From the IMG/VR virus record IMGVR_UViG_3300015262_000001, positions 1 through 64,000 of that record: a stretch of DNA of 64,000 nt. One strand, written 5' to 3'. The notes below the pieces were generated by a model. It was given only the letters and a program-made list of their open reading frames with translations. It searched no databases and was not told where the DNA came from. Made by a program: the position numbers and the translations under genes. Position 1 is the first letter of the stretch, and each line of letters starts with the position of its first letter. Below are positions 1-64,000 of this stretch, in pieces.

Positions 1-453
1 CAGACTGTCGTGGTTCTGAGTGAAGACGATGTACGCTTCCTTGAAACCATCGTTGATGCGGACTACCACTTCCTTGGACTTACGGAAGAAGTCACCCAGG
101 AAGCTCTCACAGCCCATCAGACGTGTCATGATGTAATCTTCCGGCATCAGGGTTCGTCCGAGGGCTTCAGCGCCTTCTACAGCGTCCAAACCGCTTACAG
201 GCGGAATGTCCACATTGGAGCGTGTCAGCGAGTTGTCCATGGCATTGGCCAGCTCAGGCGTGACCTGGTGAGGTTCAGTACCCGAGAGCACCGCCTTAAC
301 CATGTTGACACGATCCTTGCTGTCATCCAGACGACCCTGAAAACGATCAAGGTCGCCAGTGTCTTTGGCCAGGCTGACAATCTCGGCAGACTTAACCGCA
401 GAGATAGCAGCCATTTCAGCAGCCAGCTGGAGTTCCTGGTTAATTTGACCCAT
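1..453 (-). CDS. 5' part of a virion head protein, running off the left edge (absent from the ORF track)
   Basis: Translated by hand from the ATG at 453: MGQINQELQLAAEMAAISAVK...LSGTEPH...VEGAEALG...TRLMGCESFLGDFFRKSKEVVVRINDGFKEAY..., with no stop down to base 1. It overlaps the stop of the upstream gene by 14 nt and carries G-X-E motifs like the neighbouring head proteins. Confidence 0.8.
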   Translation of the reverse strand, partial: MGQINQELQLAAEMAAISAVKSAEIVSLAKDTGDLDRFQGRLDDSKDRVNMVKAVLSGTEPHQVTPELANAMDNSLTRSNVDIPPVSGLDAVEGAEALGRTLMPEDYIMTRLMGCESFLGDFFRKSKEVVVRINDGFKEAYIVFTQNHDSL

Positions 454-958
454 AGTAGGTCTCTCCCCCGAGGAGTAAGAAGATGCGTCCAACGACGCCT
501 GCTCCTACACCAGCTAAAAGACGATAAAGGTCATTGTCATAGACCATGTCCCCATCCTGCAAGAAGGCCGCATGGCCGCCTGTGCGACTGGATGGCGTGT
601 ATGTACCGTAACGGGTACTGTTAGCGTCCTGGAGTTTGTTCTCCTGGATACCCACAGACGTGATCAACTGACGATGCCCACAACGACCGTTCAGGAAATG
701 AACGATGTCACGGATCAGTTCAGACAACGGCCCCTTGCCGCTATCGAAGTTGACTTCCATCCACCCTGCAAAGGAAGTACCGCACAGGGCAGTTACTTCG
801 CGCAGGGTTTCGATGGTTACGTCACCTTTCATGATCAGTTCGAAATCCTGGTACGCATCCTGACGGAGGTACTTCAGGTTCTTGAACATGGCTGCCAGTT
901 CACCATCACTCAGGTGAGCGCTGACGTACCCGTTGTTACCCCGGCGAAATTCAGGCAT
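440..958 (-). CDS. Hypothetical protein in the virion gene block
   Basis: Likely start MPEFRRG at 958, coupled to the stop of the upstream gene (TATGCCTGA); codon usage matches the neighbours. Function unknown. Confidence 0.7.
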   Translation of the reverse strand: MPEFRRGNNGYVSAHLSDGELAAMFKNLKYLRQDAYQDFELIMKGDVTIETLREVTALCGTSFAGWMEVNFDSGKGPLSELIRDIVHFLNGRCGHRQLITSVGIQENKLQDANSTRYGTYTPSSRTGGHAAFLQDGDMVYDNDLYRLLAGVGAGVVGRIFLLLGGETYYGSN

Positions 959-1835
959 AGTCGGCCTCGATCTCGGAAATGGTGTGGTCGTTGCGAATGA
1001 TTTTGTCCTGGTAGACTTCGATACGACGATCGAGCTCAGGGTCATTCGTGCCATTACGCAGGTTGATCGCTTGCGAGATCTTCATGGCGAAGTACTCGTT
1101 GTCACGGCGCATCTTCTCGATACGCATGCCTTGGATCTTGCTCCAACCCAGACCCAACCAGAAGATCGGGTTAACCAGGTGGATGCCAAAGCCCTTGTTG
1201 AGCAGGTCAACCTGGGTCTTGCCGCCGGTGCTTTCCATGACGTCCAGCGAGGTCTGAGTGATCTCGATGTCCGGCAGGTTGTTCATGTTCTTCATGATCG
1301 CAGCCGCACCGCGCAGCAGGTCGATACTGAAGTTGGTATAGAACGAAGAAGTGCCGTTGATGAACTTCAGGTCGATCGGTTGCAGGTAACGAGCAGGATC
1401 GACTTTCTGGTTGTTCATGGTCAGCAGTACATCGTAGACCATGCGGGTGTAACGTAGCCAGAAGTTCAGGAACTCGATAACGTTCAACAGGTTAGCCTGC
1501 TTAACAGTCATCAGCTTGCCGTCCCACAGACTTTCGCGATAGCTGTTAACAGCCTTGGTCAGCTCGGTGGTAAGCACGTCAATAGCGACGATGTTGTGCC
1601 TGGACACACCAACCAGATCGCTGGCGTTAAAGCCTGCACTGGTGATAGCCTTTTTCAGACTACGGGTGATTACCCAGTGTTCAATCTGATCGCTCAGGTC
1701 GATGTTGTTGCTCTGGAGGTTTTCCAGACTGGCCTTGAGGTCTTCGCCCGCTACCTTGACGTTCAGGATAGATGCCAGGATTTCGTTCTTCTTTACCGCC
1801 TTTACTTTCCCGACGTAGGAGAAAATATCCATCAC
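951..1835 (-). CDS. Putative virion (head) structural protein, phiKZ gp90-like by position
   Basis: 294 aa, predicted helical, ATGA overlap with the upstream gene. The assignment rests on recalled synteny only. Confidence 0.55.
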   Translation of the reverse strand: MMDIFSYVGKVKAVKKNEILASILNVKVAGEDLKASLENLQSNNIDLSDQIEHWVITRSLKKAITSAGFNASDLVGVSRHNIVAIDVLTTELTKAVNSYRESLWDGKLMTVKQANLLNVIEFLNFWLRYTRMVYDVLLTMNNQKVDPARYLQPIDLKFINGTSSFYTNFSIDLLRGAAAIMKNMNNLPDIEITQTSLDVMESTGGKTQVDLLNKGFGIHLVNPIFWLGLGWSKIQGMRIEKMRRDNEYFAMKISQAINLRNGTNDPELDRRIEVYQDKIIRNDHTISEIEADYA

Positions 1836-2935
1836 ATGCCTCCGTTGAGCAACTTGACCAGGTCCGCCAGAGTGTTGGAACCGGAATCTTTTTTGGATTT
1901 GATTGCGATTTCCTTACGGGTGTAAACTTCAGGCATATCGCTACCGTGTGTGTAGAAGGTGTAGATGCCGCGGTCTTCGTTGCAGACTACGATGGTGTTA
2001 GCCACTACAGCCTTGAAGATACTTTCACGCGAACGTGGGTCGCGGAAACGCTTACCGAGGTCCAGTTCCAGCTGGGTAGCTGTTTCCTGGGAGATGATGA
2101 ACGAGTTGGCCATGCTGTTGAAGCTGACCACGCCGGTGCGAACAGCCGTGAGTTTGTTACCGGTTTCACGACGCAGGGCTTCTTTATAGTAGCCCGACAT
2201 TTCTTCGTTGCGGATGTTGAAGCGTTCTTTGATGATATCGCGACCGCTGAGGAATTCAGGGGCGGTGATCTCATTGGTCTTCGCCATGGTCAGGCGAGCA
2301 AAGAAGCCTTCTTCGATCTTGGCGGCCGAGAAGGTACGCTTAAGATCCTTGGCCGACATAGGAATCGGGATCTGACGGAAAGTCAGCGGGAACTCGATCT
2401 TGCCACCGCGCTCGGTAACCAGGGTGGCGTTAACCACTTTACCAACGGCCAACGGGGTGTACTCATTCAGATCCGGCATGGACTTGCCGCCGACTTGAAC
2501 GTAATCGTGCTCTGGCTTCTTGTCTTCTTTGTCGCCGTTGGGGATGTTGTTGTCGTAGGCTTCGCAACCCATCAGCGCCATCATACCGGCACGGTTAGGG
2601 TTGATAGACCCGATGACATCCTTGATCTGAACACCCATTGCCACGGTGCCTTCAAGCGCCAGGTGAGTCAAAGTAGCGACCACGTCACGCAACATGATGA
2701 TCTGCATGAGATCAGCCATGAATTCTTGATGCAGAAGGGACTGCTCAACACCTACCATTGGAGCAATGATAGCGCGGTTGGCGCTCTGATGGACCGAGGT
2801 GGTCGAGACCACATTGTATGAACGTTGAACCTGGCCCGCCACCTTGGCGGCGGAGTTTATGTCTTTGCTATCGGGATAAAACTTGCTTGCAATGTCCAGC
2901 AGGTAAGACCCCAGACCTAATACGTTACCAATCAT
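1832..2935 (-). CDS. Putative virion head protein, phiKZ gp89-like by position
   Basis: Likely start MIGNVLG at 2935 with AAGG upstream. Contains LMGCE followed by an acidic/low-complexity linker, as expected for a protease-processed head protein. Confidence 0.6.
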   Translation of the reverse strand: MIGNVLGLGSYLLDIASKFYPDSKDINSAAKVAGQVQRSYNVVSTTSVHQSANRAIIAPMVGVEQSLLHQEFMADLMQIIMLRDVVATLTHLALEGTVAMGVQIKDVIGSINPNRAGMMALMGCEAYDNNIPNGDKEDKKPEHDYVQVGGKSMPDLNEYTPLAVGKVVNATLVTERGGKIEFPLTFRQIPIPMSAKDLKRTFSAAKIEEGFFARLTMAKTNEITAPEFLSGRDIIKERFNIRNEEMSGYYKEALRRETGNKLTAVRTGVVSFNSMANSFIISQETATQLELDLGKRFRDPRSRESIFKAVVANTIVVCNEDRGIYTFYTHGSDMPEVYTRKEIAIKSKKDSGSNTLADLVKLLNGGM

Positions 2936-2967
2936 TTTAATTACCTTCATTAATGGGAGCCAGAGAA

Positions 2968-4044
2968 ATGGCGGATGATCCGAATCAGTATGGCGGGTGG
3001 TACGACAAGACCCCAGGGAATGAAGAACCCGCAGGTGATCTAAACTCTCAGACATATGACGAATGGCTGGAATATGCGTTTAGAGAAAACGGTGGGCCCG
3101 GTTACTCTAGTGCGCTGATCAGTATGTTGAAAGGGGTACGAATTCTAGGCCCTGGGAACCAGTTGGCTCCCATCCCCGACGACACCATAGGATTAGTCTT
3201 TATTAACCGGCCGTTGTTGAACTTATCCGACGAAAACGTGATAAAACATCCTCAAATGTTGCCGTTGTATAACCCAGATCGAAATACCCTACAGCATTAC
3301 GTTAAGGGGTTGCTAGATCCTGTCTGGGGAAGAGCCAACAGCGGTAACAGTGCAATGCTGGACCCGCTGTACCCGTGGATGGGCTGCTTAACCAACCTGG
3401 TTAAGGTCTCTTCGGGATTCCCTGACGTCAACATGCCGGTAGAGAAATCTCAGCCGGGTATTCGTAAGGAAGTCTATCAGTACCCCAACGGGATCCTGAA
3501 GGTTAACTACGACTACGAGATGCGCCTGACCTTTCATAACCCTAAGCCGGGTGTGGTTCCGTTTATCTTCGACGTGATCAACCACTACATTGAAGGGGTT
3601 ACGCTGGGTGATGAAGGAATGGAGCCTTACCCAGAGGCCTTGATCCAGAACTACCGTGATTACGACATGCGTGTCTATCACATCATCATGAACAAGAACA
3701 TGCGGAGTATCGAAGGGATCTACATGAACGGCTACTCTTGGCCGAACACCTACCCATCGGGTGCATTCAGTACTATCGACCGTACGCAGAACAGTCTGCG
3801 AGGTCAGGGCCAGGATGAGGTCGAGATCAACTTCCCTAGCGTGGTCTTTCGTTATAACAACTTACGTGTTGCGGATATGTTCAATCGCACCACGTTGTTC
3901 TTTAATCCAAACATGAACCCAAGTGTTCGGGAAAACAACTACCGCAAGTTGAAGTTCAGTGAGTACTACGCAGCTAACTATGCGCTGTGCTACCCCTGGA
4001 TCAACCTGAACTCGATGGAAATGGAATACTGGGGTGACAAGTAA
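2968..4044 (+). CDS. Virion structural protein, possibly tail-tube fold (baseplate tube initiator), phiKZ gp88-like
   Basis: Start MADDPNQ after GGGAG. The beta-rich pattern (YEMRLTF...MRVYHII...WPNTYPSG...EVEINF) resembles tube/gp48/gp54 proteins by eye. Directly coupled to the next gene. Confidence 0.5.
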   Translation: MADDPNQYGGWYDKTPGNEEPAGDLNSQTYDEWLEYAFRENGGPGYSSALISMLKGVRILGPGNQLAPIPDDTIGLVFINRPLLNLSDENVIKHPQMLPLYNPDRNTLQHYVKGLLDPVWGRANSGNSAMLDPLYPWMGCLTNLVKVSSGFPDVNMPVEKSQPGIRKEVYQYPNGILKVNYDYEMRLTFHNPKPGVVPFIFDVINHYIEGVTLGDEGMEPYPEALIQNYRDYDMRVYHIIMNKNMRSIEGIYMNGYSWPNTYPSGAFSTIDRTQNSLRGQGQDEVEINFPSVVFRYNNLRVADMFNRTTLFFNPNMNPSVRENNYRKLKFSEYYAANYALCYPWINLNSMEMEYWGDK

Positions 4045-6981
4045 ATGGCCGACATTACACAGAACGAATTGATCGCACTGGCCAACAACCCTATCCGTGG
4101 GGTAAACCGTGTTGTCAATCAGGTTGAGAACGACTACTTTGCCAAGTCGGTAAAACTCAATAGCAAGACACACCCATTTGTCTTCGGTACTGACATCATT
4201 TTGGGTTCCGCTTACGGGATCCTGAACCGCATCGATGATGCTGTTGCCAAGATGTTTCCTGCACACGCCCGTAGTACCGCAGACCTCAGCCGTCACATGT
4301 CTGAGGAAGAACAAGTAGGTATGTTCGGCACACCGTCGATCATGGACCTGCAATACGCGATCAACACTGCTGTCTTTATGTCCCTGGCTAAGGACGTAAC
4401 GGTAACGCTGGGCAAGAGCACTTTCACGTACAAAATGCTTCTGTTGCCAAAGGACACCGAACTCACCTTCGGCGGGTATACCTTTGGCATCGAGAACGGT
4501 GTAGAGATACGCTACAGCGAGCAGACGGGTTACCAGGTGGTTTATGACGACTCCACCAACAACCCGCTTAATCCAATCGCCAACAACCTCCTGAAGCGTG
4601 TTGTAACACCTAACGGTTACCTGACGATCGTTATCCCTTGCCGTCAGTTGGTCTGCTTGCCAACAGAGAACCTGACCTCCAACCAAAGCTCTGGTTGCAG
4701 TGGCGAAGTTAGCTTCCCTGACTACCTGTTCGCAGTTCGTGCGTTCCAGACAGTGGGTGGGGTAAAGTCTGAACTTCTGGTGAGCTATGACCAGGATGTG
4801 TTCGATCCAAACACCGCTACCCTGGCTTTGAGTCTGGATGTCAGTAACCAGAAGTTTGGTTACAAGATTCCTGATGTCTACATTGCCAACGGTCTGGGTA
4901 TTGGGTCGATCGACATCTACACCTACACCACCAAAGGCGAGTTGTTGAAGGACTTTACTCAGACTGCTCTGGGTGATGTGGGGGTTAACTACCAGGACTA
5001 TCGTTTCGGCGCTGGTACTCTGGGGCCTTTCTCCAATGCACTGAAGTCCTCGGGTGGCATGGCTTGGCGTGCGATGACGTCAACCTCTGGTGGTAGCAAC
5101 GCTATTCCGTTTGCTCAGATGAAAGCTTCCTTTATCAACGGACGTCGTCAGCGTAACCTTCCGATCACTGAGAACAACCTGATTGGTACCGTGGAGAACT
5201 ACGGTTACAACTCGGTTAAGTCGATTGACTACTTGACCAAGCGCAGCTACTCGTTGACCAAGGAACTTCGGATCCAGGACAACAAGAAGCTGTTTGCGCC
5301 TATGGCGTGCTTTGTTGGTAGTTACCTGGCGTCGGTCAACAGCCTGATCGGCAGTGGCGTAGTTATCGACAACGGATCCAGGATCACCATTCCGCACAAC
5401 GTGCTATTCGATATTAGCCAGCCAACCACCGTGTTGATCAACCAGATTACCAAGAACGCCTACGAAGCCAGAAGCAACGAAGGCAAGGTTGATCTGGTAG
5501 CCAGTACCACGCTGGTGTACACACCGTTCTACTATGTGATGGACCTGACCAACTCCCAAGCGGTGTTGCGTACCTATCACCTGGATGAACCCAAGTTCAA
5601 GAGCCAGACGTTTAAGGCTGAGAACAGTCTGTTGGGTATTGACGTGGGTGTGGGTACGGTAGCGATCGAGCAGAACGATGCCGGGTATCTGATCACTGTG
5701 GTTACGGCCTCCGGTAAGAGCTACCAGGAACTGGATGATTCCACCCTGGGTGTTCAACTGTCGGTACAGCCTGAAGACACCAACAGCCTGGCAAGCATTG
5801 CAGGTACGCTGTATGGCCTGACTGAAGATGGTGAGCGGATCTGGCAGTTTGCTTTGGACAGCCGTTTCGACGTTGATGTTAACGACGTGATTTACTTCAC
5901 CAACTTTGTGCAGTTCGGTAACACCCAGCCAACCACTGGTGTGCCTCTGGAACTGGACATGACGTTTATCTTCACCTTCCAGGGCGATAAGGCTAACACA
6001 GCTACCTCATCGGATGATAAGATCGACCAGAGCCTGTTCCCGGTGCCGATGGTGGCTATTATCGAAACCCAGTACAACGTAGCACTGGGTCGTAAGCTGG
6101 GGAACCTGTACAGCCGTATACGTCCTCTGGTCGGTGAAGCGCAGTTCAAGAAGTACGGAGTGGATGTTCCATTCACCTACCCGGAAACAATCTATAAACG
6201 TACCGACGACGACCTGAAGGAAATCATCTTTGTTGATGGTGTGGCTCAGGTAGAGCACCATGCAGGCGACATGATGTACGATAACAACGTACCTCCTCGT
6301 GTCATGCTGGAATACACCAAAGACGACTACATGATGGACGGTGAGGGTAATTACATTGAAGTGGCTCCTCGTGAGAAACTCTACCACTGGGACTTCATTG
6401 GTTTCGACGGTGCTTACTACTTCAGTCATGATGTCTATGACGAACAGTTTGCCCAAGAGACCAAAGACTACTTCGTGAACGTGATCAGTCAAGACATGGC
6501 TTACTTTGCATCGTCTGCGCTTGATCAAACTAGCCTGGTCTACCAGCCGCGTAACAAGCTGGGTTATCAGAAGGTAGTGGTCAACAGCAACTACACCTCG
6601 TACCTGCGTCAAGACCTGAGCTTTGTGGTCACCTACTACCTGACTGCATCGGGTATGAAGAACCAAAGCTTGAAGGACTCCCTGGATGCCAGTACTCCGC
6701 AGACACTTAACTTGGGTCTGTTCGGAACTACCACGTTCAGTTCAAACGACTTGGCATGGCAGTTGAAAGATGGTACGTCAAGTGAAGTGGTGGCAGTTAA
6801 GCTGAGCGCCCTGGCCGGTGACAGTACGGTTGACGTGATCAGTAACGCGGATGACCTGACAGGGTTCAGCATTCGTAAGCTGCTGCAACAGAGTTCTGAT
6901 GGTTTGTTGTCGATTAAGGAAGACATTGATATCGTCTTCTTGCCGCATGACGTATCCATGGTCAACATGGGTCCGGTGTAA
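4045..6981 (+). CDS. Large baseplate wedge-like structural protein (T4 gp6-like), phiKZ gp87-like
   Basis: 978 aa. The segment TSTSGGSNAIPFAQMK...ITENNL resembles the GG.D.E...IR...VT..DY signature of gp6/baseplate-J proteins; synteny supports it. Confidence 0.55.
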   Translation: MADITQNELIALANNPIRGVNRVVNQVENDYFAKSVKLNSKTHPFVFGTDIILGSAYGILNRIDDAVAKMFPAHARSTADLSRHMSEEEQVGMFGTPSIMDLQYAINTAVFMSLAKDVTVTLGKSTFTYKMLLLPKDTELTFGGYTFGIENGVEIRYSEQTGYQVVYDDSTNNPLNPIANNLLKRVVTPNGYLTIVIPCRQLVCLPTENLTSNQSSGCSGEVSFPDYLFAVRAFQTVGGVKSELLVSYDQDVFDPNTATLALSLDVSNQKFGYKIPDVYIANGLGIGSIDIYTYTTKGELLKDFTQTALGDVGVNYQDYRFGAGTLGPFSNALKSSGGMAWRAMTSTSGGSNAIPFAQMKASFINGRRQRNLPITENNLIGTVENYGYNSVKSIDYLTKRSYSLTKELRIQDNKKLFAPMACFVGSYLASVNSLIGSGVVIDNGSRITIPHNVLFDISQPTTVLINQITKNAYEARSNEGKVDLVASTTLVYTPFYYVMDLTNSQAVLRTYHLDEPKFKSQTFKAENSLLGIDVGVGTVAIEQNDAGYLITVVTASGKSYQELDDSTLGVQLSVQPEDTNSLASIAGTLYGLTEDGERIWQFALDSRFDVDVNDVIYFTNFVQFGNTQPTTGVPLELDMTFIFTFQGDKANTATSSDDKIDQSLFPVPMVAIIETQYNVALGRKLGNLYSRIRPLVGEAQFKKYGVDVPFTYPETIYKRTDDDLKEIIFVDGVAQVEHHAGDMMYDNNVPPRVMLEYTKDDYMMDGEGNYIEVAPREKLYHWDFIGFDGAYYFSHDVYDEQFAQETKDYFVNVISQDMAYFASSALDQTSLVYQPRNKLGYQKVVVNSNYTSYLRQDLSFVVTYYLTASGMKNQSLKDSLDASTPQTLNLGLFGTTTFSSNDLAWQLKDGTSSEVVAVKLSALAGDSTVDVISNADDLTGFSIRKLLQQSSDGLLSIKEDIDIVFLPHDVSMVNMGPV

Positions 6982-6993
6982 AGCAGCTATAAG

Positions 6994-7027
6994 CCTACCC
7001 TACCTCCTTTGCGGGAGGTAGGGTAGG
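6994..7027. terminator. Bidirectional terminator hairpin between convergent genes
   Basis: Perfect 14-bp stem CCTACCCTACCTCC / GGAGGTAGGGTAGG with a 6-nt loop. Confidence 0.85.
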
Positions 7028-7044
7028 TCTATGGCCGGTACAGC

Positions 7045-7803
7045 TTATTCAGCAGGCTGGTCCAACGGAGTACCGGGGTACTTCAGGTTCAGGTATTCCG
7101 CAAACAGGAACGGCAGCTTCAACTTGTTGACCATGTCGCTGGAGCGCCAAGAGAAGTCTTTCAGACTGAAGCCAGCCAGTTTCAGATCTGGCTGGAAAGT
7201 TCCCTTCAGATAATCGACGTGAGCCTTGGCCATGGTCGTCTTGAACTCGTTGACAAACAGGTAGTCCCCGTTGATCACCACGTCCGGTACGCGGTTGAGT
7301 TGAGTCCACGAAGTAACTGAACCTTCTTTCAACTTCTGCTCAGCTTCGTAGAAGTAGTCACCCGTGTACGCGACGTATTTCAACACCTCGCAACGGAACT
7401 CATTCAAGATGGACTGGTTTTCAACCGTGAACTCAGCCTCCACCAATCCCTTCATGGTGGCATCAACCACCTCATGAATGTAGTCGTAGATCAGCTTGAA
7501 GTACTGACGTGTCTCTTCAAGTTCCCCTAGTTGCTTACGCGACTCCTCGACAGGCAAGCCAGCGTATAACACCACAGACTTGTTAGTCTCCGGGAAACAT
7601 TCAGACAGCTGCACCATCAGGGCATTGGCTCGAGAGCTATTACCCCAGATACCACGGATGATCTTTGTAGCAACAGGCAGTGGCAGACCATCGTCTTCCA
7701 TAGCGCTGATCAGGGACTCGAGTTCGTCGATGTACGTCTGGGTGGTGACTTCAGCCACGCCCTTCAGTTTGACGATCTCTTCCCACATGGCTGCTCGGCT
7801 CAT
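7045..7803 (-). CDS. Hypothetical protein (virion block)
   Basis: 252 aa; overlaps the stop of the upstream gene by 4 nt. Confidence 0.75.
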   Translation of the reverse strand: MSRAAMWEEIVKLKGVAEVTTQTYIDELESLISAMEDDGLPLPVATKIIRGIWGNSSRANALMVQLSECFPETNKSVVLYAGLPVEESRKQLGELEETRQYFKLIYDYIHEVVDATMKGLVEAEFTVENQSILNEFRCEVLKYVAYTGDYFYEAEQKLKEGSVTSWTQLNRVPDVVINGDYLFVNEFKTTMAKAHVDYLKGTFQPDLKLAGFSLKDFSWRSSDMVNKLKLPFLFAEYLNLKYPGTPLDQPAE

Positions 7804-9314
7804 AGTAATCTACCTGCTCCGATTTGCTTGGTGAAGTTGTTGAGGCTGGTTTTCACCCCACCAACATCGTTCTTGATAGCGAAGTTCACGTTAGCGGACA
7901 ACTTCTCAGCAAACGTTTTAGCGTCTGCATCCTTGATGAACACCCGACCTTCGATGATAGGACTGAGACCTTTAGCACGTGCCTCGGCAACAATCTTCTC
8001 AACAGTGTCCAGGTCACCAAGAACACCGCTGTAGTAGTACGCGTGTATACGCCCGTACCATTCCACCAGGCTGGTGATCTGTCTCTCAACCCGCAGGACT
8101 TCCTTACTGATGCCGTAGCAGCACTGGGTGAAGTTACGGATGTCAACAGACAGTTCCTGGTAGGCGGAGAGGATAGCTGGCGCCTGGTAGTAGGTCGCCA
8201 TGACGGACAGCTTCTCAGAGTCCGACTTATGGATAATCTCACCCAACCCTTTCCAGTCAATACGGGAAATGTCGACCTCGGTATCCACCAGATTTTGGTA
8301 GCGGGTATTAAGCGCCTGGATGCTCGCCATGGTTGTACTGACATCCATGCCACGAACAACACTGGTACTTGCCTGCACCTCGGTCTTCAGACGATTCTGT
8401 ACCTGGTCAAACTTGTTGGCCAGTTCATCGTTCGAGAAATCGAGGCTGTAGAGGTCCTTGTACAGCTTAGCCACCAGGCTAACAACTTCCTTGGTATCCA
8501 GGGCAAGCGATGTTTCCTGGATAGCAATGAGGACCTGTGTCACTTCGCTCGAACTTGCACCATCAACGTGACTACCCGCTTTATAGCGAACACGTGAACG
8601 GTTATACTCGTCCAGGATTACTTTCTTCAGACGCCTCTGAGCGACGTTGACCTTGTCGGTACCTTGTTTGATCTTGCCATTGATCTGCTGGATCAGTGGA
8701 ATAGCTGCTTCCAGCTTCTTGATCTGATCCACGTCACTGTCGAGTTTATTCTTCAGCAAATGGATCTGGGCAACACGGTCCTGACCAGCAGGCAACTTGC
8801 CGAGGAAGTTCTCGACGTTGTATTCAGCAATATTGAAGCCAAAGCTGATCAACGTATCTTCGAACTCTTTCTTCAGATCAGGGAGCGCGTCATCGATGGC
8901 TTTAGTGATCCGTTCACTCTTGCGGAAGCCAAAGATCCCTTTGACCATGTCAACAACCCAGTCGATGGCCATGCGGATGTACTTAATGATGGCTTCGATG
9001 AAGTCCTTGAAGCCGTTGTACACCGCACTGAAGAAACCCTCAGCACCCATGCGAGCGTTGCGTTCCGAAGGGAACGGGTCATAGTTTTCAACGCCTTGCA
9101 GTTTAAGGTGACGGGCAACCTGCTTGGAGAAAGTACCGAGGTTCAGCTGTTCAGAACCCATCACCATTACGGTGGCGTTGTTCTGTTCGCTGACCTGGTA
9201 GTATTCTGTCAGGTCGACACGTTGTTTGTTTTCGCCTGGCTGATAGGAATCAACAGGACTCGAGTTACCAATCTGTTGGTAATCATCGATCTGAGAGGTA
9301 GCGGAATCACTCAC
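7800..9314 (-). CDS. Virion head protein with a probable cleaved propeptide
   Basis: 504 aa. The N-terminal region ends at RMGAE and is followed by an amphipathic helix (GFFSAVYNGFKDFIEAIIKYIRMAIDWVVDMVKGIFG) and coiled coils. Confidence 0.65.
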   Translation of the reverse strand: MSDSATSQIDDYQQIGNSSPVDSYQPGENKQRVDLTEYYQVSEQNNATVMVMGSEQLNLGTFSKQVARHLKLQGVENYDPFPSERNARMGAEGFFSAVYNGFKDFIEAIIKYIRMAIDWVVDMVKGIFGFRKSERITKAIDDALPDLKKEFEDTLISFGFNIAEYNVENFLGKLPAGQDRVAQIHLLKNKLDSDVDQIKKLEAAIPLIQQINGKIKQGTDKVNVAQRRLKKVILDEYNRSRVRYKAGSHVDGASSSEVTQVLIAIQETSLALDTKEVVSLVAKLYKDLYSLDFSNDELANKFDQVQNRLKTEVQASTSVVRGMDVSTTMASIQALNTRYQNLVDTEVDISRIDWKGLGEIIHKSDSEKLSVMATYYQAPAILSAYQELSVDIRNFTQCCYGISKEVLRVERQITSLVEWYGRIHAYYYSGVLGDLDTVEKIVAEARAKGLSPIIEGRVFIKDADAKTFAEKLSANVNFAIKNDVGGVKTSLNNFTKQIGAGRLL

Positions 9315-9702
9315 GGTTAGCCTCCAGTTCGCGTACCAGGTAGTCAGTCAGAACGTTGCAAGCTGGCAGCTCACCTACGTCCACGTCACCGACAATAGCG
9401 GTGAACTCTTTCTTGCACGGCAGAGTGCCGGTGTTCATCATGACGCCATTCAGCATGCCGATGCGAACCTGGGCACCCTTGTGGATCAGTGCAGCCGGGA
9501 TAGGGGAAACCTTGTTCCACTTGTCCAGCATGGCCCAGGCTTTCTCGTCCATCTCGGAGGTCCAGCCGCCCAGGCGGTACGAACGACGGATCAGTGCACG
9601 AGTGAAAGGCTCTGCCAGTAGTTTGCTTTGTTCGATCGGGCAGGTGATGCCTTTCTCAGTCAGGGCTTTCTTGAATTCGAGTACATGGATCAAATGCGAC
9701 AT
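9307..9702 (-). CDS. Hypothetical protein
   Basis: 131 aa, GGAG upstream, 8-nt overlap with the downstream gene. Confidence 0.75.
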   Translation of the reverse strand: MSHLIHVLEFKKALTEKGITCPIEQSKLLAEPFTRALIRRSYRLGGWTSEMDEKAWAMLDKWNKVSPIPAALIHKGAQVRIGMLNGVMMNTGTLPCKKEFTAIVGDVDVGELPACNVLTDYLVRELEANRE

Positions 9703-9727
9703 GGCGGAGTTCCTTTATGGGTAGGGT

Positions 9728-11134
9728 TTAAGCTTCGAAAGTTTTGTTGGTTTCTTCTGGAGAAGTGTCCGTGCCATCACGGCGTGCTTTAAGACGCGCC
9801 AGTTTAACGGAAATGGTGTTCACTTCGTGGTTGGCAATCACAGAAGTGTAGTGTTCAACTTCCTGAGCTTTGAAGTCAGCCTGGCTGAACACCCAACCCA
9901 TGAAGCGGTGGATCACAGTACTCTCGTACCAAGGACGTAACCAGTTGGCATGTGCGAGCAGTTGTTGTACTTCATCAGCCAGAGCGTTCTTTTCAGCAGC
10001 TGGCATAGTGGTGTCTTCTTTCAGCTTTTGGATCAGCTGACGAACGGCATCTTCGAAACGACGATGGTCAGCGTTATAAACACCCGAGTAGCCTTTGCTG
10101 AAGTAGTTCAGAACAAAGATGAACATGTAGAAGAGCATCGCCGAGAACAATGCACCGGCCAGGCCGATGGACAGGGTCAGCGTCAGAAAACCAGGCAACG
10201 CTACAATGGTAACCACAGCGGCAATCATCATGCTGTTGACCACGGTCTGGATGCAACCCTGGTCAGTCAGGATACCAATAGCAGCGATAATGCCCTTATC
10301 ACAACCCATGCGGATGGCGTACATGTCAGCCACAACTTCAGACGACATGGCTTCTACCCCAACCGACAAACTGCGTCGCATATTACGTTGGGCGATTAAT
10401 TTATCGAAGTAGAGGAAGAGGGTTTTGTCATCCTGGTCTTGGGCGAGCTTTTGCAATTCGCCTTGTTTGGCAGCCGGAACATCCAGCAGCGAAGCAATGT
10501 CCTTGAGCACTACAACGCGGTCTGAGACGTCTTGGGCTTCACGGTAATACCGTAGAGAGGCTTTCAGATAGACGTTGTCAGAAGCGACTGTGAGCAGCAT
10601 CATGCAACCGCTGAACACATGACCGAGTTCGTGGGCGATAGCACCTGCCAGGATACCCGGTAATGGAACACCGAACTTCTTCACCTTCTCAGCTGGAAAG
10701 GTTGCATTCAGATCGGGGTTGAGCTGGAAGGTAACAGGAACGGTCTGGAAACTACCGAGTACTTTACCGGTGGTGTAATCGATACCGCCTTTGAACACCT
10801 TGTCCTTGTTCTGGGTAAACCAGCGGTACAGGGTGGTCTGGGTGGGCTTCAGCAGTTCATCTACCAGGTTGTTGTTCAACACGTGGTTGGGCGAGAAGTA
10901 ACCGGTATCAACAGACAGGTTACCACTGTTCGCAAACTTCAGATCCACGTTCTTGAAGCCAGTGAATTCCTCGATGAGGGTTTTGATGCCAGCAATGGCT
11001 TCTTTACTCAGAACACCGTCGGGACCAATCTGACTTTCGAGGAACGTCGACATCTTGCGATAGAAGTCAGTGGACTGGAAGTTAATGAACTCCAACCCTC
11101 CGACGGGTCGTTTCAAAAAATCCATCGAGATCAT
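9728..11134 (-). CDS. M48-like zinc metalloprotease with a membrane segment
   Basis: IAHELGH (HEXXH), SEVVADMYAIRMG (EXXAD) and a hydrophobic stretch of about 45 aa (IAAVVTIVALPGFLTLTLSIGLAGALFSAMLFYMFIFVLNYF). Confidence 0.7.
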   Translation of the reverse strand: MISMDFLKRPVGGLEFINFQSTDFYRKMSTFLESQIGPDGVLSKEAIAGIKTLIEEFTGFKNVDLKFANSGNLSVDTGYFSPNHVLNNNLVDELLKPTQTTLYRWFTQNKDKVFKGGIDYTTGKVLGSFQTVPVTFQLNPDLNATFPAEKVKKFGVPLPGILAGAIAHELGHVFSGCMMLLTVASDNVYLKASLRYYREAQDVSDRVVVLKDIASLLDVPAAKQGELQKLAQDQDDKTLFLYFDKLIAQRNMRRSLSVGVEAMSSEVVADMYAIRMGCDKGIIAAIGILTDQGCIQTVVNSMMIAAVVTIVALPGFLTLTLSIGLAGALFSAMLFYMFIFVLNYFSKGYSGVYNADHRRFEDAVRQLIQKLKEDTTMPAAEKNALADEVQQLLAHANWLRPWYESTVIHRFMGWVFSQADFKAQEVEHYTSVIANHEVNTISVKLARLKARRDGTDTSPEETNKTFEA

Positions 11135-11217
11135 GCACCTGTACTCCTCAAAGATATTTAATACTGGGACGCCATTGATATAGCGCTAAAAGCGGGCATA
11201 AAATGCAGGATAAAACC

Positions 11218-13089
11218 ATGACACAAACTGTCGCAGAAAACCTATCACCGATTATCGCTCGTGTCTGCAAACATGCCGTCTATACAGAGCATCGTTTTGA
11301 CAAGAGCAAAGACTTGCTGACCGCAAAGATTACTAACGTTCACGAGGATGGTAGCCGCTCCAATGTCTTCCAGTCCTACGAAAATTATAAACAGCCTTGG
11401 CATTTGGTTAAAGAACAGCACCGTAAGTTCCTCCAACCGAAGGACTACTTGGAAGAACGGTTCTGCCGTGAGTACCGTAGTACCCGTCGTGATATTCCGT
11501 TTGAAGTCCGTAAACAGCTATTTGGGGTAGCTGACCGTGGCGCAACGATCTATGACGTTAAATCTGGCAAGGGTATACAGTATGTGTTTGGTTTGGACCA
11601 AACTACTCCGGTTCACTTCAAACAACAGTTCTTTAAGAAGTATGCCGAGTATCAGGAGAAGGAACCTTATTCGGTAGCAGCGTTCGACGTTGAAGCAGAT
11701 ATGGAAGTCTTTGGTGAAGTCAAACCAATCATGATGGCTTCGGTTACCATGAAGGGTAAGGCGTACTGGGCCGGGCAGCGCAGCTGGTTCCAGAGTCGTC
11801 AAGACAAGATCGATCCCAAGATCCGTTTAACCGACTTCGCCATTTTGGCTGAGTTAAAGGCAGCAGAGAAGAAGTACCTACAGGAACACATTGATCGTCG
11901 CAAGTGTGAGATCGTGTATGAACTGTTTGATACTCCTGGTCAGATTGCCTTTGCTTGCATTCAGAAGTTCCATGAGTGGGCTCCTGACTGGGTACTGAGC
12001 TGGAACGCTGGTTATGACATGGAAGCCTGTGAACGCGCTCTCAGGACTGAAGGCTATAACCTCGCAGACGTCTACAGTGATCCATCGGTACCCAAAGAGT
12101 ATCGCAGCTATGAGTTGAACCTTGGTCGTACGCACAAGATCAAGGAGAACGGTGACAAAACTCCTCTGGAACCTCAAGAGAAGTTTCCAACGGTACGTAC
12201 TCCGGCTAAGTGGCAGTGGGCCGATGCCATGTCGGGTTATGCCATTAAACGATTCTCGTCGGGTAAGCTTGAGAGTTACTCACTGGAATCGATTGCGACT
12301 CGTGAAGGGGTCAAGGGTAAGCTCTATACCGAAGAAGGCATGAGCAAGGGTCCAGGGTCAGGACAGTGGCATCGATACATGCAGAAGGACCATCCTTATC
12401 TGTATTCGATGTACAACATTGCGGATAACTGGCCTATTGAAGAAATCAACGAGCAGACATTTGACTTCTCGCTGTCGATTCCGATGTTGTTGCGTTATTC
12501 GGAATACTTCAACTTCGTTTCGCAGCCACGTTTGATTTCGGATACGCTGTCCTTCCTTGCACGCGAACACGGTTACGTCTGGGGTAGTACACCTGCTAGA
12601 CGTGACAAGACCTTCAGCGACCGTCTGCCTACTCTGGATAACTGGATTGCTCTCCTCGATACTGAGAAGAACTCCGATATGGGTAGGGCAATGTTCATCG
12701 GGCTTGATGACGTTCTTAGCTCAGGTCGTGCTGGTGTTTCTGACCTTGACGTTGAGGGTGCATACCCACACGGTACATTGGCGGATAACGTCAGTAACAA
12801 AACGACTCAGATGGAAGTCTATGCCATTCAGGGTGCTGACCCAATGAAGTTCCGTGAGATTGCTGTCAACTATGCCAGCAGTACTCAGGCGAATGCCATG
12901 GGCTTGAGTCACGACCTGTTCCGTTTCCCACAAGCAGACAAACTGCAATCCGACTTTGAGAAAGGTCTGGAAGAACTGGGCTTCGGTGACATGTTGAAAC
13001 AGTTGCAAGAAAGCGCAGCCAAAGCAAAAGCAGAACGAGAAGCACGTCAAGCACAAGTACTACCAGAAGCATTGAAGAAAGCAGCGTAA
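11218..13089 (+). CDS. Split family-B DNA polymerase, exonuclease plus motif A subunit (phiKZ gp82-like)
   Basis: ExoI FDVEAD, ExoII SWNAGYD, ExoIII YNIAD and polymerase motif A DLDVEGAYP. The start at 11218 has AGGA upstream. Confidence 0.85.
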   Translation: MTQTVAENLSPIIARVCKHAVYTEHRFDKSKDLLTAKITNVHEDGSRSNVFQSYENYKQPWHLVKEQHRKFLQPKDYLEERFCREYRSTRRDIPFEVRKQLFGVADRGATIYDVKSGKGIQYVFGLDQTTPVHFKQQFFKKYAEYQEKEPYSVAAFDVEADMEVFGEVKPIMMASVTMKGKAYWAGQRSWFQSRQDKIDPKIRLTDFAILAELKAAEKKYLQEHIDRRKCEIVYELFDTPGQIAFACIQKFHEWAPDWVLSWNAGYDMEACERALRTEGYNLADVYSDPSVPKEYRSYELNLGRTHKIKENGDKTPLEPQEKFPTVRTPAKWQWADAMSGYAIKRFSSGKLESYSLESIATREGVKGKLYTEEGMSKGPGSGQWHRYMQKDHPYLYSMYNIADNWPIEEINEQTFDFSLSIPMLLRYSEYFNFVSQPRLISDTLSFLAREHGYVWGSTPARRDKTFSDRLPTLDNWIALLDTEKNSDMGRAMFIGLDDVLSSGRAGVSDLDVEGAYPHGTLADNVSNKTTQMEVYAIQGADPMKFREIAVNYASSTQANAMGLSHDLFRFPQADKLQSDFEKGLEELGFGDMLKQLQESAAKAKAEREARQAQVLPEALKKAA

Positions 13090-13097
13090 AGCAGCTA

Positions 13098-13138
13098 TAA
13101 ACCCTCCTACTCCCCGACTAAGGGAGTAGGAGGGTTTA
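13098..13138. terminator. Bidirectional terminator hairpin
   Basis: Perfect 17-bp stem TAAACCCTCCTACTCCC / GGGAGTAGGAGGGTTTA between convergent genes. Confidence 0.85.
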
Positions 13139-13174
13139 TTCACGATCGATGCTCAGAACGCCTTACAGACGTTA

Positions 13175-14248
13175 TTAAGCGGCGATACCAAAGACCTTGT
13201 TCAGGGCAGTGGACGCTTCGGTTACGCGGTGGTAGTTGGCTTCGATCAGCTTGGACGCCTTAACGCCAGTACCAACGATCACACGCAGAGCGCTGATGTC
13301 TTTCTGGAGTTCAGTTTTGTCTTTCGCGTCTTTGGCCTTCTTCATCTTGGCTTCAGCGCCGGTCAGCATTTTCTCGATGGCAGTTTTCTTGCCTTTGAAT
13401 TCGTCGGAGAACGATTTCAGCGAGTCGATGTTGGCAGCACAGTCTTTGCTGAACTGGATCGCAGCATTGACGTCGGTGATGCTGGTGGCTTTTTCCAACT
13501 TGCTCAGGAACTGGGCGTCACGGGTAGTGAACTTCAGAACCATGCCGGCCATGTCGATGGAGGCATCAGCGAAGTCGGTCTTACCGATCAGGTGACCAGC
13601 GGCTTTGTTTTCCTTGTCACTACCGGCGGAAGTGGCGAGGGTCAGGAAGGCTTTCTTCGCCTTAACAGCGTTGGCAACAACAGTGGCCAAAGCAGCTTGA
13701 CCCTTCTTGTTCAACTTCGCCATTTCTTTCAGGGCGTCTTTAATCGCCTTTTTCTTTTCGGCCAGGGTGCCTTTCTTCGCCTTGGCGATTTCTTCACCGT
13801 CAACACCAGCTGCCGCCATAGCGTTCAGTTGCTTGTCGGCAGTGGCTTCGTCTTGGCTACCGGCAGCAGCAGCAGCCAGTTCTTCGGCGTTTTCTTTGCA
13901 GGCTTCTTTGGCTACTTCAGCGTCTTTAGCACTGTCGCGGCTGAAGAAGAAGTCCCAGATGGACTTGAAAGTCTTGGAGATGTAATCCCAGACTGCCTTG
14001 AAGCCGTCACCGATAGCGGAGAACACGCCTTCAGTACCAGTAACCTGGCTACCGGAAACGATACCAGCGGACAGCAGCACGCCCTGGGCGTATTGTTGAG
14101 CAGCGGTCAGTGAGATGGATTCGGTACCCGCAACGTCCATCTGCTCAGCAGTGTCGTTCAGGGAGTCGAACATGATTTCAACATGCGGTGCGTCTGGGAG
14201 ACCAAAGCCGTCGCCATCAGGTTGGTAAGAGCCTTCTACGTATTCCAT
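13175..14248 (-). CDS. Ala/Lys-rich virion head (internal) protein with an acidic propeptide
   Basis: Acidic N-terminus with AGTES and TGTEG sites, then GVFSAIGDGFKAVWDYISKTFKSIWDFFF and a long helical region. Confidence 0.65.
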   Translation of the reverse strand: MEYVEGSYQPDGDGFGLPDAPHVEIMFDSLNDTAEQMDVAGTESISLTAAQQYAQGVLLSAGIVSGSQVTGTEGVFSAIGDGFKAVWDYISKTFKSIWDFFFSRDSAKDAEVAKEACKENAEELAAAAAGSQDEATADKQLNAMAAAGVDGEEIAKAKKGTLAEKKKAIKDALKEMAKLNKKGQAALATVVANAVKAKKAFLTLATSAGSDKENKAAGHLIGKTDFADASIDMAGMVLKFTTRDAQFLSKLEKATSITDVNAAIQFSKDCAANIDSLKSFSDEFKGKKTAIEKMLTGAEAKMKKAKDAKDKTELQKDISALRVIVGTGVKASKLIEANYHRVTEASTALNKVFGIAA

Positions 14249-14297
14249 TTGTTCTGTCCTTGCAAGGGAGGGGTTATGATGAATTGACGGCGGTTGG

Positions 14298-14936
14298 TTA
14301 GACGTTGGTCAGGTAGCGGAAGTACTGGGTAACGTTTTCTTTACCCTTGCGATTAAGGTCAGTGATAACACTGGCCAGATCGATCAACGAGTGCAGCTTG
14401 TACCGCGCCTCCCAGTTCTTGGCGACCATGGTCAGGAACGAGACGTACGTGTGGTACAGGCGGATGGTCTGAGCCGGATACTTCTTGTCCAGACCCACGG
14501 TGTAGCGGAAGGCCAGACCACCGGAGAATACTTCGGCGTTGGCGCGGATGATGGTCAGCAGGTCATCAGTGACAACAGCGAACTGTTCGAAGTCGAGACG
14601 GAAAGAGTTGCCGATCGTTTCGATGAAACTGATCTGTTCGTCCTGCTCTTCCTTCTTGTCCTTGAAGCGCTTACGCCCAGCCAGGAATTCAATGTGACGG
14701 TTGATGCGCGCTACCATGACGTCGGTAGTGGTATCACCTTTGGCATTGATCATCTTGGCGATGCCGATGACCATTGGTTCTGCCTGGAAGGTAGCCTCAG
14801 CCGGAGCAGCCGCTTCTTTGGCAGGTTGGGTGATGACAACAGGAGCAGGGGCTTTAGCAACAGGTGCAGCAACCTCCTTTGCGTCATCACCACTGAGATC
14901 TTCGCTCTCAGGTGGCGTGTAATCTTGTTTGCTCAT
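14298..14936 (-). CDS. Hypothetical protein
   Basis: Likely start MSKQDY at 14936 (AAAGGG upstream); Pro/Ala-rich N-terminus and helical C-terminal domain. Confidence 0.75.
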   Translation of the reverse strand: MSKQDYTPPESEDLSGDDAKEVAAPVAKAPAPVVITQPAKEAAAPAEATFQAEPMVIGIAKMINAKGDTTTDVMVARINRHIEFLAGRKRFKDKKEEQDEQISFIETIGNSFRLDFEQFAVVTDDLLTIIRANAEVFSGGLAFRYTVGLDKKYPAQTIRLYHTYVSFLTMVAKNWEARYKLHSLIDLASVITDLNRKGKENVTQYFRYLTNV

Positions 14937-15041
14937 GAAAGGGCCCTTTCGTAGAGAGTTATAGGCAACCAGGAATATGGTTTCAGCATAAAATACGGCT
15001 TTACCCCTAGGGCCCGGTGGGACCCTAGAGGCAAGCTGCAC

Positions 15042-15575
15042 TTAGAACATTTTCTTATTCAAACCCAGTTGACGCATTATTTCCATCAAGTCTTTGTTGG
15101 TATCTCCCACCTTCGGCGGTTTATTACCGTCGGCATCAGGTGGGTTATCAATCTTGTCTCGCTGACTGCGTCCTTCACCTACACCCTGGATCAGGTCGTC
15201 GATCAGAAACATAGGCATTTCCATGTAATCCCTTAACGGCATGATCTCATGGAGTTTGTAGAACCCGTACTTCTTAGCGACAGCCTTAATCGACCACTCA
15301 TGGGTAAACTCGTGCTCCACAGGAATGTAAGCCACTGAAGAGAAAGGATCCATATTAGCGGGGGTGTAGTAGTTCATGTTCAGATCATGCAACATGGACT
15401 CGTTAAACGACATGGCTTCTGGGGTAAGATCTTTGGTAGACTTCCCCAGTAGCTGGTTGTTAACCTGATTGAACATAGGGCTGAAGACAATCCGACTGTC
15501 TACTCGGGGGATTATTCCGAGAGGGCTTCGGACTTGACTTTGTTTTGGACGGCCGTCTGCTTGAGCATCGCCCAC
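15042..15575 (-). CDS. Downstream frame of a putative tail-assembly-chaperone pair; probably read by -1 frameshift from the upstream gene
   Basis: None of the three candidate starts (15575, 15476, 15413) has a clear SD. The frame is open across the upstream T7 run. MPLRDYMEMPMFLIDDLI resembles the chaperone-T / T4 gp51-like motif by eye. Confidence 0.6.
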   Translation of the reverse strand: MGDAQADGRPKQSQVRSPLGIIPRVDSRIVFSPMFNQVNNQLLGKSTKDLTPEAMSFNESMLHDLNMNYYTPANMDPFSSVAYIPVEHEFTHEWSIKAVAKKYGFYKLHEIMPLRDYMEMPMFLIDDLIQGVGEGRSQRDKIDNPPDADGNKPPKVGDTNKDLMEIMRQLGLNKKMF

Positions 15576-17227
15576 TGGGTGAGGGTAAAAAAACTCATCA
15601 CTGGGTCGATTGGCGTGTAGCCCAACTTCCGATCCAGCAGGTTTTCAGGGTCTTCCAGATCACCCATGTTCTTGCGGCACTTCGGACACACGTAGTTACG
15701 TACACCCATAAAGGTACGCGACATGTACGGTGTCTTGTTCAGGATGAACTTGACGAGGTTACGGTTGAGGTCTTCCTGGTCACGCAGAACGTCCAGAATA
15801 CCGCCGTTGAACTCGTTGGGTTCGATCTCGCTGCGCGCGAATACCGTTTCTTCCTCGTCGGTGTTTTCCGCTGGCAGATCAACTTGACGCTGTACCCAGT
15901 GGATGAACTCAGTAGAACCGAGGTTGTTGTGGACCATCGTGACCTGAGTCTGGTACTCAGCAGGGTCAACGAGTTTGGTACGCAGCTCGGCCAGCTCAGG
16001 GTTGATTTCACCGATGAAGAAGTCGAACGCATCAAACGCTTCAGCCAAAGTAGGTGGAGCACATTCGAGGTACATCGACTTCTCGTCGTTATACACACGG
16101 TTGCTTTCCAGACCATAAGTCGAAGCACGGCTCAGGGCACGAGTCTCTTCCATGGTGTACTTGGCATGGCCGTTGATCAGGTTGGCATAGATCGCCTCAT
16201 CGGCATCCGTGGTGATGTGATGACGCTGACGCAGCAACTTGGACGCCTGTACCAGCTTGAAGGCTTCCCAGTCACACTTACCGGAGAAGCACCGCAGGTT
16301 CAGGTTGATACCCTTGGTGTTGGTCGACTCGATCAACGCCGTGATGATGGTATCCATGTCGGTCAACAGGATAACGTTGGAGAGCTGGTTGAAGTCAGCC
16401 AGGTCCGTTACGCTCGAGTTGGTGATACGCTTCGCCATGAAGTTCCAGATCACACGCATCGAAGCGATACGCGCCAGCACGGCACTGTTGTTACCGATCT
16501 GCTGAACATAGCCGGTGATGGTACGACGGATGTCGTTCATCAGTGCACCCATCTCGGTATGGTTGGTACGCGAGAAAGCAAACGATGCAAACGAGTCACG
16601 GCACAGCACGTCGTACGACAGCTTGTCAGCACCAGAGCCTGTTTTACGGGCAGCACGACGACGCATGTTTTCACGCGCAGAGAAACCCTGGGTGGAAGCA
16701 GAAGGTTTCTTGCCGACGATGTCACCGGTGTTAACACCACCACGGTTGAAGACGTTGCTGATGTCCGGCTCGTTCAGGATCGAGGTACGAATCTTCAGTT
16801 CGTCCTGAATCTCCGACATGAACGCATACAGGTCGGCCGCGTGGGTCATTACCTGATCAGACGTCTTGCCTGGGAATTCCTTCTCGATGTACTGGAGCCA
16901 ATCGGATTCAGCTTTGCTGAAGACTGACTCCGGCAGACGTTCTTGCTCGAACATCGCCTTGGAACCGCTGAAGGTCAACCAGCGACCGATAACGCTCTGG
17001 GCCTTCAGGATGTCTTCTTTACGGTTACCCAGGAAGACAGTCATGAAACCACCGTCCATTTGCTCTTCTTTAGTGAGATCGCGAATGACCTCATCTTCAG
17101 GAGCGACGATCTGCTTCATCGTGGTGTTTTGTGCGGTGTGTACTTCACGGTGCGTAGGTGCTACCACAACCGGGGTGTCAACAGCAGGAGCTTGTTGCTC
17201 CTGTGGTTCTTGAGGTTCAGTACTCAT
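15512..17227 (-). CDS. Putative baseplate-hub/tail assembly chaperone (T4 gp26-like) with two Cys pairs
   Basis: 571 aa containing LRCFSGKCDW and YVCPKCRK. The function is an inference. Confidence 0.5.
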   Translation of the reverse strand: MSTEPQEPQEQQAPAVDTPVVVAPTHREVHTAQNTTMKQIVAPEDEVIRDLTKEEQMDGGFMTVFLGNRKEDILKAQSVIGRWLTFSGSKAMFEQERLPESVFSKAESDWLQYIEKEFPGKTSDQVMTHAADLYAFMSEIQDELKIRTSILNEPDISNVFNRGGVNTGDIVGKKPSASTQGFSARENMRRRAARKTGSGADKLSYDVLCRDSFASFAFSRTNHTEMGALMNDIRRTITGYVQQIGNNSAVLARIASMRVIWNFMAKRITNSSVTDLADFNQLSNVILLTDMDTIITALIESTNTKGINLNLRCFSGKCDWEAFKLVQASKLLRQRHHITTDADEAIYANLINGHAKYTMEETRALSRASTYGLESNRVYNDEKSMYLECAPPTLAEAFDAFDFFIGEINPELAELRTKLVDPAEYQTQVTMVHNNLGSTEFIHWVQRQVDLPAENTDEEETVFARSEIEPNEFNGGILDVLRDQEDLNRNLVKFILNKTPYMSRTFMGVRNYVCPKCRKNMGDLEDPENLLDRKLGYTPIDPVMSFFTLTQWAMLKQTAVQNKVKSEALSE

Positions 17228-17250
17228 GTACTACTTCCTTGCGTAAGGGA

Positions 17251-18027
17251 TCAGTTGACTTGTTTGGCGCCGATGTCTTCGTATGCATCAGCCAGTTCGC
17301 CTACGAGGGGCTTGTTGGTTGGCATCGGTTCAGCAGCAGCCGGTACAGTGCGGTACAGCACTTGCACACGGGTAATACGCTCGCCGTGCAGACGCATACC
17401 GAACTCGTAGTTGTTCTCGCCTTCATGCTTGTGCTCACGCACGTATTCGTTGATCAGTTCTTCACGAGGGCGCAGAACGATGGCCATCAGATCAGGGATG
17501 TTGAACTGCATGATCTCGGCCAGAGTATCGGTGTAGTGAACGAAGAGCGAGATGTACTCATCCACTTCTTGTTCTTTATTGATGAACTCGAACATTGCAT
17601 GAACGTCTTCAGCCACCGAAACGATCTGCTTGTCGAAGATATCAATCTGTGCCTGTTCTTCTTCGGTCAGGACGGTCTTCTTCATGTCGACCAGTTTGCT
17701 GGTAACTTCGACCACGCCGTGGATATTGCCCAGGATCGGGATCATATCGTTGATGCCTTTCAGCACCTCGATGTTGTTCAGTTTAGACTTCGCCCCATCG
17801 ATGTCTTTCTTCAGATCCAGAGCCGTTTGGATAACGCCCTTGGTGGCGATGTCGTAACGCAGTCTGGCTTCCGAAGCCTCGATACCTTCCGGCGATACGG
17901 CGATACGTGCCATCTCACGACGACCCAGATGGAACTGATCCTGGTTACGCTGGACGTTAGCCGCCTTACGTTTCTGTTTGGAGGCCACAGCCCGCTTGGC
18001 TTTCTTCTGAGCTTGTTTAGTAGACAT
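17251..18027 (-). CDS. Hypothetical protein with a basic N-terminal arm
   Basis: 258 aa; starts MSTKQAQKKAKRAVASKQKRK, then helical. Confidence 0.75.
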   Translation of the reverse strand: MSTKQAQKKAKRAVASKQKRKAANVQRNQDQFHLGRREMARIAVSPEGIEASEARLRYDIATKGVIQTALDLKKDIDGAKSKLNNIEVLKGINDMIPILGNIHGVVEVTSKLVDMKKTVLTEEEQAQIDIFDKQIVSVAEDVHAMFEFINKEQEVDEYISLFVHYTDTLAEIMQFNIPDLMAIVLRPREELINEYVREHKHEGENNYEFGMRLHGERITRVQVLYRTVPAAAEPMPTNKPLVGELADAYEDIGAKQVN

Positions 18028-18068
18028 ATGCTATGATTCCCTGTTTAACTAATGTTAGGATAGTCCCA

Positions 18069-18974
18069 ATGCTTACTGAGACTGACGAAGTAGTGATGAT
18101 GGAAGCGGAAGAAGACTTCGCCGCTACTCTCATCGGTGGTATCTGGGTTGACTTCAAGGCCTCTATACCCGACCTCCAAGCTAAAATATTAACTGACGGG
18201 TTCAATTTAATTCTGTTGAACCTCCCCGAGTCACTGTTGCAAAACGTGATCACTGAAATCATCGTAGATGAAACTTTTGATACCCCCATCAAAAAGAAAC
18301 AAATCTACGAGTTGATTACCAACAATATAATCGACGTGTTGTCCCGTCTAGGCTTTATCATCAACCTGGACGAAGTCACCCACGAGCGTTTGGAGGAGCT
18401 TATTCATGTCGGCAACTTCTTCCACGAGATGGATCAGTATGAAGACGTCATTGGTTTGGGCAACATTCTGGATTCTGTTGATATCCCCCCTGTTGACCGC
18501 TTCCTCCTGATTTTCCAGAAATACATGGGTGACAGTGTGTCCCTCGTTAATTACGAGTTGCTACTACAAGATGTTAGCGAGGTGACTTTAAAGGCAGTCC
18601 GCGACAACCTCTTGACAGGGGATGTAGAAGACGGTATCCCTATCAACATCATCAAGCGTGTAAGGGCCAACAGAGCGCTTATCGAGAACACCCTGGCGTA
18701 TGAGCACGTCATTAACAACGGCCGCGTAGGCAGCCCTGTAGACACGCTCCTGGGCTTCTTCAGGGTAGACTTGGTTAAGCTCCTCGATTACCCATCGACG
18801 GACAACCAGGTCCTCTACGGTAAAGAGGTCATGGCACTCTATCTCATCAGTGAGTTGAATAACGATACCCTTCGTGAACAGCTCCTGGTCCTCATTAACG
18901 AGATCACTACTGATCACTTGGCATTGCTGGCCATTGAGAAGATGATCGGCATGTTGGATCTGACCAATGAATAA
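18069..18974 (+). CDS. Conserved hypothetical/virion protein upstream of the vRNAP subunit (phiKZ gp79-like)
   Basis: Start at 18069 with AGGA upstream; 8-nt overlap with the RNAP gene. Confidence 0.6.
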   Translation: MLTETDEVVMMEAEEDFAATLIGGIWVDFKASIPDLQAKILTDGFNLILLNLPESLLQNVITEIIVDETFDTPIKKKQIYELITNNIIDVLSRLGFIINLDEVTHERLEELIHVGNFFHEMDQYEDVIGLGNILDSVDIPPVDRFLLIFQKYMGDSVSLVNYELLLQDVSEVTLKAVRDNLLTGDVEDGIPINIIKRVRANRALIENTLAYEHVINNGRVGSPVDTLLGFFRVDLVKLLDYPSTDNQVLYGKEVMALYLISELNNDTLREQLLVLINEITTDHLALLAIEKMIGMLDLTNE

Positions 18975-20268
18975 ACTCGAGTTCCTAAAGCTCTGGTTCA
19001 ACAACCTGGGCTATGCCAACAAGGCAGCGGTACAATCTATCATCTCGATTCAGTTCGACGATGAGGAGTCCTCTGGTGCCTTCAAGAAGATTCCCTGGAC
19101 AGTCTTTGTAGAGAAGGGTAAGTTCCACGCTATTGTCGACGGTAACACGGTTGTACTCGACGGTAAGGTGGACGAACCGTTTGCTGTAATGGATGATGCT
19201 TATTCATTCCCGGGTGACTTCCATCCAATGCTCAAGGGTAAACCTGTCGACTCTACCTTCGGCCTGATGTTGTTCAACATCGTGCTGTGGTGGGAACCGT
19301 TCCTGGGCAAGGTGGACTACGTCAATACGTTCTTCACCAAGAAACTGATTGAGGGCCATATCAACCGACTGATGGTCGACAACCCCAAGGAAGGGGAAAC
19401 CGTACCAGAAGGCAAGGCCTCTGTAGACGACTGCCTCAAGTTTACCGAGAACTGCTACTACCTGGAAGGGTTGGGGTCGTTCTTTGTTAAGCCGGGTGGC
19501 GTAGACGCCCTGTCAGTATCAGCAGCGGTACTTAAGCGTAAAGATGAGTTGTTCTCCAAGCTTAAGGCTGAAGGAAAGATGAACGATCCTGTAGCCTTTA
19601 CAGCGGCCGTTGAAGAACTGGTTCAAATGGACCGCTTGGAAATGATGGCGGGTAAGAGCAAGAACTTCTTCATCAATGACAAGTTCATCAACACTGCTCG
19701 TAAACGTATGTTCATTGCTTTCGGTATTGAACAGGACGAAGAAGGTGGCGGCTGGATTGCACTGCCTCGCAGTCTGGATGAGGGTCTTGACCCTGAACAA
19801 GTGGTCGTGCAGACCAACGCTGCGGTAGCGGGTGCGTACTCTCGCTCCATGGCAACCGGTGAAGGTGGTAGCCAGGTAAAAGAAACCCTGCGTCTTGTGG
19901 GTCGTGGCAAGGTTGAAGGCGTCGACTGCGGTACTCCTCGCACTGAAGAGATGACTCTGGTTAAAGAGAACGGCTTCAGTTGGGTGGGCGGTTACTACAT
20001 GAAAGGCAAGGAGCCTGTTCTGATCACTTCTGAAGAAGTAGAAAAGATCATGGGTAAGTCTATCCAAATGCGGGTGCCCCAATTCTGCTTGTCTCCTGAG
20101 GGTAACTACTGCAAGATCTGTTTGGGTGAAGGTTTGGCGAAGTTTGCTTCCCGTCTCTCAGCAGAAGTTGTGCGGGTACCAACAGAGTTCATGCTGCAAC
20201 GTATGAAGGCTCACCACCAGGCTGGTCGTAAACGTACCAAGTTGAACCTGGCTACTGCGATCAAGTAG
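18967..20268 (+). CDS. Virion RNA polymerase beta' (middle/C-terminal) subunit, phiKZ gp80-like
   Basis: SMATGEGGSQVKETLRLVGRGKVEGVDCGT aligns with the bridge helix/DCG motif of RpoC; zinc site CLSPEGNYCKIC. Confidence 0.85.
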   Translation: MNKLEFLKLWFNNLGYANKAAVQSIISIQFDDEESSGAFKKIPWTVFVEKGKFHAIVDGNTVVLDGKVDEPFAVMDDAYSFPGDFHPMLKGKPVDSTFGLMLFNIVLWWEPFLGKVDYVNTFFTKKLIEGHINRLMVDNPKEGETVPEGKASVDDCLKFTENCYYLEGLGSFFVKPGGVDALSVSAAVLKRKDELFSKLKAEGKMNDPVAFTAAVEELVQMDRLEMMAGKSKNFFINDKFINTARKRMFIAFGIEQDEEGGGWIALPRSLDEGLDPEQVVVQTNAAVAGAYSRSMATGEGGSQVKETLRLVGRGKVEGVDCGTPRTEEMTLVKENGFSWVGGYYMKGKEPVLITSEEVEKIMGKSIQMRVPQFCLSPEGNYCKICLGEGLAKFASRLSAEVVRVPTEFMLQRMKAHHQAGRKRTKLNLATAIK

Positions 20269-20286
20269 CAAAAAATAAAGCTGTTA

Positions 20287-20327
20287 TATAACCCTACCAA
20301 CCCCTTAGCGGGGTTGGTAGGGTTATA
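20287..20327. terminator. Bidirectional terminator hairpin
   Basis: Perfect 18-bp stem TATAACCCTACCAACCCC / GGGGTTGGTAGGGTTATA, with an A-run on the left. Confidence 0.85.
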
Positions 20328-20332
20328 CAGTA

Positions 20333-20863
20333 TCAGCATGGGGGTAAAACAGGCATTCCTGTCAACATGGAACTCATAGTCGGCAGACCCAAATCGTCAA
20401 TACCTGGCGAGATGGTGTAAACAACACGGTCCTTTAAATGCAAGGAGTTAAACTTGAACCGTTTCTGAAAGCCTGGCTGCGACAAGATATTCTTGATAGC
20501 GGCCATTTCAGATGGGTCGTTCATAGCGTTGATCGCATCGACCGCTGCACCCAACTTGATCATGATGGCGTCCCGGTACTCCGGAGCATACTCCACCAAT
20601 TCCGCACTAGGAAGCAATACCCCATCCAATGGATTCTTTTCAGCCAATACCGCGAGTAGATATTCTACCGAGGCTTCGAACTGTGAATCCGGATCATCCG
20701 CTAGGAACTCAATGTCGTCGAGCAGCGGATAGTCATAGGGGTTAGCCATCTGGAAGATGACAAAGATTGCTTCCATCATGATTAGGTCGAGGAACTCTAG
20801 CGCAACATCCGAATAGAGTTCCTCGCGGGTTTCAGGGTCTAGCTTGAGGATAAAGGAGAGCAT
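20333..20863 (-). CDS. Hypothetical protein
   Basis: 176 aa, acidic, 1-nt overlap with the upstream stop. Confidence 0.7.
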   Translation of the reverse strand: MLSFILKLDPETREELYSDVALEFLDLIMMEAIFVIFQMANPYDYPLLDDIEFLADDPDSQFEASVEYLLAVLAEKNPLDGVLLPSAELVEYAPEYRDAIMIKLGAAVDAINAMNDPSEMAAIKNILSQPGFQKRFKFNSLHLKDRVVYTISPGIDDLGLPTMSSMLTGMPVLPPC

Positions 20864-21240
20864 TAACCCGCCAGGTCCTTATCCTCGAACTTCAGCAAGA
20901 CCTGAATGCCTACGTAGGTCGTACTGGTGATCTGGAACATGGTGTTCTCGTATGGTTTCAGTTGGATAATGGCGTCGTGGTATTCCGGCGTCTTCTCGTA
21001 CTCTTTGAACGTAGCCAGAATGGTTTTGGCCATCTCGGCGTTGTGCTTGTTCACCTGTTCAGGGGTGGTGAAGGTTGTCGGCGTTTCCAGGTAGTTAGCC
21101 ACCAGGAAGTGCGACTTATCCACGAAGCTGTCACCCTGGAGAATCGAACGAATACGCTCTTCGATCAATTTCTGGATAACGTAGTAGTGCGGGAGCTGGT
21201 CGATCCCCGGAGTAGGGATGAAGTGCGCTTTAGTCATCAT
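20863..21240 (-). CDS. Hypothetical protein
   Basis: 125 aa, GAGG upstream, ATGA overlap. Confidence 0.75.
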   Translation of the reverse strand: MMTKAHFIPTPGIDQLPHYYVIQKLIEERIRSILQGDSFVDKSHFLVANYLETPTTFTTPEQVNKHNAEMAKTILATFKEYEKTPEYHDAIIQLKPYENTMFQITSTTYVGIQVLLKFEDKDLAG

Positions 21241-21677
21241 GTTTGTCTTCCTCTCACAAGAAGTATAAGCTTATCTTTGAGAACTATGCTACTCACCGTA
21301 ATCTCTTCCATAGACATACTGGAATAGAGCAGGTTAATAATGTCCTCGTTATCACTTGCAATGGACTCAAGGTATCCGCTAACTTGATTCCCATACAACA
21401 TGAGGTGTCCATGCGGATCTCTTTCAAACATCAACTTCTCCTGTTCAGAATACCACCAGGAGACCACTTCCCCGTCGTCACTGTAGAGACGATCTCTTAG
21501 AAGAGAGTAATACCACTCGTCGTCAATGCGGGCATCAACGTCGGTCAGGTTAAGCAGAAAATCAGAAATGGATTCACCAACAACTGTACGCACCAGATCC
21601 CCGGCTAAGCCAAGGCAATGGCACTCCAGTATCACAGCCTTGGTGACAGTTTTTGAACCGCTTGCATGTTTGTGCAT
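21237..21677 (-). CDS. Hypothetical protein
   Basis: 146 aa, AT-rich; exact start uncertain. Confidence 0.65.
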   Translation of the reverse strand: MHKHASGSKTVTKAVILECHCLGLAGDLVRTVVGESISDFLLNLTDVDARIDDEWYYSLLRDRLYSDDGEVVSWWYSEQEKLMFERDPHGHLMLYGNQVSGYLESIASDNEDIINLLYSSMSMEEITVSSIVLKDKLILLVRGRQT

Positions 21678-21711
21678 ATCAACTGTCCGTTATTAGGGAT
21701 ACTCGCCCATA

Positions 21712-24039
21712 TTAATTGAGCGAGCAGTTAGATTCAATAAGTTTGAAATCCTTTTCCTTATTGGCAAAGGCAATCCGTCGTTTCTGGAAACACTCCTGAT
21801 GTTTACCGATATCATTACAGAACGGGAAGATAAACATCGGGGTGATACGACCATCGAACTTACCACGTAGCTGACGCAAGCGACCGATCATCTGTTTGTT
21901 CCGTTGGGTCGAGAAGACCGTATGGAAACAGAACGTCCTGACAAGGCCAGGGATGTCCTTACCGGTACCGCAACTACCCGGTGTGGTGATAACGATCTCA
22001 TGCTCCAGATACTTCGTTGGTGTCTTCTTGTCCTTCGTTCCAAGGAAGGTACAGAAGTCCAGGTGTGGATACTTCGCCTGAAACATCGCCAACATCGTCT
22101 CACACATTTCAATACGCGAGAAGAAGAACAGAGCCTTAGTGCCTGGCTCTCTTATTGGCGGGATGTAATTGTAATCACCCGGCTTGCCGATACCGATGTA
22201 ATACTCCACAAACATCTTGTCGGCAATCTTGAAGTAGAACTCGGTCAAGACCGCACTACGCAGAATAGACGCTTCAAGCGCCATGTCATTGTAGCTGCCG
22301 AACTGTACCGTCTTCAGGAAGTACCTGCGCTGACACAAGTGATACATGTAAGCAACGATGTCGATGTAGTTCTCAGGTTCAGGTTCCTTAAGCCTGAGAC
22401 TGATCGGGAGCATCAGGTTGTACATCTTGTTCATGAACGGATCATCAGCTGTCAAGGTAGCCGACAGTGTGAGCAGTTTCTTGATGTTGCCATGGAACAA
22501 CGACAGACAGACTTCATGGAACGACTCATGCCCCTCATCCACAATACGGTAGCCCGGGTTGATCTGTTCAAAGATCTTGCTGAGCGGTACCGCTGTGGCG
22601 TCCTTACGGTTGTTACGCAAATACCCCGAGATCCTGGAGAACGGCACGATAACAATCTTGGGATTAAGCAGTCCCTTCTCGATGTTCTCCCCCAGTAATG
22701 GCAACGAGGCGTTTTCCCACACAACCACATCACCTGGTTTCATGATCAACGTTTTCTCGATGTCATTGATCCAGGTGGTAATGTAACGCGGTTGTACCGT
22801 AATGAGTACCCGCTTGCCAAGCTTGACGGCAGTGTAGAGACCCATGTAGGTGTTGTGGGTAACAATGTAGTCCTTGACCACGAAGCAGTGGCTCGGGTGT
22901 TCTACTGCGATGCAGGTGGTCTCGGTTGGATTGCTCTCAACGATTTGCACGATCTTCAAAGCCAGATCACGGTTCTCCGAGTTCCGTAGCTTATCCTGTT
23001 TCGTCTCATCGGTGAACAGAATCTCCGGAGTCCGATGGCGGAGGATAACCGAGTTCTTGAACTTCTTGAACTTGGCTTCCGCAATACCCCCAATACTTCG
23101 AACCAGGTCACGAACCATTTTGGCTGTAATACCGTATTCGGTTTGGAAGAGGATCGAACCGTCCGACTTTGGTTCACCGCCGTTATCCAATAACCCTCGC
23201 AGCAAAGCCATCCGTTGGGAATGAGAACCTTCCAGATACTTCTCACCCAGGATCCGATCGGTCTTACCAATCAGGTAGGGTTCAATGATATCCCCACGAT
23301 CAGGGTTGCGCTCACTGGCGGTTAGCGGGATGTACCAGGTCTTCTCACTGTCCACTAACTGCTGGGTGGTCAGTACCTGCCACTCGGTTTCACCTTCAGC
23401 CCGAACTTCCCATTGGTGGTCAGGGCACGCCACGATCGATCTACGATCCTCAAACATCAGATGGTAAGTCCGTGTCATCCCTTGAGGGAAAACGCCTGTA
23501 ACGTACGTGTGGGAGCCGTCAGGGGCCATCACAAGGTCATTAACCTTGATCTGTCCAATAGGGCGCCAACCGTGGATGGTTCTGACCGGCGTATCATTGG
23601 CTAGCGCTTTACCGCCACCCGTTGGAGCATTGTTGATCTTTACCGCGCCTTCAGCTAACTGATAGTCCAGCCACTCCTCCTGAGCGGGCAATGGAGTTGA
23701 CATCTCAGGCCGGAGTTGGAATTCGCAATCAGCGCCTTCTATCTCCGGTTCTGTTTCAATAGCAATCCGGGAAGCGTTGTAACCCCGGTATTGCGCAAAC
23801 TCAATGAACTCCTTCATTAAGCTTACGGGAATCCGATACTCAGTTTTGTCGTGATTAGACTGAGCAAACACGTGAGTCACTTTCCAGACCTGTTTATTGC
23901 TTCCAGGCACTGGAACCTTACCGACCTTATACAGGTGAGCGCGGCAGAAAGGAATAATAACCTTTACACAGAAATCGCCGTAATACCCAAAGATGCGCAG
24001 GTAGGTGTGACCCATGGATACAGTGGCGGAATGCCTCAT
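21712..24039 (-). CDS. Superfamily 2 (DEAD-like) helicase with an intein, phiKZ gp75-like
   Basis: Walker A APTGGGK|T is split by the intein; VDEGHE (DEXH), LSAT (motif III), QMIGRLR (motif VI). Confidence 0.9.
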   Translation of the reverse strand: MRHSATVSMGHTYLRIFGYYGDFCVKVIIPFCRAHLYKVGKVPVPGSNKQVWKVTHVFAQSNHDKTEYRIPVSLMKEFIEFAQYRGYNASRIAIETEPEIEGADCEFQLRPEMSTPLPAQEEWLDYQLAEGAVKINNAPTGGGKALANDTPVRTIHGWRPIGQIKVNDLVMAPDGSHTYVTGVFPQGMTRTYHLMFEDRRSIVACPDHQWEVRAEGETEWQVLTTQQLVDSEKTWYIPLTASERNPDRGDIIEPYLIGKTDRILGEKYLEGSHSQRMALLRGLLDNGGEPKSDGSILFQTEYGITAKMVRDLVRSIGGIAEAKFKKFKNSVILRHRTPEILFTDETKQDKLRNSENRDLALKIVQIVESNPTETTCIAVEHPSHCFVVKDYIVTHNTYMGLYTAVKLGKRVLITVQPRYITTWINDIEKTLIMKPGDVVVWENASLPLLGENIEKGLLNPKIVIVPFSRISGYLRNNRKDATAVPLSKIFEQINPGYRIVDEGHESFHEVCLSLFHGNIKKLLTLSATLTADDPFMNKMYNLMLPISLRLKEPEPENYIDIVAYMYHLCQRRYFLKTVQFGSYNDMALEASILRSAVLTEFYFKIADKMFVEYYIGIGKPGDYNYIPPIREPGTKALFFFSRIEMCETMLAMFQAKYPHLDFCTFLGTKDKKTPTKYLEHEIVITTPGSCGTGKDIPGLVRTFCFHTVFSTQRNKQMIGRLRQLRGKFDGRITPMFIFPFCNDIGKHQECFQKRRIAFANKEKDFKLIESNCSLN
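22852..23607 (-). mobile_element. Class-3 intein (252 aa) in the helicase P-loop, with a degenerate LAGLIDADG remnant
   Basis: Begins ALANDTPV and ends IVTHN|T. It has Ala1, block-B CPDHQW, block-F TTCIAV and block-G THN (WCT triplet). LRGLLDNGG is a block-E remnant. Confidence 0.9.
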
Positions 24040-24071
24040 ACCAAAAGCCTCAAAAACATTAAGGGGAGGAC

Positions 24072-24097
24072 CGAAGTCCCCCCTAAGGAGGACTTCG
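24072..24097 (-). terminator. Intrinsic terminator after the nvRNAP beta' gene
   Basis: CGAAGTCC / GGACTTCG stem; a TGTTTTT run lies a short way downstream on the minus strand. Confidence 0.6.
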
Positions 24098-24099
24098 AG

Positions 24100-26094
24100 T
24101 TATGACACCGCGTGTTGCAGGAAACATTCCAGCACACTTGATTGACGGTCTTTAACCGCAAAGGTTTTCGGAAGGTTCAGGATGTTCTGCTGCCGTTCAA
24201 AGATCGACATCGTACCCGAACCGCGGTTATCCACACACGTTACAAAGCTGGTGAAGTATTTATCACCAGGACCGGTTGCCAGCTTGTACGAATGCTCTGC
24301 TGGGTTCTTGGTCAATGCGCAAGCCAGGATCACCTCGACGTAGATCATGTTGATGCCTTTAGTTTCTGCATCGATCAACGTCCAGAATTCCGAGAGTACT
24401 TCGCCGAAGACTTTCGGAGTAACGACCTGTTTCTTCCACGCCGCGTTACGTTTGTTAAACGTAAGGAAGTTTTCCACCCGTGCCCGGTGTGCGTCCAAGT
24501 CCTCGCGAACATATGGCAACACGAACATTGGGTCAGCATGGTTCCATTGGGACAAGTCCACCGAAATGAACTTCTTGTCTTGCATGGTCCAGCCATGGTC
24601 CAGTATATACTGGAGGAATCCCATAGAAAAGCGGGCGCGGCGAGATGATACCGATGTCTGCGCAGGATGTTGTTGCGTGGTGGTACCGCCCACCATGATG
24701 TCTTCCACCTCATACTGGAAGGTGACTTCACCAAAGTAAGGCAACTTACTGAGTGCGATCTCGTCCATGATGTCCAAGGAACGCAAGTCAGACAAATCTT
24801 TCACAATGGTCGACTTAAGAATCAGTCGAGTACCTTCTTTACACAGGTCTTTCTCGAGGAAGATCTGATCACCGTTGGAGGTAATGATTTCTTTATCTCG
24901 ATAGTGGGGTACAAACTTCTTGCTGGTAGCGTTACGGATGAAGTGTTTGGTAGACAGCATTTTCTGACCCAATGGGTTACAGATCGTGGTACCTGCAAAC
25001 ATGCCGATGTTGGCATCTTTCTTCATCATCCGGTTGTACGGGATAGCCGACTTCATCATCCCATAACACACGCCACAGGGTGTACCGGTTATGCTGTTAC
25101 AGAAACCAACACTGCGCAGGTTGACAATGTCGCCCGCTTTGATCGTCTTCACGTTCTTAACGCTGATCAGATCAACTGTGTTGTCTTCCAAGACACGATA
25201 AGAACCCAGCAAGCTCTTGGCCATCTCAGTCGACGCAATGCGCAACGGCACAGTGTCAAGCGACCCACAGTCCTGCATATGGCCGATGGAATGGATGATC
25301 GCCGTGAACAAGTGAATCTTCCGGTGGAACCATTCCGAGTCTTTCAGTGCCCGGCCGTTACTGTTAAGCGCTTTACCAGCACCACGGTTATCGCCAATGG
25401 CGTCCGCCAGGTTGACAATACCATCAGCATACCGCGCCATGACAGCGTTTGGCATAATGGTGTTATCGAGGTCGAATACTGCACCACGAATGATCGCCGT
25501 TTGATACGCTTGGTTGATACTCACACCACCCGTACGTGCCAGCAAAGCTACCGTGTTGTAATCCAACGTTTCGGATGTCTTCAGGTAAACAGAGAACAGT
25601 TCCTCCCCTTCGTCGATCGTTACTTCTTTGTCGAGTACCTTGCGATGGATCTCGCGGATACCCGGATCTTCGATCAGGTCGTCTACCGATTCAGCCATGG
25701 CCGAGATAACCGACGTTTCACTCATGACCACGATCAAGTTATTAAGCTTGGTCTGCCACATGTGAATGGTCATCTTGATCACGTCCCATTCCACTGGATC
25801 ATGAATGTTGGGTCCAATCTCACCCATGATCCAGTTCATTGGAATAGCGAGCGTCTTGTTGTTATACACGACACTCTTGCCAGTTGGGATAACCTCCTTC
25901 ACCGAATACGGCACGGTGTTGTAGGCCCGGTGAATCATCATGCCCTGCCAAGTTAACAGCATGGCATAACTGTCGCTCAGTACCTTCTCTCCATGGTCAT
26001 CCGTGACCTCAACGGCCATACGGAAACCACGCCAACGCAATACCTGGTGTTCAGGCAGGTTAGCAAAATCCCGTAGGTTAATTTGCAAGGCCAT
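24100..26094 (-). CDS. Non-virion RNA polymerase beta' C-terminal subunit, phiKZ gp74-like
   Basis: Bridge-helix-like WFHRKIHLF...MQDCGS, zinc site CNSITGTPCGVCYG and trigger-loop-like GQKMLSTKH. Confidence 0.85.
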   Translation of the reverse strand: MALQINLRDFANLPEHQVLRWRGFRMAVEVTDDHGEKVLSDSYAMLLTWQGMMIHRAYNTVPYSVKEVIPTGKSVVYNNKTLAIPMNWIMGEIGPNIHDPVEWDVIKMTIHMWQTKLNNLIVVMSETSVISAMAESVDDLIEDPGIREIHRKVLDKEVTIDEGEELFSVYLKTSETLDYNTVALLARTGGVSINQAYQTAIIRGAVFDLDNTIMPNAVMARYADGIVNLADAIGDNRGAGKALNSNGRALKDSEWFHRKIHLFTAIIHSIGHMQDCGSLDTVPLRIASTEMAKSLLGSYRVLEDNTVDLISVKNVKTIKAGDIVNLRSVGFCNSITGTPCGVCYGMMKSAIPYNRMMKKDANIGMFAGTTICNPLGQKMLSTKHFIRNATSKKFVPHYRDKEIITSNGDQIFLEKDLCKEGTRLILKSTIVKDLSDLRSLDIMDEIALSKLPYFGEVTFQYEVEDIMVGGTTTQQHPAQTSVSSRRARFSMGFLQYILDHGWTMQDKKFISVDLSQWNHADPMFVLPYVREDLDAHRARVENFLTFNKRNAAWKKQVVTPKVFGEVLSEFWTLIDAETKGINMIYVEVILACALTKNPAEHSYKLATGPGDKYFTSFVTCVDNRGSGTMSIFERQQNILNLPKTFAVKDRQSSVLECFLQHAVS

Positions 26095-28265
26095 TACAAG
26101 GTCTCCTTAGCAGGTGCTTCATAATCCGAACGGTCAGTTGGCAGTTCACGACGCAGGGTATAGCCAGAGTCACTGAGCATGCTCTGCGACATTTGTACCG
26201 CCCGGTTCAACCCATACTCGTCTGGCTTGATGATCTGGTTGATGTTAAAGCCATCTTCCGCCCGTACCACACGCTGTGCCATCCGCGTACGGAGTTCAGG
26301 TGCATAGCCCATGGCCAGTTGCTTGACCGTTTCTTTTGCGCCCGCTTGACTGAGTGTAAGCCGTGCTTCAGTTTCACCCTTGTTACGGTTCCAGACCATC
26401 CGCAACCAACTGGAATACTTGTTGGCTTCGTTAAGTTTGGCTGGCATGCCGAATGGGTTAGACATTGGCAACGACTGAGCCGACATGTCCGTACCGAACT
26501 TGTCCAACAGCATGAAGTGCTGGTTGGTGATCAGTACCGGGTTAACAGACCGCACCATCTCACCGAGGGAATCCCGGAAGGTGATTTGTTCAGGCTTGTA
26601 GCTGTACACCTTACGCAGCGCTTTGATAATCTCAACGCCGTAGAGTTTGGTGTCGCTACGCACATGCACACTGATCTGCGTGGCTGCGATATCGTTGACG
26701 TACTCGACGATGTCCTCGCGGGTTACCATGGTCATCTGTACCAGCTCTGCGAACTCTGGGAATCCAGTCTCGTAGAACAGCATCAGTTTTTCCATTGCAC
26801 CGACGTAGTCACCTTCTTTTTGGCATTGCACCACTTCTTTGTGGATATTAATGTTAATAAAGTTGATCGACTGTTCCATCAGCATCGAGAAGATCTGCCG
26901 GCGGAATGCTGGTGTGTTGTTAACCACAACGTCACACACAGTACCGTCATCATAACGCGGAGCATCTTCGTCTGGAATAATCCGAACGATTACACCCTTG
27001 TCGCCGTTCATACCCGACATCTTGAACTTGGCACGACCAGAGACGATCTCACGCAACCGGATAGTAATACTCCAGTCTTTAACACGTACACGCTTAACAG
27101 CACGGAACAGCGGGTTAGGCTTACCGGTGTTAGCATTAATGGTGTAGTTGCCCTTGGCGAAGCGGATGAACCGATTCAAAGGACGAGTCATAGCGATTGG
27201 ATTACCACGGTTAGCCGTAACTCGGCCACTGTGCCAACGAATCACTTCGTTCCACATGTCATTCTGGCGACGCTCATAGCGTTCCAGCATATTCGTGTGG
27301 GCCTGTTTGATGTATTCAGTCGAACGGTTATTCGACTTGTTCTTCATGCGCTCGCTGATCACTTCAACCGACATGACCTCGGAATCCACCGGCGCCCGGA
27401 ACAGGATGTCGTGAGTCTCGTCTGGAATGGTCAAAGCTTTCTTGGTCAGAGACACCAAAGCGTTTGCAGAGACACGACGACGGAAACCCATCACGATGCC
27501 GTCTTCGCGAATGCGCTCGCCGCTTTGTGGGAATGGGCTATCTCTGTACAGAGTCAGCGGCACCCACTCGTCTTCGTTCCAACCGTGAGCACGGATGTGT
27601 TCGAACATGCAGCGCAGTTTGTCGCGCGCACAGCTCTCGGTAATACCGATACCATCCTCTTCGGTATAGTGGAAGGAAGCCGGTGCAACCTTAAGGTCCA
27701 TACCAAACATCCACTCGCCATCTTTACTGATGCGTGGGGATTTGGCAAAGATCGTACCTTTAGGGAACACGGCGCCTTTCTTTAACTTACGCATGACATT
27801 CATGTCATAAACGTATTCAAAGCCTACGTAGGAGTTTTGTACGTTATACCGTGGAAACTCCATGATATCGTACTTACCCTTCTCATCGTTCTTGAACACG
27901 ACGTAGACCGGAGCCCATTTGTCAGTGTCACCTTCGCCGCCATTGATAGCCTGAGCGTAGAAGATTTCCTCAATAACCATGTTTGATGGAGCTTCAACAC
28001 AGCGAGCGCGTTTGGCATATTGATACTCGTTGCCAGATTTAAGTTTGCGCTCACTTGCACCCGAAGTCGCTACCGCCTTCGGGATCATGTTACCCACCAT
28101 GTAAATACGGGTAGGAGACGATACCTGTGGGAACACTACCAGGTTTGCACACACGCCCATTACCGCAGGGTGCAACTGGTTCTCGGCCAAATAAGCCCAC
28201 TTCTTAAATCGCCCCAGCCCGACCTGAGGGATCTCGACAGGAGAATCATCTTTTTTATCACTCAC
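26094..28265 (-). CDS. Non-virion RNA polymerase beta C-terminal subunit, phiKZ gp71-73-like
   Basis: KFKMSGMNGDKGVI matches GDKxxGRHGNKG of RpoB; also RNKGETE and EEDGI. Confidence 0.9.
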   Translation of the reverse strand: MSDKKDDSPVEIPQVGLGRFKKWAYLAENQLHPAVMGVCANLVVFPQVSSPTRIYMVGNMIPKAVATSGASERKLKSGNEYQYAKRARCVEAPSNMVIEEIFYAQAINGGEGDTDKWAPVYVVFKNDEKGKYDIMEFPRYNVQNSYVGFEYVYDMNVMRKLKKGAVFPKGTIFAKSPRISKDGEWMFGMDLKVAPASFHYTEEDGIGITESCARDKLRCMFEHIRAHGWNEDEWVPLTLYRDSPFPQSGERIREDGIVMGFRRRVSANALVSLTKKALTIPDETHDILFRAPVDSEVMSVEVISERMKNKSNNRSTEYIKQAHTNMLERYERRQNDMWNEVIRWHSGRVTANRGNPIAMTRPLNRFIRFAKGNYTINANTGKPNPLFRAVKRVRVKDWSITIRLREIVSGRAKFKMSGMNGDKGVIVRIIPDEDAPRYDDGTVCDVVVNNTPAFRRQIFSMLMEQSINFININIHKEVVQCQKEGDYVGAMEKLMLFYETGFPEFAELVQMTMVTREDIVEYVNDIAATQISVHVRSDTKLYGVEIIKALRKVYSYKPEQITFRDSLGEMVRSVNPVLITNQHFMLLDKFGTDMSAQSLPMSNPFGMPAKLNEANKYSSWLRMVWNRNKGETEARLTLSQAGAKETVKQLAMGYAPELRTRMAQRVVRAEDGFNINQIIKPDEYGLNRAVQMSQSMLSDSGYTLRRELPTDRSDYEAPAKETL

Positions 28266-28312
28266 AATCTTTCTCCTATTATCTTAAACTTGATACAACC
28301 TATTCCAAAAGG

Positions 28313-28330
28313 ATGATATAGGTTTAAGTT
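28313..28330 (-). promoter_or_regulatory. Variant of the 18-nt early promoter motif
   Basis: Minus strand AACTTAAACCTATATCAT, 48 nt upstream of the RNAP beta gene; a weaker match than the other four copies. Confidence 0.4.
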
Positions 28331-28403
28331 TTATTAGGGTTGCCATATCGCTTATAGCAATAAAGGATGGGGCCGCCAGTTAACAATTAGCTTGGAGAGG
28401 ACA

Positions 28404-28733
28404 ATGCCAATTCCAAACAGTGAATCAGACAACGGTAAAGACTTCTATTACACCGATGCCTTCAAGATCTTGGTGCGTTCTGAAAAAGAAATACTGTTGC
28501 GCGGTTCTCAGATGATACCCATCGTAGACCGAGCAATGCTCTACGCGTTCCGTACCGACTTCTATCGGGTGATGCGAGTTATGAACATCCCCGCTCACCT
28601 GCGTTGGGCAACTGCCTTTATCAATGACGTGAATGACCCCAATCAGGATGTCTCTGACTTCCAGTCGTTTCAGATGATCAACGAGAGCGATTTGAACAAA
28701 GCCATATCCCGCAGCAATACAGTTAAAGGCTAA
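28404..28733 (+). CDS. Small protein with a LysM/T4 gp53-like baseplate motif
   Basis: GGAGAGG SD before the ATG at 28404. LRWATAFINDVNDP resembles the W.I...N.I.DP motif of gp53/tail-X proteins. Confidence 0.55.
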   Translation: MPIPNSESDNGKDFYYTDAFKILVRSEKEILLRGSQMIPIVDRAMLYAFRTDFYRVMRVMNIPAHLRWATAFINDVNDPNQDVSDFQSFQMINESDLNKAISRSNTVKG

Positions 28734-28745
28734 AAAAGAAAGGTA

Positions 28746-28775
28746 TAGCAGGCTGGGGAATTCCCCAGCCTGCTA
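28746..28775. terminator. Perfect 30-bp palindrome; bidirectional terminator between convergent genes
   Basis: TAGCAGGCTGGGGAA|TTCCCCAGCCTGCTA. Confidence 0.85.
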
Positions 28776-28788
28776 GCCTTATGGCTGC

Positions 28789-30258
28789 TTAGTAAGTAGC
28801 CATCGAGTAATCAGCTACGCCGCCTGGTGCGCCTTGGCTCGTGCTAGGACGCATCATTTGTTGCAGCTGTTGTGGCATTACAGTCATGCCGTTTGGCAGC
28901 AGGATCATGCCGTTGGCCAATTGCTGACCGCCCATCATGTTCATACCGCCGCCCATGCCGCCCATGCCACCCATCATGTTCATACCACCCATGTTGTTAA
29001 GCATGCTGCTTTCGACACGACGCAGAAGGTTGCCGTGACGAGTGCACTGGTAGATGACCTGGTTGCCATTGTTGTTCATGGCGTAGTGGTTGACGTGGCC
29101 GGCCATGTAATCAATCTCGGTCTTGATGTAGTTATCGCCGTATTCCATTGCTGGAACAGTGGTGTCGAAACTACCGTCATTACCGCCAACAACGTTAGGC
29201 TGGTTATTACCGCCTTTATTGTTGTTATTACTGTTATTGTTGTTACCCTGGTTGTTGCCCTGGTTACGGTTACCACTACCGCTTACCGAGAACAGGTTGG
29301 TGTTGTTGCGCTGGTTACTGGTCTGCTGGACTTCTTCGTCCTGGGTGTTATGACTATTATAGTCAAGGGTTGGCACCTGACGATAGATTTCCGGCAGCTC
29401 GTCCAGATGCTCGTACCAGTTGGTGTCGATTGGGTAGACACCGGCCTTGTCGAAATCAGCACGGAAGGTGTTCTGGATACGGTTCAGCTGTTCAGCCAGC
29501 TCGTAGTAGCAACCCAGGTAAGCACACAGACGCGCTGCGACTTGACTGGTCGACTCGATCTCGAGGTCGTCAGGGGTTTCCACAATTGGCAGGATCTGCT
29601 GGAACAGGTGAGCTGCCAACTTCAATGCACCGATCGATACACTGAAACCATTCAGTTCAACGGTCTGGTTGTCAGACTGACCTTCCGAACGAGCCAGGCG
29701 CTTGATGATCTCGTTGTAGAACGGGAACACTGGCTTGGCTTTGTAGTAGACCTTCTCACCGGTCTTGCCACGGCCACCGCCTTTGGTGACCTTGATGTGA
29801 ATGAAACGGTTGTCGACGCCGTTGTCGTTGACTTCAACCTGCATTTGCTGAAAGAGTTTCTTCAGCTCGTCACGGTAGGTGCGCTTGGCAGCCTTCAGTG
29901 GCTCGAGCATGTCGAGGATGTTCTGGCGCCAGGCTTGCTTGGCGGTCTTGCCCGCCACACCAAAGATGATCGGCACGTATTCAGTGAACGTGGTCAGGAG
30001 CTTGAGTGTAGACAGGCGACGAATCACCTTGAACACTTCGGTTTCCTTCGAGGTCACGTTTTCACATGCCGGGTGGAAGAACACCTTGTCGATGCAGTTG
30101 CCGTCGAGGACTTCAGACAAAGGCAGATACATGTCCATGTCATCGATGCGGACCGGGATTTCATCACCATTGATAGACACCACAATGCGGGAGTCATCTT
30201 TGATTACGGAACCCCATGACATCAACATGGCTTTGTACAACTTGTTCAATTCATTCAT
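28789..30258 (-). CDS. Conserved core protein (phiKZ gp70-like) with an N/G/M/Q low-complexity C-terminus
   Basis: 489 aa, lying between the putative PicA gene and the RNAP beta gene; low-complexity tail read directly. Confidence 0.65.
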   Translation of the reverse strand: MNELNKLYKAMLMSWGSVIKDDSRIVVSINGDEIPVRIDDMDMYLPLSEVLDGNCIDKVFFHPACENVTSKETEVFKVIRRLSTLKLLTTFTEYVPIIFGVAGKTAKQAWRQNILDMLEPLKAAKRTYRDELKKLFQQMQVEVNDNGVDNRFIHIKVTKGGGRGKTGEKVYYKAKPVFPFYNEIIKRLARSEGQSDNQTVELNGFSVSIGALKLAAHLFQQILPIVETPDDLEIESTSQVAARLCAYLGCYYELAEQLNRIQNTFRADFDKAGVYPIDTNWYEHLDELPEIYRQVPTLDYNSHNTQDEEVQQTSNQRNNTNLFSVSGSGNRNQGNNQGNNNNSNNNNKGGNNQPNVVGGNDGSFDTTVPAMEYGDNYIKTEIDYMAGHVNHYAMNNNGNQVIYQCTRHGNLLRRVESSMLNNMGGMNMMGGMGGMGGGMNMMGGQQLANGMILLPNGMTVMPQQLQQMMRPSTSQGAPGGVADYSMATY

Positions 30259-30267
30259 GGCTGGTCC

Positions 30268-31704
30268 TTAGTTCTTTGTGAAGTATTCGGTGATGTTCGT
30301 CATGAAGTTTTGTGCTTCATGCAGGCCATCTGCGCTGTTAGTGATGTTGGTACTGGTCCGGTTTACCGCGTACGTAGCATTGGTGTACTTACGCTGTTTG
30401 TTCTCTTCGCCGTTGAAGAACACGGTAACGTCGGTTTCACCAAACAGGTGACAGCTGACCTGTACACTGATGATCGTCGAGGTGTGAGCGAACTGCGTCG
30501 AGTACTTGCTGAAGAACAACCCCCGCAGCATTTCCTTGAAGCGTTCAACCCGATTGATCGCGTATTCATCGTGGTCAAGTACCGAACCGAAAGTACCGGT
30601 CACAATCTCTACACCGGAATCCGAACCTTCCATACCGCTGAAGTGGTGTGGGTTGTTGGTGGCACTGAACACCAAGTGGGTCATGCCGCAACGGATCAGC
30701 ATGTGAACCGTCAGATACGCCAGCTCAGCTGCGATGGTCTCGTAGCTGTTAGCACCGCCATGCTCGTGAGAGATCAGCGTGTTATCCACGCCTACAGTGG
30801 CGTTAGGATCCAGCAAAGTGATGTTCATCACGTCTGGCAGGTTGGTAAAGACCGACATGATCTCCGCCATGCTCCAACCCATGAAGTTCGCCATGGAGAA
30901 GCTACCGTTGACCGACATCATGGTCTTGAAGAAGTCGTTGCTGGTCAGCGGTGCTTCACCGATACCAGGTCCGACCATTGCATCACCGATGGCGTTGGCA
31001 ATACCAGTGTACTGGCCTTCGGTGGTAGTAGCCGCTGCAATCTTGAGCAACTCACGTGCATGGTGAGTCGGGTTGAGGTTGTCGGTCTTCGACATCACTA
31101 CGTTCTGACGCAAGTCAGCCGCCAGAATGCCGTCGAACCCGTCGTTCATACCGTCAGCAGAACTGGCCATGTAACCCAGAACTTCCTGGGCCATGTCTAG
31201 CGGGCGTACCGACTTCAGTTCGTCACGACCAGTTGGGTCACCCATCAGGAACTGGTGAGAACCCGTGATGACCGTCGACGCCATAGGCAGACCCATGTTG
31301 TCAAACTTCTGCGTCGTGCGGGTATCCCAGCAGCGCACAGGTACAAACATGGTCTGAGGTTCAATACCCTCATGACTTGCCTGGCCACCAGTCATGTAAC
31401 CCAGTACCGCCAGCTCAGCTTGTTCAATCGAGTTGTTGGTAATAAGGAAGGTCAGCATGCCAAGACCGCGGCGGATGTTCCAGTCGTCTTCGATGTTGAC
31501 CGCACCGCTTGGACGAGTCGTCAGACCACCGGATTGAGCAGCAATAACGTTCAAGGTGTTAGGGGTTACACCACCTTGATGCTGCTCCATCTTGATGGTG
31601 TCGATGTTCATCGTGGACATGTCCAGGATGTTGTGGCGATGGACGTGTGTATGGTTTTGGTTGCCCATGCCGAAGATGGCTTTGGTTAGCGTAATTTCTG
31701 CCAT
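30268..31704 (-). CDS. picA: Putative phage-nucleus protein import factor PicA/Imp1 (phiKZ gp69-like)
   Basis: 478 aa, immediately downstream of the gp68-like gene as in phiKZ. The call rests on synteny and size, with no diagnostic motif. Confidence 0.6.
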   Translation of the reverse strand: MAEITLTKAIFGMGNQNHTHVHRHNILDMSTMNIDTIKMEQHQGGVTPNTLNVIAAQSGGLTTRPSGAVNIEDDWNIRRGLGMLTFLITNNSIEQAELAVLGYMTGGQASHEGIEPQTMFVPVRCWDTRTTQKFDNMGLPMASTVITGSHQFLMGDPTGRDELKSVRPLDMAQEVLGYMASSADGMNDGFDGILAADLRQNVVMSKTDNLNPTHHARELLKIAAATTTEGQYTGIANAIGDAMVGPGIGEAPLTSNDFFKTMMSVNGSFSMANFMGWSMAEIMSVFTNLPDVMNITLLDPNATVGVDNTLISHEHGGANSYETIAAELAYLTVHMLIRCGMTHLVFSATNNPHHFSGMEGSDSGVEIVTGTFGSVLDHDEYAINRVERFKEMLRGLFFSKYSTQFAHTSTIISVQVSCHLFGETDVTVFFNGEENKQRKYTNATYAVNRTSTNITNSADGLHEAQNFMTNITEYFTKN

Positions 31705-31736
31705 GTTGCTTTAACCTCGAAGATAGTTCAGTTTGC

Positions 31737-33296
31737 TTAGGCGTTTACTTTACGGTTCAACGCCATGAATTCGTTTTTGACTTCTACGCTGATTTCCAGA
31801 GCAAAGAGTTTACCCTGACCGACCAACGCATAAATCTCTGGTGTGTCCAATACCCCATATTCCAGATTGGACTGCCAGATACCGCGACCGAACTTTTCAA
31901 GGAACGATTGTGCGGCTTGTATCGCTTCGTTAAACGAGCGACCTTCGTTATTGCGTGTTTGGATTTCGCAGATAGACGCCAGGAACTCGCGATCCGTTTC
32001 GCTCAGCTGGAATCCATCTGGTAGCGACAGTTCACCGTTAGGATCCTTGATCGCACCAATAACCGACGGCAAGTACTTGTAACCTTGCTCATGCAGTCGT
32101 ACCTGTGCAATACAGATCGCCGCCATCAATTGATCATAGCCGGCCGCTTCGAAAGTGAACGGTGACACCTCGAAAGCAAACGTCAATTGTAGCAACTTGA
32201 GGATGTGATCTTCCAACTCGAAGTCCCAATGCGGGGACAGGTTGTCGTAGATCCTTTCCACCAACGCGACGTTCTTTACACCCAATGCCTCACAGGTGTA
32301 GCGGAAGCGATCCTTATAACGAGGATTGTCTTCTTCGTCGAACAGAGTAAAGCTAAAGAACTCAGCCGATACCGTGTCGTCAGTAGACCGTACTTCCTCG
32401 CTGATCTGGTGCTTGTCCAGCATCGAGCGCTTATCGTCATCCGATTCGCTTGGGTAATCCCGTTGTGTGAAGTTACCGCCCAGCGACTCGTGTTGCTTAA
32501 CCGAGGCATTGATAGCGGTGGCGATGTTCTTGCCTTCTTCAGTTTCAGGAATAGCCGCACAACATAGACGATTGAACACCGTGTTAAAAAGTACTTTATC
32601 GACAAAGTTCTCAACACTCGTTACGCTGTCAGGCTGGGTAGGAATGCCACGCTTGTCGAAAGCGAACTTGACATAACCAGTCAGCTTGTGCCAACCAGGC
32701 AGCTGGGTGATCCACGGATTATCCTTGATCAGGTTACCGCATGCCAGATCGCTGAAACCACCACTGCCCATGACGTTTTCGAATCGAGCTTGCAGACCAA
32801 AGATGATCGGATAGATGACACGCGCCACGAATGCCAGTTTTACCTGCTCTTCATAGTCGCGATCAGTGATAGTGGTTTCTTTCGGGTAATCACCTTTACT
32901 CGCTGCTTCACTCAGATCTTTGGGGATCTTCATGTACTTGGAGTAGTGGATAAACGAGCAGTACTTCGGCACGTTGATGAAATCGAGAATCTCGTCGGTG
33001 ATGGGTTTCAGTTGAGCCAGATCTTCATTATAATCCAGGAACTTACCGCTCTCAACAATCACGTACGCACGGTTGTACAGATCAAACAGATATTTCTGCT
33101 GATCGTGATCCATAGTGCCTTCAATGTAATCATTGAGGCAGTCGAACAGGTTGTAGGTGGCATCGCTACGATCCTTGATCGTGCGTTCCAGTTTGATAGC
33201 CGCTTCGCCATTGAACTTAATAATCTGATCGTTGAACGTGATCAGGATCCCTTCGAACTTCTTGCTGGAGGTTCGGCGTATCGCAAACTCAAGCAT
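31737..33296 (-). CDS. Non-virion RNAP fifth, sigma-like subunit (phiKZ gp68-like)
   Basis: 519 aa, helical, at the expected position in the gp67-68-69-70-71 core block; preceded by the early promoter motif. Confidence 0.7.
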   Translation of the reverse strand: MLEFAIRRTSSKKFEGILITFNDQIIKFNGEAAIKLERTIKDRSDATYNLFDCLNDYIEGTMDHDQQKYLFDLYNRAYVIVESGKFLDYNEDLAQLKPITDEILDFINVPKYCSFIHYSKYMKIPKDLSEAASKGDYPKETTITDRDYEEQVKLAFVARVIYPIIFGLQARFENVMGSGGFSDLACGNLIKDNPWITQLPGWHKLTGYVKFAFDKRGIPTQPDSVTSVENFVDKVLFNTVFNRLCCAAIPETEEGKNIATAINASVKQHESLGGNFTQRDYPSESDDDKRSMLDKHQISEEVRSTDDTVSAEFFSFTLFDEEDNPRYKDRFRYTCEALGVKNVALVERIYDNLSPHWDFELEDHILKLLQLTFAFEVSPFTFEAAGYDQLMAAICIAQVRLHEQGYKYLPSVIGAIKDPNGELSLPDGFQLSETDREFLASICEIQTRNNEGRSFNEAIQAAQSFLEKFGRGIWQSNLEYGVLDTPEIYALVGQGKLFALEISVEVKNEFMALNRKVNA

Positions 33297-33333
33297 GTCA
33301 CTAACTCCAAACAGTAATGTCGTCTACAAGGGA

Positions 33334-33351
33334 ATAATGTAGGTTTTAAAT
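33334..33351 (-). promoter_or_regulatory. Early (virion RNAP) promoter motif
   Basis: Minus strand ATTTAAAACCTACATTAT, 38 nt upstream of the gp68-like gene; near-identical copies lie before chmA, phuZ and the HslV-like pair. Confidence 0.7.
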
Positions 33352-33359
33352 CTTCTTAC

Positions 33360-33725
33360 CTATACCGATTTAAGCTTACCGCGTTCTTTAACCATCTCGT
33401 GCAGTTGGTACGACAGCGATCCGATTAAACCCGCTCCGGTTTCGTCGGCAAAGGGATTAGGGGTAAAGTCTGATACAATCATGCATTGTTCAATATTGTT
33501 TCTACCAAAGTCACGCAATTTAAACGTGCCCAATTTAAATGCGCGGCTATTGCCGTAAATCTCGAGTGCGCATGACCACACGCATTTAGTCTCGTTGCTT
33601 TCAACTTTAACCACGACAACCTTGCAAGAACCGGTTAGTCCCTCTCCATCTAAGACCAATTCAAACTTTCGAGGCAGTTTATCCCAGGCTGCACGATTGG
33701 TCAGATTGTTTGTCTTTCTTTTCAT
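33360..33725 (-). CDS. Hypothetical accessory protein
   Basis: GAGG SD before the ATG at 33725; AT-rich compared with the core neighbours. Confidence 0.65.
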   Translation of the reverse strand: MKRKTNNLTNRAAWDKLPRKFELVLDGEGLTGSCKVVVVKVESNETKCVWSCALEIYGNSRAFKLGTFKLRDFGRNNIEQCMIVSDFTPNPFADETGAGLIGSLSYQLHEMVKERGKLKSV

Positions 33726-33806
33726 AGCCACCTCTAAAAACAGCTATCAGCCATAGGGTTTGGCAGAGCAGAGGATTACCCTCCGCTCTTATCAGCATTT
33801 GGACGA

Positions 33807-34541
33807 TTAGAAGTCGTCGTCGAAGGAGTCAGTCGAGCTGCTCGAATCGTTAGAGCTGTTGAAGTCATTGTTACGACCGCCACCGTTGTTGCCGTTGCCG
33901 CCACCAGCTGCATCACCACGTGGCTTCGGCGGTTCCCAGCCTTCGAGTTCCATACGTTCCAGCACTGGCTTCAAGAAGCTAACCCAGTGACGCACGGCCC
34001 AACGGGACATGATACCTTTGTCTTCGACCACTTCACCAGCGGCGTTGCGCATCATCACGGTCATGCTGCGAGGACCCTTGAAGCGGATCAGCGCCTTGTA
34101 GTCACCCTTGCTGTAGCCCAGGGTGATCTCACCGTTGTCTTCACGGGTGATGGTGAAATTGCACTGCACGACTGGCTTGTCGGACATGCGACCAGAACCG
34201 CCCTGGAAGACGAACTGGTGACGAGCCGGTACAACTTTGGCTGCTTTGAAGTTCGGATTGCCCGCTACGTCTGCTGCGTCTTTCAGCGCTTCGAAGAGCT
34301 GGCCGCGGTCGTACGCATCGAGCTCAACTTCTTTGTGAGTTGACTTGCCTTCGGAGAACACGCCATCGTTGATCTTCAACACGATCTGGCCGGTGATCTT
34401 CTGTTCGAACATCAGTTGAGCTGGGTACTTACCACCGTTGATCGGAGCGTCCGTTGCAGGATGTGCCTGACGATAGTCGTTCAGAAACGTCTTCTTCCGC
34501 TTCTGACCGCTGGGTGCACCATTTTGGCGTTGTGGTTGCAT
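33807..34541 (-). CDS. chmC: Putative ChmC, a Whirly-fold nucleic-acid-binding protein of the phage nucleus (phiKZ gp67-like)
   Basis: 244 aa with two beta-beta-beta-helix repeats and a G/N/S-rich acidic tail; position just upstream of the gp68-like gene. Confidence 0.55.
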   Translation of the reverse strand: MQPQRQNGAPSGQKRKKTFLNDYRQAHPATDAPINGGKYPAQLMFEQKITGQIVLKINDGVFSEGKSTHKEVELDAYDRGQLFEALKDAADVAGNPNFKAAKVVPARHQFVFQGGSGRMSDKPVVQCNFTITREDNGEITLGYSKGDYKALIRFKGPRSMTVMMRNAAGEVVEDKGIMSRWAVRHWVSFLKPVLERMELEGWEPPKPRGDAAGGGNGNNGGGRNNDFNSSNDSSSSTDSFDDDF

Positions 34542-34613
34542 AGTAGTTCTGCCTTCTTGTTCAAGCTTGGGAAATAGGTGATTTGAGTCTATATGAATGG
34601 TGACTCTGTGATA

Positions 34614-35408
34614 TTAAAGCATCATTAACAGACCTGCTCGGTCAACGGGATTATCCATTCCTGCGATACTGTTCCTTACACGACTCATAGACGTGGCCGA
34701 AGTCCAGTTACTATCCAGGGCAAGCTTCTTCACCAGATCTTTAATCGCCTTGGAAGACGACTTAAAGTTAGTAGAGCGATCGCCAAAGATTTGAATGGTG
34801 AGGTGGTTAAACGGCATGTAATGCAGTTCGTCACCGCCAGTCAATTTGGTGTACCAGGTCGTGAAGGGTTTTAATACCCCGGTGTAAGATTCCAAGAGGA
34901 AGAGACGACCTATACCTCTCGCATCTGCCAGGTCGACCACGTGGTGAGTCATGACAATGCCATTCCCCTTAAAATCAGGCATGCCAACATCAGTGGCCAC
35001 CAGGATCTTGGAATGCTTCTCCATTAATCCATCTGCTACGTCCTTAGTAAGCTTGGCAAACTTCTTCTGCTTCTCTGTACCGGTGTTGATAAAGTCGGTA
35101 AGATCCGCATACTTATATTTGCTTTTCAAACTCCTGTACGACGGGTAGTAGACCACCATCGAGATAGGTTTGCCTTTGCGCAACCCTTCCAGATACTGGC
35201 CTAACTTGACGAGGTCTTCTTCAACGTCTTTGATCAGGGTCTTAACATCGTCAGCCCCTGCGTCATCTTTCTCGTAAGCTGCATGAGCGTTACGAATCAA
35301 AGTCCTGAGATTGAACAGCAGGGTATCCGCAGAACGGATTGCATCCCCACCGAGTTCTAATGCCAGTGAAGTCCCCACCGACATGCCTAACGCACCCAGT
35401 GCTCTCAT
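34614..35408 (-). CDS. Conserved hypothetical core protein (possible PIN/5'-nuclease-like fold)
   Basis: 264 aa, coupled to sbcD by a 4-nt overlap; DTLLFNLRTLIRN. The fold is a guess. Confidence 0.55.
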   Translation of the reverse strand: MRALGALGMSVGTSLALELGGDAIRSADTLLFNLRTLIRNAHAAYEKDDAGADDVKTLIKDVEEDLVKLGQYLEGLRKGKPISMVVYYPSYRSLKSKYKYADLTDFINTGTEKQKKFAKLTKDVADGLMEKHSKILVATDVGMPDFKGNGIVMTHHVVDLADARGIGRLFLLESYTGVLKPFTTWYTKLTGGDELHYMPFNHLTIQIFGDRSTNFKSSSKAIKDLVKKLALDSNWTSATSMSRVRNSIAGMDNPVDRAGLLMML

Positions 35409-36526
35409 TTGAACTCCTCCAACACCTCGAACGCCTCTTCCAGATCTATCCCCAACTCTAAGAAACGAGCAGAGACTTCTGGCATGAGAGAATCGTTCAA
35501 GTTATCTTTAGTTAATGAAACCCCTTCATAGACCTTAGCATCAAACAAAGTCTCGTCAACACTGACGCCTTTCTCGACTTCGTTCTCAGCCTTAAAGCCA
35601 ATCATGGGGTAGTCTTTTTTCATGACTTCAACGATCGGGTTAACGATCTCAGCCTGACCACCTTTTACACGGATCTGTGAGAAGGGTGGTAACTTGCGAG
35701 CTGCGATAAACGTGTGAACATCTTTAATCAGTTGCTCAGCGGTTATATCGGATGCCACATGCATGGTGAGGAAAGGCAAAGCATTCTTGTTTTCCCAGAA
35801 CACCGGAGCGAAGATGTTCTTCTTTTTATCCAGGTCCACCACATAACCGCCCTTGGGATGTTCTTCGCCATGAGCTGTACGGTCAAACGAACCAGAGGTA
35901 TACAGTTTGCCTTTCTGTACTGGCTTGTGTATATGCCCCGCAAAGATACCGTACCTGACAATAGTTTCCCATCGTTCCAGCAGGTGTGCATTCTTCTGGG
36001 CTTGAGCATGTAACTGAAAGGTAAAGCCGCCATGGAAGAAGATCAGATCGACCTTATCCACGTCGTTAGCCTTCAAGACCTGGAGCGCCCGCTCCCAGAT
36101 CTCATCCGGCGTCATCTTGCCCATGTTGTCTGGAACAAACATCACGGACAGATCGTCTAGCTTGTGGAACACCTCAATCGACAACGTGTCAATGTACCGA
36201 ACATCCATGCCTCGTGGTGCGAGGTTTACAAAGTGTTTGGGTTGCTTGTTGTCGTGAGAGGACGTGCCTTCCAGCCAGATAGCGATCAAGTCTGGATTGG
36301 CATCGTGAGCTGAGTGCAGGAAGTTACGCCCCCAGGTCTTGACCTTGAACATATCTTCGTTAGGGGACTCAACCATGCGTTCCATGAAGTCACCCCCGAA
36401 CATAACCATGCCTACCTTAGACAGATCGTTTTCCTTTAACAGGAAGCGATCAAGGTTCGGTAAGATATGTGCAGTCGGGGTTACGGGGTGTAGAGTGTGT
36501 TGATCAGAAGTCCATAGAAAACGCAC
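35405..36526 (-). CDS. sbcD: SbcD/Mre11-type metallophosphoesterase nuclease
   Basis: Motifs SDQH, GGDF, GTSSHD, FFHG, GHIH and YTSGSF. Confidence 0.9.
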   Translation of the reverse strand: MRFLWTSDQHTLHPVTPTAHILPNLDRFLLKENDLSKVGMVMFGGDFMERMVESPNEDMFKVKTWGRNFLHSAHDANPDLIAIWLEGTSSHDNKQPKHFVNLAPRGMDVRYIDTLSIEVFHKLDDLSVMFVPDNMGKMTPDEIWERALQVLKANDVDKVDLIFFHGGFTFQLHAQAQKNAHLLERWETIVRYGIFAGHIHKPVQKGKLYTSGSFDRTAHGEEHPKGGYVVDLDKKKNIFAPVFWENKNALPFLTMHVASDITAEQLIKDVHTFIAARKLPPFSQIRVKGGQAEIVNPIVEVMKKDYPMIGFKAENEVEKGVSVDETLFDAKVYEGVSLTKDNLNDSLMPEVSARFLELGIDLEEAFEVLEEFK

Positions 36527-36547
36527 TTATAAATCCCCTAATGATTG

Positions 36548-37351
36548 TTAGCACTCCAGCGGATCGGTTGGTGTTTCCTTCCCCTTGGAGTTGACACCGC
36601 TGACAGTGACGCGCTCGTAGCCACCCTTGATGCCCTTGATGGACTCTTCATTGAAGGCGAACTCGGTGTTGCCAGTCATCAGACGGTTTACTTCACCAAC
36701 CTGTTGCTTGGTAACCGGCTCTTTGCGATGGTTTGCATAGAGAATAGGACGGATCGCGTTGATCTCTTTGATGTCCCGGCTGTTGTTGTTCAGATTGTCC
36801 TTGATGTAGTAGATTTGTTTCTCTACTTCAGGGATAACACCGTGCTTGAGGTAGAACTCAGGCGCGATCATCTCGGTAAGCGTAACACGCTTCTTACCGT
36901 CCAGTGCCTTGGTCAGTGCCTTGGCCAGACCGAGGTTGGCGTTTGGATCGTTCTTCTTCATGGTGTCGGCGCTGTGGCTGTGCATCATCCGACTGGCCTG
37001 CTCCATCATCTGATACTCGCGCGGAGTCAGGTTGTGGTTGATCATCGGCGCAATGATCAATACTGGTTTGTGATCGTCATCCACGATCATTACAGCGCGA
37101 GTACCGTTGGCACTGATCTGGAACCACTCATTGACCTTGAAGTAGTTCTTGCCGAGGTCGTTACCGATAGCGAAGGGCATCAGCCAGTCGCGCACGAATT
37201 CCTTCTCATAGAGCACGGTAGCCACGCTGAAGGGCACTTCACCGTCACTCATCATCAACTTGCCGTTGATGTTCTGCACTTTGACGTTATCAAGAAAGGC
37301 AAAATCTTCCTTGAGAATATCTTCGCGATCCTGCTTTGTCATCTGACTCAT
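36548..37351 (-). CDS. Conserved hypothetical core protein
   Basis: 267 aa, 4-nt overlap with the upstream gene. Confidence 0.75.
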   Translation of the reverse strand: MSQMTKQDREDILKEDFAFLDNVKVQNINGKLMMSDGEVPFSVATVLYEKEFVRDWLMPFAIGNDLGKNYFKVNEWFQISANGTRAVMIVDDDHKPVLIIAPMINHNLTPREYQMMEQASRMMHSHSADTMKKNDPNANLGLAKALTKALDGKKRVTLTEMIAPEFYLKHGVIPEVEKQIYYIKDNLNNNSRDIKEINAIRPILYANHRKEPVTKQQVGEVNRLMTGNTEFAFNEESIKGIKGGYERVTVSGVNSKGKETPTDPLEC

Positions 37352-37755
37352 TGACCCAACCTCGCCTTATCCAACACTTGATAGAGACTGCCTGTCACCA
37401 ATACAACTTCAGACAGATCATAAGACACACCGTCTACAATCGCTCGAGCTGAGAGTAATAGATGGTAGTTATTTAGTTCGTTTTGTACAACTTGCTTTTG
37501 CACCAGCACTTCGCACTGTGGGAACAGTTCTTTCATGTAGGCTTCGAATTCTTGTTGCGTTCGTTCCATCATGGTTTCTGGCGTCGTACCATGGGTAGCC
37601 CAGAGAAAATAAAAACTGGGGACTTGACCAACGACTTTACCTTGGTCTCGACGCGAGGTAAACCAGTACATGAAATGCAACGCCATGGCTTCCTGAGGGG
37701 ACTTAACTTCCCAACCTGAACGCGTTGACATAGTAGCTACACAAAAATCGCTCAT
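37348..37755 (-). CDS. Conserved hypothetical core protein
   Basis: 135 aa, GGAAG upstream. Confidence 0.7.
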   Translation of the reverse strand: MSDFCVATMSTRSGWEVKSPQEAMALHFMYWFTSRRDQGKVVGQVPSFYFLWATHGTTPETMMERTQQEFEAYMKELFPQCEVLVQKQVVQNELNNYHLLLSARAIVDGVSYDLSEVVLVTGSLYQVLDKARLGQ

Positions 37756-37832
37756 ACCGTCTTCCTTTATAGAAATGCCCTCTATAAGAATAAACTTACA
37801 GTTAACGCTGTAAGATAGCGTATAGCAAAAAA

Positions 37833-37867
37833 ATAAAGCAGGAAGGGTGTTACCCCCTCCTGTTTAT
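37833..37867 (-). terminator. Terminator of the GGGTGTTACCC-loop family
   Basis: CAGGA...GGG-TGTTA-CCC...TCCTG stem, followed by TTTATTTTTTT on the minus strand. Confidence 0.75.
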
Positions 37868-37877
37868 CTAAACGGTG

Positions 37878-38519
37878 TTATTCGTCGTCTGAGGGCGTTA
37901 CAGCACCCTTCAACGCCTTGTTGGTTTCACTGGTAATATCGAACAAACCTTTAGTCCGATGATAGCCAACAGCAGTCCAAGTTTTCTGCACATCGACACG
38001 CTCACGGAATGACAGCCCACCACCAGAACTTTCCAGATAGTGCGCATGCTTCAACCGAGTAACGTCGTCTTTGGTTTCCAAATGCAGCAAACCGTTCATT
38101 GCCCGACGCCAGAAAATGTTCTCCTGACCGATACCAACGTTGAGCGGACTGAAGACGCCATCATAACCACTGATCTTCTCATCCAGGTAATCCTGGTGCA
38201 GTCCTTCGTGGGCCATAATGTAATCGCGCATGAAACCTTGAGCGCCTTGCAGACCAGCCACAGAACCCAGATAACCGACCTCAAACCGTCCGACGTAATC
38301 GCCGTCCGACTTACCCAACAGTCGCTTACCCATTTCCCATGCACGCGATGTCATGTAGCTGTTAAACCCTTCCAACGCATTTGTAGCTTGCTGTGCCAAC
38401 CAACCGCCGGCTTGTTGAAACGCCTGAGTAGAATTGTTCACATAATCGGCGTACTTCTGCATCTGATTCTCGGTATAACTACCCGAGACCGCGTAGCTAA
38501 ATGCATGAGCACTATTCAT
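37878..38519 (-). CDS. Conserved hypothetical core protein downstream of the nvRNAP beta' N subunit
   Basis: 213 aa, GAGG SD. Confidence 0.75.
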   Translation of the reverse strand: MNSAHAFSYAVSGSYTENQMQKYADYVNNSTQAFQQAGGWLAQQATNALEGFNSYMTSRAWEMGKRLLGKSDGDYVGRFEVGYLGSVAGLQGAQGFMRDYIMAHEGLHQDYLDEKISGYDGVFSPLNVGIGQENIFWRRAMNGLLHLETKDDVTRLKHAHYLESSGGGLSFRERVDVQKTWTAVGYHRTKGLFDITSETNKALKGAVTPSDDE

Positions 38520-38541
38520 CTTGTTTACCTCTTAGCCTGGG

Positions 38542-40179
38542 TTAGGCTGCGTCGACAATCGGCGTCTGTGCCATGAGCGTGTTAAGGTTCATGAGGTTAG
38601 TCGCCGCTTGCCCTGCGTAGTCACCCACTGTAAACGGAATGTTGCGGTCCAACGTCTGATGGTGACCCCACGCGCCGTAAGCTTTCGCTTTGGACTCGTT
38701 ATCGGCCATAAGGACGATATAATGGTTATCGCCGTCAAAGTCAGTGTTCGATTCGCTAACTGCCAGAATCGGTACCCGGATACTTTCATCCCGGAGATCG
38801 CGGTTAACCCGGAGGAACGCACTGCGCAGACTGAGGAACTCAATCGACGGGTTACGTCCACTCTGTATGATAGCCTTGTTGTTATCTTCCATGTCGCGGA
38901 AGAATTCATCAATCAGTGGGTCGATCCAATAAGCAGCTCGACTGATTCGCTGAATGGCCTGATACGGAGTATGACCACGACGATACAGGAAACCCGTGAT
39001 GTGATAGTCCAGAATAGCCAGACACATCTTCCACGGAACCATCCACTCGTCCGGGTTAAGGATGCCGGTTACTGACGTCACTACGGAACGACCGGTAAAC
39101 GGAACTGCACCAGAGGCCACGTGTTTACGGTTGATCGCTGGTTTACCAAACAACGCTTTCGGGTTGTTCACCTTACGGTATTGGTCGGCCAGCTTAACCA
39201 GGTTCTTACCCACGATGTCCACGTTACGACGCTTATCAGCGGCGCTCAGTTTAACCACGGAGTTGGAACGCTTGGTATCAGCAATCGCGGTGTACAGCTG
39301 TGCTGTGATCGGTTGGTGTGGATAGGCGTAAGTATCCTTGCCCGTCTTCTCCAGGATCGTCGCATAGCGGTTTGGTACCTTCATGTACTTGGAGAACGCG
39401 ATGTGCTTGTTCTTCTGGTACACTTCCCACAGCACTACACCTTCGTGCGAAGTAGTGCAATGACGTTTGCCATTCCCTACCAGCATCCAGTGCATAATGT
39501 CGTCGCATCGCTCCTGGAAGGTATTCATGTTAACTTCACTGATCTGTAGCTCTTCGAGCATGTTGCGGATCAGGTTGACCGTTGTGTTCTTTTGCTTGTT
39601 GATCTGCGCCCGATAGATCGGGTCGATAAAGTACCGAGGCACGCAGACTTTGGGACTACCAATACCGACTTTGTTAAAGAAGGTTGAAAAGAAACCAAGG
39701 TTAACAAAACCGTTTACACCTTCTGGCAGTTTCAGCCACAGTCGAGTATCCTCACCGCGGTCCAGGAACAGCTCTGGAACTTCACCGCACTTAGGACAGG
39801 CCTTACCCTGCTTCAGGCGATAGTTCCCACGGTAGTAACCACATGCCGGATTACAGCTGGCTACAGTCTCGAACGAGTTACCATTGAACTCCATACGAGT
39901 CAAACGCTCGATGGCTTCGCGATCTTCCTGAATGTTGAAGTCGAACTCATTCAGATAGATAGGTTTAAGACGACTGGTATCGTGCAAGTAGTCGTAGTCT
40001 TCGAAGTCCCAATACAGTGGCTCCGAGTAACGCGGGTCATCCTCCAGCGACTGGCCAAAGGCTGCGGCATAGCGATTGAAGAAAGGCATCGGATCGAGCT
40101 TTTCTTCGTTGTACTGTGTGAGCTTTTTAATTGCCAGCTCATTTGACGGAGTGAGTTCCGGTAAATACATGTTGCCCAT
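38542..40179 (-). CDS. Non-virion RNA polymerase beta' N-terminal (catalytic) subunit, phiKZ gp55-like
   Basis: Catalytic NTDFDGD, zinc finger CNPACG...CPKCG, QSGRNPSI and FTGRSVV; start after GGAG at 40179. Confidence 0.92.
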   Translation of the reverse strand: MGNMYLPELTPSNELAIKKLTQYNEEKLDPMPFFNRYAAAFGQSLEDDPRYSEPLYWDFEDYDYLHDTSRLKPIYLNEFDFNIQEDREAIERLTRMEFNGNSFETVASCNPACGYYRGNYRLKQGKACPKCGEVPELFLDRGEDTRLWLKLPEGVNGFVNLGFFSTFFNKVGIGSPKVCVPRYFIDPIYRAQINKQKNTTVNLIRNMLEELQISEVNMNTFQERCDDIMHWMLVGNGKRHCTTSHEGVVLWEVYQKNKHIAFSKYMKVPNRYATILEKTGKDTYAYPHQPITAQLYTAIADTKRSNSVVKLSAADKRRNVDIVGKNLVKLADQYRKVNNPKALFGKPAINRKHVASGAVPFTGRSVVTSVTGILNPDEWMVPWKMCLAILDYHITGFLYRRGHTPYQAIQRISRAAYWIDPLIDEFFRDMEDNNKAIIQSGRNPSIEFLSLRSAFLRVNRDLRDESIRVPILAVSESNTDFDGDNHYIVLMADNESKAKAYGAWGHHQTLDRNIPFTVGDYAGQAATNLMNLNTLMAQTPIVDAA

Positions 40180-40221
40180 AGCCGACTCCAAAACGGAAAA
40201 ACAGAAAAAAGAGAATAGCGA

Positions 40222-40245
40222 GCAAGAGGGTGTTACCCCTCTTGC
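40222..40245 (-). terminator. Terminator after chimallin (GGGTGTTACCC-loop family)
   Basis: GCAAGAGGG-TGTTAC-CCCTCTTGC, followed by a T-rich tract on the minus strand. Confidence 0.75.
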
Positions 40246-40283
40246 CCACCAGTCCTTTGTGCAGGCTACAACTCTTACAACAA

Positions 40284-42302
40284 TTACATGAACGGCATGT
40301 TCATGTTGTAAGCAACGCCCAGACCGTTACCGGAGGCGTTGTTCGAACCAGCACCCACGAGGGTAGCCAGACCGATGCCAGGCGTCGAAGCCAGGCTAGT
40401 GTTGCGCCAGCTGCCCAGGTTGTTGGCAACGTTCAGCTGACCGATGGTGTCCATGGCTTTCGACATGGCAGCCATGAAGTCAGGCGCCCAGATGTGAGGC
40501 TGAGCCCAGCCGTTGATGTGAACCTGACCGTCGAACAGCGACGAACTGGTTTCCACGCGCAGCTTCTGAGCACGTTGCTTGAACTCTTCGCCCTGGATGG
40601 TGCCGTACATGGTCGACAGCAGGCTTTCGGCTGCGAGCTGACCTTTCGGGCCCTTGATGTGCGAGATCATCATCTCGTCCAGTTCCTGGGTGTTGAACTT
40701 GCGACCGGCGTATTCGGCCAGGCCGTTTACAGCGATCATGCCAGTCGGGATCAGCACTGGCTTGGACGGCACCCAACCAACCTGAGCGGTAGCGTTGGCA
40801 CGGATGATTTCCGAGAACGCACCCTTGGTCATGCTGTCGATGAGCGAGATAACAACTTTGATTTCCGCCGCGTTCTGACCGACTTTGGCCAGCTGGAAGA
40901 AGAAGTTGTTGATCGACGCGTTCGGACCGGCCGGGATCAGGTTGATCTGGAAGGTCGCATGCGGGGAAACGTTCTGACGGATCCAGTTGTTGACCAGCTC
41001 GGTGTCCGACATCTTCTTCTCGTCGAGACGGATACGTTGCGGGTTCTGGAAGCCACCAGGGATCTGGCTTACCATTTGGTCAACACGAGTTTCCAGGTCA
41101 GCCAGGTTGCCGCGAGCACCAACGCTATGACGGCGCAGAGCTTCAGACCAGACGTACTGGTTGTTCGTCGCCATCAGCGCGTACAGGCCGGTGAAGAACG
41201 GGAACAGACCGCCGTTGTTGCAGAGTTGCTCGCCAGCTTGTACGGTACCAACGGTGATCACTGGACGCAGAGGTTTGAAGCCCTGTGGGTAAACACCCAT
41301 GCCCATGCTGTTGCCGAGGAACTGTTGCAGCGCGTTCATTTGCTCTTGCGAGCGGTGCGACATCATGAAACGCTGGTGATCTTCCCACGACACGCCGTTC
41401 AGGCTGACAGCCGCAGTAGCGCGGATGATCTCTTTCGAGTTGGCCTGGAAGTTGCCGGTGTTCTGGTTGCTGTTGTTGATCGTCGAAACGATCACTTCCA
41501 TGTTGTCCGGAGTCAACGTGCCGGCTTTGCTGGTGCGGAAGCTGATTGCGTTAACGCGAGCTTCTGCACAACCGTCTTTGCCGTAAGGTTCGTCGGTCTT
41601 GGCGAACGGAACCGGAACCTGGTAACCCTTGGCAACGATTTCGCGCACGGTCTTGACCATGATCGCTTCTTCCCACTCGGAGGCGATGTAGTTCGCCTGA
41701 CGGTGAGCGTAGTCTTTCGGATCGCCGGCTTCTGGGTGGTGCAGCATTTCCAGGTCGACAACGATCATGTTGATCACGCTGACGTTCTTCACGCCCTGAG
41801 CTTCGGCCACTTTGGTGTAGTGGGAAGTCAGCTTTTCCAGGAACACGTTGTTCGGGTACTGAGCCGGAGTCAGTGGTGCCGACATTTGTTGCATGATGTT
41901 GTTGGCGTTGACAGTGATGCGCTCAACACCGATGGACAGGGTGCGGTTGTAGAACAGCGCGGCCATGACGTACATGGTGCCGTCGAAGACAACGTACAGA
42001 CCGACGCCAGGCAGTTGTGCCGAGATGGACGGGGTCAGCATTTCAACGGTCGGAACGATTTTGCGTTGCAGTTCGTTGGTGGTGGACTTCTTGGCGTTCT
42101 CGTAGATCGCTTCGAGTTTCTCGATGGTTTCGGCAACCTCTTTGAGGTTACGGTTGTCGGACGTCATGGACGGCAGACGAAGCAGGCCAGCAAGACCATC
42201 CAGAGGAGCCATGGTGCCCGGAGCGCCTGGAGCCTGGTTAGTGGTGTTGGCTTGTTCTTTTTCGTTCCAGGAAGTGCTTTCGGAACCGGTATTCAGACTC
42301 AT
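40284..42302 (-). CDS. chmA: Chimallin, the major phage-nucleus shell protein (phiKZ gp54-like)
   Basis: 672 aa, immediately upstream of the beta' N subunit. It has highly expressed codon bias, flexible N- and C-terminal arms and its own early promoter. Confidence 0.85.
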   Translation of the reverse strand: MSLNTGSESTSWNEKEQANTTNQAPGAPGTMAPLDGLAGLLRLPSMTSDNRNLKEVAETIEKLEAIYENAKKSTTNELQRKIVPTVEMLTPSISAQLPGVGLYVVFDGTMYVMAALFYNRTLSIGVERITVNANNIMQQMSAPLTPAQYPNNVFLEKLTSHYTKVAEAQGVKNVSVINMIVVDLEMLHHPEAGDPKDYAHRQANYIASEWEEAIMVKTVREIVAKGYQVPVPFAKTDEPYGKDGCAEARVNAISFRTSKAGTLTPDNMEVIVSTINNSNQNTGNFQANSKEIIRATAAVSLNGVSWEDHQRFMMSHRSQEQMNALQQFLGNSMGMGVYPQGFKPLRPVITVGTVQAGEQLCNNGGLFPFFTGLYALMATNNQYVWSEALRRHSVGARGNLADLETRVDQMVSQIPGGFQNPQRIRLDEKKMSDTELVNNWIRQNVSPHATFQINLIPAGPNASINNFFFQLAKVGQNAAEIKVVISLIDSMTKGAFSEIIRANATAQVGWVPSKPVLIPTGMIAVNGLAEYAGRKFNTQELDEMMISHIKGPKGQLAAESLLSTMYGTIQGEEFKQRAQKLRVETSSSLFDGQVHINGWAQPHIWAPDFMAAMSKAMDTIGQLNVANNLGSWRNTSLASTPGIGLATLVGAGSNNASGNGLGVAYNMNMPFM

Positions 42303-42387
42303 GAGTGTTTTCCTTTTATACGAAGATAGTTTGCTATAGCGAGATTATCTTTACGGATGTGGAACATCTGTATTACTAATCCCATAA

Positions 42388-42405
42388 GTAATGTAGGCCT
42401 GAAAT
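42388..42405 (-). promoter_or_regulatory. Early promoter motif upstream of chmA
   Basis: Minus strand ATTTCAGGCCTACATTAC. Confidence 0.75.
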
Positions 42406-42606
42406 ATTCTTACCCCAACAGAAATCACCCTACTTTTCAGCAGGGATGATATAGAGTAATCGCTTTCAGTATACATCACAAATTCCCAAGTTGCGCAATG
42501 GTCCCCAGTGGGAGAACTTCTCCCGATGTGACTTGTTCACATATAATAGAGAATTGCAGTAACACTTTATTTCCAAATCCCCATCATTTGTTTCGGACAT
42601 CCCCCT

Positions 42607-43710
42607 ATGACTATCTTTACCTATCCCGCTGAGGACGTCAGCCGGAAGTATCCCCGTAGCAACTTCAATGACCTGGGGAATCTGCATCGTGTAACCGAAT
42701 TCAACCGTAAGGACTATCGGGCCTACGTGGACCGTTCTTCCTTTCATCTCGAAGACCAGAACAAGCTGGTGGGTATTCTCCACCACTTGACGATCGATCC
42801 TGAGTGGAGCTTGCAGGAGGTTGTAGATAATACACGCTTCCGTGCAAATTCACTGTGCACGGTTTATCACATCACTTCGATTAACCGTATTGGCTTTGCA
42901 GAGCCCGAAGGCTTCTATCGTCGCAATGTCAGAGAGCACTGGGTTCTCCTGGATGCATTCATCGACTACGACGAAAAGACCCTCAAGCTGGAAGATCTAA
43001 AAGCAGTGATCCCGCTATACTCAACAGTATTGGAGCGCGGGTATAAACATACTGTTGAAAAGAGTCAGGCTACCAGTAATGAGATCACAGACGTGGCCAT
43101 CATTGGTTTGGACATGGTGGCACTGGCAGTAGGCTGGTGGTTGTTCATGCGCGAGAAGCGTGAAGTCAACACAGGCATTGCGTCGTACGTCTGCATGTAC
43201 CCGCTGTATCACGCCACACTCTATCAGAACCAGTTGTCGGTCATCAACATCCTCTACGAGTTCTTCGTTAAGGAACAAGACCTGAATGACCTGATCAAGA
43301 CTGAGTCGGTTAAGTTCACCACGTTAAATGAGGAGAAGCTGTTCAGAAATTACATGCTCTTCCTTATAGACGTGCTTACGGGTCGTAGACTGGTTGACGT
43401 GTGGATGATGTTGAAGCAGATTGACAGTCTGTACCGTGTTCCCTACACCAACTACATCGACCCGCATGACCAGGCGTTGTACGCTCAGACGGGTTGGGCC
43501 TTTGAACCGGCGTTCCTGAAGGTGTGTGCTATCTACCTGTCGATTGGTAACCGCATGAAGTACAAGTGTGCAGATATCAACACAGAGATCGATCGGCTCT
43601 ATCGTCAGATTGCTTATCGTCAGAAGAATATCCCTGAAGTGTTTTTCAGGAAGCATCTGGGTGATTTGCTCGAAGAAGTAAAAACACTGAATGACATCAA
43701 CTTTCGTTGA
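42607..43710 (+). CDS. Conserved hypothetical core protein divergent from chmA (phiKZ gp52-like)
   Basis: 367 aa; ends before a bidirectional hairpin. Confidence 0.75.
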   Translation: MTIFTYPAEDVSRKYPRSNFNDLGNLHRVTEFNRKDYRAYVDRSSFHLEDQNKLVGILHHLTIDPEWSLQEVVDNTRFRANSLCTVYHITSINRIGFAEPEGFYRRNVREHWVLLDAFIDYDEKTLKLEDLKAVIPLYSTVLERGYKHTVEKSQATSNEITDVAIIGLDMVALAVGWWLFMREKREVNTGIASYVCMYPLYHATLYQNQLSVINILYEFFVKEQDLNDLIKTESVKFTTLNEEKLFRNYMLFLIDVLTGRRLVDVWMMLKQIDSLYRVPYTNYIDPHDQALYAQTGWAFEPAFLKVCAIYLSIGNRMKYKCADINTEIDRLYRQIAYRQKNIPEVFFRKHLGDLLEEVKTLNDINFR

Positions 43711-43802
43711 TTTTTCATTGTACGGGAGGAGACTTAACGGTCCAACCGACGAAGTGCTCCCATATTTGATCCTAAAATCTTAAATAAATTGAAATTCCTT
43801 AT

Positions 43803-43834
43803 ACTCCTACCTCCCTTAACGGGGAGGTAGGAGT
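43803..43834. terminator. Bidirectional terminator hairpin
   Basis: 13-bp stem ACTCCTACCTCCC / GGGAGGTAGGAGT. Confidence 0.8.
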
Positions 43835-43844
43835 TATAGGCGTT

Positions 43845-44180
43845 TTAGATTAAAAACGGTTTATCCTGACTAAACTGAATCGCGTACAGTTCTTCCTTGG
43901 CTGACGTTACCAGCTTCAAACATTTGACGTATTTGAGACTGGTTAGTTCTACTTGCCTTTTTAGATCTCGTATCTTCTCCGCACAAACAATATGCTTGAG
44001 CCATCCATAGCTGCTACAGAACTTATTCAATTCACACTGGGCGTCAAACATCTCTTTCGAAGCATCCATAAAGCGCTGGAGGTAAAAGCCAAGCACCTGG
44101 GATTTACTCTGAATGAGATCGACCCTCGATTGATAATGGTCTACTGTCTTGGCGTTACCCATGTAGTGCACAGTACCCAT
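43845..44180 (-). CDS. Hypothetical protein (helical hairpin)
   Basis: 111 aa, coupled to the upstream stop, AT-rich. Confidence 0.65.
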   Translation of the reverse strand: MGTVHYMGNAKTVDHYQSRVDLIQSKSQVLGFYLQRFMDASKEMFDAQCELNKFCSSYGWLKHIVCAEKIRDLKRQVELTSLKYVKCLKLVTSAKEELYAIQFSQDKPFLI

Positions 44181-44527
44181 TACTTACCAACCTTTTCAAT
44201 CGGCACACCTTCAAGGAAGAACCACACGCCGTTCTCCGGATCGATATCAACTTCATTGATCCGAGTAAGGGTCCCGTCGTCTTCCGCGTAGATGACCTGA
44301 AGGAAGTTCCAATCGCCACCTTTGAACACCAGGCGACGTCCGCTGATGTCGGTTACCGTGAGAGTAGCAAACTCCGATGGCAGCGGACAATCCACACCTT
44401 CCTGATTGAACTTCATCTGAAGGGGGAAGTCGGAAGGAATGCGCTGTACCGGTAATGGGTTACCGAGCACATCACACGCGGGTCCTTCCACGTAGTAGCC
44501 GAACGAAGGACCTCTTATGATTTTCAT
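44180..44527 (-). CDS. Hypothetical protein
   Basis: GAGG SD before the ATG at 44527. Confidence 0.75.
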   Translation of the reverse strand: MKIIRGPSFGYYVEGPACDVLGNPLPVQRIPSDFPLQMKFNQEGVDCPLPSEFATLTVTDISGRRLVFKGGDWNFLQVIYAEDDGTLTRINEVDIDPENGVWFFLEGVPIEKVGK

Positions 44528-44534
44528 ATTCACC

Positions 44535-46619
44535 TCAATGCTCGTCAGATACCAACCGAGTCACTTTGCTGTTCATGATGTACAAGCCCAACGATTCAAG
44601 AATCGCGTAGATGGACTTATAGTTCTGTGCAATCAACGAGCGTGTATCTACAATCGGCAGGATCTCTTTCGGGATACCACCAATGCTTTCAATCATATCA
44701 ATTGGAACATAAATCGCTGTCAAAGAACCACGGGCTTCGATGTACTCCATCATCTTTTTCACAACATCACTTTCGCCGTAGGTCTCGGTAAACTGCTTGA
44801 CCTTGGTTTTGTTATCCAGTGTGACGTTGACCTTGTACGCGCGATACGGCAGCTCTGGTGCGTCGCCATAAGTCTCGGCAAACACCTGCTTCCACATCTC
44901 GTGGTAGAAGTAGATAGACGAGTCAGCGTTGCTGTAGGCGCTCTCTTCTTTGATACCGTTCTTGGTCAGCCAGCTCCAACCACCACTCTCCAGCTCTTCG
45001 AACAACAAGCGTTCCAGATCCGCTACGCCTTTCAGCATTGCAGGTGCATCCATCTGCTTGTTGTTGTAGAGCGCATCCAGAGCGTCTCGCATCAGTTTGT
45101 TCGTAAACTCCCTGACCTTGAGTGCAATCTTGATACCTCTGAGGTGCACACCCTTGAGTTCCAGTTTAGGGTCGTCGTAAAGAATACCTTCCAGCATTAA
45201 CTGCAACGCGTAGTAGTGCTTGGACATCGACGTAGTGAAGTACGCACTGAACAAGTACTCGTTCTTCATGTTCAGACGATGGCGGAACTTTCTGGCCACG
45301 TTCATGTTGACGCTGAGACGCGCATGCTGGTCGACGGCAATGCAACGAATGAAGTATGTCAATACACCGTTAAACGCCAGCTCGTCTTTCTTATCGGTAA
45401 TGTAGTCATCAATGATAGCGTCTACCGAATAGATCATCGAGTCAGTGTCGGAGGTTACGACGTTCTCGCGTACCAATTCCTTAACACTGAAAACACCAGA
45501 TGGCGGGATATCGGCTTTCAAGAAAGCTTCAATGAAGTCTCGCCATTTAACTTCCAGGCTGACGTGGTAAGAGTTGAGGTACGCCGATTGCTCAGCTGTT
45601 GCCTTCTTACCCAGCTTGGTGGTACAGAGTGTCTTGTAGTCATCGTTAGCGGGTTTAAGTGAGGTAACGTTCTCAAACGACGCAGGCATCTCAGGAACCA
45701 AACACCACTCATCGAAGAACCGTTTGACCAGTTCTTTGTTCGTGGTATACAGACCGCGAAGGTCCATGGTGCAGAGGATGATCGTCAGCTCCAGAGGTGA
45801 CAGCGCTTCCATGAACTCACGGATCGCACCGATCTGGGTCTTGTTGTTCCAGTAGTAAGCCGAGCAACGTTTCACCATGTCCATTACCTGGTCCACGGTG
45901 GCGTAACTCATCTGGTACTTATCAATAACCGCCTGTATCTTGTCTCGCTTCGCAAATGCCAGGGTACTAATAAACAGTTCCATGGACTTGTTGTAACTGA
46001 GTAGCAACCGGTTACCCGTAATCAGCCGCTCGTTCATCAGGTTGGCGACAGAGGTCAGGGAACGGCAGATCGAAGTCAGTGTAGTGTGGCCAGACTTGTT
46101 GTTCAGTGGAGTACCCGAAGAAGACATCGCACCAGACTGGGCGTTGTTAAAGATCTTCAGAGCCTTCTGGATTTCGTCAAACGCTTGTGCCGCTTCTTTA
46201 TCGCCAGCCGAGATGGCCCCTTTCATCTTGCCTTTATAAAGGCGACGGAACTCGATAAAGGTTTCAGTACCAATCGAGTTGATCGACTGTTCCTGGTTAG
46301 TGTGCGTGTACGCTACAAACGACGGTGACAAGTGCCAGTTGTTATCCTGCACCGTCTGGAAGAACTCACGAGCCGGCATGACATCAGGAACACGATCGCC
46401 GTACTTGTTCTTCTTGAATACTCTGAACTTGGCTTCCTTATAGCCGTTCTGATTGGGTACAAATACTTTCTCAACCAGTTCCAGTACTGTTTTGTAATCC
46501 CACTTGTAGATGGACGTCAGATAAGCCGCGGCCATGTAGTGGTAGTTCTGGAGCAAGTTGCGGTTGGGTACATATTCCTCTTCTAAGAAGGGAGATAGAT
46601 GTTGAGCCGCAGCAGTCAT
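44535..46619 (-). CDS. Split family-B DNA polymerase, catalytic subunit (phiKZ gp50-like)
   Basis: Motif B QKALKIFNNAQSG and motif C TSDTDS. True start MTAAAQ at 46619; the longer ORF crosses a terminator and the upstream gene. Confidence 0.9.
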   Translation of the reverse strand: MTAAAQHLSPFLEEEYVPNRNLLQNYHYMAAAYLTSIYKWDYKTVLELVEKVFVPNQNGYKEAKFRVFKKNKYGDRVPDVMPAREFFQTVQDNNWHLSPSFVAYTHTNQEQSINSIGTETFIEFRRLYKGKMKGAISAGDKEAAQAFDEIQKALKIFNNAQSGAMSSSGTPLNNKSGHTTLTSICRSLTSVANLMNERLITGNRLLLSYNKSMELFISTLAFAKRDKIQAVIDKYQMSYATVDQVMDMVKRCSAYYWNNKTQIGAIREFMEALSPLELTIILCTMDLRGLYTTNKELVKRFFDEWCLVPEMPASFENVTSLKPANDDYKTLCTTKLGKKATAEQSAYLNSYHVSLEVKWRDFIEAFLKADIPPSGVFSVKELVRENVVTSDTDSMIYSVDAIIDDYITDKKDELAFNGVLTYFIRCIAVDQHARLSVNMNVARKFRHRLNMKNEYLFSAYFTTSMSKHYYALQLMLEGILYDDPKLELKGVHLRGIKIALKVREFTNKLMRDALDALYNNKQMDAPAMLKGVADLERLLFEELESGGWSWLTKNGIKEESAYSNADSSIYFYHEMWKQVFAETYGDAPELPYRAYKVNVTLDNKTKVKQFTETYGESDVVKKMMEYIEARGSLTAIYVPIDMIESIGGIPKEILPIVDTRSLIAQNYKSIYAILESLGLYIMNSKVTRLVSDEH

Positions 46620-46688
46620 CGGTACAATTCTCGCTGAATAAGCAAAATAGGTAATAAAAGAAAAATCAGATTGCAAAAAAGAAAATGG

Positions 46689-46725
46689 GTCACTACACTC
46701 CCCTATTGATGAGGAATGTAGTGAC
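46689..46725 (-). terminator. Intrinsic terminator
   Basis: GTCACTACA / TGTAGTGAC stem, then TTTTCTTTTTT on the minus strand. Confidence 0.7.
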
Positions 46726-46734
46726 AGATCATTC

Positions 46735-47148
46735 TTACTTCTCAAACACCGTGAGGGTGTAAGCGGCGCCGATGCTCTGCATGAATGTAGCCAGCGGAGC
46801 ACGGAAGTCTTCACGCCAGTTGGTAACAACCATGTTGGCGTTACGGCCGTCGATAAGCTGAAAGGTCGAATCGTTGATCCATGGGACCCCGATAACCTCC
46901 ATCTTGTCATTACGACCGATTAGCACCAGGTAACCGTAGGCGTTTGGATCGTCGACGTTACCTACCTTGTCCTTGAAGTACGCGAACAGGTTTTTGTGCT
47001 TGATGGCCAACTGTGGATCAATCAATCGAGCGGTTGCGTACTGGACGATACCGTCAACCTTGACATCAACACGGTCTCCCCCATTGATGCCGTTCTTTAC
47101 CAGCTGAAATGAAACAATGTCACCACGTGAAGGATTCGGGGTTGCCAT
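46735..47148 (-). CDS. Conserved hypothetical core protein (SH3-like, phiKZ gp49-like by position)
   Basis: 137 aa, highly expressed codon bias, directly upstream of the polymerase. Confidence 0.7.
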   Translation of the reverse strand: MATPNPSRGDIVSFQLVKNGINGGDRVDVKVDGIVQYATARLIDPQLAIKHKNLFAYFKDKVGNVDDPNAYGYLVLIGRNDKMEVIGVPWINDSTFQLIDGRNANMVVTNWREDFRAPLATFMQSIGAAYTLTVFEK

Positions 47149-47479
47149 ACGGGAGGTCTCCTTGCAATTCGAGTTCGATAATAACCAACGGAAGCTTCAA
47201 AGGATGTCCGTCTCGAATTACAACCGTACCAGGCAGGCTTGTAACGTGGATGTTTTTAACCGAACCGTGAATGTGGTTTTTAAACAACAACTCAGTGAGA
47301 TAGTCGTCATCGCAACACTCGCTATCTTCCATTATAGCTTCCACATGATCGATCAGGATGTTCTTGGCCATTTGGAAATCAAACGGTTCCGCAGGCCAAT
47401 CCTTGCAATCCATTGCATAACCGGCCAACAAGTGATCGGCTAATTCTTCGTAGTCAATAGGCAGGATGCGTTTCCACAT
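47120..47479 (-). CDS. Hypothetical accessory protein
   Basis: 119 aa, acidic, AG-rich SD region. Confidence 0.65.
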   Translation of the reverse strand: MWKRILPIDYEELADHLLAGYAMDCKDWPAEPFDFQMAKNILIDHVEAIMEDSECCDDDYLTELLFKNHIHGSVKNIHVTSLPGTVVIRDGHPLKLPLVIIELELQGDLPYGNPESFTW

Positions 47480-47489
47480 GATGTTCTCT

Positions 47490-47801
47490 TTATGCAGAGG
47501 TCAAGTCCTGGTAGGTAAACACAAAGGTGACTGTGCTGTTACCCACCGTAGCGTTGGTACACTGAACTGACCCATAGAGGTTTTTCAGATCTTGCAGCTG
47601 ACGGAAGAATTCAAAGAAACCTACCTTTAGCTGCTCCTGACATTCTGGAATAGGATGAGTAAACCCGTCCACGTTCTCAAAGAAATCCAGCGCGTGCGGA
47701 ATTTGCATTGATTCCATAAGGTTGCGATGCACACCAATGAACTGGGTTACGTCGGTGTTAGGTGGTAGCATTACCGTATGCGTAATGGTTTTGGTAGTCA
47801 T
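47490..47801 (-). CDS. Hypothetical accessory protein
   Basis: Start MTTKTI at 47801 after GGAAG. Confidence 0.65.
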   Translation of the reverse strand: MTTKTITHTVMLPPNTDVTQFIGVHRNLMESMQIPHALDFFENVDGFTHPIPECQEQLKVGFFEFFRQLQDLKNLYGSVQCTNATVGNSTVTFVFTYQDLTSA

Positions 47802-48120
47802 CGTCAACTTCCAGTAAAATGATGTGTGGATGTACAACATAGCGTTGCAGACAGCCTGTGGCGGCTACCCTTCTGAATTGCATACCTACATCCACCAGGG
47901 CGGGCAAGGCGTCCAGGATAAGGATCTGGGCGTGTAACGGATCCAAATCCATTTCGGTACGGATGAACTCCGAAATTACCCCGGGGATGTATTGTTCTTC
48001 GTTATACCTGCACACACCCATTAACAGTGTGATCAGGTTGGTGGTCTCATTAGAATGAAACCCACGACTACCAAAGGCTATCGGAATGCAACCCAGGGCC
48101 AAGCCAAACGTCTTGCTCAT
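47758..48120 (-). CDS. Hypothetical accessory protein
   Basis: Start MSKTFG at 48120 after GAGG. Confidence 0.6.
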   Translation of the reverse strand: MSKTFGLALGCIPIAFGSRGFHSNETTNLITLLMGVCRYNEEQYIPGVISEFIRTEMDLDPLHAQILILDALPALVDVGMQFRRVAATGCLQRYVVHPHIILLEVDDDYQNHYAYGNATT

Positions 48121-48562
48121 CGCCGCATTCCTCTTCAATAGTATCGACCGCCAGGGGCTCATAATCCCTGACGTCCAGGTAAATCAACAAATCGCCGTTC
48201 GCAAGGATCTGGTATACAAAAGGATGATCCGGTGACGTTTTATTGGTAGCGTTACCCATCTGTGAAGTGAGGTGGGACAAGATCTTGTCTAGCTCAAGTT
48301 CCAGGTGATCCGCATACAGGTAACAACGTGCAGCCTTCTGATTATAGCGACAGTCGTAAAGATTCTTACCCTTGAGGGTCATGAGCTGTTCGATACCCAT
48401 CTCGAGCACACCCCAAGCCATCTCCTTATAAAGATGGGGCACGTAATCATTGCTGAGCGAAGAGATCTCGTTCAAAAGGTTCTCTAACAGCTGTCGGTTG
48501 TCGATCTGAAAGCCGCGGAGTTCGCCGAATACTCCGACGCTCAACAGTTTCAAGGAATTCAT
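48068..48562 (-). CDS. Hypothetical accessory protein
   Basis: 164 aa, GGAGG SD. Confidence 0.7.
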   Translation of the reverse strand: MNSLKLLSVGVFGELRGFQIDNRQLLENLLNEISSLSNDYVPHLYKEMAWGVLEMGIEQLMTLKGKNLYDCRYNQKAARCYLYADHLELELDKILSHLTSQMGNATNKTSPDHPFVYQILANGDLLIYLDVRDYEPLAVDTIEEECGDEQDVWLGPGLHSDSLW

Positions 48563-48998
48563 TGATCGCCTCCGGACTTGGATTATCGCTGATGGTGTGG
48601 CCAGTGACCTTCGCCTTTACAGTGCGTGTGACCTTAGGTTTGGCATTAGCTTGCAACGTAGCATCCAAATCCATTTCGATGTGGGCTTGGTGAAACCCAT
48701 GGGAGATCTTCTTAAAGCCGATCTTGACTTTAAGACGCGGATCCCATGATCGACGCTTCATTTCTTTTTCGATTGACTCTTTAAGCTGAAGCATAACGAG
48801 ATCTGGTGTCAGCATGTCGTAGTGCTCTTCGTACACGTTCCCCAATTGGTCTAAAAGTCTATCCTGCCGTGTTGGATGATTCATCATCTCTACTACGGCT
48901 TCCAGCATTCGTACAGCAATTGATTCCCTGACAGCGGGAACATCGTCCTTTTCCATTACTAAGCTATTGCCTAAGTTTAGGACATCGAATCTGATCAC
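48447..48998 (-). CDS. Hypothetical protein
   Basis: 183 aa; its C-terminal 116 nt overlap the next gene. Confidence 0.65.
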   Translation of the reverse strand: MIRFDVLNLGNSLVMEKDDVPAVRESIAVRMLEAVVEMMNHPTRQDRLLDQLGNVYEEHYDMLTPDLVMLQLKESIEKEMKRRSWDPRLKVKIGFKKISHGFHQAHIEMDLDATLQANAKPKVTRTVKAKVTGHTISDNPSPEAINEFLETVERRSIRRTPRLSDRQPTAVREPFERDLFAQQ

Positions 48999-49009
48999 TG
49001 CTGGCCCCT

Positions 49010-49339
49010 TTAGTATTTCAGTGTAACCAGAACTTGTTGCCGGAGTTTACCGAAAGTCTGTATTTTAACCACAGCGTCCCTAGGTACCCCCAACAGCTTA
49101 CTAGCTACCTGATCCCTTAACGCGTTAATGTCATTTCCCCAGATCCGGTGATAGGCTCTGGAGACCTCGAATGAATTAAACCCCTCATCGACGAGTATGG
49201 AATGGAGATCCATCGTGGATACAACACGATTTAAGCAACTTTCGCTTCCACCCACTGGTACGTCCAGGGTATAGGATTTTAAATCCAGAGAGAAGCTTCT
49301 AGACACCTTCTTGACCCCTTTATAAAAACCACGCCTCAT
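49010..49339 (-). CDS. Hypothetical accessory protein
   Basis: Likely start MRRGFY; AT-rich. Confidence 0.55.
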   Translation of the reverse strand: MRRGFYKGVKKVSRSFSLDLKSYTLDVPVGGSESCLNRVVSTMDLHSILVDEGFNSFEVSRAYHRIWGNDINALRDQVASKLLGVPRDAVVKIQTFGKLRQQVLVTLKY

Positions 49340-49393
49340 AGTAATGCAGTCGGCTGTGGAAAAAGATATCAAAAAACAATATAGCAGCTATAA

Positions 49394-49419
49394 GGTACCG
49401 AGGATCACTCCCCGGTACC
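49394..49419 (-). terminator. Terminator after phuZ
   Basis: GGTACCG / CGGTACC stem, followed on the minus strand by TTATAGCTGCT and a T-run. Confidence 0.7.
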
Positions 49420-49438
49420 CTACGCTAGCTAAGCCGGC

Positions 49439-50437
49439 TTACATGAAGAAGCCTTTGTCATCCGCACCGGCAGAGAGATCCTTCTGCTGGGTGAAGGTCC
49501 CTTGAGTTTCGACCTTGCGGGTTTCCATTGCTTCGATGTGTTTCTCCAGCTCTTTCAGAGCTTCGCCGTGGTCCAGGACCATGTGCAGTTCTTCGGCATT
49601 GCTTGGGCGTTTGACGCCGTCGGCAAACACGCCGGTGGAACGGATCACGGTGCCGTTGAAACGGGGGATGACCGCATCGCTGCTGCCGAACAGAGACGAC
49701 ACTGCAACCGGAACTTTGCCCTTGAAGTCGGCAACGCCTTTCTCGTCGTAGAAGCGAATACGCGACATGGACGGTGGGACGCCGTAGTGCTTGCTGAAGT
49801 TCAGCAGGTTCTTCAGGTCGGTGTGGTCTTGTTCCTTGTTGTCGTTGGTCAGGAACAGGCTGGCGACATCGAGCTTGTCGATGATCATCTGGTTGACTTC
49901 ACCGCGAGTGTTGGTCATGGTGTTATCGAATTCCATGTACGGCACAACGCGGTTCAGCGAACCTGGAGTGGTCAGCGACGCGTACGAGCGGTAGCTGTTC
50001 ACGACGTTGATTTCTTCGACCTGGGAGGTCTTGTCGTTGACGAAGCACAGTACGACCAGTTGATCGCGTTCGAACAGCATGCGTGCCAGAACGAAAGCCA
50101 GCATCGAACCAGTACCGCCGCCGGTGGAGCAGACGATGATGTTGTAATCGCGCGGTTTGTGTTTGGTCAGGAACTGAGTGATGAACTGTTCAGCCTGCGG
50201 GTAGTTGGTTGCTTTGACTTTACCCGAACCCTTGGCCTTCTGGTCAGGATCGTTGGCAACAGCCATTTGCACAACTTCGAAGAGGTCGCTGGAACTGTTG
50301 CGGTCTGAGGAGTCCAGACCGACGAAGTAGGCGTTCTTGTTGCTGTCGGTGTGAGTACCCTTTTTCAGAGCCACGCCGATGTTAATACCGGTACCACCGC
50401 AGAGGAAATACGCCAAATCCGAGTTATTTGCATTCAT
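49439..50437 (-). CDS. phuZ: Phage tubulin PhuZ
   Basis: CGGTGINIG, the tubulin signature GGGTGS, DHTDL (T7 loop) and a short C-terminal tail ending DDKGFFM. Confidence 0.95.
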   Translation of the reverse strand: MNANNSDLAYFLCGGTGINIGVALKKGTHTDSNKNAYFVGLDSSDRNSSSDLFEVVQMAVANDPDQKAKGSGKVKATNYPQAEQFITQFLTKHKPRDYNIIVCSTGGGTGSMLAFVLARMLFERDQLVVLCFVNDKTSQVEEINVVNSYRSYASLTTPGSLNRVVPYMEFDNTMTNTRGEVNQMIIDKLDVASLFLTNDNKEQDHTDLKNLLNFSKHYGVPPSMSRIRFYDEKGVADFKGKVPVAVSSLFGSSDAVIPRFNGTVIRSTGVFADGVKRPSNAEELHMVLDHGEALKELEKHIEAMETRKVETQGTFTQQKDLSAGADDKGFFM

Positions 50438-50502
50438 GTGAAAGATTCTCTTTGAGTTACCAGTTGGAAGAATTCGTTAGACCGTTTATGGTCAACACAC
50501 AG

Positions 50503-50520
50503 GTAATGTAGGCTTGAAAT
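50503..50520 (-). promoter_or_regulatory. Early promoter motif upstream of phuZ
   Basis: Minus strand ATTTCAAGCCTACATTAC. Confidence 0.75.
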
Positions 50521-50789
50521 CTTTTTACATGATCTCAACCCATTGCCAACATTGCCTAAGAAGCATACCCCAAGTGAAAAAGAACCCCTGCTGCAAATGT
50601 GGCGACAGGGGGTGTCCTCAGAAAAAGACTTAACACTTGTGAGTGAGAATACCTGCAAACCGAAGGACAGTAGGACCCACCTCCAATAAACACCTTCCGG
50701 ATAACCCAGCTATGAGAAAAACCGGTTGACGTGTGCAAGTATAAAATATATCTAGCGGGTAACAAAAAACAAAACGCGAAATAATCCCA

Positions 50790-50825
50790 CCGTACTCAAT
50801 CCCCCGTTAGAGAGATTGAGTACGG
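50790..50825 (-). terminator. Intrinsic terminator downstream of the HslV-like pair
   Basis: 12-bp stem CCGTACTCAATC / GATTGAGTACGG; TTTTGTTTTTTG lies a short way downstream on the minus strand. Confidence 0.75.
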
Positions 50826-50851
50826 GAGAGTACTTTGGCAGGTGGAGCTTT

Positions 50852-50935
50852 TCCCAACGATGTATTGTCGGGACAGCCAGTCGTTAATGGGGGACAACTG
50901 ACTGTTGCGGGTAGTGGACTCCAAACTATTCCCAC
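50852..50935 (-). ncRNA. Candidate structured 3'-UTR or small RNA (three abutting hairpins)
   Basis: Three back-to-back stems whose imperfect positions are G-U pairs on the minus strand; no ORF; no family recognised. Confidence 0.3.
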
Positions 50936-50998
50936 GGGTACGCCAGGGCTAACTATCTTCAAGCAGGAGCAAACTCACGAGTTCACATAGTATTAAAA

Positions 50999-51607
50999 CT
51001 ATGCGACCTTGGCGTCGGCTTCAGCGATAGCTTCTTCGGTAACCGCCTTTGCAAGCTTGTCCATGGTTTCCTCGGTGGTTTCGAAGGTAGGACGCTTCGA
51101 AGGAGTTTCTGGCGCCGGTGGTACCTCGAAGATCTGGAGATTACCCCCGCACTCGATACACAGGTTGATCGCCGCCTTCACACCTGCACGGGCTGACTTA
51201 CCGATGGACATCACCGACAACGCGAATTGCGCACCGTCCCCAACGGCGAGGAATCCAGTTGCTGGGATGATGTTCAGTACGGTGTGCTTGTCGCTCTTGG
51301 TGGACTCAGACGGTATGACCTGGTAAGCCACGCCGTTTTCACCGATCACGATTGCGTCGAAGGTGTTATCGAACGACGACGCATCTGAGGTGTTATCGAT
51401 CCCGCTCTGCAACAACTTGCGGAACTGCGGATAAACCACAGGAGTGCCGATCACAGCAAATGCAATTGCCTTCACCCCGCAGATCTCCCAGTACTCCCCT
51501 TCGTCTGGTGTGTAGATCTTGCGGAACTCACTTGGACTGATCTGGCCGTCAGTGTGGATGGCCGAGTCGGTGACCATAAGTTTACCGTCGAATGCTGCTA
51601 CGGACAT
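50999..51607 (-). CDS. HslV/proteasome-beta-like Ntn protein, catalytically degenerate paralogue
   Basis: Clear paralogue of the upstream gene (DGKLMVTDS...RKI...EGEYW...SIGKSA), but with no Thr1, GSG changed to GDG and DKYSGG changed to CIECGG. Confidence 0.75.
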   Translation of the reverse strand: MSVAAFDGKLMVTDSAIHTDGQISPSEFRKIYTPDEGEYWEICGVKAIAFAVIGTPVVYPQFRKLLQSGIDNTSDASSFDNTFDAIVIGENGVAYQVIPSESTKSDKHTVLNIIPATGFLAVGDGAQFALSVMSIGKSARAGVKAAINLCIECGGNLQIFEVPPAPETPSKRPTFETTEETMDKLAKAVTEEAIAEADAKVA

Positions 51608-51622
51608 GATTTGTTTTCCTGA

Positions 51623-52168
51623 TCAGGCGGGTGTCGCTTCGGCGACGACCACTGGCCGCGTGGATTTGATGGCTGGTTTTGGTGGCAGATCCCAGATTTG
51701 CAGATCACCGCCCGAGTACTTGTCCAGTCGGATGGCTGCTCGTACTGCTGCCTCAGCAGATTTGCCGATAGACAGAACCCCCAAGACAAACGGCTGACCC
51801 GAACCTGCTGCTGCTGGTGGGAACAGGGGGAGCAAGTCCGTGTGAAGCGGCCGACCCTGACGCTTGTTGACCTGCCAGCGATAGCATTGCCCGTCCTCGG
51901 TGATCAGCAATGCGGCGAAACCAATTTCGTCGATGTCTTCGACTTTCGTTTTGTGAGTAACCCCGATACGGAGTTTCTCTTTGACCACTTCGATCGATTT
52001 ACCATCTCCCGAGATACCGGCGGCCAATACACGGTGGCCCTGTACATCCCAGTATTCCCCTTCCTCGGGTTCGTGTATCTTCCTGAGACCACCCGGTTGA
52101 ATAATCATACCGGCAGTGGCTTGTGAATCGCTGACCAGTTTCTTTCCGTCCCACGCTACGCTCGTCAT
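51623..52168 (-). CDS. HslV/proteasome-beta-like Ntn peptidase
   Basis: M-T-S-V-A-W-D-G (Thr1), DSQ, RKI (Lys33 equivalent), AGSG and DKYSGG. Confidence 0.8.
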   Translation of the reverse strand: MTSVAWDGKKLVSDSQATAGMIIQPGGLRKIHEPEEGEYWDVQGHRVLAAGISGDGKSIEVVKEKLRIGVTHKTKVEDIDEIGFAALLITEDGQCYRWQVNKRQGRPLHTDLLPLFPPAAAGSGQPFVLGVLSIGKSAEAAVRAAIRLDKYSGGDLQIWDLPPKPAIKSTRPVVVAEATPA

Positions 52169-52232
52169 GTTTGCCTCCTCATGTTTCTTTCAAATCGGTT
52201 TTCTAGAATATGGTTTCCTAGGTGACAAAGTA

Positions 52233-52250
52233 GTAATTTAGGTTTGAAAT
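52233..52250 (-). promoter_or_regulatory. Early promoter motif upstream of the HslV-like pair
   Basis: Minus strand ATTTCAAACCTAAATTAC. Confidence 0.7.
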
Positions 52251-52266
52251 ACTCCATCCCTCTGTA

Positions 52267-52389
52267 TACCTCGTGCGTGTGTACGCGGGCGTTTCTTTGC
52301 TTTTAAAAGCTTTAAAAGAGCAATAAAGAATAAATATATATAAATATATATTAGGTTCTTTAGCGCACGGAGCGCGTGTGCGCGAGGTA
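52267..52389. repeat. Nested inverted repeats around an AT-rich core in a ~620-bp divergent intergenic region
   Basis: TACCTCG...CGAGGTA outer arms, palindrome GCTTTTAAAAGC and AATATATAT-AA-ATATATATT. Confidence 0.65.
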
Positions 52390-52791
52390 AACAGAAGGGA
52401 AAGAATTTCCTTTGAATTTAGCCAATTGACAAAACAAAAAACCTACCAGAAATTTCCGAAGGAAACTAAAAACAAGAAAATACTCCTTTACCCCCGGCCG
52501 CGGCGCTGGATCTCAAATAGAATATATAGGCGAGATGATATTTAAATGCCGGTCTCTGAGTGAGGGTTTATATCCACCTCCATCGTCCCTCTCAAGATCG
52601 ATCAGAAGCCACCTAGGAAACGTTCCTAGAGGTTTTCAGCATACGAGGTACCCTACGGTACTAGTTTTGGAGATGAGGTTCTCCAAAGCGATTTTAGAAG
52701 GTCTTCACTTTTAGACTGGTCGCCCCAAAAGGGATGCTATGACCCCTTCTTAACCCAATTTATTTACACCGATTCCTAGGAGTGCTAGATT

Positions 52792-53637
52792 ATGAACGCG
52801 GTGGATTACGCCATCAATCGGGTCACCAATTGTGACATCGACGACTACCTGCTTAAACTTGCTTTCGAAGCCCCCAACGGTAACTTCGCTGGTAACTGGT
52901 ACAACATGGTTAACCACACGACCGTGGAACAGGGTATCCGTGAGAAAGTGATTCACCGTACTGTACTGCCAGCGTGTAATGCCAACGGTGGTAAGACCGA
53001 GCTTATCGACTTGAGCGGTGCTCGTATCCGTGACCTGGGTAACGCTTGTATCGAAGTGAACGTACCGGACATCGTGACCGGTGGTCGCAAGATCATTTCG
53101 GTAACGGAGATCTATCTGGGTTCGATGACTTCGTCGACTGGTATGTTGGGGATGAGTACCAATACCAACGACATGTGTGGTCAGGGCAGTGTCGGGGACA
53201 TGACTGAAGCGCTGATCGACAGCCTCAGTTCCAACCGTCAGATGCCGGTGACTTACAACAACATCCACATGACTGGTAACAACTGCTTCGTGATCTTTGG
53301 TTTGAACTCGGGTACTTACTCGATGTCGGCCAAGATGATCCTGGAGTTCGATGAAGGTCTGAGCAGTATTTCCACACGCCAGCATGAACACTTTGCTCAC
53401 CTGGTGGAACTGGCTGTTAAGGCGTACATCTACCGGACCTGCCGTCGTCCTACTCAGGAAGCGATTATCCGCAGCGGTATTTCTTTGAGCGACATCAAGG
53501 ATGACATCATGGAATACCGTGATGCCTGGAAAGACTACCACGAATACCTCACCACGGAATGGACCAAGCGGATGGCCTACAGTGACCGTCAGCGTGTGAC
53601 TGATGCCGTGCGCCGTTCTGTCCCAAGGAGATACTGA
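52792..53637 (+). CDS. Conserved phiKZ-like structural protein (possible neck/adaptor)
   Basis: 281 aa, AGGAG SD; function inferred weakly. Confidence 0.5.
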   Translation: MNAVDYAINRVTNCDIDDYLLKLAFEAPNGNFAGNWYNMVNHTTVEQGIREKVIHRTVLPACNANGGKTELIDLSGARIRDLGNACIEVNVPDIVTGGRKIISVTEIYLGSMTSSTGMLGMSTNTNDMCGQGSVGDMTEALIDSLSSNRQMPVTYNNIHMTGNNCFVIFGLNSGTYSMSAKMILEFDEGLSSISTRQHEHFAHLVELAVKAYIYRTCRRPTQEAIIRSGISLSDIKDDIMEYRDAWKDYHEYLTTEWTKRMAYSDRQRVTDAVRRSVPRRY

Positions 53638-55019
53638 TGACCTCGTTTATTGAACCCTCGATCTTCAGTTTGTTTGAAGGTACGGAAGAACACTCGATCC
53701 TGGCTAAGGGTGGGTTGTACCTGGAGCCGCTACACCCAAGTGAGATCCAGTCGGTAACAGGTGCTGAAGCTTTGCTGTCAGGTATCAACTTCGACAGTAA
53801 CCATGCCATCCTGGAAATCTGCAACAAGTTCGGTGACTTCCTGGTTATCGACGAGAAGTGGGCCAAGATACTGCGTCGTTACGTCTACTCGTTCGTAACC
53901 CGAAGTGTGGGCGTGGTGAGTCATATGGAGTTCTTCGGTTCTCCGTATCTCGGTTTGCACAAGATCACTTTCACCACGGCTGACCGTAACCAGTGGTTCT
54001 CTGAGATCTTCGACGTTGATGAAGAGGAACTCAAAGAAAACCTGCACGCAGCCAAAGCAGTGAACAAGGACTGGAGTGTTGTGGGTGATACCTTCAACCT
54101 GACCATTCCCTACCTGTTGTATCGGGTAAACCGCTCTAGCCTGAGCAAGGATACCAAGCACCAGGCGATGATCGATATCCTGTCGATGTATCACTACAAG
54201 TGTTTGACGTCGATCATTCACAACGACTATCCGTTTATGGCACGGAAAGAAGTGGTGCTGGAAACCTATAACCGTTTGAGTCTGAAATATGATATCAAGC
54301 GTTACGGTAGCTGGCGGGCTTTGATCGAGGCTCGGGCTGAGTTCATCATCAACCCGAAGACTGGTATCCACTACGATGCTTTCAGCAAAATGGATGACGA
54401 CAAGAAAATCGTCTACATGGTCGGGGATATCCAGAACCGGTTGCGTCGAGCGATCAACGACATCAACAAGGTGTTCCACGACGTCAAGAACAAAACCGAC
54501 ATCGTTCGGATTGACGGGGCAAAGGTAAACCTGGGCGATGAGTTGGCACTGAAGACGCAGACCAAGGAGATCACCCAGTTTGTTCTCTACCTTGATCGTA
54601 TCCTCACCGAGGAGACTTCGTTCTACAAGGACGAGTTGGTCAAGTATGCAGCTGATGCATTGGAAGGCTGTCCCCGCGACAAGCTGGCGTACGTCATCCA
54701 GCAGTTCCCGACGATGTACAACAACCCGAAGAAGCCGGAATACAAACAGTTTGCTGATGCGGTACTCCAGCACATGTTTGAATACCTGCACACCAATGGT
54801 ATTAAGAAAACCAACGTGTATGACGTCTTGATCAAGATGCGCGGTGCCTACGGGGCTCCTCGTAGCAAGAACGATACCGTCAAGGTGATCCGAGCCCTGG
54901 GTGATCAAATCATCAAAGAGCGAACAGGGGTCATAACCCAGCAAACCGTGCAACTGGTACGTACCGCACTGTGTCTGTACATCGTGTTGCGTATCCTGAG
55001 CAAGGACTATTTTGAGTAA
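53637..55019 (+). CDS. Conserved phiKZ-like hypothetical/structural protein
   Basis: 460 aa, TGATG coupling, all-helical. Confidence 0.65.
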   Translation: MTSFIEPSIFSLFEGTEEHSILAKGGLYLEPLHPSEIQSVTGAEALLSGINFDSNHAILEICNKFGDFLVIDEKWAKILRRYVYSFVTRSVGVVSHMEFFGSPYLGLHKITFTTADRNQWFSEIFDVDEEELKENLHAAKAVNKDWSVVGDTFNLTIPYLLYRVNRSSLSKDTKHQAMIDILSMYHYKCLTSIIHNDYPFMARKEVVLETYNRLSLKYDIKRYGSWRALIEARAEFIINPKTGIHYDAFSKMDDDKKIVYMVGDIQNRLRRAINDINKVFHDVKNKTDIVRIDGAKVNLGDELALKTQTKEITQFVLYLDRILTEETSFYKDELVKYAADALEGCPRDKLAYVIQQFPTMYNNPKKPEYKQFADAVLQHMFEYLHTNGIKKTNVYDVLIKMRGAYGAPRSKNDTVKVIRALGDQIIKERTGVITQQTVQLVRTALCLYIVLRILSKDYFE

Positions 55020-55028
55020 GGAGGTTGA

Positions 55029-55595
55029 ATGCATTACTTTAACGTGGATGGTCAAACAGAGCTGACGGTACTCTCCGCAATCGAACAGATCAAAGACCGA
55101 CTCACCCTGCAAGGCAAGAAGGTTGCCATCTGTACGGACGTTGGTGTTGGGTCTAACGCGCTTAGCTGTGACCGTGAACTATGGGTGACGCTTACTCACC
55201 CCGACAAGAGCAACGAGGAAAAGATCGTGGCTCTTCTAGAGGCCCGTTCAAAGTTCTACAAGGCAACCTTACTACCCTGCCTGGATGAGTGCGAAATCGT
55301 ACTGGTCAAAGGCGGTATGATTCATGACATGCGCTGGATGGACTACAAGGTAGATTCCTTTCAGACTGTCTTGAAGGAAAACCTGGAGATGTTACAATCT
55401 CTGGGCGGGATTGCTTACCCAGCAGGTGTCATCCTTGTGGAAGGGAAGGATGAGACAGATCCCATTGAAGGCTACAAAGAGATGTTTGAAACACGTGCCC
55501 AGCGGATGGGCGACGCCATGTCTCGTTTCAAATATGTTAACTACGAGTTTGGTAACGGCGGCCGCTCTGACATTGGGATGTTACTTAACCCTTAA
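55029..55595 (+). CDS. Thymidylate-kinase-fold protein with a destroyed P-loop (pseudokinase)
   Basis: Colinear by eye with Tmk: YFNVDG, ARSKFYKATLLPCL and YPAGVILVE. GGAGG SD. Confidence 0.6.
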   Translation: MHYFNVDGQTELTVLSAIEQIKDRLTLQGKKVAICTDVGVGSNALSCDRELWVTLTHPDKSNEEKIVALLEARSKFYKATLLPCLDECEIVLVKGGMIHDMRWMDYKVDSFQTVLKENLEMLQSLGGIAYPAGVILVEGKDETDPIEGYKEMFETRAQRMGDAMSRFKYVNYEFGNGGRSDIGMLLNP

Positions 55596-55612
55596 CACAC
55601 CGGAGACCAGTC

Positions 55613-56044
55613 ATGGATCTTCAACACTTCGTAGGAACGAAAATCGTTAAATCGAAACCGATGACAAAATCGGTATATAACGGTTACAGAGGCTGGGACA
55701 TGCCGGCTGATGAAGATGGCGCTGAAGAAGGCTATCTGGTCGAGTATTTGGACGGCGGTAAACCAAATCACCCTGACCACGCCGGTTACATTTCCTGGGC
55801 GCCCAAGGAACAGCATGAGAATGCTTACCTGAACATGGGCAACATGGGTAGCTATACACCCGAGCAACAAAAGCTTTTCGCGGAGAAAGTGCAGACACAG
55901 CACCGTATTGCAAGACTGCGCGAAGAGATCAATAGCGTTGACCCGCACTTGGTAACCGAGTGGGAAATTCAGCTCATGGTAACTCAGTTATCCTGTCTGG
56001 AAACTCTACTCAATGTGGTAACCGAACGGACGGAGTGGTTTTAA
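55613..56044 (+). CDS. Two-domain small phage protein (GTK...EGYLVEY...YISW.PK domain plus helical hairpin)
   Basis: 143 aa, GGAG SD. The N-terminal domain pattern is common in phage proteins; the function is unproven. Confidence 0.7.
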   Translation: MDLQHFVGTKIVKSKPMTKSVYNGYRGWDMPADEDGAEEGYLVEYLDGGKPNHPDHAGYISWAPKEQHENAYLNMGNMGSYTPEQQKLFAEKVQTQHRIARLREEINSVDPHLVTEWEIQLMVTQLSCLETLLNVVTERTEWF

Positions 56045-56063
56045 TTTTATGTAACTCCTCCCC

Positions 56064-56103
56064 TAACTACTCCCCTAGCCCGTCAAGGCTAGGGGAGTAG
56101 TTA
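56064..56103. terminator. Bidirectional terminator hairpin
   Basis: 17-bp stem TAACTACTCCCCTAGCC / GGCTAGGGGAGTAGTTA. Confidence 0.85.
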
Positions 56104-56115
56104 TGTTTGGTTGAC

Positions 56116-56796
56116 TTATACGACGCCGTGGGTTACAGACAGTTCAGAGATCACCGACACCGATCCGTCATCTACCGGAGTATCGTCGGTGTAGTCGACC
56201 TGGTTGTACACACCACCATGGAATTGAAGAACCTGACCTTGCCAGGAGGTATCCAGTTTCCATGCCATCTTGATCGACGGTACGCCATTGCACAGAACGT
56301 TGATCGACACCGACCCATTGGAAGTTACACCAATGCTGAGCTTAAACGTAGCGCCCAGAGGCACGTCGTTATGGATAACGGTATTGACGACGTCTGGTTT
56401 ATCGAAACTGCTACGGAACCCGACGGTGATTTGGCCTTTGTTCCAGAACACCTTCAGTGGCGGAGTAGTGGCATTTTTGACATGGATCTGCCCTACCACT
56501 ACTTTACCGGCCCAGTTGACTTTGCCAAGAGTAATCTCTTGACGACTCCAATGCCGAGCAGCGCTAGACAAGGACCAGTATTCCGGCTCTTTCCATTCGC
56601 AACGAGTACGTTTGGTGCTTTTGCTGGACGCCCCTTTTGTTGGAGCAGTGAACATTACAGAACCGCTGTCCCATTGGGTGATTACCGACGGGCATTGCAC
56701 CAAGGCAAGATCACCCATGAGTTCCAACGCCAAAGGGTTGGTATCCGAAACAGGCAGCGGCGTAGCAATGAGGAACTTAGTGATATCAACTGACAT
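56116..56796 (-). CDS. Polysaccharide lyase family 7 (alginate lyase-like)
   Basis: RCEWKE (R-x-E-L-R variant), GQIH and FHGGVYNQ (YFKAGxY variant). By eye it is colinear with recalled Pseudomonas PL7 lyases. GGAG SD, no signal peptide. Confidence 0.85.
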   Translation of the reverse strand: MSVDITKFLIATPLPVSDTNPLALELMGDLALVQCPSVITQWDSGSVMFTAPTKGASSKSTKRTRCEWKEPEYWSLSSAARHWSRQEITLGKVNWAGKVVVGQIHVKNATTPPLKVFWNKGQITVGFRSSFDKPDVVNTVIHNDVPLGATFKLSIGVTSNGSVSINVLCNGVPSIKMAWKLDTSWQGQVLQFHGGVYNQVDYTDDTPVDDGSVSVISELSVTHGVV

Positions 56797-56816
56797 GATG
56801 TCTCCAGGAAGTTGGT

Positions 56817-59800
56817 TTATGCGGCACGCTTACGTTCCCGCAGCATGCGTTTAGCCCGTTCGAGTTTAGCTTCTTCGATCAGACTGTCTACGGTGAGGAG
56901 TTTAGCCGTTTCAACTGGGAGCAATCTGCTGAGCTTGTTGATCTCAGCTTCCAGCCTCATGGCGAGGATATTGTCGTTGGTGTTCAACAACTCTTCCGTC
57001 AACCCATTCACGCGTTTCTTGATGTTGTCCAAGAACGATACAACACTTGGATCCACTTCAGGAGCGTTCTTGTGTTTACCGGCATCCAGTAGGTTACGAG
57101 TTTCCGTTAACGCAATCCCGGTAGGAATCCCGTACATCGGCTTGTTCATACCCAGCTTGATAAACCAGTACGTTAACAACCAGGCAATAACCAAGTCATC
57201 GTGCTGTTTGCTATCGTGGTCGATTCGATCGCCCCGAGTCTTGAGGTTGATCAGCTCATCTGCAAGCCTATCGTAGTGCAGACCATACCCGGTGTTACCC
57301 ACAGCCTCCTGAATCAAGCCGTACAGAACCTGACGAGACGTTTGTGTCGTCACGAACCCGAAGTACTGCTTGTATTTCAGGTAGAAGCTTTTACTGCGAT
57401 GGGCAAACTTGGTATGCTGTACCGCCTCGTACTCCTTCGCATGGTTAACAGGATCCTGGAAGACCGTGTTGTAGATGCGAGTGAATGGATCCATCCCTTT
57501 AGCTGGTAGCATGACCAACAGGTTATCGATCATGTGGTGTGCGTAGTTACGTTCAATCACCAACAGACTGTTCTCGAAGGTAGACAACATGTCTACGATA
57601 ATGCCCGTCACGTCGTCCAGGAACGCCAACTGATAACGACCCACCCCAATCACCTTACCGGTTCGCATGCTGCGGATAATCAGCGTACAGGCATCCTTGT
57701 TGATAGCCGACGAGGTATCCACCCCAATGAGGAAGAAGTCATTGTAACTCTTCTTCGCCATCTCCAGCAGTTCTTGCTGCGTGACAAAGAAGTCTATAAA
57801 CAGACCACTGTCACGATACTCCTTACTCCAAACCTTATCCCGCTTAACGTTGTTGATCGCTTCACGAGTGATGTCATCGAACACACGGTTCTCACCGTCT
57901 TCAACCCACATCAGAAGCAAGTCGATTTTGGCTTTAGCCAAACTGAGGTTCAAGCTGTCGATGGTTTCCTGTACCCAGGACTTGTCTTTACCCAGCTGCA
58001 AGAAGTTATACACCAGAGCCACAGATGGAGAAGTGGTCTTCTTCGGAGATGCTTTCAACAAGCGCATCTTCAGGTGACTTTCACTGTACGAGTCAAAGAA
58101 CTTCTCACGCCACTCAGTCGACGTCATCAGTTTCTCAAACATGAACGCGCCACTTGGGTGCAGGGTCGTGTTTGGTGTCGTGATGTAACTGATCCCGTAA
58201 GGAATACCACTATCGCGACAAATCTCCATCTCTGTCAAAGCAGAAGGAGAGCATCCGTTGATGATCGCCTCGATCCAGTTGATGTAACCAGGCTCGTCGT
58301 AGTTCGTGGTACCTACCGTGAGACCCCGTCCAAGGTCACCTGCGGCGTCTTCACCCATCTGGGGTACCGAGATGGTCAGGGTGTTAACGTGCTCCTCCCC
58401 AAACGCTTTATACGTCAGGTAGTTACCCGCATCCTTGTCCTTCCAGGTGGGGTTAACCAGGTACTTCGGCAGACAGGTTCTGATTTTCTTGATGGCATCG
58501 ATGAACTGAGCCCGGTTATCTGACTTCAACGTTACCAGGTGAGACTTGTAGCCTCGCCCCATGATGTACGTCAGCCAGAAAGCAATAACCTGTACCGATA
58601 CTGTGTTGTGAGTTACCAGGAAGTCATCGGTAACGTAGAGGTGTTCCTCGTTATCGACCTCGATACAGGTACAAGGGGCTTCACCGTGATACTCAATGCG
58701 TTCCACAAACAAACGGTTATCGAAAACGAACTCGTCCTCAACATGCTTGTATTTAAACAACGCCATCGAATGCGGCAAGGTTACAGTGATCTTGCTACCA
58801 GCCTTGGAAGCCGTACCGCCCAAACTCCGCGCCAGGTATTGAACATGACCGCCTACGAGTCTGCTAGTGGTGCTGTAGACCACACCCTCCTCACCGACTA
58901 TCCCTTGGTCCAGAAACGCTTGCAGTACAGCCAGCCGATCTTCCAGAGCCCCTTCCAGGTAGTTAGACGGCAGACCCAGGTCTGGATCGAAGGTAATCTT
59001 GACATTCTCGTCAGTCGAGTGGATCTCACGACGATTACCCTTCTTCACCAGCTCTAAACTTTCAGGCAGGTTATTCTCAATCCAGGCGTCAGCCGCTTCG
59101 GAGACCTTCTTGATCAGGATGAAGCCACCAATACGCTGACCGCCAATTAGTGTCCCCATCACATAAGGGTCAATCGCCAAGTTCTTGGCAACGCCCTTCT
59201 CCGCTTCAATCAGCGGGAACTCAAGCTTTACACCATCCTTGAGTTTGGTGATCATCTCGGCGGTGGTGTAGTCGTCCCAGATTGGATCATCGTTAACTAC
59301 ACGACTGTGGTCTGCTAAAGTCCAGAGGTGTTCAGGTCCAGCAGTCACATGACGACCATCACTGGCGTAAACACGGTACAAGCGTTTGATACCCTGAGCG
59401 TGGATACCGATGACTGTCGATGGGTTACCATAACGGTCAATGACTTGATCACCAGCTTGCAGGTCGCCAATTCGTACCCAGGTCCCATCTGCTTTACGCA
59501 CCTTGTCATTATCGTCCTGGTACTTGCCCTGCTGACGAGGCATGATCATGTACTGGGTGATGTGGTTCAGGTAGTTCCAGATGAAACTGACGTTACCGCG
59601 ATTCGCCAAGAACTGGCGGTCAGCACGCAGTTTACAAACCTCACGAAGGAAGTACCAGAAGTTGGTCTCCGATTCGTGCATGATCATGACCTTCTGTTCG
59701 TTGGTCAGATTCTCGTCGTAAGGGTCTACACCTACCAAGGCCGGATTGTTCAGTTGCAGTAGGAAGTAGTAGTTCTTGATACCCTGCTGCCGGAAGATCT

Positions 59801-60101
59801 CAGCAGTTCGCAGAAAGCTGGTATTACGGGTGGTCAGATCCGGGGCTGCCTTGTAACGAGCAAAGTCCTTGAGGAATCTAACCGTTTTGATCTTGCTCAG
59901 GCTGTCTTCATTGAAGTGAGCCATGACCAGTTCGTCTTCAGTACGCTTAGCCCAGTCCACGCGGTTCTTGCGATCGTCGATCAATTCAGGTGGTAGGTTT
60001 TGTGCACCCAGATAAGTGATCAGTTCTTTTGCAAACTTCAGTTGGCCTTCGTCTACAGTACTTTCTGATTCAATCGTGTCCATGATAGGTTCCCATTGCA
60101 C
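56817..60101 (-). CDS. terL: Terminase large subunit with an intein (start may be 60083)
   Basis: Walker A PRQQGK|T, Walker B TNYDE, TTP motif III and nuclease GVDTSS...DDLVIA. Confidence 0.93.
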   Translation of the reverse strand: MQWEPIMDTIESESTVDEGQLKFAKELITYLGAQNLPPELIDDRKNRVDWAKRTEDELVMAHFNEDSLSKIKTVRFLKDFARYKAAPDLTTRNTSFLRTAEIFRQQGIKNYYFLLQLNNPALVGVDPYDENLTNEQKVMIMHESETNFWYFLREVCKLRADRQFLANRGNVSFIWNYLNHITQYMIMPRQQGKYQDDNDKVRKADGTWVRIGDLQAGDQVIDRYGNPSTVIGIHAQGIKRLYRVYASDGRHVTAGPEHLWTLADHSRVVNDDPIWDDYTTAEMITKLKDGVKLEFPLIEAEKGVAKNLAIDPYVMGTLIGGQRIGGFILIKKVSEAADAWIENNLPESLELVKKGNRREIHSTDENVKITFDPDLGLPSNYLEGALEDRLAVLQAFLDQGIVGEEGVVYSTTSRLVGGHVQYLARSLGGTASKAGSKITVTLPHSMALFKYKHVEDEFVFDNRLFVERIEYHGEAPCTCIEVDNEEHLYVTDDFLVTHNTVSVQVIAFWLTYIMGRGYKSHLVTLKSDNRAQFIDAIKKIRTCLPKYLVNPTWKDKDAGNYLTYKAFGEEHVNTLTISVPQMGEDAAGDLGRGLTVGTTNYDEPGYINWIEAIINGCSPSALTEMEICRDSGIPYGISYITTPNTTLHPSGAFMFEKLMTSTEWREKFFDSYSESHLKMRLLKASPKKTTSPSVALVYNFLQLGKDKSWVQETIDSLNLSLAKAKIDLLLMWVEDGENRVFDDITREAINNVKRDKVWSKEYRDSGLFIDFFVTQQELLEMAKKSYNDFFLIGVDTSSAINKDACTLIIRSMRTGKVIGVGRYQLAFLDDVTGIIVDMLSTFENSLLVIERNYAHHMIDNLLVMLPAKGMDPFTRIYNTVFQDPVNHAKEYEAVQHTKFAHRSKSFYLKYKQYFGFVTTQTSRQVLYGLIQEAVGNTGYGLHYDRLADELINLKTRGDRIDHDSKQHDDLVIAWLLTYWFIKLGMNKPMYGIPTGIALTETRNLLDAGKHKNAPEVDPSVVSFLDNIKKRVNGLTEELLNTNDNILAMRLEAEINKLSRLLPVETAKLLTVDSLIEEAKLERAKRMLRERKRAA
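58605..59522 (-). mobile_element. Class-3 intein (306 aa) in the TerL P-loop with a degenerate LAGLIDADG region
   Basis: Begins YQDDNDKV and ends FLVTHN|T; block-B GPEHLW, block-F CTCIEV and block-G THN. Confidence 0.9.
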
Positions 60102-60138
60102 ATATCAAAAAAATAAAGATAACTCGTTGAAAATAAAG

Positions 60139-60166
60139 CAGGCCCAGGGTGTTACCCCCAGGCCTG
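60139..60166 (-). terminator. Terminator of the GGGTGTTACCC-loop family upstream of terL
   Basis: CAGGCC...GGG-TGTTA-CCC...GGCCTG, then TTTATTTT on the minus strand. Confidence 0.7.
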
Positions 60167-60181
60167 TTGTAACGACGTTGC

Positions 60182-60373
60182 TTACTCGGCTACCACTTCC
60201 TTGAGACGTTCGTAGCTCGCCACAGCACGGTCGTCGTAGATCAGCACTTGACGGCTTTCACCGTTTTGCAGCGTGAACTCTTCGATCGCTTTGTCGGTTG
60301 CTACGTTGAATACCTTGACAACGACTTCCTTGTTGTCAGCACAGTGAGCGTCCACTTTAACTTGCGAGGTCAT
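60182..60373 (-). CDS. Small beta-rich hypothetical protein
   Basis: 63 aa, GGAG SD, highly expressed codon bias, followed by a terminator. Confidence 0.7.
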   Translation of the reverse strand: MTSQVKVDAHCADNKEVVVKVFNVATDKAIEEFTLQNGESRQVLIYDDRAVASYERLKEVVAE

Positions 60374-60405
60374 ACATTTCTCCGGTTACGGATTGAGGTA
60401 TAACA

Positions 60406-62127
60406 TTAAGGCGCCAGCTCCACTGTTACACCGGTCATGCCGAGTTGCAGCTCAACACCAGACACCGACTTATTGATCCAGTTGATGTACCAGGTCTTGC
60501 CCTTCTGCATGGCAATGGTGATCGCGTTGTTTTGATTCCAGGCGGTAACCGGGAAACGCCACTTACGGCCATCTTCATGCATCAGATCGAAGTGTGTCGG
60601 GGTTGGTGCCTTGTCTTCGTTGAAGACATCGTAGCTCGGGTAAACCGACCAGTACATAACGTCCAGCCACTCATCCTGCGCATCCTGACCGTTAACGAGA
60701 CTGAACGTGGTGTTAACCCCGTTGTTGTTCGCCACGACATTCAGTGCAGTGTAAGACGGCTTACCGTAGGAGTAGTTGACACTCCAGCGATTGCCCGGGC
60801 CGTTGACATCCTTCAGCAGCACAATCTCGGTATGCTGAATGAACGGCACACTTTCGTACGTCGGGGCGACGTCCTTGAGATTGATGTTGAAGATGAGTGC
60901 CTGTGCCAGGCCGTACGCGGACGGCTTGTAGACCGGGCTCTTGTCGTTGTAAGTAACAACGGCAGTGACGTCGGTAAACGTCTTGCGATCCAAGTCGTAC
61001 AGGTAGTGCTGCAACCGGTAGCCGTTCTGCGTCGCGTCCCATTGAGGATAGGTGAAGATCCGTGGGCTGTAAGCACCCTTGGCTGCACCGGCCTCGAAGG
61101 TATACGTGTGACGGGCAAAGTCCGGGTTACCAGGCTGGGCGACATCGTGCTGTTCGTTAGCCGCCAATTTCTTGACCAGCACCACATCAGCAGTTTGACC
61201 TGGGAACTTCGGACGATACTCAGTTACCCCGTACAGGCTGTATTCACCGCCATTGACCGCAGCAGGTTCAGAAGTCGAACCGTCAGAGTAATGCGTAACC
61301 GCACGCAGCTCGACTGCCGACAACTGGACGTTAACCGGGATGATCAAACGATCACGATCGGTAACGTGTGTGAACCATGGCGACAACAGCTCAACACTGG
61401 TAACGTACTTGACACCGATGTTGTGGTCTTTCATGTACGACGAATGCTGAACCATCAACGGCTGAGCAGGCGGGATGAAGTTGTTACCCTCATCGAAGAA
61501 CACCAGCCAGGCGCGAGTGCCATCTGGCAGGGCCAGGTCGTTCTTGGTAACACTGAACGGACCAGTGGTCATGATCGACTTGTTCGTGTACTCGTTGATC
61601 AAGGCCAGTTTGACTGGAACCTTCTTGCTGATCATGTTCAACGATTGATCGTACTGAGCCGAGATGATATTCGACTCCACAGCAGAGCTACCCAGGTACA
61701 CAAACGCGTACGCTGCACCTGGGCGCATGATGGTGGCATCCACACGCGCCACGTTTGGACGGACCGAGTAATCGATCGACAGCAGCGCTTCACCAGCCAT
61801 TGGACCGCCACGGAGCCCGTAGATGTAGTCCTGATCACTGGTAGTCCCTTCATCAGCGTTCTGCAAGCGCCAAGGCACCAGCGTCGACTTCAGGGTAGCC
61901 TGCCAATCCACTTTAGCCACAAAGTAGATCATGCCGTTAGGGGTGTCGAACACCAACTCCCCTTCTTGCGGAACCACATACTTCGTCAGGTCACTAGGCG
62001 GATGGATGTCCGGGTCGTAGACGTTTTCGATGTAGTGGAAGTTCTTGCGCTCACCGGTGTTGAGGGGACTGATGTTCGTCCCCGCAACCGCAGCAATCGC
62101 GTTAGACAACGGCGACTGGTCAAACAT
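60406..62127 (-). CDS. Virion tail/baseplate structural protein with Ig-like segments
   Basis: 573 aa, beta-rich; VELRAVTHYSDG resembles bacterial Ig-like repeats. GAGG SD. Confidence 0.6.
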   Translation of the reverse strand: MFDQSPLSNAIAAVAGTNISPLNTGERKNFHYIENVYDPDIHPPSDLTKYVVPQEGELVFDTPNGMIYFVAKVDWQATLKSTLVPWRLQNADEGTTSDQDYIYGLRGGPMAGEALLSIDYSVRPNVARVDATIMRPGAAYAFVYLGSSAVESNIISAQYDQSLNMISKKVPVKLALINEYTNKSIMTTGPFSVTKNDLALPDGTRAWLVFFDEGNNFIPPAQPLMVQHSSYMKDHNIGVKYVTSVELLSPWFTHVTDRDRLIIPVNVQLSAVELRAVTHYSDGSTSEPAAVNGGEYSLYGVTEYRPKFPGQTADVVLVKKLAANEQHDVAQPGNPDFARHTYTFEAGAAKGAYSPRIFTYPQWDATQNGYRLQHYLYDLDRKTFTDVTAVVTYNDKSPVYKPSAYGLAQALIFNINLKDVAPTYESVPFIQHTEIVLLKDVNGPGNRWSVNYSYGKPSYTALNVVANNNGVNTTFSLVNGQDAQDEWLDVMYWSVYPSYDVFNEDKAPTPTHFDLMHEDGRKWRFPVTAWNQNNAITIAMQKGKTWYINWINKSVSGVELQLGMTGVTVELAP

Positions 62128-64000
62128 TGTTGTTCACCTCAAAATAGCCTTCAATCACGCAGACCGACTCCAGGTAGAGATCGTTGACCTGTTTGAAGAA
62201 GATGAGTTCCTTATCCGACACGGTAAGTTTACCGTAGTTAGCAAACGGGGTAATGGCAAAGTAACGACGGTCATACTTGAGGTTAACGGGGTCGTACTTC
62301 AACCACCAGGTGTAGGCTTTAACCGCATCCTTGACATCCTGGTCGCTGTAGTAGGTATCTCCGCTAGACTGGTTGGGCAACTGGATCAGACCGTTAAGCA
62401 CACCGTTTACCACCACGTTCAAGAACGGGCTGTACAAACGGTACTTGTCTTGCAGGTTCGAGATCACCTCAATACCACTGCCGTCTGGACGATGAGGATC
62501 CCCATTCTCCCAGTCAATCTCTTCAGCATTGGTTTGCGGCTTAGGTAGCCACAAGGTGAGATAATCACTTACACGTTGGTCCGTCTCACGACTGCGCTCG
62601 CGATAAGGCAGCTCATCGTGGTCTTCAACAAACCGGATCGGACACCAGTGGTGCTTAACCATGTACGGCTTACCGTTCAACGGGTTACCGATGTCATCCG
62701 GAACTTCTCGCTCTGCCCGTGGAACTTCATCGGTCAGGTAAAGGGCTCCATTAATAACCGTACGAGTAACTCGATCGCCCCGCAGATTATAACGATCAAC
62801 GCGGCCGATAACGCCACCATCCACAAATCCGAGTTCGGTGTCAGAGTTCGGCAAAACCACAGTTTTATCCAGACCCATCGCCCGGACCGTGATGGTTTGA
62901 GGACCGTCAACGAGGAACTCTTTGTTGTTGATGTAGCAGTATTGGTCTTCATAAATCCAATCTACCTTGTCAACCAACGGATGCCCGTTAAGCCAGATGT
63001 CGATCTGTGCCCAGGTCAACCCAGTGAGGTGTCCGCCATCTTCGTAAATATCCGTGATGGCAAACGCCAAGCTGTGGTCCAAATGCTCCAACTGGAACTG
63101 GTAGCCCAGGATCTTCTTGTTGCTGATCAGAATGCCACGTTTGTTTACCCGGTCCAGTCCTTTCCACACCAGCACACCGTCTTCAACACGGTACATGGCA
63201 GGATCACCTGTCACGTTGGTCCACGCACCGATGATCTGACCGATGTTGACGTTCCACGAAGCGGTGTAGACCTGGTAATCCCAGTCCTTGGAAATCTCAA
63301 CGTCCTGGTTGGTCACAAGCATGTCAATGTCACGACCGGTAGAACCCATGGTGAACTCTACCATGGCACAGGCTGGATTGTTCGGCGAGTAATACATGAT
63401 CCCACTCATGTTCCGCCATTCCAGGAGCTGACCGTTCTCATCATGTTCCCAGGCTGTACAAGCCTCCTGGTAGGTCACAGGGATGTCGACACCCCGACTA
63501 CCCAGCAGATAGGTCGCTCGTACCGGCGTCTCGCTCAGAACGCGTGTGGCAGCGTTGTAGCCTACCGACAGGATCGCATCCTCGCGCTTAACGTTCTTCC
63601 ACTGCTTACGCAGCAACTGCAAGACCGGACCTTGTTCCAATTGCTTGGCCGTCCATTCCGGCATGTTGGCTCGAGCGTCGACCATGGCTCGCATGATATC
63701 GATGTCAGGCATCCGGTACAGGTAACGAATGCGCTGATGCTCATGAGGCCACTGGAAGGTCCAGGCAGTCTTGCGAATCAACACCAGGATCCGGCAGTCC
63801 AATGGATCGGACAAATCAGGATGGTATTCGGTCATCGCTTGAATCACGTCATCCGCAATCGCCACATCCACATGAGTCAGCTGACGAATAGTCTTCTCAT
63901 CATTGCGATGGAGATAAAGACCACGACGTTGACCACCCATGAGGAAGTAATCGTTGTCGTCGAAGTAACGGATGGTGAAGTCACCCTTGATCTTTGGTGG
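62120..64000 (-). CDS. Large virion structural protein, 5' end beyond the right edge
   Basis: The frame stays open from 63940 to 64000 (PPKIKGDFTIRYFDDNDYFL-MGG...), so the ORF-track start is not the real start. Confidence 0.75.
   Translation of the reverse strand, partial: PPKIKGDFTIRYFDDNDYFLMGGQRRGLYLHRNDEKTIRQLTHVDVAIADDVIQAMTEYHPDLSDPLDCRILVLIRKTAWTFQWPHEHQRIRYLYRMPDIDIMRAMVDARANMPEWTAKQLEQGPVLQLLRKQWKNVKREDAILSVGYNAATRVLSETPVRATYLLGSRGVDIPVTYQEACTAWEHDENGQLLEWRNMSGIMYYSPNNPACAMVEFTMGSTGRDIDMLVTNQDVEISKDWDYQVYTASWNVNIGQIIGAWTNVTGDPAMYRVEDGVLVWKGLDRVNKRGILISNKKILGYQFQLEHLDHSLAFAITDIYEDGGHLTGLTWAQIDIWLNGHPLVDKVDWIYEDQYCYINNKEFLVDGPQTITVRAMGLDKTVVLPNSDTELGFVDGGVIGRVDRYNLRGDRVTRTVINGALYLTDEVPRAEREVPDDIGNPLNGKPYMVKHHWCPIRFVEDHDELPYRERSRETDQRVSDYLTLWLPKPQTNAEEIDWENGDPHRPDGSGIEVISNLQDKYRLYSPFLNVVVNGVLNGLIQLPNQSSGDTYYSDQDVKDAVKAYTWWLKYDPVNLKYDRRYFAITPFANYGKLTVSDKELIFFKQVNDLYLESVCVIEGYFEVNNNV

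Follow-up and report, generated by a model that had tools for sequence, protein, structure and literature searches.

A conserved candidate -1 frameshift joining a jumbo-phage core gene to the reading frame downstream

A 571-residue gene of a phiKZ-like jumbo phage very likely uses a programmed -1 ribosomal frameshift, at a run of T's, to make a second protein of about 728 residues that is fused to what is annotated as the next gene. The same arrangement was found in all 37 related phage lineages that we examined, phiKZ included, and it is not annotated in any GenBank record that we opened. We found no prior description of it in the literature, nor any report of the trans-frame protein. Both the slip and its product are inferred from sequence.

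Anatomy of the gene pair and of the putative slippery site

The window analysed here is a stretch of 64,000 nucleotides of an IMG/VR contig of 228,597 bp with terminal repeats. A megablast search of the region against the phage collection found no match. The two reading frames considered here, referred to as A and B, lie on the minus strand, and comprise the following features:

15512..17227 (-), gene A, 0-frame product of 571 aa, with an SD-like AAGGAAG upstream of its ATG; Chimalliviridae core gene cg18, homologue of phiKZ gp77, EL ORF047 and Goslar gp081
15569..16681 (-), predicted T4 gp26-like (PF12322, baseplate hub assembly protein) fold within A, residues 183-553
16274-16291 (-), first Cys pair of A, C313/C318
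15677..15688 (-), second Cys pair, C514-P-K-C517; with C313/C318 a likely zinc site
15587..15593 (-), slippery heptamer T_TTT_TTT (AGT TTT TTT in the 0 frame; F546-F547)
15045..15593 (-), -1 frame segment read after the inferred slip, 183 codons including FF, giving a 728-aa A-B fusion
15515..15586 (-), dual-coding overlap: the last 24 codons of A (C-terminal helix) and the first -1 codons of the extension
15414..15511 (-), linker between the stop of A and Met61 of the -1 product (ATG 15413); it looks intergenic in annotations but is coding in the -1 frame
15066..15404 (-), conserved core of B (phrog_19747)
15042..15044 (-), stop codon (TAA) of the -1 frame product

The initial annotation had noted a T_TTT_TTT heptamer of anomalous codon choice near the 3' end of the 571-aa gene, and a downstream frame, open across the site, that lacks a Shine-Dalgarno sequence at any of its three possible starts. 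This observation is correct. The 0 frame reads GTG ATG AGT TTT TTT ACC, and the seven T's are the third base of AGT545 followed by the F546 and F547 codons. Elsewhere in A, Phe-Phe is encoded as GAC TTC TTC ATC; the Phe codons in A are TTT in 6 cases and TTC in 21, and AGT accounts for 3 of 37 Ser codons. The -1 frame is open from 15644, upstream of the heptamer, to the stop of B. A slip would give ...VMSFF-YPHPVGDAQADGR..., that is, 547 + 181 = 728 aa, as the initial annotation had stated; the junction would read ...VMSFFYPHPVGDAQADGR in the window and ...STFF-YFGGLEVK... in phiKZ. The three possible starts of B (GTG 15575, ATG 15476 and ATG 15413) have no SD-like sequence in the 18 nt upstream. 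DNA contigs of two sequencing runs cross the region without an indel, so the T7 run is not an assembly error.

Gene A was assigned to phrog_4585 (E 5.5e-96), and to cg18 on the basis of tblastn and HMM homologues and the core-gene table of Prichard et al. 2023, in which cg18 is listed as hypothetical. The core of B was assigned to phrog_19747 by hmmscan (E 1.3e-29, residues 58-170 of the 177-aa ORF) and by an alignment of 16 lineages. Both PHROGs families are of unknown function.

Conservation of frame, site and coding signature

One in-phase heptamer in a single genome could be due to chance. To determine whether the arrangement is conserved, we compared 37 lineages at 20-92% identity, namely the window, 12 metagenomic relatives and 24 named phages including EL, RisingSun, OBP, phiKZ, PhiPA3, Goslar, SPN3US and PCH45. 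This diversity was sampled through tblastn and through searches for contigs encoding the proteins; a search for related loci with single distant proteins found nothing. In 37 of 37 lineages B lies in the -1 frame of A, i.e., in 33 of 33 lineages with a full B and in 4 of 4 lineages lacking the FF motif. In each lineage the -1 frame is open from before the homologous site as far as the sequence goes, to the stop of B wherever it is on the contig. In the 33 lineages there is no -1 stop from the site to the stop of B, against 4-19 stops in the 0 frame and 7-29 in the +1 frame, and the -1 segment has a constant length of 156-184 codons. By contrast, the flanking gene pairs are spread over all three frames: the gene preceding A and A itself are related by -1 in 15, 0 in 7 and +1 in 11 cases, and B and the next gene by 0 in 8, -1 in 9 and +1 in 7. 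Conservation across 37 lineages could not be due to chance.

A slippery motif in phase sits at the homologous position in each lineage: T_TTT_TTY in 31, G_TTT_TTT in 2, G_GGT_TTY in 2, and the non-canonical G_GTT_TTT (GTT TTT ACN) in 2. In the 31 lineages the residue before Phe-Phe varies (S/A/N/T/V/L/G/Y), but its codon ends in T. Phe-Phe is itself nearly invariant at the protein level, and thus part of the conservation of the T-run has a protein explanation. However, where Phe-Phe is lost, the homologous position carries G_GGT_TTC or G_GGT_TTT, which are canonical X_XXY_YYZ motifs with homopolymers of only 3-4 nt.

We next asked whether the stretch between the stop of A and the first possible start of B evolves as coding sequence. 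Among close relatives, differences in the linker by codon position are 36, 29 and 84 for the first, second and third positions, respectively, with 62 synonymous against 43 non-synonymous codon changes; this third-position excess equals that of the B core. The first possible start codon in the -1 frame is not conserved, varying from codon 30 to 68 after the site (codon 7 where a GTG lies inside the overlap), and in many lineages the first ATG, GTG or TTG lies 50-68 codons after the site, downstream of sequence that aligns across lineages. In the overlap, synonymous differences in A fall from 0.28 to 0.05, a drop of about five-fold (Fisher p 5e-11, although the pairs are not independent), and all three codon positions are constrained; the 20 nt after the site are conserved at all codon positions. 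None of 150 family representatives, out of 171, is an in-frame fusion, and A always ends soon after the motif.

To assess whether a stimulatory element accompanies the site, we examined RNA folding and upstream sequence. No such element was found: downstream MFE z-scores are about 0 in 24 lineages, RNAalifold predicts no pairs, and there is no SD-like sequence within 30 nt upstream. This feature is not obligatory for programmed -1 frameshifting, as lambda G/GT lacks one.

Proposed recoding and its alternatives

The interpretation offered in the initial annotation, a tail-chaperone frameshift of the G/GT type, is supported in part. Its central claim, that a programmed -1 frameshift near the 3' end of the 571-aa gene fuses it to the downstream ORF, is strongly supported by the comparative evidence. 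The findings that it had named as refuting were looked for and not obtained; that is, homologues keep the slippery site, they always overlap in the -1 frame, and they have no conserved initiation site for B. Its comparison of the two Cys pairs in A with T4 gp26-type hub chaperones is also borne out. By contrast, A and B are not members of the lambda/P2 G/GT tail-assembly-chaperone families, and the proposed chaperone-T-like motif in B has no support from Pfam, PHROGs, the ESM Atlas or the fold. Nor is the feature, for which the initial annotation knew of no phiKZ-like precedent, peculiar to this phage, as it extends to phiKZ itself (gp77 / gp76.4).

We propose, with good though not complete confidence, that A and B form one frameshifted coding unit. 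In this model most ribosomes would translate A to its own stop, giving a 571-aa protein whose last 30 residues form a C-terminal helix. A fraction of ribosomes, with tRNA-Phe in the P and A sites on TTT TTT, would slip back one base on T_TTT_TTT and continue in the -1 frame, through a proline-rich linker (YPHPV...) and into the B domain. The resulting fusion of about 728 aa would lack most of the terminal helix and carry B instead. B probably has no dedicated initiation site; if so, the frameshift efficiency sets the ratio of the two forms, as in lambda G/GT. Because A is a greatly enlarged relative of T4 gp26, the pair is most likely a tail/baseplate morphogenesis factor made in two C-terminal versions. 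Our analysis establishes the anatomy of the pair, its conservation, the coding signature of the linker and, from a model, the fold of A; that the slip occurs, that it is ribosomal, its efficiency, and any role in hub assembly, including absence from the finished virion, are inferences.

An alternative, which we regard as unlikely, is transcriptional slippage, in which the phage or host RNA polymerase inserts an extra U in the T-run, so that a subset of mRNAs encodes the fusion in one frame. The protein outcome would be the same. The site is a homopolymer of 6-8 T in 33 of 37 lineages, and chimalliviruses use their own unusual RNA polymerases, whose propensity to slip might differ. However, two lineages keep the -1 arrangement with G_GGT_TTC or G_GGT_TTT, and two with a T5 run, which are too short for known polymerase slippage; this usually needs about 8-9 nt or more and is independent of codon phase, whereas the motif is always in the X_XXY_YYZ phase. 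RNA-library contigs of relatives also cross the run without an indel, but this is weak evidence, since assembled contigs show only the majority form and cannot reveal minority slipped transcripts.

Still less likely is that B is an ordinary separate gene with its own, possibly weak or non-canonical, start, the -1 overlap and T-run being by-products of conserved Phe-Phe and compact gene packing. GenBank annotators and gene callers do call B separately, and some lineages (AH04, RP12, L025) have an ATG soon after the stop of A. This reading is countered by the single frame relation in 37 of 37 lineages, the open frame with a coding signature upstream of any start codon, the absence of an SD-like sequence at the candidate starts in the window, and the suppression of synonymous change in the overlap. 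Moreover, the called starts fall at codons 30 to 105 after the site and are not homologous, and in phiKZ the 218-nt 'gap' is entirely open in the -1 frame. Lastly, a homopolymer sequencing error, to which some platforms are prone, or a recent frameshift mutation is effectively refuted by the occurrence of the same split in 37 independently sequenced lineages, by the agreement of two DNA assemblies on T7, by the lack of in-frame fusions among 150 of 171 family representatives, and by the 0-frame tail after the site, which is conserved (...EALSE stop; 21-24 codons in the window's branch) and modelled as a confident helix (542-570).

If the fusion is made, more than 280 deposited jumbo-phage records (69 and 219 tblastn matches), including the models phiKZ, PhiPA3, 201phi2-1-like phages, Goslar, SPN3US, PCH45 and EL, may mis-annotate a core gene pair. 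In each record opened here the small downstream ORF is given an arbitrary start, and in some a 100-240 nt 'intergenic gap' is left. In practice, proteomics databases, Tn-seq essentiality maps and the engineering of these therapeutic-candidate phages should then treat A and B as one unit and avoid disturbing the heptamer. The arrangement also assigns a likely role, in baseplate or tail hub assembly, to cg18, and would add a family-wide recoding event to a phage group in which we could find none described.

Predicted fold of A and comparison with known systems

To gain insight into the function of A, we examined its AlphaFold model (pLDDT 93.4). The model contains a complete T4 gp26-like fold: an ESM Atlas fold search gave TM 0.74 by the target, with 255 aligned residues of a 260-aa PF12322 representative and rmsd 4.1, and BFVD matches named 'baseplate hub assembly protein, T4-like' were obtained at E 8e-4 to 0.1 and probability 0.7-1.0. 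PF12322 clusters make up 45 of the 100 nearest ESM clusters. Among 133 family members, in alignments built from metagenomic homologues, C313, C318 and C514 are invariant and C517 is present in at least 90%. The window's A reaches no Pfam threshold, and A, phiKZ gp77, Goslar gp81 and SPN3US gp39 have no PF12322 hit; only 1 of 87 distant members hits this family, at 1.2e-5, whereas T4 gp26 itself scores 8.8e-64. Comparison of the family with the single T4 gp26 sequence by hhalign aligned only the CPxC region, placing C514-P-K-C517 on the CPEC of T4 gp26, at 41% and 4% probability. The inferred baseplate role rests on fold similarity to a T4 protein whose own mechanism is poorly understood. It is in line with such a role, though only indirectly, that Goslar gp81/gp82 are not mentioned in the main text of the paper that models 28 Goslar virion proteins, which fits an assembly factor.

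Solved structures gave nothing further. Sequence profiles against the PDB returned only zinc-finger noise, Foldseek against PDB and Swiss-Prot gave E > 0.9, and a wide VIA-align search matched only generic helical hairpins to residues 69-141. The B extension modelled poorly (pLDDT 52), and an ESM-feature search with B gave no family; a P2 GpE cluster at 0.82 is at chance level and is not counted. The label 'ZipA-like cell division protein' on some homologues has no support here.

T4 gp26 and A both have a C-terminal CPxC, and in both cases one gene would give two products, as T4 has an annotated 26' CDS (gp26*). However, T4 gp26 is 208 aa, lacks the N-terminal 180 residues and the IPxD...FF(T)L tail, and ends about 10 residues after CPEC. 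Its second product arises by internal initiation in the same frame, not by frameshifting.

In the lambda G/GT and P2 E/E+E' tail assembly chaperones, a -1 slip near the 3' end of a morphogenesis gene is reported to give a short and a C-terminally extended product from one start, in a ratio set by frameshift efficiency (Levin, Hendrix & Casjens 1993; Xu, Hendrix & Duda 2004). There too, the downstream ORF lacks its own start, conservation of the frame relation is the main evidence, and no strong RNA stimulator is present. By inference from sequence, the A-B pair shares this organization. Nevertheless, A is 571 aa rather than about 140, the site is T_TTT_TTY rather than G_GGA_AAG, no partners are known, and neither A nor B has a Pfam hit, including to the Phage_TAC families, at E <= 0.1. 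The pair does not lie between tube and tape-measure genes, and we rejected a tail-gene-cluster context: its conserved neighbours are a divergent unit (virion RNA polymerase beta' plus a virion protein), two small ORFs and, in many lineages, DNA polymerase. Residues 190-331 of A match a Phage_TAC_4 cluster representative at TM 0.60 over 103 residues, a weak resemblance over a short stretch and only a lead.

A more speculative and, in our view, improbable hypothesis is that cg18 with its frameshift extension is the missing tail-assembly-chaperone equivalent of phiKZ-like contractile tails and, by homology, of T4-like tails, the T4 gp26/PF12322 family being divergent relatives of lambda-type chaperones. 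One chaperone gene with two C-termini in a fixed ratio would then be a rule kept across long-tailed phages by different means, i.e., a -1 frameshift here and internal initiation (gp26*) in T4, and the B domain would recruit a hub or tube partner. The pair offers a tractable test of whether the two-product logic of tail assembly chaperones extends to T4 gp26-type proteins.

The proposed slip may also be compared with those of E. coli dnaX (tau/gamma) and of IS elements (IS911/IS3), in which tandem slippage on an X_XXY_YYZ heptamer in a bacterial translation system yields two proteins with a shared N-terminus. These use A_AAA_AAG-type sites with an upstream SD-like element and a downstream hairpin, neither of which is detectable here, and in dnaX the shifted product is the shorter one.

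Slippery site and reading frames of gene A

To establish whether the sequence around the end of gene A is compatible with a programmed -1 frameshift, we first examined the reading frames of the window in this region. The relevant features, all on the minus strand, are the following.
15512-17227: gene A, encoding 571 aa and preceded by a good SD-like sequence
15593-15587: seven T's, in phase as T_TTT_TTT (0-frame GTG ATG AGT TTT TTT ACC)
15512-15514: TAA stop codon of A, reached 24 codons after the site
15644 onwards: -1 frame, open across the heptamer
15042-15044: TAA stop codon of the -1 frame, which ends the downstream ORF, B

A tandem slip at this site would give ...M544-S-F-F547 followed by YPHPVGDAQADGR..., a product of 728 aa. 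Codon usage in A is TTC 21 and TTT 6 for Phe, with two of the six TTT codons located at the site, while AGT accounts for 3 of 37 Ser codons. The three possible starts of the downstream ORF have nothing SD-like upstream, and DNA contigs from two runs cross the region with no indel. The initial annotation had described this heptamer, its unusual codon choice, the open -1 frame, the absence of SD sequences and a fusion of about 728 aa, and its observation proved accurate in every detail that could be checked. The gene that follows B (14298-15041) is listed as 247 aa from a GTG that abuts the stop of B, but an ATG at 14936 (MSKQDY...), preceded by GAAAGGG, is the more likely start; relatives have 208-226 aa called here. 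Contigs from two independent RNA libraries of relatives, from peat and soil, all end exactly at 15615, 22 nt upstream of the T-run in the sense of the gene, and one carries 11 nt of Illumina adapter at that end. This could be an RNA end or processing site just upstream of the slip site, or a break in the assembly graph.

Conservation of the frame relation across related phages

To determine whether this arrangement is more than chance, we compared the locus across related phages. A belongs to phrog_4585, and the conserved core of B to phrog_19747, whose profile begins only at about residue 58 of the 177-aa ORF. A tblastn search found homologues of A at 23-38% identity in RisingSun/Joad, EL-like, FishSpeaker, Miami-like, Vibrio, Aeromonas and OBP-like jumbo phages, and in several of them the similarity to B started inside the overlap with A. 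We sampled 15 loci from these phages, eight metagenomic relatives at 42-92% identity, and phiKZ itself, which was found with an HMM of the family (gp77, E 7.6e-17), together with nine further lineages of the phiKZ branch, namely PhiPA3, Goslar, RSL2, PCH45, SPN3US, Ea35-70, Wellington, pir03 and RP12.

In this sample B lies in the -1 frame of A in 33/33 lineages. By contrast, the control pair formed by the upstream gene and A is distributed as -1:15, 0:7, +1:11, and that formed by B and the next gene as 0:8, -1:9, +1:7. From the site to the stop of B, the -1 frame contains 0 stops in all 33 lineages, against 4-19 in the 0 frame and 7-29 in the +1 frame, and the length of the -1 segment is 156-184 codons. 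The homologous position always carries nnT TTT TTT or nnT TTT TTC, with two exceptions that read G TTT TTT. The residue before the site varies (S, A, N, T, V, L, G, Y), but its codon ends in T. In phiKZ, ACT TTT TTT lies 11 codons before the stop of gp77, and the -1 frame then runs 167 codons through an annotated 'gap' of 218 nt into PHIKZ076.4. In PCH45 (locus L032 of our sample, about 2233-2380) the site, GGT TTT TTT, lies 44 codons before the stop of A instead of 11-24, and thus the 0-frame tail is much longer and the overlap is 148 nt.

The most stringent test is provided by family members that lack Phe-Phe. Of 166 family representatives of at least 400 aa, 150 have FF near the C-terminus, and we retrieved the DNA of four that do not. 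All four still have the downstream ORF in the -1 frame, open across the site, which brings the tally to 37/37. Two of them carry CTG GGT TTC or ATG GGT TTT, i.e., G_GGT_TTY, which are canonical X_XXY_YYZ heptamers in phase with homopolymers of only 3-4 nt; the other two carry GTT TTT ACN. The replacement of one slippery heptamer by another at the same place is what selection for ribosomal slippage predicts, and is hard to reconcile with polymerase stuttering or with coincidence.

Coding signature of the overlap and the linker

To determine whether the apparently intergenic stretch is translated, we located the first ATG, GTG or TTG in the -1 frame after the site. It falls at non-homologous positions, and, where no GTG lies inside the overlap, at codons 30 to 68: codon 63 in RisingSun, 59 (a TTG) in EL, 68 in D9, 64 in pEt-SU, and 57 and 49 in the sampled loci L026 and L023. 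Annotated or called starts of B range from codon 30 to 105. The window's ATG at codon 40 is Thr or Val in its closest relatives. In the loci L001-L015 and L029-L037, the B homologues have arbitrary annotated starts, 18-237 nt after the stop of A where the two ORFs do not abut or overlap; in phiKZ (NC_004629, 71442-71902) the 218-nt gap is unannotated, and the 80-aa PHIKZ076.4 is only the C-terminal half of the -1 segment.

We then compared three segments in the -1 frame among four close relatives, which are 84-92% identical in A. Between the stop of A and Met61, differences at codon positions 1, 2 and 3 number 36, 29 and 84, with 62 synonymous and 43 non-synonymous codon changes. In the B core the corresponding figures are 102, 71 and 246, with 175 synonymous and 142 non-synonymous changes. 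The linker therefore shows the same third-position excess as the B core. In the overlap (162 codon comparisons) the differences are 14, 9 and 7, with all three positions nearly frozen. In the frame of A itself, synonymous differences fall from 0.28 over the gene to 0.05 in residues 545-571 (Fisher p 5e-11, although the pairs are not independent). The synonymous rate is already low (0.10-0.15, against the mean of 0.28) for about 45 codons upstream of the slip site, in residues about 500-549 (15580-15730), only part of which is open in the -1 frame. We therefore infer that translation enters the -1 frame upstream of the stop of A without a start codon.

To assess whether fusions of A and B also exist in a single frame, we carried out a profile search of 1.84 billion representatives, which found 171 family clusters. 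Among the best 150, all full-length members are 455-657 aa and end shortly after the motif, and none is an in-frame A-B fusion. The 0-frame tail is conserved, as ...EALSE in the window's branch and ...EE.LS in the OBP/Aeromonas branch, and is modeled as a confident C-terminal helix, residues 542-570. Thus, both products look functional, and the shifted one would exchange the helix for a Pro-rich linker plus B. In the OBP/Aeromonas branch (loci L007-L013) an SD-like AGAGGA sequence is conserved about 12 nt before the stop of A (...CAAGAGGAnnnTCTTTCTTAA), with no start codon following.

Inferred mechanism and predicted relationships of the proteins

Tandem -1 slippage of two tRNA-Phe on T_TTT_TTY would allow perfect re-pairing. 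To identify a possible stimulator, we examined the RNA on both sides of the site, but none was found: downstream folds are no more stable than shuffled sequences (z about 0 in 24 lineages), RNAalifold predicts no pairs, and there is no SD-like sequence upstream. This resembles lambda G/GT, which has no strong stimulator, and suggests a low efficiency. About 20 nt immediately after the heptamer (15566-15586 in the window; ACCCTnACCCAGTTG in its branch) are conserved at all three codon positions in the window and in loci L001-L004 and L020-L027, among lineages only 35-90% identical in protein; this may reflect dual coding or an unrecognized element that stimulates frameshifting. A short hairpin (CTCGG...CCGAG) places the stop codon of A in its loop in the window, its closest relatives and RisingSun (window 15495-15520; L001 about 4595-4620), but other lineages have different small stems there, and the alignment fold gives it no support. 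Transcriptional slippage cannot be excluded for the lineages with T6-T8 runs, but the G_GGT_TTY lineages speak against it.

To gain insights into the nature of the two proteins, we combined profile searches with structure prediction. A is Chimalliviridae core gene cg18 (Goslar gp081, phiKZ gp077, RAY gp267), listed as a hypothetical protein in the supplement of Prichard et al. 2023 (PMC10299810). Pfam gives nothing for either A or B. An AlphaFold2 model of A built on 133 homologues is confident (pLDDT 93.4, pTM 0.91), and matches no solved structure; the weak PDB matches, such as MexA-type hairpins, are all accounted for by a long alpha-helical hairpin in the N-terminal extension (residues 69-141, 16805-17020), which is absent from T4 gp26-like proteins. 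In the ESM Atlas, however, residues 183-553 superpose on a 260-aa representative of a cluster in which 84% of members carry PF12322 (TM 0.74 by target, 255 aligned residues). In BFVD, after its own family, the model matches 250-290-aa proteins named baseplate hub assembly protein or chaperone, T4-like (E 8e-4 to 0.1, probability 0.7-1.0). T4 gp26 is the type member of PF12322 (8.8e-64), one of 87 distant family members of A hits PF12322 directly (1.2e-5), and PF12322 clusters make up 45 of the 100 nearest by language-model features. The C-terminal CPxC aligns with that of T4 gp26, and the two Cys pairs are conserved across the family, with C313, C318 and C514 invariant and C517 present in at least 90%. 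A shorter stretch, residues 190-331, resembles Phage_TAC_4 at TM 0.60, which we treat only as a lead. Several homologues of A, in hits that include L001 and L015, are annotated 'putative ZipA-like cell division protein', while others are called 'baseplate protein' or 'baseplate hub assembly protein'; the fold evidence favors the latter, and nothing in our data supports ZipA. The Goslar virion paper, which models 28 virion proteins, does not mention gp81 or gp82 in its main text, which fits an assembly factor but does not prove one. Searches with B did not identify a characterized family.

The arrangement would work like G/GT and E/E+E', in that two C-terminal versions of a morphogenesis protein are made from one start through a conserved -1 slip, but it is not a member of those families by sequence, size or genomic position. 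A is a remote structural relative of T4 gp26, as judged from its predicted fold; gene 26 of T4 also yields two products, but by an internal start (the 26' CDS). The interpretation given in the initial annotation is partly supported. The proposed frameshift is strongly supported by comparative genomics, the 'tail chaperone' label holds only as a functional analogy through the gp26-like fold, and the 'T-like motif' assigned to B is unsupported. The layout of the locus, its conservation, the coding signature of the linker and the modeled fold of A come directly from these analyses, whereas the occurrence of the slip, its ribosomal nature, its efficiency and a role in assembly are inferred. We found no description of this frameshift in the literature, although subscription-only papers lay outside the search and priority thus cannot be excluded. 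The feature is family-wide, concerns the main model jumbo phages and is directly testable, and none of the 25 GenBank records inspected carries a joined CDS.

What the first reader, a model, noticed from the sequence alone, without database searches (positions are those of the whole stretch)
50999..52168. Tandem HslV/proteasome-beta-like pair: one active, one apparently dead with a CxxC
The first gene keeps Thr1, Lys33, GSG and DxxSGG. Its paralogue starts M-S-V (no Thr1), has GDG, and replaces DKYSGG with CIECGG. An active subunit paired with an inactive one recalls hetero-oligomeric proteasome rings, and the new CxxC could bind metal or sense redox. The pair is driven by the same early promoter as chmA and phuZ, and no HslU-like ATPase is in this window. 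It is a candidate two-subunit phage protease for host-protein removal, anti-defence or nucleus quality control.
Basis: partly seen in the sequence, partly recalled or inferred. Interest (0 to 1): 0.65.

Follow-up and report, generated by a model that had tools for sequence, protein, structure and literature searches.

The report
Tandem phage proteasome-like (PPH) gene pair
An uncultivated nucleus-forming jumbo phage carries two adjacent, co-transcribed genes of a catalogued but unstudied phage family of miniature proteasome-like enzymes: one has a textbook active site, the other has a serine nucleophile and a remodelled pocket, and the second is altered but maintained by selection, not simply dead.

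Summary
Two minus-strand paralogues sit at 51623-52168 (A, 181 aa) and 50999-51607 (B, 202 aa), 36% identical. Both fold confidently as proteasome-beta/HslV-type Ntn hydrolases that lack helix H2. [quoted passage not shown]

A has the full catalytic set. B is not demonstrably dead. All B orthologues keep Ser1, Asp17 and Lys33, and B is under purifying selection as strong as A's (dN/dS about 0.10). Its second shell is remodelled: Gly47 to Ala, Asp166 lost, Ser129 variable.

The CxxC is not conserved, and each Cys occurs singly in Thr1-bearing relatives, so a metal or redox role is unlikely.

A-B is a bicistronic unit with its own copy of the promoter element also found before chmA and phuZ (11 sites genome-wide, all on one strand), and it ends in a covarying terminator. 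The complete 228.6 kb genome has no HslU-like ATPase.

Copy number at this locus runs from 1 to 3 among relatives, and B never occurs without A. Hetero-oligomer formation is plausible but has only weak in-silico support. A very highly conserved non-coding spacer between B and phuZ was noticed in passing.

The parts
51623..52168 (-). Gene A: 181-aa PPH-type proteasome-like Ntn hydrolase with the canonical active site (Thr1 after Met removal, Asp14, Lys30, Gly51 as the Gly47 equivalent, GSG, DKYSGG) and a proline-rich C-terminal tail (PPKPAIKSTRP)
   Evidence: ORF and translation. PHROG 1040 E 3.5e-29. AF2 pLDDT 91.3, pTM 0.87. Foldseek hits to proteasome beta and HslV at E about 2e-7, prob 1.00. 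Motif table. dN/dS 0.085.
50999..51607 (-). Gene B: 202-aa diverged paralogue. Ser1, Asp14 and Lys30 are kept. Gly47-equivalent is Ala, GSG is GDG, DxxSGG is CIECGG. It has the ancestral-type tail PPAPETPSKRP plus a C-terminal helix (residues 179-201).
   Evidence: PHROG 1040 E 2.3e-17. AF2 pLDDT 89.1. VIA-align to HslV 4hnz_A: Z 16.9, rmsd 2.1 A over 142 residues, with model residue 2 on chain residue 1. Orthologue alignment. dN/dS 0.099.
52234..52249 (-). Promoter-like element TTTCAAACCTAAATTA, 66-81 nt upstream of A's ATG. It belongs to the same class as the elements before phuZ (50504-50519) and chmA (42389-42404).
   Evidence: Near-identical to EL's annotated 'putative phage promoter'. 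5 sites in the window against 0.73 expected, 0 of 100 shuffles reaching 5. 11 sites in the genome, all on the minus strand, none on the plus strand or in the reversed control. Alignment of the sites.
52174..52180 (-). Shine-Dalgarno GAGGAGG for A. B has AGGAAA in the 15-nt A-B spacer (about 51613-51618).
   Evidence: Read directly from the sequence. The 5' UTR and RBS are invariant in 5 genomes.
50775..50840 (-). Intrinsic-terminator hairpin followed by a U tract (50755-50774), ending the A-B transcription unit
   Evidence: Folding energy -35.3 kcal/mol, z -5.17, 0 of 200 shuffles as stable. 8 stem pairs keep pairing through changes on both sides across 5 genomes.
50841..50997 (-). Highly conserved, partly structured 3' untranslated block directly after B (block 1 of the B-phuZ spacer)
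   Evidence: Alignment A5 has 81% column identity with long invariant runs, while the flanking proteins are 50-77% identical. Hairpins carry 4 compensatory pairs besides the terminator. Present in every A+B genome and not detected in EL, L006, L014 or L026. No Rfam or tRNA match.

Best explanation
A and B are two paralogous members of the phage proteasome-like family PPH, a minimal HslV/proteasome-beta fold without helix H2. They are transcribed together from a phage promoter of the class that also drives chmA and phuZ, and transcription ends at an intrinsic terminator. After removal of the initiator Met, A exposes Thr1 and has every residue of both proteasomal catalytic triads, so it is most likely an active N-terminal-nucleophile peptidase. 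B arose by duplication of a type-1 PPH gene within a clade of roughly 214-229 kb EL-related nucleus-forming phages. It then went through a burst of change and has since been kept under purifying selection. It exposes Ser1 and keeps Asp17 and Lys33. It has lost the Gly47, Ser129 and Asp166 environment and gained a fixed acidic residue at position 168 and a C-terminal helix. B is therefore most likely a catalytically attenuated or re-specialised subunit, not a dead one. The likeliest arrangement is that A and B work together, probably co-assembling into HslV/BPH-like rings that act without a dedicated ATPase. Shown here: the fold, the paralogy, the residue pattern, selection, the operon anatomy, the lack of an ATPase, and the co-occurrence. 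Inferred: Met removal, catalytic activity, co-assembly, early timing, and the substrates.
For: Fold: AF2 pLDDT 91 and 89, Foldseek and VIA-align to HslV, BPH and 20S beta, and a profile hit to beta5 that places the catalytic motifs in register. PPH hallmark: both models have only three core helices, with H2 missing; PMC8665760 says only PPH/RPC lack H2 and lists the triad as Thr1/Ser1-Asp17-Lys33. Residues: every A is canonical and every B has Ser1, Asp and Lys in 8 or more distinct genomes. Selection: dN/dS for A is 0.085 and 0.129, for B 0.099 and 0.161. Tree: B's stem is 1.09 against 0.09 for A, with ordinary branch lengths inside the B clade. Operon: promoter, a 14-15-nt A-B spacer conserved in relatives, and the terminator. 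B is always found next to A, while A-type genes occur alone in EL and L026. Other lineages also carry two kinds side by side: L006 and L014 have type 1 plus type 2. No HslU/Clp-type ATPase in the complete genome. Ser1 is a competent nucleophile in beta5-T1S (PMC4792962).
Against: Nothing has been measured: there is no activity, assembly or expression data for any PPH. Loss of Asp166 and Ser129 strongly reduces proteasome activity (D166N about 60% lower; D166A inactive in the archaeal enzyme), and every B also has Ala at the oxyanion-hole Gly47 position, so B could be hydrolytically inert despite Ser1. Co-assembly rests on gene adjacency and on a weak complex prediction. That prediction scored 0.32 with best control 0.00. 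The mark was reached by 58 of 80 solved complexes and 2 of 110 mismatched pairs, but at 0.60 or under by only 7 of those 80 and by both mismatches that passed. The runs agree in at least 100% of contacts and the partner's pLDDT is at least 84. A pass may also only reflect the model's memory of proteasome-like complexes. EL and L026 manage with one copy and L013 has three, so a fixed two-subunit particle is not a general requirement. The missing H2 and the C-terminal tails might prevent HslV-like double rings altogether (PMC8665760 raises this point).
Confidence: 0.5

Rival explanations
1. One reading: A is the only active subunit and B is a catalytically dead structural partner in a hetero-oligomeric ring, as with the inactive beta subunits of the eukaryotic 20S. 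B's CxxC would act as a metal or redox sensor.
For: B differs from A at five active-site positions: T1S, G47A, S129D, D166C and S169C. D166 and S129 matter for proteasome catalysis. A and B are adjacent and co-occur. The complex prediction gave weak support: 0.32 against a best control of 0.00, with the caveats and counts quoted under the best explanation.
Against: Ser1, Asp17 and Lys33 are invariant in all B orthologues under purifying selection. By contrast, the really degenerate copy L013_g1 lost the nucleophile and the Lys. The two Cys are not conserved within the B clade: CIES in L020, L021 and P0007, NIDT in L009 and P0008, NVDS in L016. Single Cys residues occur at these same positions in Thr1-bearing members: DVNCGG, DVGCGG and CAYTGG. 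Two thiols at buried second-shell positions do not make a recognisable metal site.
Confidence: 0.15
2. A and B are independent enzymes. Each forms its own homo-oligomer or stays monomeric, and B is neofunctionalised for a different, narrower reaction: a specific processing peptidase, or a transpeptidase or ligase in the manner of connectase.
For: B kept the minimal triad while its whole pocket was rebuilt, and was then frozen by selection. B has its own C-terminal helix, which A lacks. Proteasome-like homologues include a monomeric, highly specific ligase (PMC8665760). Copy number of 1 to 3 at this locus points to modular paralogues and not a fixed complex. pSal-SNUABM-04 carries two HslV-like genes at unlinked positions (PMC7823757).
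Against: B is never seen without A, and the 14-15-nt spacing that suggests coupled expression is conserved. Weak in-silico A-B support exists (with the caveats quoted above). No insertion over the active site like connectase's is predicted.
Confidence: 0.25
3. The phage subunits use the host's HslU (or another host unfoldase) as their ATPase, forming a hybrid ATP-dependent protease that redirects host proteolysis.
For: The closest solved structures are HslV (Z 16.9). The phage genome has no ATPase of its own. Some other nucleus-forming phages encode an HslU-like protein (RAY gp116, reported as nuclear-localised: bioRxiv 10.1101/2023.02.24.529968).
Against: Helix H2 lies on the face that meets the regulator ring in proteasome and HslV (established structural knowledge), and it is missing here. 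Pfam's Proteasome/HslV model does not recognise either protein. The host is unknown. BPH shows that such rings can exist without an unfoldase (PMC8665760).
Confidence: 0.08

Closest known systems
[quoted passage not shown]
   Same: Carried by tailed phages. Compact group-I proteasome-like fold without propeptide and without helix H2. Thr1/Ser1-Asp17-Lys33 triad. No partner ATPase. Function unknown.
   Different: PPH is described as about 140 aa, whereas A and B have a core of about 165 aa plus a conserved proline-rich tail, and B adds a C-terminal helix, which recalls the related RPC group. Tandem arrays of 1-3 paralogues next to phuZ, and a fixed Ser1/Ala47 sub-lineage, are not described there. 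Direct clustering with the authors' reference set could not be run.
Bacterial HslV (ClpQ), peptidase of HslUV
   Same: Best structural match (Z 16-17, rmsd about 2.1-2.4 A). N-terminal Thr exposed simply by Met removal. GSG and Lys33 motifs.
   Different: 12-17% identity. Not recognised by Pfam PF00227. H2 is missing. The genome has no HslU. The SGG motif after Asp166 resembles 20S beta more than HslV. B uses Ser.
BPH (Betaproteobacterial proteasome homologue, PDB 5ovs/5ovt)
   Same: A group-I homologue that forms rings without a known unfoldase. Structural match at Z 16.2-16.3 and a profile hit to 5ovu at E 0.02.
   Different: BPH has all four helices and a long acidic pore loop. It is bacterial, and a single gene.
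Eukaryotic 20S beta ring (active beta1, beta2 and beta5 with inactive paralogues)
   Same: Paralogues with intact and altered active sites encoded by one genome. The catalytic motif pattern D17, K33, S129, D166 and S169 is shared with A.
   Different: Inactive 20S beta subunits lack the nucleophile, whereas B keeps Ser1, Asp and Lys. Hetero-assembly of A and B is unproven. There is no alpha ring and there are no propeptides.
Two HslV-like genes without HslU in Salmonella jumbo phage pSal-SNUABM-04 (PMC7823757)
   Same: A jumbo phage with two proteasome-like paralogues and no ATPase subunit.
   Different: There the genes are unlinked (ORF 1 and ORF 116). Nothing was reported about Ser1 variants, operon structure or selection.

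Membership tests
PPH (phage proteasome homologue, Fuchs et al. 2021) | Proteasome-like Ntn beta-sandwich core (S1-S11) | tested here: met
   AF2 models with pLDDT 91 and 89. Foldseek prob 1.00 to 20S beta and HslV. VIA-align Z 16.9.
PPH (phage proteasome homologue, Fuchs et al. 2021) | Second flanking helix (H2) absent, a feature the paper says only PPH/RPC have | tested here: met
   DSSP of both models gives only H1 (56-68), H3 (about 125-134) and H4 (about 138-149). Residues 69-81 form a loop (definition). This rests on predicted models, not solved ones.
PPH (phage proteasome homologue, Fuchs et al. 2021) | Catalytic triad Thr1/Ser1, Asp17, Lys33 and no propeptide | tested here: met
   A has M-T, D14 and K30. 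B has M-S, D14 and K30. Each ORF starts at the first possible start codon after a stop.
PPH (phage proteasome homologue, Fuchs et al. 2021) | Found in tailed phages and prophages; compact, about 140 residues | tested here: inconclusive
   The phage distribution is met: 98 phage records, 49 BFVD structures, and viral Atlas clusters. Size is larger: a core of about 165 aa plus tails, 181 and 202 aa in all.
PPH (phage proteasome homologue, Fuchs et al. 2021) | Clusters with the authors' PPH reference sequences (CLANS/HHpred database 'proteasome_homologs') | not testable with these tools
   The reference alignments are on an external repository and no reference sequence is held here.
HslV proper (peptidase of HslUV) | Recognised by the curated Proteasome/HslV sequence models | tested here: not met
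   No Pfam hit for A and none to PF00227 for B. The only NCBIfam hit is arc_protsome_B at 12 bits against a cut-off of 224.
HslV proper (peptidase of HslUV) | Partner AAA+ unfoldase HslU encoded with it | tested here: not met
   No AAA_2 (PF07724) and no relative of RAY gp116 in the complete 228.6 kb genome. The control rang in 14 of 14 genomes.
HslV proper (peptidase of HslUV) | N-terminal Thr nucleophile | tested here: met
   Met for A only (M-T-S). B has Ser.
HslV proper (peptidase of HslUV) | Two stacked hexameric rings | not testable with these tools
   Only one pairwise complex job was available. Ring stoichiometry was not modelled.
Hetero-oligomeric proteasome-type ring with active and inactive subunits | The two paralogues bind each other | tested here: inconclusive
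   Complex prediction gave weak support: 0.32 with best control 0.00. The mark was reached by 58 of 80 solved complexes and 2 of 110 mismatches, but at 0.60 or under by only 7 of those 80 and by both mismatches that passed. Runs agree in at least 100% of contacts; partner pLDDT at least 84.
Hetero-oligomeric proteasome-type ring with active and inactive subunits | The inactive partner lacks the catalytic nucleophile or triad | tested here: not met
   B keeps Ser1, Asp14 and Lys30 in all orthologues.
CxxC metal-binding or redox motif | Both cysteines conserved among orthologues | tested here: not met
   CIEC occurs only in the window's sub-clade. Other B members have CIES, NIDT or NVDS.

The most novel reading that the evidence does not exclude
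A and B build the first viral hetero-oligomeric proteasome-like particle. It would be an ATPase-independent ring in which a canonical Thr1 subunit alternates with a Ser1 subunit whose proton-relay residues have been rewired (carboxylate moved from position 166 to 168, Ala at the oxyanion position). The particle would be made early in infection by a nucleus-forming phage, and the conserved structured RNA at the 3' end of its mRNA would be part of the same module.
Probability: 0.2. Interest if true: 0.65.

Novelty: new variant of a known kind. Interest (0 to 1): 0.42.

Why it matters
PPH was named in 2021 as the first truly viral branch of the proteasome family, but nobody knows what it does. 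This locus offers a clean natural experiment. Within one clade of EL-related nucleus-forming phages, the gene sits beside phuZ under the chmA/phuZ promoter class. It is present in one, two or three copies, and these copies span a canonical Thr1 enzyme, a selectively maintained Ser1 variant with a rewired second shell, and a truly dead copy. Expressing these few proteins would show whether PPH is a peptidase, whether it assembles without helix H2, whether Thr-to-Ser plus loss of Asp166 changes the chemistry or only slows it, and whether viruses re-invented the mixing of active and altered proteasome subunits. On the practical side, it corrects the easy annotation 'HslV protease, one subunit inactive'.

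Tried and rejected
- A single-sequence PDB search for A gave only spurious cupin hits. The profile search was needed.
- megablast of the locus against cultured phages found nothing. The genome is an uncultivated IMG/VR record.
- The mBio paper on JSS1_004 mentions host hslV only as a transcript and is irrelevant.
- RAY gp116 ('HslVU family', nuclear) turned out to be an HslU-like ATPase, not a relative of A or B, and it has no counterpart in this genome.
- I looked for a remnant of the third paralogue (L013_g1) upstream of A in the window and found none. I also looked for a remnant second copy in EL's and L026's spacers and found none.
- The sigma-70 promoter and terminator consensus scan was no better than shuffles and missed the real hairpin. 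The AT-rich TATATATTTA repeat upstream of A is not a recurrent motif.
- Rfam and tRNA scans of 50300-52900 gave nothing above threshold.
Full report
**1. What is there**

The window belongs to a complete (direct terminal repeats), uncultivated 228,597-bp IMG/VR phage genome. It encodes chimallin (40284-42302, minus strand) and PhuZ (49439-50437, minus strand), so it is a nucleus-forming jumbo phage. Its nearest cultured relatives at this locus are Pseudomonas phage EL and its kin, at 37-39% protein identity.

At the reported coordinates there are two minus-strand ORFs. A is at 51623-52168 (181 aa, P0001). B is at 50999-51607 (202 aa, P0002). They are 15 nt apart and 36% identical (E 6e-35). 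They are the only two copies in the genome.

**2. Fold and family**

- Pfam does not recognise either protein as Proteasome/HslV, and NCBIfam gives nothing useful.
- PHROGs places both in phrog_1040 'peptidase HslV family': A at 3.5e-29 and B at 2.3e-17.
- A profile of 29 relatives hits proteasome beta5 in the PDB at E 2.5e-4, and BPH at 0.02. The family's D14, K30, G-S-G and D-x-x-S-G-G are aligned to D17, K33, G128-S129-G130 and D166-x-x-S169-G-G.
- The AlphaFold2 models are confident: A has pLDDT 91.3 and pTM 0.87, B has 89.1 and 0.79.
- A's best Foldseek matches are 20S beta subunits and HslV (E about 2e-7, prob 1.00, TM 0.5-0.6).
- B superimposes on HslV at Z 16.9, rmsd 2.1 A over 142 residues, with B's residue 2 on HslV's Thr1.
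- Both models have only three core helices. The segment where helix H2 should be (residues 69-81) is a loop.

Fuchs, Alva and Lupas (PMC8665760) state that, among all proteasome-like homologues, only PPH/RPC lack H2. [quoted passage not shown]

I therefore file A and B as PPH-type proteins. They are somewhat longer than the roughly 140 aa quoted for PPH, and direct clustering with the authors' reference set could not be run. I found no experimental work on PPH. The fold is common in phages: 98 phage records by tblastn, including 45-120 kb phages that form no nucleus, and 49 BFVD models at E <= 1e-3.

**3. Is B dead?**

I collected every copy from 20 related loci and tabulated the catalytic positions.

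- Every A orthologue is canonical: M-T, Asp, Lys, A-G-x-x-G-D (the Gly47 region), G-S-G, and D-K-[YWF]-S-G-G.
- Every B orthologue (8 or more distinct genomes, 49-100% identical to the window's B) has M-S, the Asp and the Lys.
- Every B also has Ala at the Gly47 position and has lost the following 'SGD' turn.
- The Ser129 position in B is D, P, S or T. The Asp166 position is C or N. An acidic residue is newly fixed at position 168. The Ser169 position is C, S or T.

Purifying selection on B is as strong as on A. For the unsaturated window-L013 pair, dN/dS is 0.099 for B and 0.085 for A. With L011 it is 0.161 and 0.129. In the tree, B sits on a long stem (1.09 changes per site, against 0.09 for A), but branch lengths within its clade are ordinary. 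That pattern means a burst of change followed by constraint.

A really degenerate paralogue is available for comparison. L013_g1, in the closest relative, starts M-G, has Asn for the Lys, has GHG and has no SGG. It sits on a branch of 2.65.

In the yeast proteasome, beta5-T1S keeps about 55-60% of its activity and reacts covalently with inhibitors. D166N costs about 60% of activity, and D166A is inactive in the archaeal enzyme. Asp166 and Ser129 protonate the Thr1 amine (PMC4792962).

My reading is that B has a usable nucleophile and general base in a rebuilt, probably slower or more specialised, site. 'Dead' is not shown and is the less likely reading, but only an assay can decide.

**4. The CxxC**

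The two cysteines occupy the Asp166 and Ser169 positions. Within the B clade the motif reads CIEC (the window's sub-clade), CIES, NIDT or NVDS. Thr1-bearing relatives carry a single Cys at one or other position: DVNCGG in L006_g1, DVGCGG in L026 and CAYTGG in L014_g1. The pair is thus a lineage-recent coincidence of two tolerated substitutions at known second-shell sites. It is not a conserved metal or redox module.

**5. Transcription unit**

The element TTTCAAACCTAAATTA lies 66-81 nt upstream of A's ATG. It nearly equals the 'putative phage promoter' annotated before EL ORF016, the PhuZ-sized gene. Variants with one or two changes precede phuZ at the same distance (50504-50519), chmA (42389-42404), and two more minus-strand sites at 33335-33350 and about 37535-37548. 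A looser, 2-mismatch copy also precedes the RNA polymerase beta-subunit gene at 28314-28325.

The window has 5 sites against 0.73 expected, with 0 of 100 shuffles reaching 5. The genome has 11 sites, all on the minus strand, none on the plus strand and none in the reversed control.

So the pair has its own copy of the promoter class used by chmA and phuZ. That this class is 'early' is inferred from what is known of chmA and phuZ in other chimalliviruses.

B is followed by a hairpin of -35.3 kcal/mol (z -5.2) and a U tract. Eight of its stem pairs covary across five genomes. A-B is therefore a bicistronic unit, separate from phuZ.

**6. Evolution of the locus**

All relatives share the order: divergent DUF7484 gene, then the PPH array, then a spacer of about 400-580 nt, then phuZ. 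Copy number varies:

- One copy in EL and L026.
- A+B in the window and in seven further distinct genomes.
- Three copies in L013: dead copy, A, B.
- In the more distant L006 and L014, a type-1 gene plus a type-2 gene. Type 2 is the deep branch that also holds SPN3US gp1 and Jedunavirus gp41 (split support 98/99).

B is never found without A. Carrying two different PPH genes side by side has thus arisen at least twice. That is the best comparative argument that the two kinds cooperate, but it is also what two independent specialisations would give.

The single complex prediction allowed gave weak support. The score was 0.32 with a best control of 0.00. The mark was reached by 58 of 80 solved complexes and 2 of 110 mismatched pairs, but at 0.60 or under by only 7 of those 80 solved complexes and by both mismatches that passed. 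The runs agree in at least 100% of contacts, and the partner's pLDDT is at least 84. The pass may also only reflect likeness to solved proteasome complexes. I treat co-assembly as plausible, at about 40-45%, and unproven.

**7. No ATPase**

Neither Pfam AAA_2 nor the HslU-like RAY gp116 finds anything in the complete genome, and the AAA_2 control was positive in 14 of 14 genomes. Together with the missing H2, this favours an unfoldase-independent enzyme like BPH over a hybrid with host HslU. The same 'HslV without HslU, two copies' situation was noted for phage pSal-SNUABM-04 (PMC7823757).

**8. Verdict**

The pair is a new variant within a known but uncharacterised phage family (PPH). Its value is as a tractable entry point to PPH function and to the question of Thr versus Ser nucleophiles. 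Nothing here supports a specific role in host-protein removal, anti-defence or nucleus quality control.

**9. Seen in passing**

The 560-nt 'non-coding' spacer between B and phuZ is more conserved than the genes around it: 81% column identity with invariant runs of more than 50 nt, against 50-77% protein identity and saturated dS for the flanking genes.

- Block 1 (50764-50997) lies on the A-B transcript upstream of, and including, the terminator. It folds into hairpins with 12 compensatory pairs, 8 of them in the terminator. The shuffled control gave 5.7 +/- 1.6 (0 of 500 reaching 12), and slid controls gave at most 4.
- Block 2 (50523-50761) begins with an invariant promoter-like box and ends in a second hairpin with a U tract.
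- Both blocks occur in every A+B genome and were not detected in EL, L006, L014 or L026. Neither matches Rfam or a tRNA.

Noticed in passing
window 50523-50997 (minus strand), between B and phuZ: The spacer is far more conserved than the flanking genes: 81% column identity across 5 genomes, with invariant runs of more than 50 nt. Block 1 (50764-50997) is a structured 3' region of the A-B mRNA that includes a covarying terminator. Block 2 (50523-50761) starts with an invariant box TAGATATATTTTATACTTGCACACG and ends in a CCCCTG...CAGGGG hairpin plus U tract, with a 25-nt insertion in its loop in three genomes. There is no Rfam or tRNA match. These are candidate novel phage non-coding RNAs, restricted to the clade that has gene B.
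   Followed up: partly
L013:910-1422 (the closest relative's locus); no counterpart in window 52169-52750: A third, truly degenerate PPH paralogue (170 aa; M-G start, Lys33 to Asn, GHG, no SGG) sits upstream of A in one strain. It is absent from the window and from L019, which comes from the same metagenome and carries an identical B. Copy number at this locus therefore changes between very close strains.
   Followed up: yes
A residues 160-173 (window about 51650-51691) and B residues 161-174 (window about 51086-51127): A conserved proline-rich C-terminal motif, [WF]-[ED]-[LV]-P-P-x-P-x-x-x-S-x-R-P, follows the last strand in all type-1 members (EL, L006_g1, L014_g1, L026, A and B). It is absent from type-2 members, SPN3US gp1 and the Jedunavirus protein. 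B keeps the ancestral PETPSKRP version, while A's version has diverged. It is predicted to be unstructured and may be a docking or assembly peptide.
   Followed up: partly
window 52169-52791 (upstream of A) versus L009 and L020: The long leader and promoter region of A is mosaic. Window, L011 and L016 share it, including the AAACCTAAATTA box and a possible small hairpin transcript around 52440-52520. L009 and L020 have an unrelated sequence without that box. The last 60 nt or so of the 5' UTR (CCATATTCTAGAAAAAC...ACATGAGGAG) are invariant in all five.
   Followed up: partly
whole genome G000:C1, 11 sites (e.g. 33335-33350, 42389-42404, 50504-50519, 52234-52249, 75275-75290, 146022-146037): The promoter-like element TTTNAANCCTANATTA occurs 11 times, always on the minus strand. 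It matches the 'putative phage promoter' annotated in phage EL, so it is probably the clade's promoter for the chmA/phuZ expression class.
   Followed up: partly
L014:5563-6093: In the L014 lineage an unrelated 176-aa ORF with no detectable family is inserted between the two PPH paralogues.
   Followed up: no
window 52792-53637 (+) and 53637-55019 (+): Divergently transcribed neighbours of the pair. The first is a DUF7484/phrog_3179 protein and the second a phrog_2921 protein, both of unknown function. They are conserved next to the PPH array in all relatives, including EL (ORF014 and ORF013).
   Followed up: no

What the first reader, a model, noticed from the sequence alone, without database searches (positions are those of the whole stretch)
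56116..56796. Host-like PL7 alginate lyase directly downstream of terL
The three PL7 motifs are present in variant form (RCEWKE, QIH, FHGGVY) with the catalytic His and Tyr equivalents retained. It is a stand-alone cytoplasmic-type enzyme rather than a tailspike domain, 20 nt behind the terminase gene and so probably expressed late. It could be released at lysis to clear alginate from mucoid or biofilm Pseudomonas for progeny. The similarity to Pseudomonas PL7 proteins suggests capture from the host.
Basis: partly seen in the sequence, partly recalled or inferred. Interest (0 to 1): 0.6.

Follow-up and report, generated by a model that had tools for sequence, protein, structure and literature searches.

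The report
Jumbo-phage PL7 alginate lyase gene
A giant rhizosphere Pseudomonas phage carries a small, intact alginate-lyase-type enzyme gene just after its DNA-packaging gene; the gene is real and under selection, but it comes from an old pool shared by phages and Pseudomonas genome islands, not from a recent theft from the host.

Summary
Window 56116-56796 (minus strand) encodes a 226-aa stand-alone PL7 domain (Pfam PF08787, E 5.8e-41, full length). The AlphaFold model has pLDDT 95 and best matches P. aeruginosa PA1167 (TM 0.83). The catalytic Arg65, Gln103, His105 and Tyr197 are invariant. There is no signal peptide. The gene starts 20 nt after terL, with a GGAG ribosome site, and hairpin terminators bracket the pair.

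The host-capture reading is only partly supported. The phage is an EL-like, PhuZ-encoding jumbo phage (228.6 kb) from rhizosphere metagenomes. Its PL7 groups with about 25 other jumbo-phage copies (64-87% identity). It matches the phage's GC content and has dN/dS of about 0.07. It is only about 25-30% identical to the core Pseudomonas PL7.

The 52-61% identical "Pseudomonas" copies form a patchy accessory clade. Most lie downstream of a CI-like S24 repressor, some in lambdoid prophages and many in 2-3-gene islands. The transfer direction is unresolved.

Adjacency to terL is not conserved: close relatives carry the gene inverted in the same slot, and phage EL lacks it.

Most likely function (inferred): a soluble endolytic alginate lyase released at lysis. 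This is a new member of a known kind, of moderate interest.

The parts
56116..56796 (-). PL7 (Alginate_lyase2) gene, 226 aa, a stand-alone catalytic domain
   Evidence: ORF. Pfam PF08787 E 5.8e-41, full length. phrog_31475 E 8e-97. AF2 pLDDT 95.4. Foldseek best match PA1167 1vav, TM 0.83. dN/dS 0.06-0.10.
56590..56604 (-). SA3 motif R65-C-E67-W-K69 (family consensus RXEXR)
   Evidence: R65 and E67 are invariant in 51 homologues. They align with RSELR of PA1167 and A1-II'. Motif definition is from PMC8618178.
56482..56490 (-). SA5 motif Q103-I-H105 (QXH); His105 is the predicted catalytic base
   Evidence: Q103 and H105 are invariant. They align with QIH of PA1167 and A1-II', where the His is H191.
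56200..56226 (-). Variant SA4 motif Q191-F-H-G-G-V-Y197-N-Q199 (family consensus YXKAGXYXQ); Tyr197 is the predicted catalytic acid
   Evidence: H193, G194, G195, Y197, N198 and Q199 are invariant. Y197 aligns with Y284 of A1-II', and the Y284F entries show F at that column. The first Tyr and the Lys of the consensus are not retained.
56797..56816 (-). 20-nt terL-PL7 spacer with the ribosome-binding site GGAG at 56802-56805
   Evidence: Read from the sequence. The same spacer type is in relative L004. No terminator-like site lies in it.
56064..56103 (.). 17-bp hairpin between the PL7 gene and the convergent gene 55613-56044; a likely bidirectional terminator
   Evidence: Terminator scan. Comparable hairpins stand at the same place in L003 and L004.
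56817..60101 (-). Large terminase subunit gene (1094 aa) upstream on the same strand; carries an intein-like insert
   Evidence: phrog_2 E 3.9e-40. Phage EL gp011 is annotated as large terminase at the syntenic place.
60139..60166 (-). Hairpin plus T-run upstream of terL; a likely terminator of the preceding unit, so terL and PL7 look like a two-gene unit
   Evidence: Terminator scan and sequence.

Best explanation
The gene encodes a catalytically competent, soluble PL7 polysaccharide lyase with an open-cleft beta-jelly roll, of about 25 kDa. It should cleave polyuronate by beta-elimination. Arg65 and Gln103 neutralise the C6 carboxylate, His105 abstracts the C5 proton, and Tyr197 protonates the leaving O4.

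The most likely substrate is Pseudomonas alginate (polyM/MG). The enzyme has no export signal and no virion-anchoring domain. It is therefore made in the infected cell's cytoplasm, in this genome probably on a terL-PL7 transcript. It reaches its substrate only when the cell lyses, then thins the alginate matrix around neighbouring cells so that the very large virions can diffuse and adsorb.

In evolutionary terms it is an accessory cargo gene sitting in a variable slot at a convergent transcription junction. It belongs to an old PL7 clade shared by Pseudomonas jumbo phages and Pseudomonas accessory loci that include prophages. It is not a recent capture from the host chromosome.

Shown here: the family, fold, catalytic residues, selection, gene arrangement and phylogenetic position. 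Inferred: the substrate, the timing of expression, and release and benefit at lysis.
For: Family and fold: Pfam E 5.8e-41; AF2 pLDDT 95.4 and pTM 0.91; all top Foldseek matches are PL7 lyases, with PA1167 at TM 0.83.

Catalytic residues are invariant in 51 homologues and align with R146, Q189, H191 and Y284 of A1-II'.

Purifying selection: dN/dS 0.06-0.10, and 22 of 25 listed variant sites are third codon positions.

No signal peptide: residues 9-15 and 22-27 are modelled as beta-strands in a model with no low-confidence segment, and the Pfam domain spans residues 3-223.

Operon layout: 20-nt gap, GGAG site, flanking hairpins.

Host setting: the nearest isolates are Pseudomonas phage EL and its kin. 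All 123 bacterial homologues are in Pseudomonas. Every isolated phage carrying a homologue infects P. syringae, P. putida or P. koreensis. The phage comes from rhizosphere metagenomes.

Soluble depolymerases released at lysis are an established category (PMC5380687). Temperate phage AH02 places a distant PL7 with an esterase just upstream of its holin.

Old residence in phages: GC 51.1% against 50.5% for the window, and 41.6% against 41.6% in Psa21. The jumbo copies form one clade.
Against: No activity, expression or localisation data exist, and no RNA run holds the sequence.

The SA4 motif departs from the family consensus: the first Tyr is lost and Lys is replaced by an invariant His. SA3 ends in Lys rather than Arg. 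Specificity could therefore differ from that of characterised alginate lyases.

Linkage to terL is not conserved. L003, L022 and L008 carry the gene inverted, Psa21 has it in a tRNA/HNH region, and EL lacks it.

Homologues persist under selection in bacterial 2-3-gene islands, where no lysis would release them. That hints at a cytoplasmic function. PL7 also contains glucuronan lyases (7nde among the matches).
Confidence: 0.5

Rival explanations
1. The lyase is a virion component (tail- or baseplate-associated, or ejected) that digests alginate during adsorption, as classic virion-borne depolymerases do.
For: It lies beside packaging and virion genes: terL, and the virion structural protein at 60406-62127. 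In the P. putida phage Peetri, the homologue abuts a minor tail protein gene. The historical phage alginate lyases (PT-6 at 37 kDa, an Azotobacter phage at 30-35 kDa) are small (PMC5380687).
Against: The 226 aa are entirely the catalytic domain, with no N-terminal anchor or trimerisation module. Its position varies between relatives and is often far from structural genes, as in the Psa21 tRNA region. Homologues in prophage immunity regions and bacterial islands are not structural genes.
Confidence: 0.12
2. The enzyme acts inside the cell, either on a cytoplasmic or imported uronate oligomer or to shut down alginate production. That would mean host takeover in the jumbo phage and a conversion or regulatory function in bacteria carrying the S24 repressor-DUF1654-PL7 module.
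For: None of the homologues aligned (51 in A2) has an N-terminal extension that could be a signal peptide. Bacterial copies are kept under purifying selection in 2-3-gene islands where lysis is not expected (dN/dS 0.075). 55 of 86 bacterial loci pair the gene with an HTH-S24 repressor. The solved relative PA1167 is likewise the size of the bare catalytic domain (222 aa).
Against: From general knowledge, alginate polymer forms at the inner membrane and enters the periplasm, so no cytoplasmic polymer substrate is known in Pseudomonas. There is no PADLOC or NCBIfam match that points to a defence or regulatory role.
Confidence: 0.12
3. It is an active lyase whose substrate is not alginate but another polyuronate, such as glucuronan or a uronic-acid-containing capsule or O-antigen.
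For: PL7 includes glucuronan lyases; 7nde appears in both the sequence-profile and fold matches. The clade has its own invariant SA4 variant, FHGGxYNQxDY. The review notes that motif-based rules for specificity are unreliable (PMC8618178).
Against: The best structural and sequence matches are alginate lyases, PA1167 first. The clade is confined to Pseudomonas and its phages, and from general knowledge fluorescent pseudomonads all make alginate.
Confidence: 0.15
4. It was recently captured from the host chromosome.
For: The closest non-jumbo homologues (52-61% identity) are all in Pseudomonas genomes.
Against: The window's copy nests among jumbo-phage copies. The jumbo clade is sister to the bacterial clade, not inside it (support 72/82 and 88/60). 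GC and GC3 match the phage, not the 56-60% GC of bacterial copies. dS against even the closest relatives exceeds 1. The core host PL7 is only 24-32% identical.
Confidence: 0.05

Closest known systems
PA1167 of Pseudomonas aeruginosa (PL7; PDB 1VAV)
   Same: It is the best sequence and fold match (E 6e-8 with the single sequence, 1.4e-12 with the profile; TM 0.83). It has the same size (222 aa) and is a single beta-jelly-roll domain with a QIH motif. From general knowledge, it has no signal peptide.
   Different: Identity is only about 22-25%. PA1167 keeps the canonical YFKAGxYxQ motif, whereas this clade has xFHGGVYNQ. The PA1167 type is a near-universal chromosomal gene in Pseudomonas (256 of 301 genomes) and is separated from this clade by a very long branch.
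A1-II' of Sphingomonas sp. A1 (PL7; PDB 2CWS, 2ZAA, 2ZAB)
   Same: The catalytic residues map one to one: R146/Q189/H191/Y284 onto R65/Q103/H105/Y197. From general knowledge, it is a cytoplasmic enzyme.
   Different: Identity is about 20%. It belongs to a bacterial alginate-assimilation system rather than a phage.
Psa21 gp419, 'polysaccharide lyase family 7 protein' (P. syringae jumbo phage)
   Same: It belongs to the same jumbo-phage PL7 clade, at 61% identity and 224 aa. It is already annotated as PL7 in RefSeq.
   Different: It lies among tRNA genes and HNH endonuclease genes, not next to terL. It is not mentioned in the genome announcement and has not been characterised.
S24 repressor (+/- DUF1654) - PL7 module in Pseudomonas genomes (e.g. 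the P. putida CP039371 prophage)
   Same: These copies are 52-61% identical, of the same length, with the same invariant motifs.
   Different: They sit downstream of a CI-like repressor. At least 13 loci are lambdoid prophages, and about 37 loci lie in conserved chromosomal surroundings, many of them as 2-3-gene islands. Their GC is 56-60%.
Biochemically described phage alginate lyases (Pseudomonas phage PT-6; an Azotobacter vinelandii phage)
   Same: They are small phage-associated alginate lyases of 30-37 kDa that act on host alginate (PMC5380687).
   Different: Their sequences are listed as not determined, so homology cannot be tested. They are reported as virion-associated.
Pseudomonas phage AH02 gp62 'alginate lyase' with esterase gp63
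   Same: It is a phage PL7 without an N-terminal extension, in a Pseudomonas phage.
   Different: Identity is only 27%, and the protein is longer (285 aa). It lies beside an esterase and the holin in a 39-kb phage, and sits on a very long branch in the tree.
Tailspike-type phage depolymerases (e.g. the pectate-lyase-like spikes of phages phi15 and AF)
   Same: The overall purpose is the same: to breach exopolysaccharide.
   Different: Those are 78-79 kDa proteins annotated as pectin lyases (the AF one a trimer) and listed among virion-associated enzymes; from general knowledge they are beta-helix spikes anchored to the virion. This one is a 25-kDa jelly roll with no anchor.

Membership tests
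Polysaccharide lyase family 7 (Pfam PF08787 Alginate_lyase2) | Sequence match to the family profile above the curated cut-off | tested here: met
   141 bits against a cut-off of 29.7, E 5.8e-41, profile positions 1-225 of 225.
Polysaccharide lyase family 7 (Pfam PF08787 Alginate_lyase2) | Beta-jelly-roll (beta-sandwich) fold | tested here: met
   The AF2 model has pLDDT 95.4 and is almost all beta. The top 40 or so Foldseek matches are PL7 structures, with TM 0.83 to 1vav.
Polysaccharide lyase family 7 (Pfam PF08787 Alginate_lyase2) | SA5 motif QXH with the catalytic His | tested here: met
   Q103-I-H105 is invariant in 51 homologues and aligns with QIH of PA1167 and A1-II'.
Polysaccharide lyase family 7 (Pfam PF08787 Alginate_lyase2) | SA3 motif RXEXR | tested here: inconclusive
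   The motif here is RCEWK. R65 and E67 are invariant, but the last Arg is Lys, or Thr/Ser in some bacterial copies.
Polysaccharide lyase family 7 (Pfam PF08787 Alginate_lyase2) | SA4 motif YXKAGXYXQ with the catalytic Tyr | tested here: inconclusive
   The catalytic Tyr197 and Gln199 are retained and invariant. The first Tyr is replaced by a variable residue and Lys by an invariant His193.
Polysaccharide lyase family 7 (Pfam PF08787 Alginate_lyase2) | Beta-eliminative cleavage of alginate or another polyuronate | not testable with these tools
   This needs an enzyme assay.
Virion-associated (tailspike or fibre) depolymerase | An N-terminal virion-anchoring domain plus a large multimeric catalytic module | tested here: not met
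   The Pfam domain covers residues 3-223 of 226, and the model is one compact domain.
Soluble phage depolymerase released at lysis | Made during infection, absent from virions, active in the lysate | not testable with these tools
   No RNA runs were found, and there are no proteome data for this phage or for Psa21.
Recently host-derived auxiliary gene | Nested within a host clade, with host-like base composition | tested here: not met
   The jumbo clade is sister to the bacterial clades, not nested in them. GC is 51.1% against 50.5% for the phage and 56-60% for bacterial copies.
Secreted or periplasmic alginate lyase (AlgL-like localisation) | An N-terminal signal peptide | tested here: not met
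   The N-terminus MSVDITKFLIATPLPVS lacks the charged and hydrophobic pattern of a signal peptide, and residues 9-15 form a beta-strand in the confidently modelled N-terminus. No dedicated predictor was available.

The most novel reading that the evidence does not exclude
These proteins may form a distinct PL7 subfamily with its own active-site variant (xFHGGxYNQxDY) that moves between nucleus-forming jumbo phages and the HTH-S24 repressor/DUF1654 module found in Pseudomonas prophages and genome islands. Its real job may be cytoplasmic, for example cutting an intracellular uronate polymer or oligomer to reprogram exopolysaccharide output. In bacteria it may be under SOS-cleavable repressor control. 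That would differ from a simple lysis-released matrix enzyme.
Probability: 0.1. Interest if true: 0.65.

Novelty: new member of a known kind. Interest (0 to 1): 0.4.

Why it matters
Phage alginate lyases have been known biochemically for decades. The phage depolymerase review read here (PMC5380687) lists their sequences as not determined. This clade offers sequence-defined, compact (25 kDa) and probably soluble candidates from phages of plant-associated Pseudomonas. They could be tested as anti-biofilm enzymes and as determinants of jumbo-phage spread in alginate matrices.

The evolutionary picture is the more instructive part. One small enzyme gene is shared by strictly lytic jumbo phages, lambdoid prophages and repressor-linked genome islands of the same host genus. 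It moves between slots and strands within genomes. This also warns against reading "similar to host proteins" as "captured from the host".

Tried and rejected
- **DNA search against phages:** a megablast of the region found only a 45-nt chance-level hit, so no close isolate is available.
- **PADLOC and NCBIfam scans:** no match, so nothing ties the protein to a known defence system or a named equivalog.
- **Literature:** searches for a characterised phage or prophage PL7 found nothing specific, and the Psa21 paper does not mention the gene.
- **"All bacterial copies are prophage genes":** I first held this view. Pfam scans of conserved flanks showed ordinary chromosomal genes around many copies, so I softened it to "phage-type module, partly in prophages".
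- **Sigma-70 promoter scan:** no enrichment (5 found against 5.6 expected). It says nothing here, because from general knowledge phiKZ-like phages use their own RNA polymerases.
- **Expression evidence:** no RNA run holds the stretch.
- **EL promoter:** the annotated EL promoter showed no evident likeness by eye to the region upstream of terL; no search was run.
- **Not run:** the exhaustive profile search, because the family was already clear. Longer fusion relatives of this clade were therefore not looked for. The word search sees only proteins of 124-395 aa.
- **Other checks:** the model's coordinates were not examined, so active-site geometry rests on alignments.

Full report
**1. What is there**

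Window 56116-56796 holds a 226-aa ORF on the minus strand. It matches Pfam PF08787 (Alginate_lyase2, which is CAZy family PL7) over the whole profile, with E 5.8e-41. It also matches an unnamed phage family, phrog_31475, with E 8e-97.

An AlphaFold2 model built on 51 homologues is very confident (pLDDT 95.4, pTM 0.91) and almost entirely beta. Foldseek against the PDB returns only PL7 lyases at the top. The best is P. aeruginosa PA1167 (1vav, TM 0.83), followed by the Klebsiella AlyA (4ozx) and Sphingomonas A1-II'.

The family's three conserved regions are RXEXR, QXH and YXKAGXYXQ (PMC8618178). Here they read as follows.
- RXEXR is RCEWK (residues 65-69).
- QXH is QIH (residues 103-105).
- YXKAGXYXQ is QFHGGVYNQ (residues 191-199).

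Profile alignment to A1-II' puts Arg65, Gln103, His105 and Tyr197 on Arg146, Gln189, His191 and Tyr284. The Y284F mutant entries show Phe exactly at the Tyr197 column. All four residues are invariant in 51 homologues. The departures from the consensus are also clade-wide: the first Tyr of SA4 is lost, Lys is replaced by an invariant His193, and the last Arg of SA3 is Lys.

The N-terminus is part of the folded domain and there is no signal peptide.

**2. It is a live gene and a real arrangement**

Pairwise dN/dS against jumbo-phage relatives is 0.06-0.10. In contigs of an independent rhizosphere run (X3), a variant about 96-97% identical carries 22 of its 25 listed substitutions inside the ORF on third codon positions of the minus-strand frame. 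Another independent run (X2) has one contig spanning 55600-59553 with a single difference. It bridges the convergent neighbour, the hairpin, the PL7 gene and the end of terL.

**3. Surroundings**

The genome is a complete 228.6-kb virus record with terminal repeats. The window encodes PhuZ tubulin, two HslV-like peptidases, a DNA polymerase and virion proteins. The closest isolates are Pseudomonas phage EL and its kin, about 61% identical in a virion protein. The runs that hold the sequence are rhizosphere metagenomes.

Upstream on the same strand lies terL (56817-60101). The gap is 20 nt with GGAG six bases before the ATG. A hairpin with a T-run precedes terL (60139-60166). A 17-bp hairpin (56064-56103) separates the PL7 gene from the convergent gene 55613-56044. 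In this genome terL and PL7 therefore look like a two-gene unit between two terminators.

**4. The position is a variable slot, not a conserved linkage**

- Phage EL has terL followed directly by the convergent gp012-gp014 and has no PL7.
- Relative L004 (terL 91% identical) has the window's arrangement.
- L003, L022 and L008 (terL 80% and 66% identical) carry the gene in the same slot but on the other strand. There it is the last gene of the gp014/gp013-like operon and convergent to terL. In L003 its start overlaps a small upstream ORF.
- In L005 and L006 the gene lies between terL and the virion protein gene.
- In Psa21 it lies among tRNA and HNH genes.
- In the P. putida phage Peetri, a 41% identical form ends an operon that faces a tail gene.

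The gene behaves as mobile cargo placed at the boundaries of transcription units. "Late because it is behind terL" holds at best for this genome.

**5. Where it comes from**

The word-based protein search found 406 relatives. Pseudomonas-named proteins at 54-58% follow.

A scan of one genome per species found 123 relatives, all in Pseudomonas (the fluorescens, mandelii, putida and syringae groups). The gene is patchy and sometimes present twice in one genome.

A genus-wide Pfam search shows that most Pseudomonas genomes (256 of 301) have a PL7. The common one, however, scores 205-225 bits and is taken here, from its higher family score and near-universal presence, to be the PA1167 type. It is only 24-32% identical to the window's protein.

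In maximum-likelihood trees the topology is (core PL7, (Peetri, (jumbo clade, (bacterial clade A, bacterial clade C)))).
- The branch to the core enzymes is about 5 substitutions per site.
- The 26 jumbo rows form one clade with moderate support (72/82).
- The bacterial clades are well supported (100/100 and 98/93).
- Their union is weakly supported (88/60).

The window's nearest kin are other jumbo copies (87%, 86% and 83% identity). The gene's GC equals that of its phage in both cases checked: 51.1% against 50.5% here, and 41.6% against 41.6% in Psa21. Bacterial copies have 56-60% GC.

PL7 is 72-74% identical between the window and L005/L006, although their terminases are only 26-40% identical. 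This points to exchange among jumbo-phage lineages.

Together these results argue against a recent host capture. The direction of the old transfer cannot be told.

**6. What the "host" copies are**

The P. putida CP039371 copy lies inside a lambdoid prophage. That prophage carries an integrase, lambda P, DnaT, NinX and a Q antiterminator. The PL7 gene sits just downstream of the S24 repressor and a DUF1654 gene.

Across 86 bacterial or provirus loci, the counts are as follows.
- 55 have a CI-like HTH-S24 repressor (phrog_4) upstream on the same strand.
- 28 have DUF1654 (phrog_2707).
- At least 13 share lambdoid genes with that prophage.
- 15 came from IMG/VR provirus predictions.
- About 37 sit in conserved, ordinary chromosomal surroundings. 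These include shikimate dehydrogenase/glyoxalase, KaiC/response regulator and isochorismatase/permease contexts. There the copy is a 2-3-gene island or stands alone.

The bacterial clade is thus best described as a module that carries phage-type genes. It lies partly in live-looking prophages and partly in small islands that may be prophage remnants. My first impression that all copies are prophage genes was too strong.

**7. Function**

The chemistry (beta-elimination with a His base and a Tyr acid) follows from the conserved residues and from established PL7 mechanism, taken from general knowledge. The mutant structures H191N and Y284F in the PDB list are consistent with it. The compact, PA1167-sized domain suggests an open-cleft endolytic enzyme; this is an inference.

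Alginate is the most likely substrate. All best matches are alginate lyases, and the clade is confined to Pseudomonas and its phages. The variant SA4 motif and the presence of glucuronan lyases in PL7 leave room for another polyuronate.

With no export signal and no virion anchor, the simplest route to the substrate is release at lysis. That category of soluble depolymerase is long known (PMC5380687). AH02's arrangement of PL7, esterase and holin fits the idea.

The persistence of signal-less copies under selection in bacterial islands is the main observation this model does not explain.

**8. Verdict**

This is a new member of a known kind. Relatives are already annotated as PL7 or alginate lyase in Psa21 and AH02, but I found no report of a characterised one. 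Interest is moderate (0.4). It lies mainly in the gene pool shared by jumbo phages, prophages and genome islands, and in having sequence-defined candidates for phage alginate lyases.

Noticed in passing
window 58605-59522 (minus strand; terL residues 194-499): The terminase carries a 306-aa intein-like insert inside the Walker A motif (PRQQGK | insert | T). It ends in THN followed by Thr and has no N-terminal Cys or Ser. It also has a Cys in the block-F-like stretch PCTCIEV, which from general knowledge resembles class 3 inteins. The distant relatives L005 and L006 lack the insert. EL's 1088-aa terL probably has it.
   Followed up: partly
L003 7715-8678, L022, L008 (compared with window 56116-56796): In the closest relatives the PL7 gene sits in the same inter-operon slot but on the opposite strand. 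In L003 its start overlaps a small upstream ORF. How a single gene was flipped or re-inserted between two convergent units is unexplained.
   Followed up: partly
L031 5345-8675; L152 5535-7675; L048 8976-10672: A recurrent Pseudomonas module has an HTH-S24 (CI-like) repressor, often a divergent DUF1654 gene, then PL7. It occurs in intact lambdoid prophages and as a tiny island among ordinary chromosomal genes. Possible SOS control of the lyase was not tested.
   Followed up: partly
window 50999-51607 and 51623-52168 (minus strand): There are two tandem HslV-family peptidase genes (phrog_1040) next to PhuZ (49439-50437). Phage EL has one annotated at the syntenic place.
   Followed up: no
L150 (phage AH02) 3998-7034: A distant PL7 'alginate lyase' (27% identity, 285 aa) is followed by an esterase and then the holin. 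This may be an alginate-degrading and deacetylating pair placed beside the lysis genes.
   Followed up: no
window 56414-56484: In the same rhizosphere runs, short contigs of other organisms match only this 40-70-nt stretch around the QIH motif. Other PL7 homologues of the clade therefore seem to co-occur in those samples.
   Followed up: no
window 56107-56793 (plus strand): A 228-aa ORF mirrors the PL7 gene on the opposite strand. It is taken to be a shadow frame, because substitutions fall on third positions of the minus-strand frame. It was not searched on its own.
   Followed up: no
window 60183-60373 (minus strand): A small ORF of about 63 aa lies between the virion protein gene and the terminator upstream of terL. 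This is the same place as the 61-aa gp010 of phage EL.
   Followed up: no
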